DNA of 15,268 nucleotides from a virus (lineage: Duplodnaviria; Heunggongvirae; Uroviricota; Caudoviricetes), in the IMG/VR virus record IMGVR_UViG_3300022661_000054; one strand, given 5' to 3'. Shown piece after piece: positions 1 to 15,268 of the stretch (the stretch's first letter is position 1; every line of letters begins with the position of its first letter). The notes under the pieces were generated by a model. That model did no database searches, was not told the DNA's origin, and saw only the letters and a list, made by a program, of their open reading frames with translations. The translations under genes were made by a program, and so were the position numbers.

Positions 1-18
1 TCTCTAATCGACAATTAT

Positions 19-47
19 ATTATAACACATATTTTTCAATTTGTAAA
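19..47 (-). promoter_or_regulatory. sigma70/sigmaA-type promoter, cassette P1 (drives a gene left of the window)
   Basis: Minus strand TTTACA (47-42), 17-nt spacer, TGT-TATAAT (extended -10; -10 at 24-19). Confidence 0.85.
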
Positions 48-64
48 CCCCTTTTTTGAAAAAA
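39..64. repeat. 26-bp exact direct repeat, second copy at 8786-8811
   Basis: atttgtaaaccccttttttgaaaaaa at 39-64 and 8786-8811; near copy around 2927-2952. Confidence 0.9.
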
Positions 65-76
65 GTTTAAAAATTT

Positions 77-241
77 TTATAATGTTTTACCTGCGAGTCT
101 AAAGATTTCTTCATACCCGTCATCCCAGACCTGCTTACAATATTGTTTAGTAGTGTCTACATACTCTTCAAAGTTGCGCGGTACATAAAGAGGCGGAGGA
201 TTATAAAGTTTAATCCAACTAAGTTCTTTTTCTTTTATCAT
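77..241 (-). CDS. hypothetical protein, 54 aa (not in ORF track)
   Basis: MIKEKELSWIKLYNPPPLYVPRN...RLAGKTL; ATG 1 nt after the stop of 243..605 (TAA-T-ATG); fills the gap before P1. Confidence 0.7.
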   Translation of the reverse strand: MIKEKELSWIKLYNPPPLYVPRNFEEYVDTTKQYCKQVWDDGYEEIFRLAGKTL

Positions 242-242
242 A

Positions 243-605
243 TTAACCCCAACCTACCGCAACACGACAGTATACAGTCTCAACTCCGAGAAAGTCTTTA
301 CTAACTCTGTGACTGATTACATCACCACCGATCAGTTTCCCGTCAACCAAGAGCTGATGAACTTCGAAGTCGAAATCACGATCCAGGAGATGTTCGGTGA
401 AAGTATACTTCTGAAGTTTAACATTTACTCCAGACCAGAAGGTAGGATCCTCAACGCTCTCATTCCAGTTGATTAACTCACCGTGACTGTTCCAGAAATA
501 GTCTACCTTCAGAATCACGTCTTTATACTCAGCGAACACTTCCTTCTGCTCGTTAGTACGAGTGATCTCAAATTCAGGTCTGATAGAAGTCAATCCAGTA
601 TCCAT
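243..605 (-). CDS. hypothetical protein, 120 aa
   Basis: AAGGAGG SD upstream; tightly coupled to 607..957. Confidence 0.85.
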   Translation of the reverse strand: MDTGLTSIRPEFEITRTNEQKEVFAEYKDVILKVDYFWNSHGELINWNESVEDPTFWSGVNVKLQKYTFTEHLLDRDFDFEVHQLLVDGKLIGGDVISHRVSKDFLGVETVYCRVAVGWG

Positions 606-606
606 C

Positions 607-957
607 TTAATCCTCCTTCAACTCCACAAGTTCATAGCCATTTTCGATCATAGAATCGTAACGAAGATTCTCATCATAGTAACCACCATTGAGCATAGTA
701 CCAAGTACTCTAAAGTTTGCGGTATTACTATTACCAGTCACGACCTTAACAGACTTACCACCTCCGAAGAAATGTACAATCACGAACTCTACAATTTCAC
801 GATAGATATTTTCATCACGAGCGATTTCTTTTTCATAGACTTCATAGTCGAGGCTCTCTACAGAAGAACCAGCTGGTTTGGTTTCAAATACCTTACTGAT
901 ACCTTTTACAAAAGCTCTCTTTTCTTTATACATAGCAATCTTTTCTTGCTTAGTCAT
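607..957 (-). CDS. hypothetical protein, 116 aa (start moved to ATG 957)
   Basis: The track's TTG at 972 overlaps the SD itself (TTGGAGGATACGAAT-ATG); first gene after promoter P2. Confidence 0.85.
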   Translation of the reverse strand: MTKQEKIAMYKEKRAFVKGISKVFETKPAGSSVESLDYEVYEKEIARDENIYREIVEFVIVHFFGGGKSVKVVTGNSNTANFRVLGTMLNGGYYDENLRYDSMIENGYELVELKED

Positions 958-991
958 ATTCGTATCCTCCAAATATTTATTTTATGATTAT

Positions 992-1020
992 ATTATAACA
1001 TATAAATATAAAAAAGTAAA
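992..1020 (-). promoter_or_regulatory. sigmaA-type promoter, cassette P2
   Basis: TTTACT (1020-1015)-N17-TATAAT (997-992) with TGT extension. Confidence 0.8.
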
Positions 1021-1051
1021 CCGGCAAACTGCACAAAGTTTTACCGGTTTA
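1017..1051 (-). terminator. hairpin overlapping the P2 -35; possible terminator for 1063..1224
   Basis: taaaccgg (1017-1024)/ccggttta (1044-1051) with inner aaact/agttt; GCACAA in the loop. Confidence 0.5.
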
Positions 1052-1062
1052 TCTATGTACTT

Positions 1063-1224
1063 TTATTCTTCGTCATCATCAATAAGGATATCGTTTGCTT
1101 TACACATATCAGCGACCTCATCTTCAGACATCCACTTCAGAGCCATCATAGCAAGAGAGCTCCAAGAGATCATACCTTCTTCTGCGAGTTCTAAAACTTT
1201 ATTAGTTGCTTTTCTTGTTTCCAT
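1063..1224 (-). CDS. small acidic hypothetical protein, 53 aa (not in ORF track)
   Basis: TTGGAGGATTAAAAAA-ATG; METRKATNKVLELAEEGMISWSSLAMMALKWMSEDEVADMCKANDILIDDDEE. Confidence 0.85.
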   Translation of the reverse strand: METRKATNKVLELAEEGMISWSSLAMMALKWMSEDEVADMCKANDILIDDDEE

Positions 1225-1243
1225 TTTTTTAATCCTCCAACTG

Positions 1244-1315
1244 TTATTTACTTAATCTTCCTAAAAGAAATCCAACGGTACTACAAGCAATACCAAGTGC
1301 TATGTATTCAAACAT
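1244..1315 (-). CDS. 23-aa hydrophobic micro-peptide (not in ORF track)
   Basis: Perfect SD TAAGGAGG-ATTAAGT-ATG; MFEYIALGIACSTVGFLLGRLSK; fills the gap between two genes. Confidence 0.65.
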   Translation of the reverse strand: MFEYIALGIACSTVGFLLGRLSK

Positions 1316-1327
1316 ACTTAATCCTCC

Positions 1328-1531
1328 TTAAGCTAAACCGCTAAAACATTTTTCTGTATATAAACTATCATGACCTTCAAGTCTGTAACAAGGCTTTGCC
1401 CACCACTCTTGAGCTACTACTTTAGCAGTTGTTCCTGCGAGAGCCTCAAGACCACATGATGCGGAAGGATGAAACTTATCTTTAAACTTTACAGTATCTC
1501 CTACTTTATATTTATAACTGACTTGTTTCAT
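1328..1531 (-). CDS. hypothetical protein, 67 aa, possible SH3/KOW-like beta-barrel
   Basis: AGGAGG SD; YKVGDTVKF...GTTAKVV pattern typical of small SH3-like phage proteins. Confidence 0.8.
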   Translation of the reverse strand: MKQVSYKYKVGDTVKFKDKFHPSASCGLEALAGTTAKVVAQEWWAKPCYRLEGHDSLYTEKCFSGLA

Positions 1532-1534
1532 TTT

Positions 1535-1819
1535 TCAATCCTCCTCATCAATGTAGTCTTCAAGGTCTTCCTTACAAGTAATGGGCGTTGGGGTCTCCAT
1601 AGTACCCATATTATAGTCATAAAGATAGTAACCATTATAGGCTTCGCCGCTCTCCCAAATTGCTTTAAGAACGTGGATGGCGAGATAGATGTTATCATCA
1701 TCAATCTTCGCTTTAGCGAAATCAAGAAGGGTTTCTTCTGTTGTTACATCATCAATATTTTCACAAGCCCACTCAACAAGCTCTTCAAGGCCCATCTCTT
1801 CAAATTCGTTTCTCGTCAT
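1535..1819 (-). CDS. very acidic hypothetical protein, 94 aa
   Basis: TAAGGAGG SD; first gene after P3; about 27 D/E vs 5 K/R (hand count). Confidence 0.9.
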   Translation of the reverse strand: MTRNEFEEMGLEELVEWACENIDDVTTEETLLDFAKAKIDDDNIYLAIHVLKAIWESGEAYNGYYLYDYNMGTMETPTPITCKEDLEDYIDEED

Positions 1820-1847
1820 ATCAGTTAACCTCCTTATTTATGTATAT

Positions 1848-1876
1848 ATTATAACACAAAATTATTCATTTGTAAA
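1848..1876 (-). promoter_or_regulatory. sigmaA-type promoter, cassette P3
   Basis: TTTACA (1876-1871)-N17-TATAAT (1853-1848), TGT extension. Confidence 0.85.
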
Positions 1877-1880
1877 CTGA

Positions 1881-1919
1881 CAAAGTGCACAGACTTTAAT
1901 AAATAATCTGTGCACTTTG
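1881..1919 (-). terminator. 13-bp perfect inverted repeat; terminator for 1929..2831 and/or operator
   Basis: caaagtgcacaga / tctgtgcactttg with 13-nt loop, 9 nt after the stop codon. Confidence 0.65.
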
Positions 1920-1928
1920 ATATGTACG

Positions 1929-2831
1929 TTATGCCATAAGGCCAGCTTCAAAAGAAGCCATATAACTATTAGGAATAGTTTGTTTGATTTCGTCGATATT
2001 CTGTTTCTTACCGAATTGGAATCCGTAGTTATATACGAGGTCCCACAAAAAAGCAGTATTATGAATACCTTTCGAGAAGTCAGTAGTCACATGCTGAATA
2101 CAAGCAGGCACAACCGTCTCCTTAAGTTTTTTAATAGTACACTTAAACTCCCAGCTCCACTGTTTCGCATAGCCTCCAGAAGTCTTAGCTCTACTATCAA
2201 CAAGAGTCTTAGGTGCTTCTGTACCAAAGTGCTTCTCAAAAGCAGGTCCAAGATAATCAGGAAGAATTGCAGTCATAGAACCAACGTGCTTCGCCAACCA
2301 GCCAAGAGCATAGTAGAATTCATCGGCATCACTCAAGGTATTATTCGCTTGTTTGGCCAAAGTATCAAAATCCTGAAGTGCTTTTGCTTTCTGTCTCTGA
2401 TATTTTTCTTCAGCTTTCTTTTCTGCTTCTGCTTTCTTTTCTGCTTCTGCTTGTCTCTGGAGCATTGTTTGCTCCACAGCCTTATAAGCAGAAGTCAGAT
2501 TAGTGTGGGCATTAAATACCTGATTCCAAATCTCATAAATATTTTCATCCGTAAACTTAGTGAATTTATTACCCGATATAATATGTGCAAGTGAAAAACG
2601 CTTGGTGACTTCAGGAAACTCAACATCAATAATAATATCATCGATAGTCTTACCCTGAGTACTTACAACAGTGCCGGTTCCATACATAGTACTGACTACT
2701 TCAGCTTCTTTAACAAGCTCACTAATAGTAACTACGAGCCCAGCCTCAGTTTCATAATAAGCTTGTTTAGCATTTTCCAGGTCGAATTCCGTGTTGCAAA
2801 TCATCTCATCAAATCTTTCGTAAATAGTCAT
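1929..2831 (-). CDS. hypothetical protein, 300 aa: N-terminal Tudor/SH3-like segment, central coiled coil
   Basis: AAGGAG SD; V-x3-YG-x-G-x-V...I-x-V-x-F motif; AEAEKK repeats in a helical linker. Confidence 0.9.
   Translation of the reverse strand: MTIYERFDEMICNTEFDLENAKQAYYETEAGLVVTISELVKEAEVVSTMYGTGTVVSTQGKTIDDIIIDVEFPEVTKRFSLAHIISGNKFTKFTDENIYEIWNQVFNAHTNLTSAYKAVEQTMLQRQAEAEKKAEAEKKAEEKYQRQKAKALQDFDTLAKQANNTLSDADEFYYALGWLAKHVGSMTAILPDYLGPAFEKHFGTEAPKTLVDSRAKTSGGYAKQWSWEFKCTIKKLKETVVPACIQHVTTDFSKGIHNTAFLWDLVYNYGFQFGKKQNIDEIKQTIPNSYMASFEAGLMA
2413..2452. repeat. 18-bp tandem repeat (about 2.2 copies) encoding AEAEKK
   Basis: gctttcttttctgcttct at 2413-2430 and 2431-2448. Confidence 0.85.
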
Positions 2832-2906
2832 TTTGTTTTCTCCTTCGTAAATAAATATATGTATGATTTTTTGTCAGTCAGTGTCCTCTCATTAACTGAC
2901 AATAAT

Positions 2907-2935
2907 ATTATAACACATCTTTCGTCATTTGTAAA
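2907..2935 (-). promoter_or_regulatory. sigmaA-type promoter, cassette P4
   Basis: TTTACA (2935-2930)-N17-TATAAT (2912-2907), TGT extension. Confidence 0.85.
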
Positions 2936-2973
2936 CCCTTTTTTGTAAAAAATATTGCACAAATATAAAAGAA

Positions 2974-3003
2974 AAAACCTGTGCAGTTTTATACACAGGT
3001 TTT
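2974..3003 (-). terminator. intrinsic terminator after the ligase gene
   Basis: aaaacctgtg / cacaggtttt stem; U-rich tail on the minus strand. Confidence 0.7.
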
Positions 3004-3025
3004 AATAATTTATTAAATTAATAAT

Positions 3026-4324
3026 TTAATAGTCAGCTTCGGTCTTATCAGGTCGGAAGTCTTTGAAGATCGGGAATCTGAGACTCTCACCACCGTCTGC
3101 ATTTGTTGTGGACTCAAAGTACTGAACCTCACAGATGCTACCAAGATAGTCAGACTGATTATTCCAGATAGTTACTCGGAGGTCGTCAGAGAATCCAGAA
3201 CCAACTTTTACTACGTTACCGTTCTTATAGCGAACAAGGATTGCACCAAGAGTGTCGGCCAGTCTACCAGTACCTTCTTCAAAGCCGACGATTTCAAGGT
3301 CCATAGTCTGCATCTTCTTTACCTTAAGAAGACCATTAGTTCTCTTAAACTCATACGGCGCATCGCAGATGTTAATCATGATTCCCTCTTCACCGTTCGC
3401 AATTTCCTCATCTAAGATTTCAGTAATCTTAGAAGTGTCGGAACCGCGGTAAAGGATTGGCAAAAGTTCAAAGTATCTTGCGGTATCAAAAGCAGACATA
3501 CAGTCGAGCATCTGTCTCCGTTGAATATAGGTCATAGAAGAAGTCTGGGTCTTAAAGTCGGATACTGACATAGCATCGAAGACAAGCATCTTAATCCCGT
3601 GCTTTTCCTTATCCTTAGTACGGACAATCTTCATAGTTTCTTTATAAGCTTCTTTAGAAGAAAGATTTCCGCGAACTAAAAGAGTAATCTCACCGTCAAG
3701 ACAAGTGTTGTCAGGCATCAAGCGAGACATCTCATCTTCCAGGTCTACGAGACCCTCGTACTTCTGACCCGCTCTAGTAAAGAATGAGACTTGACCATTC
3801 TCCTTTAGAGCAATGATACGACCGCCATCTATCTTAGTAGTGATAGCAAATGACTTACCGTCCACATACTGAGGCTTGTCAAAGTACTTATTAGCCAACT
3901 GTACATTAAAAGTAGGAATCAGATCAGGGATTTCTTTATTAATGGTTTTAGAGTCACAACCGATAGAAAGGTCTTTACAGATAAGAGACTCGAGCAGCAC
4001 GCCACACTCACGATCAAAAGAACATACGCAGTTAAGGACTTCTTGACAAACACTGATATCACGATCGGTGCCTGTGTTATGCTCTTCTAAATACTCAAAA
4101 AACTCAAAGACAGACTCGATGGTCGTAACACCGCTAGCTCCTACTACCTTACTAAGTTTCTTAGTCGAAATACCGAAGACCTTATAAGGATCGAAAGCGA
4201 TCTGAAGATACTTACAGATGATAGAGTCATCAGCATACTTCTTAAGTACCGCCTGCTTATGTAATCTGCTATTAGACTCTGTGATTTCTTTTACAAAGTT
4301 ATTAAAATGTTGAAGTGTTTTCAT
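3026..4324 (-). CDS. lig: ATP-dependent DNA ligase (phage type), 432 aa
   Basis: Motif I TTKIDGGR (KxDG), motif III LDGEI, motif IV EGIMI, motif V LLKVK, OB-fold VGSGFSD and C-terminal SLRFP; SD TAAGGAG. Confidence 0.95.
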   Translation of the reverse strand: MKTLQHFNNFVKEITESNSRLHKQAVLKKYADDSIICKYLQIAFDPYKVFGISTKKLSKVVGASGVTTIESVFEFFEYLEEHNTGTDRDISVCQEVLNCVCSFDRECGVLLESLICKDLSIGCDSKTINKEIPDLIPTFNVQLANKYFDKPQYVDGKSFAITTKIDGGRIIALKENGQVSFFTRAGQKYEGLVDLEDEMSRLMPDNTCLDGEITLLVRGNLSSKEAYKETMKIVRTKDKEKHGIKMLVFDAMSVSDFKTQTSSMTYIQRRQMLDCMSAFDTARYFELLPILYRGSDTSKITEILDEEIANGEEGIMINICDAPYEFKRTNGLLKVKKMQTMDLEIVGFEEGTGRLADTLGAILVRYKNGNVVKVGSGFSDDLRVTIWNNQSDYLGSICEVQYFESTTNADGGESLRFPIFKDFRPDKTEADY

Positions 4325-4335
4325 TATTTATCTCC

Positions 4336-4482
4336 TTAACAACCATAGTAACCTAAAATAATCTCTTCAAGAGAAGCACTAGGGCAATATTCTACAAAGC
4401 CCAAGATTTCGTTGGCTTCTTCATCTGTAGCCTTTCTACCCAAATAATATTCTACTTCTTTTTTAATCTGCTTAATATCCAT
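4336..4482 (-). CDS. hypothetical protein, 48 aa (not in ORF track)
   Basis: TAATG overlap with the upstream gene; MDIKQIKKEVEYYLGRKATDEEANEILGFVEYCPSASLEEIILGYYGC; its stop overlaps the ligase SD. Confidence 0.8.
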   Translation of the reverse strand: MDIKQIKKEVEYYLGRKATDEEANEILGFVEYCPSASLEEIILGYYGC

Positions 4483-4859
4483 TAGTAAATCTTCCTTCCG
4501 CCCTTATAGAAATTCCAGCAACCATTTTCCCAGATATAAGAATAATAGAAGCAGTTAAACAACCGTTTTTTGGTTTCATAAGTTGTTTGTTCTACGTCTC
4601 CCCAGTCTTCTCCTCGATCTCTATGATAGAAACAACACGTATCAAACTGAGGTTTATCAAAGCTATGAGGCAAGTCAGTTTCGAATTTCTCTGCAATATA
4701 GCTAGCATCTCCGGCATCAACGAGTTTTCTAGCCCACTCTTCTGAATTATAATTCTCAGTCAACATTGGCCACATATAATCAGGATAACCATCAGAATGA
4801 ACATAAATAGTTTCATATCCTTTTTCTGATTTAATAGCAATTCCACATTGTGTAGACAT
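4482..4859 (-). CDS. conserved-looking phage hypothetical protein, 125 aa (start moved to ATG 4859)
   Basis: AAGGAGGAAACTAAA-ATG; motifs IYVHSDGYP and FYHRDRGE resemble a widespread uncharacterised phage family (from memory). Confidence 0.85.
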   Translation of the reverse strand: MSTQCGIAIKSEKGYETIYVHSDGYPDYMWPMLTENYNSEEWARKLVDAGDASYIAEKFETDLPHSFDKPQFDTCCFYHRDRGEDWGDVEQTTYETKKRLFNCFYYSYIWENGCWNFYKGGRKIY

Positions 4860-4872
4860 TTTAGTTTCCTCC

Positions 4873-5049
4873 TTAATAAACCTTATCAGCGCCGTTATTA
4901 ATAAGCTGAGCAATATCTTTTTTCACCAAGTTCAATTGTTCGCAGTCATCAGTATCGAGGTCATGAAGTTCGACCTCAACATCTGTGATACCTTCAACAT
5001 AAACTTCCTGAACTAAACCATGTTCAACTACAATATGAATCTTCTTCAT
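4873..5049 (-). CDS. hypothetical protein, 58 aa (start moved to ATG 5049)
   Basis: AGGAGGTTACT-ATG; MKKIHIVVEHGLVQEVY... Confidence 0.85.
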   Translation of the reverse strand: MKKIHIVVEHGLVQEVYVEGITDVEVELHDLDTDDCEQLNLVKKDIAQLINNGADKVY

Positions 5050-5059
5050 AGTAACCTCC

Positions 5060-5344
5060 TTATAATAAACCAAGCTCTACAGCTTTATTTTCAATTAAAC
5101 GAATCTCAGACGCAGCGAGGTCAAACTTGTCACGATACTTCTTCCAACACACACCTACGTGACCAAGAAAGTCAGCGTCATAATCAGTGATAGGAGTATC
5201 ACCAAGACAGATACTAATCATATATTCGACCTTACCTTTATCGGTCATCAGATGGTCTACCAAACAGTCTTCGCACAGAACTTCGCCATAAGAAGTCGTA
5301 AAAAGAACCGTTACTACCTTTCCGCATTTTGCACAATGAGCCAT
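5060..5344 (-). CDS. CxxC-CxxC zinc-finger protein, 94 aa (start moved to ATG 5344); paralog of the C-terminal half of 5509..6192
   Basis: TTGGAGGAAATTGTT-ATG; CAKC...LCEDC. Confidence 0.85.
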   Translation of the reverse strand: MAHCAKCGKVVTVLFTTSYGEVLCEDCLVDHLMTDKGKVEYMISICLGDTPITDYDADFLGHVGVCWKKYRDKFDLAASEIRLIENKAVELGLL

Positions 5345-5404
5345 AACAATTTCCTCCAAAGTAATTATAATAAGCATGTAAGCCATTCATTAACTTACAT
5401 GCTT

Positions 5405-5433
5405 ATTATATCATATTTTATTTGATTTGTAAA
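5405..5433 (-). promoter_or_regulatory. sigmaA-type promoter, cassette P5 (operon ending in the ligase)
   Basis: TTTACA (5433-5428)-N17-TATAAT (5410-5405), TGA extension. Confidence 0.85.
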
Positions 5434-5458
5434 CTGACAAACCGCACAAAAATATAAA

Positions 5459-5488
5459 AATAAACTGCGTAAAATTACACAGTTTATT
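5459..5488 (-). terminator. probable terminator after 5509..6192
   Basis: aataaactg / cagtttatt with inner gtaa/ttac; T-run follows on the minus strand. Confidence 0.55.
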
Positions 5489-5508
5489 CATTAAGATTAT
5501 TCTATTGA

Positions 5509-6192
5509 TTATTTTGTATCATAAGGTTCTACATCAAGATTTAAACCGGCAGCTTTTACAGTAGTTTCTATAAAAGCGATTTCATCTGCAGTTTTGTTTA
5601 ATTTATCTTTAAATGTAATCCAACACTTTGCTATTTTTTGACGATCATCTTCGCTAAAAGCTTCGATTTTATACTCACCAGTAGCAAGGCTAATAACATA
5701 CTCAACTTGACCATTGAGCGTACGCATATATTTATCATTCCAGCAATCAGTGCAAAGAAGGCTACCATAAGCATTCTTACGTAAAACTACATTGGTTTTC
5801 TTGCACTCCGCACATTCTATATGGTTAAAATCATTAATAAACTTATAACAAGAATGTGTTAACACATGTGCACAAATAGCCATATTTAGATTTTTTTTAA
5901 ACATACGAATATCCTGAACAGTGACATCCTCTTCAAAAATAAAACTGCTATTTTGCTCTTGTATGTCCTTAATTTTTTGCTCAAAAGTTTTTATAAAAGC
6001 CAAATCAGCATCAAAACAGGCAAAATGCAATTTACCGCTACGAGTTGAAGATGTGCTAAAAACATAATGCATAATATCACTAAATGTCTCTAATGCTGCA
6101 GTCTTTGATCTACCTGCGTACTGACAAATCATCGCGGGCAAATTTTGGTTAAGTTCATTAAAATCGTATTCAGAGAAAACTATATAAAACAT
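5509..6192 (-). CDS. hypothetical protein, 227 aa, with C-terminal CxxC-CxxC zinc-finger domain
   Basis: CAEC...LCTDC; AAGGAG SD at a long (~12 nt) spacing, so the start is slightly uncertain. Confidence 0.85.
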   Translation of the reverse strand: MFYIVFSEYDFNELNQNLPAMICQYAGRSKTAALETFSDIMHYVFSTSSTRSGKLHFACFDADLAFIKTFEQKIKDIQEQNSSFIFEEDVTVQDIRMFKKNLNMAICAHVLTHSCYKFINDFNHIECAECKKTNVVLRKNAYGSLLCTDCWNDKYMRTLNGQVEYVISLATGEYKIEAFSEDDRQKIAKCWITFKDKLNKTADEIAFIETTVKAAGLNLDVEPYDTK

Positions 6193-6223
6193 AAACGAAG
6201 CAACTCCTTTTTAACTATAATCT

Positions 6224-6237
6224 AAATAATTTAGCAA
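6224..6237 (-). promoter_or_regulatory. class II motif TTGCTAAATTATTT (putative phage-specific promoter)
   Basis: Identical 14-mer at 10435-10448; 9-mer core at 13227-13235; all intergenic, same orientation, 35-55 nt upstream of a start codon. Confidence 0.55.
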
Positions 6238-6270
6238 ATAAAAAGTAGTTTACAATCACTAGCATAAAAC

Positions 6271-6966
6271 TTAAAATGTTACATCATTAGAAACACCTGT
6301 GCACACCTTCTGTTCAACCGCCGCTCGGAAAGGTGCTGTTGCTCTGCTAGCTAATTTATTAATAGCCCAAGTAGCATCACGATAACTGCTAGCTGTCGCA
6401 ATCTCAATAATCTTAAGACGAGTATTTTTATCCGCAGTATATTCAGTAACTGTTTTCTCAAAGAGCTGGACTACTGCTTTGGTGAATCTACAGTTCGCAG
6501 CATCGATCATACCCTCTACCCAACGCTCATAAGCCGCACGAACCTCAGGGTCAGTTTCTAGAATCGCCTTCTTCATAGTAATCTTCATGCCGGCGATCTT
6601 TGCGGCCTTCTCATCTTTCTTCATTGCAGAAGTCTTCTTGAGTTTAGTAGTGTCTTCCTCAGCGATCACCGCGACCATTCCGTTTACTGCAATAGCAATT
6701 CTATTAGGATTTTCCATGTCCTTCAGCATAACACCGAGAGTCATCAGTTTATCATCACACTTAAGTTGCTTAGCAAGAGTTAACGTAGTTTCCCGCTCGA
6801 TGTAATCTCGATCCAAGCTAAAGAATCCATGTTCATCAGCAGTCTGTTTCTTCACTACTTGCTTAAGGATACTCTGAAGTTCTGCCCAGTAAGCTGCAAC
6901 CTCAAAGCCCGCAATCTTAACTAGTTTCTTATTTAAACGTAATTCATCAAATAAATCTAGATACAT
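6271..6966 (-). CDS. putative winged-helix DNA-binding protein (replisome-organiser-like N-terminus), 231 aa
   Basis: GGAGG SD; GFF-x-L-x5-ERETTL-x4-Q-x6-L-x2-LGV resembles wHTH N-termini of phage replication proteins; basic helical C-terminus. Confidence 0.6.
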   Translation of the reverse strand: MYLDLFDELRLNKKLVKIAGFEVAAYWAELQSILKQVVKKQTADEHGFFSLDRDYIERETTLTLAKQLKCDDKLMTLGVMLKDMENPNRIAIAVNGMVAVIAEEDTTKLKKTSAMKKDEKAAKIAGMKITMKKAILETDPEVRAAYERWVEGMIDAANCRFTKAVVQLFEKTVTEYTADKNTRLKIIEIATASSYRDATWAINKLASRATAPFRAAVEQKVCTGVSNDVTF

Positions 6967-7008
6967 ATAAATCCTCCAAATATATAATCTATTATATAAT
7001 ACAATAAA

Positions 7009-7036
7009 AAAGAGACCGGTTTTAGACGGTCTCTTT
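7009..7036 (-). terminator. strong intrinsic terminator after 7041..7901
   Basis: aaagagaccg / cggtctcttt 10-bp stem, 8-nt loop, U-tract on the minus strand. Confidence 0.85.
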
Positions 7037-7040
7037 ATTT

Positions 7041-7901
7041 TTAATATTCATAAGAAGTTCTGAGTTCAGTAAGCATGTGCCGCAAGTAACGATACAGCTT
7101 CTGATTATTGGCTCTATCAATTACATCAAGAATTGCAGTCAGTTTATCTTCTGAAATACTATAGCGGTCCATAAAGTAGTTCTTATATGTAGCAGGTAAC
7201 TTGCTAACAATCTGAATAAGCTTATATGGCCAGAACTCGCTACTATACTCAGTATATTTCGTAAGCTCTCCGTCGGCATTCTGTGCTTTTACAGTTTTCT
7301 TGAAATGCTTTTGTACATCATTGAATGCAATATTGTCAAGCAAGATTGCTTCAATAATTTTATTACGGTTAATATAACTCTGGATAAGCATCACAGCATC
7401 ATCGTCGATGTAACACTCATCTATACACTCGTCAGACTCAAGTACATCTCCGATAGTCTTACCAGCTTCGTCTTCGCCGCCCAAAGGAGTTTCAAGACTA
7501 TAACAGTGATTTACTGCTTTATGCTTATCAAGACGAAGGTCATAGTACTTCTGAAGCTTGATAGTCTCAATACACTTGTTAATGCACTGCTGAGCATTAA
7601 GCTTCTTATCAGGGTCTCTCCAGCCTCTATACTTGCAAGCATACTCGATTGCTTCATAGAGCCACCAGAAGAAATCCTCATGCTCAAGACTAGGTGCTAC
7701 AGTGTTAGATTTATACATCTTATCGATAGTATACCAGAAGCGAAGAATCAGAGCAGAGATGTAAATATCTTTCAATGCTTTGTTATCACTATCGACTGCA
7801 TCACAGTAAGCATCAGCGAGCTCATCAATAGAATAATACTCATAAGGCTTTACAAGTTTGCGAGCCAAAAAGGTCAGATCTCTCTTAGTCTCTCTCAACA
7901 T
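7041..7901 (-). CDS. divergent sigma70-family (SigK/SigE-like) sigma factor candidate, 286 aa (start moved to ATG 7901)
   Basis: Region 2-like LILRFWYTIDKMY...EHEDF...LYEAIEYA...NKCIE; region 3.2-like YSLETPLGGEDEAGKTIGDVLES; region 4.2-like end KLYRYLRHMLTELR; SD TTGGAGGAAATACTA-ATG. Confidence 0.6.
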   Translation of the reverse strand: MLRETKRDLTFLARKLVKPYEYYSIDELADAYCDAVDSDNKALKDIYISALILRFWYTIDKMYKSNTVAPSLEHEDFFWWLYEAIEYACKYRGWRDPDKKLNAQQCINKCIETIKLQKYYDLRLDKHKAVNHCYSLETPLGGEDEAGKTIGDVLESDECIDECYIDDDAVMLIQSYINRNKIIEAILLDNIAFNDVQKHFKKTVKAQNADGELTKYTEYSSEFWPYKLIQIVSKLPATYKNYFMDRYSISEDKLTAILDVIDRANNQKLYRYLRHMLTELRTSYEY

Positions 7902-7936
7902 TAGTATTTCCTCCAAAAAATCTTTAGTATAGTCAT

Positions 7937-7965
7937 ATTATAGCATATTTTGTCAGATTTGTAAA
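7937..7965 (-). promoter_or_regulatory. sigmaA-type promoter, cassette P6 (drives the sigma-like gene)
   Basis: TTTACA (7965-7960)-N17-TATAAT (7942-7937), TGC extension; -35 embedded in an imperfect inverted repeat 7957-7990. Confidence 0.85.
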
Positions 7966-7992
7966 CCCATAAATTGGTTTATTTACAAATTA

Positions 7993-8724
7993 TTAGTAAT
8001 TACTTTTATAGTAAATAAAGTCTTCATCATTACAATCAAGCTTATACCCGCTGTCAGAGCGGTCTGCGATTCTGATAAATGCTTCAAATAAACTGTTAAG
8101 AGCTTTAATTTCAGAAACGTCTACATTTCCGTCACCGTCACAGTGAAGCATCTTAAAGTCAAGATAATACAAATCATCTTCATATTTATTATTAAACTCT
8201 TCAACAGACTTTTGCATTTCGATAACCTCAAATTTAAGATTAGAAAGTCTGTCACAATAATCACGCAGCTCATCACAAAGCTTATCAAAAGACTGAACCA
8301 ACTTAGTAAAACGTACGAGCTCTTCACGATTAGCTTTTACAGAACCATAATTCTCACGGCACCATTCTTTATAATCTTCGTAAGTATCAGAATCAAGGAC
8401 AGACTCAGGAAGCATATGACCGTTGTAATCAGCATCTTTTAAAATAAGATAACCATTAGAACGACCGTTAAAGTATACTTCATAACCAGGATGGCATCTT
8501 CTCCAGTCATCAATCATATAACTAATAGTATCATATTCGCCGTTCTCAAGCAAGCTTAAGGCCGTCCAGCAATTACCGGACAATTCAAGATTATGTACCT
8601 TAACATTATTCGCAATAGAATACAAGCGATTCCAAGAACTCATCGTAGGATATTCAAAATGATTTTTTAAAAAATTAAACATTTGCTTATCGTTAGTAAT
8701 GTCAATTCCGCTTTTGTAAAACAT
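7993..8724 (-). CDS. hypothetical protein, 243 aa (start moved to ATG 8724)
   Basis: TTGGAGGAAATGAAT-ATG; contains FNGRSNGYLIL, similar to an uncharacterised motif in Firmicute mobile elements (from memory). Confidence 0.85.
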   Translation of the reverse strand: MFYKSGIDITNDKQMFNFLKNHFEYPTMSSWNRLYSIANNVKVHNLELSGNCWTALSLLENGEYDTISYMIDDWRRCHPGYEVYFNGRSNGYLILKDADYNGHMLPESVLDSDTYEDYKEWCRENYGSVKANREELVRFTKLVQSFDKLCDELRDYCDRLSNLKFEVIEMQKSVEEFNNKYEDDLYYLDFKMLHCDGDGNVDVSEIKALNSLFEAFIRIADRSDSGYKLDCNDEDFIYYKSNY

Positions 8725-8765
8725 ATTCATTTCCTCCAAAATATGTACTCATAAATTACGATAAT

Positions 8766-8794
8766 ATTATAACATACTTTTCTTGATTTGTAAA
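8766..8794 (-). promoter_or_regulatory. sigmaA-type promoter, cassette P7
   Basis: TTTACA (8794-8789)-N17-TATAAT (8771-8766), TGT extension. Confidence 0.85.
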
Positions 8795-8837
8795 CCCCTT
8801 TTTTGAAAAAAATTATATTTTAATTTTCTTTTTATTT

Positions 8838-9482
8838 TTAATAAACAAATTCACAATGATAGTAGTTGCCATCTTCGTATAATACTTTAGAAATAATCTT
8901 AAAAGCAAGAATCGTCGGTTCATCTTCATCAATAAAACGAAACTTAACATAATCATTTTTATTAAAGTCCGTTAAGAGCTTGCAGCTGATCTTAAGATTA
9001 CCATCACCGAGAAGTTCATAATCGTGCTCTATGATATCAACGATAGGATCCGGGTCTTCGACTTCATCGAGGCATGCTTCAAGGCAATCCTCAGAACCAT
9101 ACTCACCGTCAATCCAAAGGTCTCTCTTATAGATAGTACCGATATTCATTGTGCCATCGTCCTCGTCTTCAATAACAGTTTCTACTTCAATAGAAATATA
9201 TTCTACTTTAGAAGCAGGGTCAGTGCAGTTATCTTCTTCCGCTGCCTGATGAATAATGTCAGCGAGTGTAAGTTGCTTAGCACACTCAACAGCTGCATCA
9301 GGATCAGAAAACTCACTAATCAGCATTTCAGAATCAGTCGGCGCACCGTTAGAATCATAACCGAGAGTCCATACTTCATAGGATACTTCGGTGTCCTCAG
9401 GGATGTCGGTAATATCTTCTGCAATGTACTGAACCAAGTCTTCGTCGTTGATAAGGTCTCTGATATTTTTAATCTCTTTCAT
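8838..9482 (-). CDS. very acidic hypothetical protein, 214 aa
   Basis: GGAGG SD; about 57 D/E vs 14 K/R (hand count). Confidence 0.9.
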   Translation of the reverse strand: MKEIKNIRDLINDEDLVQYIAEDITDIPEDTEVSYEVWTLGYDSNGAPTDSEMLISEFSDPDAAVECAKQLTLADIIHQAAEEDNCTDPASKVEYISIEVETVIEDEDDGTMNIGTIYKRDLWIDGEYGSEDCLEACLDEVEDPDPIVDIIEHDYELLGDGNLKISCKLLTDFNKNDYVKFRFIDEDEPTILAFKIISKVLYEDGNYYHCEFVY

Positions 9483-9512
9483 TATTTTTTCCTCCGTAAA
9501 TTTTATGTTTAT

Positions 9513-9541
9513 ATTATAACATGTTTAAACGAGTTTGTAAA
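9513..9541 (-). promoter_or_regulatory. sigmaA-type promoter, cassette P8
   Basis: TTTACA (9541-9536)-N17-TATAAT (9518-9513), TGT extension. Confidence 0.85.
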
Positions 9542-9562
9542 CTGACAAAATGCACAGAATTT

Positions 9563-9787
9563 TTACATTTTCTGAATGTCCTTATCAATTACATCGACCC
9601 AGCCTTTAAGGATAGACTCCGTATGGAGAAAGGTTCTGAATTCAGGTTTATACTGAGGAAGCTCTTGAATCAAGATTCTATCATCACGGTCTTCAAGTAC
9701 GACCATAGGATTCTGCGGTTCATTAGGATTAAGCCATTCTTTTTTAATTTGTACTAACCATCCGCCCCAATTTTCTGTTTTATTCAT
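9563..9787 (-). CDS. hypothetical protein, 74 aa
   Basis: GAAGGAAGG upstream; sole gene between P9 and P8. Confidence 0.8.
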   Translation of the reverse strand: MNKTENWGGWLVQIKKEWLNPNEPQNPMVVLEDRDDRILIQELPQYKPEFRTFLHTESILKGWVDVIDKDIQKM

Positions 9788-9862
9788 TTTATGTACCTTC
9801 CTTCATTATTTAAATAAACGCGCATGCCGTGCGTACACACGTATTATTTATTTTGTAAATAT

Positions 9863-9891
9863 ATTATAACATATAAATACATATTTGTAAA
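9863..9891 (-). promoter_or_regulatory. sigmaA-type promoter, cassette P9
   Basis: TTTACA (9891-9886)-N17-TATAAT (9868-9863), TGT extension. Confidence 0.85.
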
Positions 9892-9950
9892 TAGGCAAAG
9901 CGCACAAATTTTAAAAATATTTTTATGCGATTTATATAAAATAAAAATAA

Positions 9951-10008
9951 CGTTTATAATTATAAACGAAACCTTATAGTTTGTTAGTAATTATAAACGT
10001 TATAAACA
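9951..10008. repeat. cluster of four TTATAAACR 9-mers including a perfect 18-bp palindrome
   Basis: cgtttataattataaacg (9951-9968); ttataaacg (9991-9999); ttataaaca (10000-10008). Confidence 0.8.
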
Positions 10009-10021
10009 TTATGTATTTAAA

Positions 10022-10387
10022 TTAGATAACTGCGTATCCAGTGCCTGACATACGAGAATTCCAAACGAAGAACAATATATTCTCACCGATCTTAGCAGGA
10101 ATCTTAGCATCACCTTTAGTCATTCTAAAAACATCATTACGAAGTTTTTTAGCACCGGTGGTTACTAAATTCTTCTCTTGCATAACTGCATCGATAATAG
10201 ACATAATCTGAGTTGCATTGCCAGTCATACACGCAGTCTCAAAATCTGGATGCTGTGCTACGTTCGTAGCAAGCAGACTCTGATCGGGTGCCTCAGTAAG
10301 AGAAACTCCCTCAGTAAGATAGTTACCTGTAGTAAGTTCTTCACGAAGCATTTCGCGAAGCATCGCTCTTAATTCACTTTTCTTCAT
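10022..10387 (-). CDS. hypothetical protein, 121 aa, possibly head-packaged
   Basis: MKKSELRAMLREMLREEL N-terminus and repeated LxE motifs; AGAGG SD. Confidence 0.85.
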   Translation of the reverse strand: MKKSELRAMLREMLREELTTGNYLTEGVSLTEAPDQSLLATNVAQHPDFETACMTGNATQIMSIIDAVMQEKNLVTTGAKKLRNDVFRMTKGDAKIPAKIGENILFFVWNSRMSGTGYAVI

Positions 10388-10434
10388 AATTATTAAATAC
10401 CTCTTTTAATTTATATTAATTATTGCGTTTCCGC

Positions 10435-10448
10435 AAATAATTTAGCAA
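10435..10448 (-). promoter_or_regulatory. class II motif TTGCTAAATTATTT
   Basis: Identical to 6224-6237; followed on the minus strand by a TTGCG-GAAA-CGCAA hairpin (10436-10423). Confidence 0.55.
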
Positions 10449-10940
10449 TTAATAATTTAATAATTTAACACTTCCAGTACAAGCAGTTTCCTTTAAATCT
10501 ATAACTCTCTGGTTTGAGGAGCCTCGGTATTTAAGCCGTAGATCCTTCTGCTCTTCTATGAATCGACCGTCTACTATCACATCTATTGCAGAGTTTAAAA
10601 GGTCTTCTGCTACGTCTTCGAATTCATAGCCGGTCCAAATCCAGACAGTCTTAGTTGGATACTTCTCCTTAAACTCTCTAGCAAGTTGGAGTACCTCAGA
10701 TCGATTCTGAGGATGTAGTGGTTCACCTCCTAAGATGCTTAGTCCGCTAATATGTGCCGGTTCTGCTAAAGAAAAAATAGCATCTTTAGTTTGTTTAGTA
10801 AACTTACTGCCACCTTTAAAATCTTTCGCAACTCCATTAAAACATCCAGGACAGTTAAAGTCGCAGCCCTGGACGAAGAGAGATACTCTGCATCCAGGTC
10901 CGTTTGCTATATCAAGTTGTTTAATAATATTATAGTTCAT
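10449..10940 (-). CDS. nrdG: anaerobic ribonucleotide reductase activating enzyme (radical SAM)
   Basis: GPGCRVSLFVQGC-x3-C-x2-CFN, GLSILGGEPL, WIWTGY, RGSSNQR; directly abuts nrdD (TAA-ATG). Confidence 0.97.
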   Translation of the reverse strand: MNYNIIKQLDIANGPGCRVSLFVQGCDFNCPGCFNGVAKDFKGGSKFTKQTKDAIFSLAEPAHISGLSILGGEPLHPQNRSEVLQLAREFKEKYPTKTVWIWTGYEFEDVAEDLLNSAIDVIVDGRFIEEQKDLRLKYRGSSNQRVIDLKETACTGSVKLLNY

Positions 10941-13172
10941 TTAGCACCCACAGTCATGACAGTCTAAGTGTACATAGCGGTCTAGGATTTCTTGGGTTCT
11001 ACCCTGGTTCCAATACTGACTACCTATGTATCCACAAGTTCTTCTAGCGACATTCATCTTAGACTGATCAGTGTTACCGCAGTTAGGGCACTTCCAGATT
11101 AACTTACCTGACTCATCTTCTTCAATAAGGATTTCACGATCCCAGCCGCACACATGACAGTAGTCTGACTTAGTGTTTAACTCAGCGTACATGATGTTAT
11201 CATAGATATACTGAATTACCGTAAGTACTGCTTCTAGATTGTTTTCTAAGTTAGCACTTTCGATGTAACTGATCGCGCCGCCTGATGAGAGCTTCTGGAA
11301 CTTACTTTCTACCTTTAGTTTCTCGAAAGGATCAATGCACTTCTCTACATGGATATGATAGCTGTTAGTGATATAGTTCTTATCGGTAACCCCAGGGATT
11401 TCACCGAATCTCTTCTGAAGACACTTAGCAAACTTGTAAGTTGTGCTTTCTAGCGGCGTACCATAGATACCGAAGCCTAGGTAAAGCTCTTCATTCCACT
11501 CATCACACTTTTTATTCATGTAACGCATGATCTCTAGTCCGAGTTCCTGACCTTCTTCAGTAAGAAGATCCTTACCAATCAATTCTACTACACACTCCCA
11601 AAGTCCAGCATAGCCTAGGCTGATAGTAGAGTAACCGCCAGTGAGTAGCTTATCGATAGTCTCACCTTTCTTTAGTCTAGCAATTGCGCCATGCTGCCAA
11701 AGGATCGGAGCTACATCACTGATAGTGCCCTTTAGTCGATCATAACGACAGAGAAGAGCGCGGTGACACAACTCGAGTACTTCATCGAAGTTCTTCCAGA
11801 AGCTTGCTAGATCCTTAGCATAATTATCTCCTGCTGCAGCACATGCTACATCTACTAGATTAACAGTAACAACACCTTTGTTAAAGCGGCCATACCATTT
11901 CTGCTTACCATCTTCATCATACCAAGGAGAAAGACAGGATCTACATCCCATAGGTGCGAAGCAACCACCTTCTTTTAGTTCCTTCATGATCTTCTCACTA
12001 ATATAATCTGGAACTAAACGCTTAGCACTGCACTTTGCCGCAAGCTTAGTTAAGTACCAGTAGTCAGAATCTGGATATACATTATCTTCTTCTAGAACAT
12101 AGATTAGTTTAGGGAATGCTGGCGTGATCCAAACACCCTTCTCATTCTTGATTCCTTCGTATCTTTGGAGAAGCACTTCTTCGATGATCATTGCTAGGTC
12201 CTTTCTAGTCTGTTCATCTTCCACTTCATTAAGATACATAAATACAGTAATGAAAGGCGCTTGACCGTTAGTAGTCATGAGAGTATTAACCTGGTACTGA
12301 ATAGTTTGCACGCCTCTCTTAACCTCGAGTCGAACTCTCTGTTCTGTAATTTCATCAATTAGCTTTTCTAAGTCTTCACTAACTGGAACTGGCTCACCAT
12401 AATGTAGGGCTGCAGCTTTCTTCTGTTCTTCTACTACTTCTGCTTTGATCTTCTGTCTACTTACATCTACGAAAGGTGCAAGATGTGAGAGCGTGATACT
12501 CTGACCACCATACTGACTACTAGCAACTTGCGCTACGATCTGCGTAGCTACATTACACGCAGTGGAGAAACTGTGCGGTCTTTCAATCAGGGTACCGGAA
12601 ATGACGGTTCCGTTCTGCAGCATGTCTTCTAGATTAACTAAGTCACAGTTATGGATACGCTGCGCAAAGTAATCCATGTCATGGAAGTGAATAGTTCCTT
12701 CATCATGAGCTTTGACTATATCCTTAGGAAGTATTAGCCTACGTGTAAGATCTTTACTGACCTCACCTGCCATGTAGTCGCGCTGCGTAGATGAAATAGT
12801 CGGATTCTTATTAGAGTTCTCTTGTTTAAGTTCTTCGTTACTTAAGTTGATCAAGCTTAAGATCGATTCATCAGTAGTATTAGAATTTCTAACTAATTCT
12901 TTATTGTACCTATATTGTATAAAGGCACGAACGAGATTGTTGTAGTTTCGGTAGATAAGTTCATCTTCGATTAAGTCGTTAATGTCCTCTACCTTAATAG
13001 CTCTTTTATATTCAGAGCATTTCTCTTCTACGATATTTGCAAGCTGATTAATCTTACGTGGACCAATCTGCTTTGACTTAATGATTTCTTTGTTCGCACA
13101 TGAAATCGCTTTGACAATCTTAGATTTATCAAACTCGACTTCACGCCCATCACGTTTAATAACTCTTTGCAT
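10941..13172 (-). CDS. nrdD: class III (anaerobic) ribonucleoside-triphosphate reductase, 743 aa
   Basis: N-terminal ATP cone (VIKRDGREVEFDKSKI), IHFHD, HNCDLVN, PMGCRS, Zn site CHVC...CPNC, glycyl-radical RRTCGYIG. Confidence 0.98.
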   Translation of the reverse strand: MQRVIKRDGREVEFDKSKIVKAISCANKEIIKSKQIGPRKINQLANIVEEKCSEYKRAIKVEDINDLIEDELIYRNYNNLVRAFIQYRYNKELVRNSNTTDESILSLINLSNEELKQENSNKNPTISSTQRDYMAGEVSKDLTRRLILPKDIVKAHDEGTIHFHDMDYFAQRIHNCDLVNLEDMLQNGTVISGTLIERPHSFSTACNVATQIVAQVASSQYGGQSITLSHLAPFVDVSRQKIKAEVVEEQKKAAALHYGEPVPVSEDLEKLIDEITEQRVRLEVKRGVQTIQYQVNTLMTTNGQAPFITVFMYLNEVEDEQTRKDLAMIIEEVLLQRYEGIKNEKGVWITPAFPKLIYVLEEDNVYPDSDYWYLTKLAAKCSAKRLVPDYISEKIMKELKEGGCFAPMGCRSCLSPWYDEDGKQKWYGRFNKGVVTVNLVDVACAAAGDNYAKDLASFWKNFDEVLELCHRALLCRYDRLKGTISDVAPILWQHGAIARLKKGETIDKLLTGGYSTISLGYAGLWECVVELIGKDLLTEEGQELGLEIMRYMNKKCDEWNEELYLGFGIYGTPLESTTYKFAKCLQKRFGEIPGVTDKNYITNSYHIHVEKCIDPFEKLKVESKFQKLSSGGAISYIESANLENNLEAVLTVIQYIYDNIMYAELNTKSDYCHVCGWDREILIEEDESGKLIWKCPNCGNTDQSKMNVARRTCGYIGSQYWNQGRTQEILDRYVHLDCHDCGC

Positions 13173-13226
13173 AGTTAGCGCCTTTCTATTAAATTTTTAT
13201 AGTCAAAGAGTAGATACTCTCGTATT

Positions 13227-13238
13227 TAATTTAGCCAA
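13227..13238 (-). promoter_or_regulatory. class II motif TTGGCTAAATTA upstream of nrdD
   Basis: Exact GCTAAATTA core; followed on the minus strand by the mini-hairpin agagt-agat-actct (13207-13220). Confidence 0.5.
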
Positions 13239-13274
13239 TTTTAAGAGCTTTTTATAGGCCTAAAAATAGGGAAA

Positions 13275-13300
13275 GGACGGTAGATTTTACTCCACCGTCC
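13275..13300 (-). terminator. GC-rich hairpin; probable terminator after 13355..13576
   Basis: Minus strand GGACGGTGG-AGTAAAAT-CTACCGTCC followed by TTTCCCTATTTTT. Confidence 0.65.
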
Positions 13301-13354
13301 CGATGCCAATGGCCTATTCACCCGCACTACCAACATAATATAATACGGTATTTA

Positions 13355-13576
13355 TTAGCCTATTTTCTTATAAAAGGAGAAATAAATTCCAATGCCGTCC
13401 ATGTATAAATAATATTTTTCGGAATTATTTGTTTCAGAAACTACAAACTTTTTGTATTTCATATCTGTCAGATAAAGTGCACCAACTGGCTTACCGTCAA
13501 TATTAAGTAATTCGATAATAGGAGGATTATCAAGTTCGGCGTAGGTCTTAAATAAAGTAGTTAGTGAGTGATCCAT
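13355..13576 (-). CDS. hypothetical protein, 73 aa
   Basis: AGGAAGGA upstream; adjacent to 13580..13981. Confidence 0.75.
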   Translation of the reverse strand: MDHSLTTLFKTYAELDNPPIIELLNIDGKPVGALYLTDMKYKKFVVSETNNSEKYYLYMDGIGIYFSFYKKIG

Positions 13577-13579
13577 AAG

Positions 13580-13981
13580 CTAATCCTTCCTGTGATCCCA
13601 AAGATCTTGGTCAAGCCTCTGACCGAACAGTAACGGATCCAGAAACTTCCCGTAATAAAAAGCGTATGCTTCAAATTCATAGAACATATGTGCTAGAATA
13701 TTATACTCTTCCTCATAAAATGAAATTGCGTTTTTTAGTAGACTGCAACTTAACAATTTCACAAATTGTGCTTCACCGGTAGGTATTTCTTTACAATAGT
13801 TTTTTAAGGTTGTTTTATAAGAAGACTTTAGACTCTTTACTACAGATTCTACAGCTCTCATACTTTTACCTACTGTAAAATAGTCTCGCCAAGTACGTAT
13901 AAATTTAAATTGCACGTGCTCACCAGCATCAGCTCTTTCTAATAAGACATTTAATAATTGTTTTTGTTCTGGGTTGTTCAA
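13580..13981 (-). CDS. hypothetical protein, 133 aa (TTG start, TAG stop)
   Basis: AGGTAAAGGA upstream of TTG; fills the interval. Confidence 0.75.
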   Translation of the reverse strand: MNNPEQKQLLNVLLERADAGEHVQFKFIRTWRDYFTVGKSMRAVESVVKSLKSSYKTTLKNYCKEIPTGEAQFVKLLSCSLLKNAISFYEEEYNILAHMFYEFEAYAFYYGKFLDPLLFGQRLDQDLWDHRKD

Positions 13982-14011
13982 AGTATCTATCCTTTACCTA
14001 ATAAAAATAAT

Positions 14012-14043
14012 AGCACCTTGGCTGGAGGAATAACCAAGGTGCT
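14012..14043 (-). terminator. 10-bp perfect hairpin with U-rich tail; loop carries CCUCC
   Basis: agcaccttgg / ccaaggtgct, then ATTATTTTT on the minus strand. Confidence 0.75.
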
Positions 14044-14084
14044 CAAAGGAGGAAACATCTATAAGATTCAACATCCTATGTTTT

Positions 14085-14114
14085 ATTATACGATAAAAAA
14101 TCTAAATTTTTAAA
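14085..14114 (-). promoter_or_regulatory. possible weaker sigmaA promoter
   Basis: TTTAAA (14114-14109)-N18-TATAAT (14090-14085); not a member of the cassette family. Confidence 0.35.
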
Positions 14115-14142
14115 GTTGTCTCAGTAAGTTTTTTATATTGGT

Positions 14143-14709
14143 TTACCATCTAAGCATATGATCAAAGATGTCCGCAATTAACGAATAGTCAATAGTAGAC
14201 TTATTAGTAGTTGCGTTGCTGCTAATAGTGGTTTCGAAGTCACCATCCTTAAGAGTAAGGTGATATCCTTCAGGATATTTATCGGTGAATTCCTTCAAAG
14301 CAGTCGAGTAAGCTTCTTCAGCTGCAGCTAATGTATCCTGTACTTCCTTCTTAGCATCTTCAAAGTTTTTCTTAAGGGCTGCAAGATGCTCACTGTATTC
14401 ATGTGTAACTGCAGTAAGATCTTCTTTATAAGACTTACGTGCAGCATTAAGAGCTTTGAAAGCATCTTCTACTTTAAGAGCATCAGACTTCTTCTGTGCA
14501 GCCGCATCTTCTTTTGCCTTGAGCTTAGCGTAGTAAGCTTCCTCAGCCTCCTTAAGCTCTCCGATAGTTTCGAAAGGTTCTTTAAGTACTTTAGAGTAAT
14601 AGATGTAATCGCGCTCTTCTTTTCTAGGGGCCTTTACATTACTCTTAATCCCATCGGTATTACCGATGTCAACCTTTTTGTTAGTTTCAGTATTTTTATA
14701 ATTTTTCAT
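14143..14709 (-). CDS. coiled-coil hypothetical protein, 188 aa
   Basis: Long K/E/A-rich helical stretch ending in F-x3-Y-x-x-GYH; AAAGGA upstream. Confidence 0.85.
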   Translation of the reverse strand: MKNYKNTETNKKVDIGNTDGIKSNVKAPRKEERDYIYYSKVLKEPFETIGELKEAEEAYYAKLKAKEDAAAQKKSDALKVEDAFKALNAARKSYKEDLTAVTHEYSEHLAALKKNFEDAKKEVQDTLAAAEEAYSTALKEFTDKYPEGYHLTLKDGDFETTISSNATTNKSTIDYSLIADIFDHMLRW

Positions 14710-14784
14710 TTTAAATTAACCATCCTTTTAGTTTTTATTTCGTATATTAAAAGTCCTCTCAATTAATATACAATTTATTAAAAT

Positions 14785-14816
14785 GAATTAGCTAACCTGA
14801 GACTCATTAGTTATTC
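14785..14816 (-). terminator. imperfect hairpin; possible terminator after 14822..
   Basis: gaattagctaa...tgag-a-ctca...ttagttattc; ATTTT follows on the minus strand. Confidence 0.45.
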
Positions 14817-14821
14817 AATTT

Positions 14822-15268
14822 TTATAATTCAAATCCACAATTAATGCAGAAACCAGTTTCTGGGTCAAAAGAATTAGAACCGCATTCTGGACATAGTGAT
14901 AAACGCTTTTTGTAATCTTCTGACTCCTCAAGCTCTTCTAGTTTAGAAACAGGCTTAATAGATTCGTCATATCTATCATCAGCATGGCGGTCTGCAATAT
15001 AGTCGTCATAACCATCTTGCCAATATTCCTCATATGAAGTATTGCTTTCATAAGCCTCTGCTGCGCTATCTCTATAGATTTCAAGTAATTGATCATAATA
15101 CTTATCTAATAGAATGTCAAAATGATCTTTTAAAAAGGCATGCAAAGCGTCTTCATCTTCTAGTGTATTAAGTCCACCTGGAACATCTAAAACATCTTCT
15201 TCGGTTATGAGGTCATGTTCCCACATGTCTACTGCAACATCATATTTTGAAACGGTATATGTATAGTG
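14822..15268 (-). CDS. acidic protein with C-terminal zinc ribbon, 5'-truncated by the window edge
   Basis: Frame stays open for 14 codons upstream of the track's ATG 15226 (HYTYTVSKYDVAVD-M) with no SD; ends CPECGSNSFDPETGFCINCGFEL. Confidence 0.85.
   Translation of the reverse strand, partial: HYTYTVSKYDVAVDMWEHDLITEEDVLDVPGGLNTLEDEDALHAFLKDHFDILLDKYYDQLLEIYRDSAAEAYESNTSYEEYWQDGYDDYIADRHADDRYDESIKPVSKLEELEESEDYKKRLSLCPECGSNSFDPETGFCINCGFEL

Follow-up and report, generated by a model that had tools for sequence, protein, structure and literature searches.

The early gene at 7041..7901

What does the gene at 7041..7901 encode, and might its product bring host RNA polymerase under the control of the phage? 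The phage is an uncultured one of about 220 kb from the animal gut, and the window analysed here is a stretch of 15,268 nucleotides; all features described below lie on its minus strand. The open reading frame runs from an ATG at 7901 to a stop codon at 7041..7043 and encodes a sigma-like protein of 286 aa, P0001. A Shine-Dalgarno sequence, GGAGG, can be read 8 nt 5' of the ATG (7910..7914), and AAGGAG-type k-mers are the top enriched upstream words in a genome-wide count. Upstream lies a class 1 promoter, TTTACA-N17-TGnTATAAT (7937..7965), an early promoter of the host sigmaA type that is also found in most close relatives, while an intrinsic terminator with a 10-bp stem, five GC pairs and a subsequent T-run ends the transcription unit (7009..7036). 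Framed by its own promoter (7965..7937) and terminator (7036..7009), the gene is therefore monocistronic in the window, and the translation and the two located signals bear out the earlier note on this DNA, which had described it as a monocistron with a sigmaA promoter. The host-type promoter also supports the proposal that the protein is made early by host RNA polymerase.

In the relatives examined, the gene always lies within a block of class 1 promoters. In some of them (L004, L005, L006, L013 and L015) it has no consensus promoter of its own and is placed after an upstream early gene. Between the large relatives G002 and G003 it is among only three open reading frames of the early region that are still conserved. 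The gene directly downstream, which encodes 231 aa (6271..6966), is another of the three and remains syntenic with the sigma gene even where the sigma homologue is 27% identical. Searches of Pfam and PHROGs with this neighbour returned nothing; its language-model neighbours include HTH_36, Phage_rep_O, RepA_N and DnaD_N, a lead only, and it is possible that the protein is a replication initiator or organiser.

Sequence searches and family distribution

Searches of Pfam, NCBIfam, PHROGs and PDB sequences with P0001 gave nothing usable, and likewise with a 111-member profile. Pfam produced no match at E <= 10, which leaves P0001 outside the sequence definition of Sigma70_r2/Sigma70_r4; the NCBIfam equivalog search gave 0 families, tblastn against 50,697 phage records gave 0 matches, and genome-level Sigma70_r2 and r4 scans did not pick up the gene. 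Across 111 family members Pfam found just two weak Sigma70_r3 matches (best E 0.0029), and a few members have weak DnaB_2 or MCM winged-helix matches. The earlier note had suggested a check against Sigma70_r2 and r4 profiles: these fail to match, and profile-profile comparison finds the region-3.2 stretch alone, hhalign against four E. coli sigmas giving as its sole match P0001 128-160 with RpoS 214-244 (31 columns; probability 12%, P 0.0025). The motif-by-motif matches to SigK listed there are not significant as sequence. The prediction that so divergent a protein would be annotated as hypothetical proved correct, relatives being mostly unnamed or hypothetical.

The family itself is large, with 1283 close homologues that form 400 clusters at 50% identity. 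Five large relatives, three of them 91-100% complete, carry homologues 27-74% identical, one copy each, set among clustered early promoters of the sigmaA type, and exactly one member per genome was found in 7/7 relatives. Single-protein scans of IMG/VR for more distant relatives yielded nothing or one locus, and the nearest cultured relative by terminase is just 34% identical. P0001, which the earlier note had placed at the hub of a sigma cascade, is indeed the only sigma-like gene found in the complete relatives. Screens with Pfam r2/r4 and the family HMM found no other sigma-like gene in two relatives, and of 56 conserved protein families compared by hhalign, that of P0001 alone resembles a sigma. 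A 140-aa open reading frame of G002 (weak Sigma70_r2 match, E 0.0076) was considered as a second sigma and rejected: G001 has no such match, and there was neither a PHROG match nor a language-model neighbour. Homologues of beta/beta', as would mark a multisubunit phage RNA polymerase, were absent from the three relatives searched. Three family matches sit in MAG bins labelled Bacteroidales, and we treat these as mis-binned phage contigs since Bacteroidales would not be expected to have strong AAGGAG ribosome sites or TTTACA/TGnTATAAT promoters.

Predicted fold of P0001

The AF2/AlphaFold model of P0001 has an overall pLDDT of 93.9 and contains the sigma2 helical bundle. A structure search of the kind that the earlier note had proposed (VIA) returned sigma factors as 50/50 of the top matches, with 134 chains at Z >= 5. 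The best matches of domain 2 are E. coli sigma70 (6ca0_F, residues 97-446) and sigmaS (5ipl_F), at Z 9.2 and 2.8 A over 105-106 aa, a modest score for a helical domain in a tool for which values below ~13 are possible between helical bundles. Full-length alignments to sigmaS, SigA, SigB and sigma32 extend over 180-204 residues in order, and 57/100 language-model neighbours carry Sigma70_r2; a shape search with Foldseek/ESM Atlas contributed no more than two further rows, both of the SigS family (TM 0.30-0.45). The label "SigK/SigE-like" finds no backing here, since pro-sigmaK (8vjl_B; Z 8.7, 3.0 A, 101 aa) ties with sigma70, sigmaS, SigH (Z 8.6), and SigA and SigB (both Z 8.5) within 8.5-9.2 and NCBIfam is empty; the candidate promoter boxes are also unlike what we take to be the SigK/SigE consensus. 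The suggested interference with host sporulation is unsupported.

The model points to three parts. Residues 1-131 (7509..7901) would comprise sigma domain 2 and a region-1.2-like N-terminal helix, as assigned from the VIA matches and the predicted beta' contacts, and the model is consistent with an N-terminal domain that folds like sigma domain 2 including region 1.2. Residues 132-157 (7431..7508) form an acidic linker that resembles sigma region 3.2 by hhalign and is modelled at a lower pLDDT of 68-88. Residues 158-286 (7044..7430) form an HTH-type domain at the position of sigma domain 4 (domain model pLDDT 95), and within it a beta-hairpin is inserted at residues 197-223 (7233..7313; DSSP strands 197-207 and 213-223), which is the real counterpart of the "long insertion in region 4" noticed earlier. 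This succession of sigma2, 3.2-like linker and HTH is kept across the 400 clusters, and along the long 2.4/3.0-like helix the polar residues N123, K126 and N130 are kept in 71-87% of members. The order of sigma regions first read from the letters matches both the modelled fold and the contacts predicted with beta'.

The C-terminal domain is less distinctive. Taken alone, it scores Z 4.2-5.4 in VIA, where winged-helix proteins (up to Z 5.4) tie with the sigma4 domains of CnrH, HrdB, SigH, SigL, SigD, SigF, SigR and SigW (Z 4.2-4.8, 2.5-3.0 A, 57-70 aa), and Foldseek with this domain gave noise only.

Predicted docking on RNA polymerase

Co-folding with the RpoC clamp helices, another check proposed in the earlier note, was passed in silico. 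With the beta' clamp helices (RPOC_BACSU 200-340), P0001 reached an ipSAE of 0.75, while the best control stayed at 0.00; the mark applied is attained by 58/80 solved complexes and 2/110 mismatched pairs; contact agreement between runs was at least 91% and partner pLDDT at least 84. The predicted interface places beta' 256-287 against P0001 helices 2-13, 41-54 and 74-91 (contacts 4-12, 41-49 and 70-86). We note that the beta' fragment is that of B. subtilis and may differ from that of the host of this phage, and that solved sigma/beta' complexes exist, so that the score may stem from resemblance to these and not from binding. Docking of P0001 on the core enzyme is a prediction. We consider it likely that P0001 is a functional sigma factor, one that probably turns the host enzyme towards promoters that belong to the phage.

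Promoter-like boxes of the phage

The earlier note had held that P0001 redirects RNA polymerase to the single-box motif GCTAAATTA. In the window, this class 3 box occurs at 6227..6235, 5' of a gene for a 227-aa Zn-finger protein, at 10438..10446, 5' of the gene at 10022-10387, and at 13227..13235, 5' of nrdD. It reads TGC-TAAATT, an extended -10 element without a -35 in which T-12, A-11 and T-7 are kept. The GCTAAATT core has 48 copies in the 218-kb relative G002, 43/48 of them on the coding strand and 35/48 intergenic (9% of the genome; P ~2e-26), at a median of ~40 nt before start codons, and it ranks first among upstream words in five genomes with sigma homologues only 27-45% identical. Class 3 boxes head all virion modules, and also nrdDG and homing endonucleases; the genes behind them in G002 include those for the head protease, the tail sheath and a minor tail protein. 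A literature search for the motif string found only unrelated papers. GCTAAATTA is therefore a real promoter-like element, conserved, genome-wide, intergenic and co-oriented with genes, as far as that part of the claim goes. Overlooked in the note was a third promoter class, TATTGTATWAT, so that GCTAAATTA is one of two live targets.

These class 2 boxes head replication genes, namely those for DnaC, DnaB, primase, clamp, clamp loader and resolvase. One of them, TATTGTATTATATAAT (6990..7006), lies directly after the sigma terminator and heads the downstream gene; it is kept at the equivalent place in G002 (position 98101), and in the most distant relative the box reads aGGTGTATAAT. In 5/5 genomes the conservation of class 2 equals that of class 3. 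Neither class has a conserved -35; both start with TG and go on to a T/A-rich hexamer, and they share TG..AAT when aligned on TG. The boxes are nevertheless highly stereotyped: 9-13 positions hardly vary within a class, and several of these positions are not the same in both classes. Phylogenetic co-occurrence does not separate them, as every genome or locus examined either has both classes or covers the early region only.

Which promoters would P0001 read?

Nothing connects P0001 with GCTAAATTA in preference to class 2, and we favour GCTAAATTA as its target only slightly. The full statement, that P0001 is a divergent member of the sigma70 superfamily that initiates at phage promoters with GCTAAATTA as its target, is our leading reading, which we hold tentatively and would place just short of even. 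We infer the promoter specificity and timing of P0001 along the following lines. Host sigmaA-RNA polymerase would transcribe the sigma gene right after infection from TTTACA-N17-TGnTATAAT. The N-terminal domain of the protein (regions 1.2-2.4) would dock on the clamp helices of beta' in the host core enzyme, its acidic region-3.2-like linker would thread towards the active site, and its HTH domain with the inserted beta-hairpin would replace domain 4. The resulting holoenzyme would start transcription at the -35-less, extended-minus-10-type promoters of the phage. We note that TGCTAAATT might be near enough to an extended -10 to be read by host sigmaA. A search of public sequencing runs for RNA with which to locate transcript starts listed no RNA data set holding the phage.

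The strongest competitor, which we consider unlikely but serious, reverses the assignment: P0001 would read TATTGTATWAT and switch on replication/middle genes, and GCTAAATTA would fall to a middle-gene product that has escaped detection or to a modified sigmaA holoenzyme. In SPO1, the early-made sigma gp28 drives the next temporal class, and on this precedent an early-made P0001 would therefore be expected to drive replication genes, here class 2. The conservation of class 2 on a par with class 3 suits this idea, as does its position ahead of replication genes and of the gene directly downstream of the sigma gene; that class-2-headed neighbour and P0001 are two of the three conserved early-region open reading frames. 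Furthermore, the TG of class 2 is shifted by one position from where the canonical TGn would place it, so sigmaA alone should read the class poorly and an early phage factor would be needed. Class 2 nevertheless holds a perfect sigmaA hexamer, TATAAT, so that host sigmaA may read it, with or without an activator, and the scheme requires a second late factor, of which the Pfam r2/r4, family HMM and 56-family hhalign searches found none. A further parallel comes from phiEco32, in which gp36 is an early-made sigma for middle and late genes and reads a similar single box, AATGTA, near -11.5 (PMC12276001). The box read by gp36 (with gp79) resembles the class 2 core ATTGTA; gp36 is, however, absent among the structural matches listed for P0001, and the host and phage types differ.

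The same phiEco32 precedent (PMC12276001) fits the idea that a single P0001 sigma serves both classes, with timing set by a co-factor, replication or promoter strength. The presence of a single sigma-like gene per genome, and the common plan of TG, T/A-rich hexamer and no -35, would suit such an arrangement, yet we think it improbable, for the stereotyped and mutually differing boxes argue for two readers.

We give a comparably low probability to P0001 being a sigma-shaped binder of RNA polymerase without promoter specificity, either a competitor that ousts sigmaA from the clamp helices and so shuts the host off, or an accessory subunit, with sigmaA and other factors reading the promoters. The prediction covers core docking only, the C-terminal domain could as well be a generic winged-helix fold, and in the helix at 103-131 the region 2.3 aromatics that we take to be typical of sigma70 are not obvious. 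Against this stand the architecture kept across the family, the conserved polar residues N123, K126 and N130, and the need of two non-sigmaA promoter classes for a reader. Finally, a P0001 that is no host polymerase factor at all, being a two-domain DNA-binding regulator or replication protein with a chance likeness to sigma2, or else the subunit that gives specificity to a phage polymerase so far missed, would accommodate the Z scores below ~13, the weak DnaB_2 and MCM winged-helix matches of a few members and the presence of AR9 gp226 among the matches (Z 4.7), but is very improbable given matches that are exclusively sigma factors with the topology in the right order, language-model neighbours that independently indicate Sigma70_r2, a co-fold that is specific (0.75 vs 0.00) and the lack of beta/beta' genes in the relatives searched.

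Comparison with known sigma factors

P0001, read as a sigma factor, resembles sigma70/sigmaS in several ways: its N-terminal 122 residues superpose on region 1.2 and regions 2.1-2.4, its predicted beta' docking uses the helices equivalent to 2.1/2.2, and its acidic linker may correspond to region 3.2. It differs from them in having no Pfam-level similarity and no sigma3, in candidate promoters without a -35, and in a C-terminal domain that is twice as large as sigma4 and carries a beta-hairpin. With ECF (group 4) factors it shares the two-domain order of sigma2, linker and HTH without sigma3, and several ECF sigma2/sigma4 domains are among its matches; unlike them, it has a region-1.2-aligned helix, a much larger C-terminal domain and no evident anti-sigma partner.

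Among phage factors, T4 gp55 (7d7d_F) has the same sigma2-type fold (Z 6.2 over 118 aa, below the cellular sigmas) and likewise escapes ordinary profiles, and this phage, like T4, encodes its own clamp and clamp loaders. The single -10-like box of T4 late promoters, which we take to be TATAAATA, shares TAAAT with GCTAAATTA. However, gp55 lacks a C-terminal domain and depends on gp33 to occupy the beta flap, whereas P0001 combines linker and HTH in one chain; the fused 129-aa C-terminal domain sets it apart from a gp55-type, sigma2-only late factor that works with a separate flap-binding co-activator. Unlike that of gp55, moreover, the P0001 gene is transcribed from an early promoter. The gp28 / gp33-gp34 cascade of SPO1 follows the same logic, from sigmaA early promoters to an early-encoded phage sigma to the next class. 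A published account describes the SPO1 switch from sigmaA to phage sigmas (PMC13401047). In SPO1 the sigma-type proteins number two or three and the promoters have two boxes; in the P0001 phages, one sigma-like gene was found and the promoters have a single box.

Implications

Phage sigma factors are textbook switches of which only a handful of families have been characterised. Annotation of uncultured phages misses divergent sigmas, and the P0001 family is invisible to Pfam, NCBIfam and PHROGs. We offer, with more reserve than the assignment of P0001 itself, the proposal that this is an abundant sigma family, with a group-1-like sigma2 including region 1.2, no sigma3 and a hairpin-bearing HTH, which may act as the master switch of a three-tier programme common to a clade of uncultured 150-240-kb animal-gut phages and read TGC-TAAATT-A unaided. 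P0001 lends itself to asking how a sigma manages with one extended -10-like box and an altered domain 4; if the reading is true, one chain would do the work that T4 splits between gp55 and gp33, and the protein with its promoter would form a compact orthogonal pair for Firmicute-type polymerases. Once the family is recognised, transcription could be mapped across a clade of jumbo phages that abound in metagenomes of the animal gut, with an implied order that runs from a sigmaA-type early block through replication genes behind TATTGTATWAT to virion genes behind GCTAAATTA.

Predicted fold and core binding of P0001

No usable match to the 286-aa sigma-like protein P0001 was found in Pfam, NCBIfam, PHROGs or the PDB sequences, including the Pfam families Sigma70_r2 and r4 in which the earlier note had proposed to look for it. 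An HMM made from a 111-member alignment of its family (A1) found no match in the PDB, and two weak Sigma70_r3 matches were the only sigma matches among the A1 members. When A1 was compared with four E. coli sigmas using hhalign, the sole match joined P0001 128-160 to RpoS 214-244 (probability 12%, P 0.0025), which is region 3.2, 'SxDxPxGxD...'. Since similarity was limited to this stretch and the library searches were empty, the motif-by-motif matches to SigK listed in the earlier note could not be demonstrated as sequence similarity, and none of the sequence-profile definitions of the sigma70 superfamily captures the protein. A word-indexed search recovered 1283 homologues at E <= 1e-3, most of them unnamed or labelled hypothetical, and an exhaustive search resolved the family into 400 clusters at 50% identity.

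The AlphaFold2 model of P0001 with A1 (pLDDT 93.9, pTM 0.63) consists of a helical domain (residues 1-131), an acidic linker of lower confidence (132-165) and a C-terminal domain that includes a beta-hairpin (197-223). A Foldseek search of the PDB returned sigma factors nearly throughout its list, with E-values that were weak because the inter-domain geometry differs. The best VIA-align matches were sigma70 (6ca0_F, residues 97-446) and sigmaS (5ipl_F, 57-162), with Z 9.2 and an rmsd of 2.8 A over 105-106 residues, so that the expected sigma2 helical domain is indeed present in the model. These were followed by pro-sigmaK (Z 8.7), SigH (8.6) and SigA and SigB (both 8.5), a ranking in which the special kinship to SigK/SigE that had been claimed is not seen, and then by SigI, sigma32, ECF sigmas and T4 gp55 (Z 6.2). 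Z was at least 5 for 134 chains, the best 50 of which were all sigma factors, and full-length alignments covered 180-204 residues in order. Because the sigma70 alignment starts at residue 97, the N-terminal helix of P0001 is equivalent to region 1.2, which is characteristic of sigma groups 1-3. Sigma70_r2 is also indicated independently by the language-model neighbours of P0001, of which 57 of 100 carry it. Folded alone, the C-terminal domain gave an HTH-type structure (pLDDT 95) that matched sigma4 domains and winged-helix proteins equally (Z 4-5). Judged by structure, domain 2 of the predicted model qualifies for the sigma70 superfamily. The model has no sigma3 domain, and its C-terminal domain is atypical and enlarged.

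The earlier note also proposed a co-fold with the RpoC clamp helices. With P0001 residues 1-135 and their alignment set against B. subtilis beta' 200-340, the ipSAE was 0.75, against 0.00 for the best control, a prediction that shows likeness to sigma/beta' complexes and is no proof of binding by this copy of P0001, because such complexes have already been solved. Of 80 solved complexes, 58 reached this mark, as did 2 of 110 mismatched pairs; runs agreed in at least 91% of contacts, with a partner pLDDT of at least 84. The predicted interface places beta' 256-287 against P0001 helices 2-13, 41-54 and 74-91, which by fold alignment are regions 1.2, 2.1 and 2.2.

The sigma-like gene and its relatives

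The sigma gene (7041-7901, minus strand) is a real gene, and support for its minus-strand frame comes from the alignment of its family and from the model (pLDDT 94). It is preceded by the promoter TTTACA-N17-TGnTATAAT (7965..7937, minus) and by GGAGG 8 nt before its ATG, and is closed by a strong hairpin terminator (7036..7009, minus); this makes it, within the window, a monocistron driven by a host-type promoter, as first described. An antisense ORF of 199 aa (7305-7904, plus) covers most of it, and the G002 counterpart, at 311 aa, exceeds the sigma gene in length; the antisense ORF is probably a by-product of codon bias. All larger ORFs in the window lie on the same strand, including an ATP-dependent DNA ligase (Pfam) and two that, by eye, we take to be nrdD and nrdG. 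The source is a 27.5-kb IMG/VR fragment of 13% estimated completeness.

Two near-complete relatives, G001 (220 kb) and G002 (a 233-kb contig), encode homologues 73-74% identical to P0001. G002 was analysed whole, together with four more distant genomes: G003 (161 kb, homologue 27% identical), G007 (237 kb, 34%), G006 (221 kb, 36%) and G004 (147 kb, 45%). Each relative genome has exactly one family member. We found no Sigma70_r2/r4 genes in G001 or G002, no multisubunit RNA-polymerase genes in G001-G003 and, using hhalign on 56 conserved protein families, no sigma likeness except in the P0001 family. A 140-aa ORF of G002 (3017-3439; 1360-1782 of its piece L030) was considered as a second sigma on a weak Sigma70_r2 match (E 0.0076, 14 bits); the match does not recur in G001, the ORF has no PHROG match or language-model neighbour, and the hit is probably chance.

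The ends of the G002 contig overlap by ~10 kb (4846-14836 and 223344-233329) at only 95.8% identity; the genome, of about 218-223 kb unique length, may be circular or terminally redundant and assembled across two strain variants. A single 817-aa ORF of G003 corresponds to three pieces in G002 (9536-13920, in L018); between pieces 2 and 3 lies a GIY-YIG/HNH homing endonuclease with a GCTAAATTA box of its own.

Three promoter-like classes

Unbiased k-mer enrichment upstream of ORFs, applied to each of the five genomes, yielded the Shine-Dalgarno sequence and three promoter-like classes in every one. Class 1 (TTTACA-N17-TGnTATAAT) is restricted to one 20-30-kb block, which always contains the sigma gene. 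Class 2, TATTGTATWATAT (aGGTGTATAATAAA in G003), has no -35 element and frequently lies directly after terminator T-runs; as TATTGTAT it occurs 35 times on the coding strand of G002 (L018-L029). It heads the genes for DnaC, DnaB, primase, clamp, clamp-loader, resolvase and SbcD. The earlier note's promoter inventory overlooked this class, which is kept in all five genomes and, both in G002 and in the window (6990-7006, minus), heads the gene immediately downstream of the sigma gene. Genes for the phage's own sliding clamp and for three proteins resembling clamp loaders stand behind class 2 promoters (G002 15998-17182 and 22697-26090, L018/L019), which would matter if late transcription were replication-coupled, as in T4.

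Class 3, the motif first noted in the window, reads (T)GCTAAATTA and, after a further 2-3 nt, T(G/A)(A/G), again without a -35 element. G002 has 48 copies of the 8-nt core GCTAAATT, 43 of them on the coding strand, and 35 copies are intergenic in a genome that is 9% intergenic (P about 2e-26); the window holds 3 exact copies against 0.5 expected. It is the sole class in the virion module, ahead of head protease, tail sheath and minor tail genes, and is also found upstream of homing endonucleases and nrdD. Set in register, class 3 gives TG-C-TAAATT: this is an extended -10 in which the TGn spacing is canonical and T-12, A-11 and T-7 are retained. Class 2 contains a perfect TATAAT, but with the TG one position too close.

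Assigning P0001 to a promoter class

All that the early blocks of G002 and G003 have in common is the sigma gene, the neighbour downstream of it and one weak match. The neighbour (231 aa; 6271-6966, minus) keeps its position even beside the 27%-identical homologue and has no match in Pfam or PHROGs; its language-model neighbours (HTH_36, Phage_rep_O, RepA_N, DnaD_N) make it look like a replication initiator. P0001 is thus left as the only conserved candidate for an early regulator, and the phages concerned rely on the polymerase of the host and have two non-canonical promoter classes in common.

We tentatively favour class 3 as the box that P0001 reads, on parsimony: a single sigma is paired with a single box that is clearly not of the sigmaA type and is likened to the gp55-type single box, whereas class 2 retains the sigmaA hexamer. 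That P0001 instead reads class 2 seems rather unlikely, although cascade logic argues for it, since the usual target of an early sigma is the promoter class that comes next, as with SPO1 gp28, and the shifted TG implies that sigmaA alone would read this box poorly. The class 2 box also resembles that of phiEco32 gp36, AATGTA centred at -11.5 (PMC12276001). It is more doubtful still that one protein reads both. The proposed host-sigma to phage-sigma cascade is partly supported, by a sigma-like protein under a host-type promoter in the class 1 block, with class 3 as its tentative target; nothing was found bearing on the suggested interference with sporulation.

Host and implications

DNA runs with the sigma gene come from animal faeces and bovine gut metagenomes, and for the terminase, identity to cultured phages does not exceed 34%. 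Three contigs (L098-L100) with sigma gene copies 70-86% identical are binned in MAGs labelled Bacteroidales. These labels are probably binning artefacts, because strong AAGGAG ribosome sites and TTTACA/TGnTATAAT promoters favour a Firmicute-like host.

A survey of jumbo phages (PMC7824862) notes sigma factors in those that have no polymerase of their own ('group 2'). P0001 probably acts like T4 gp55, SPO1 gp28/gp34 and phiEco32 gp36, which redirect the host polymerase. There is a good probability that P0001 is a real, very divergent sigma factor atop a conserved three-tier promoter programme.
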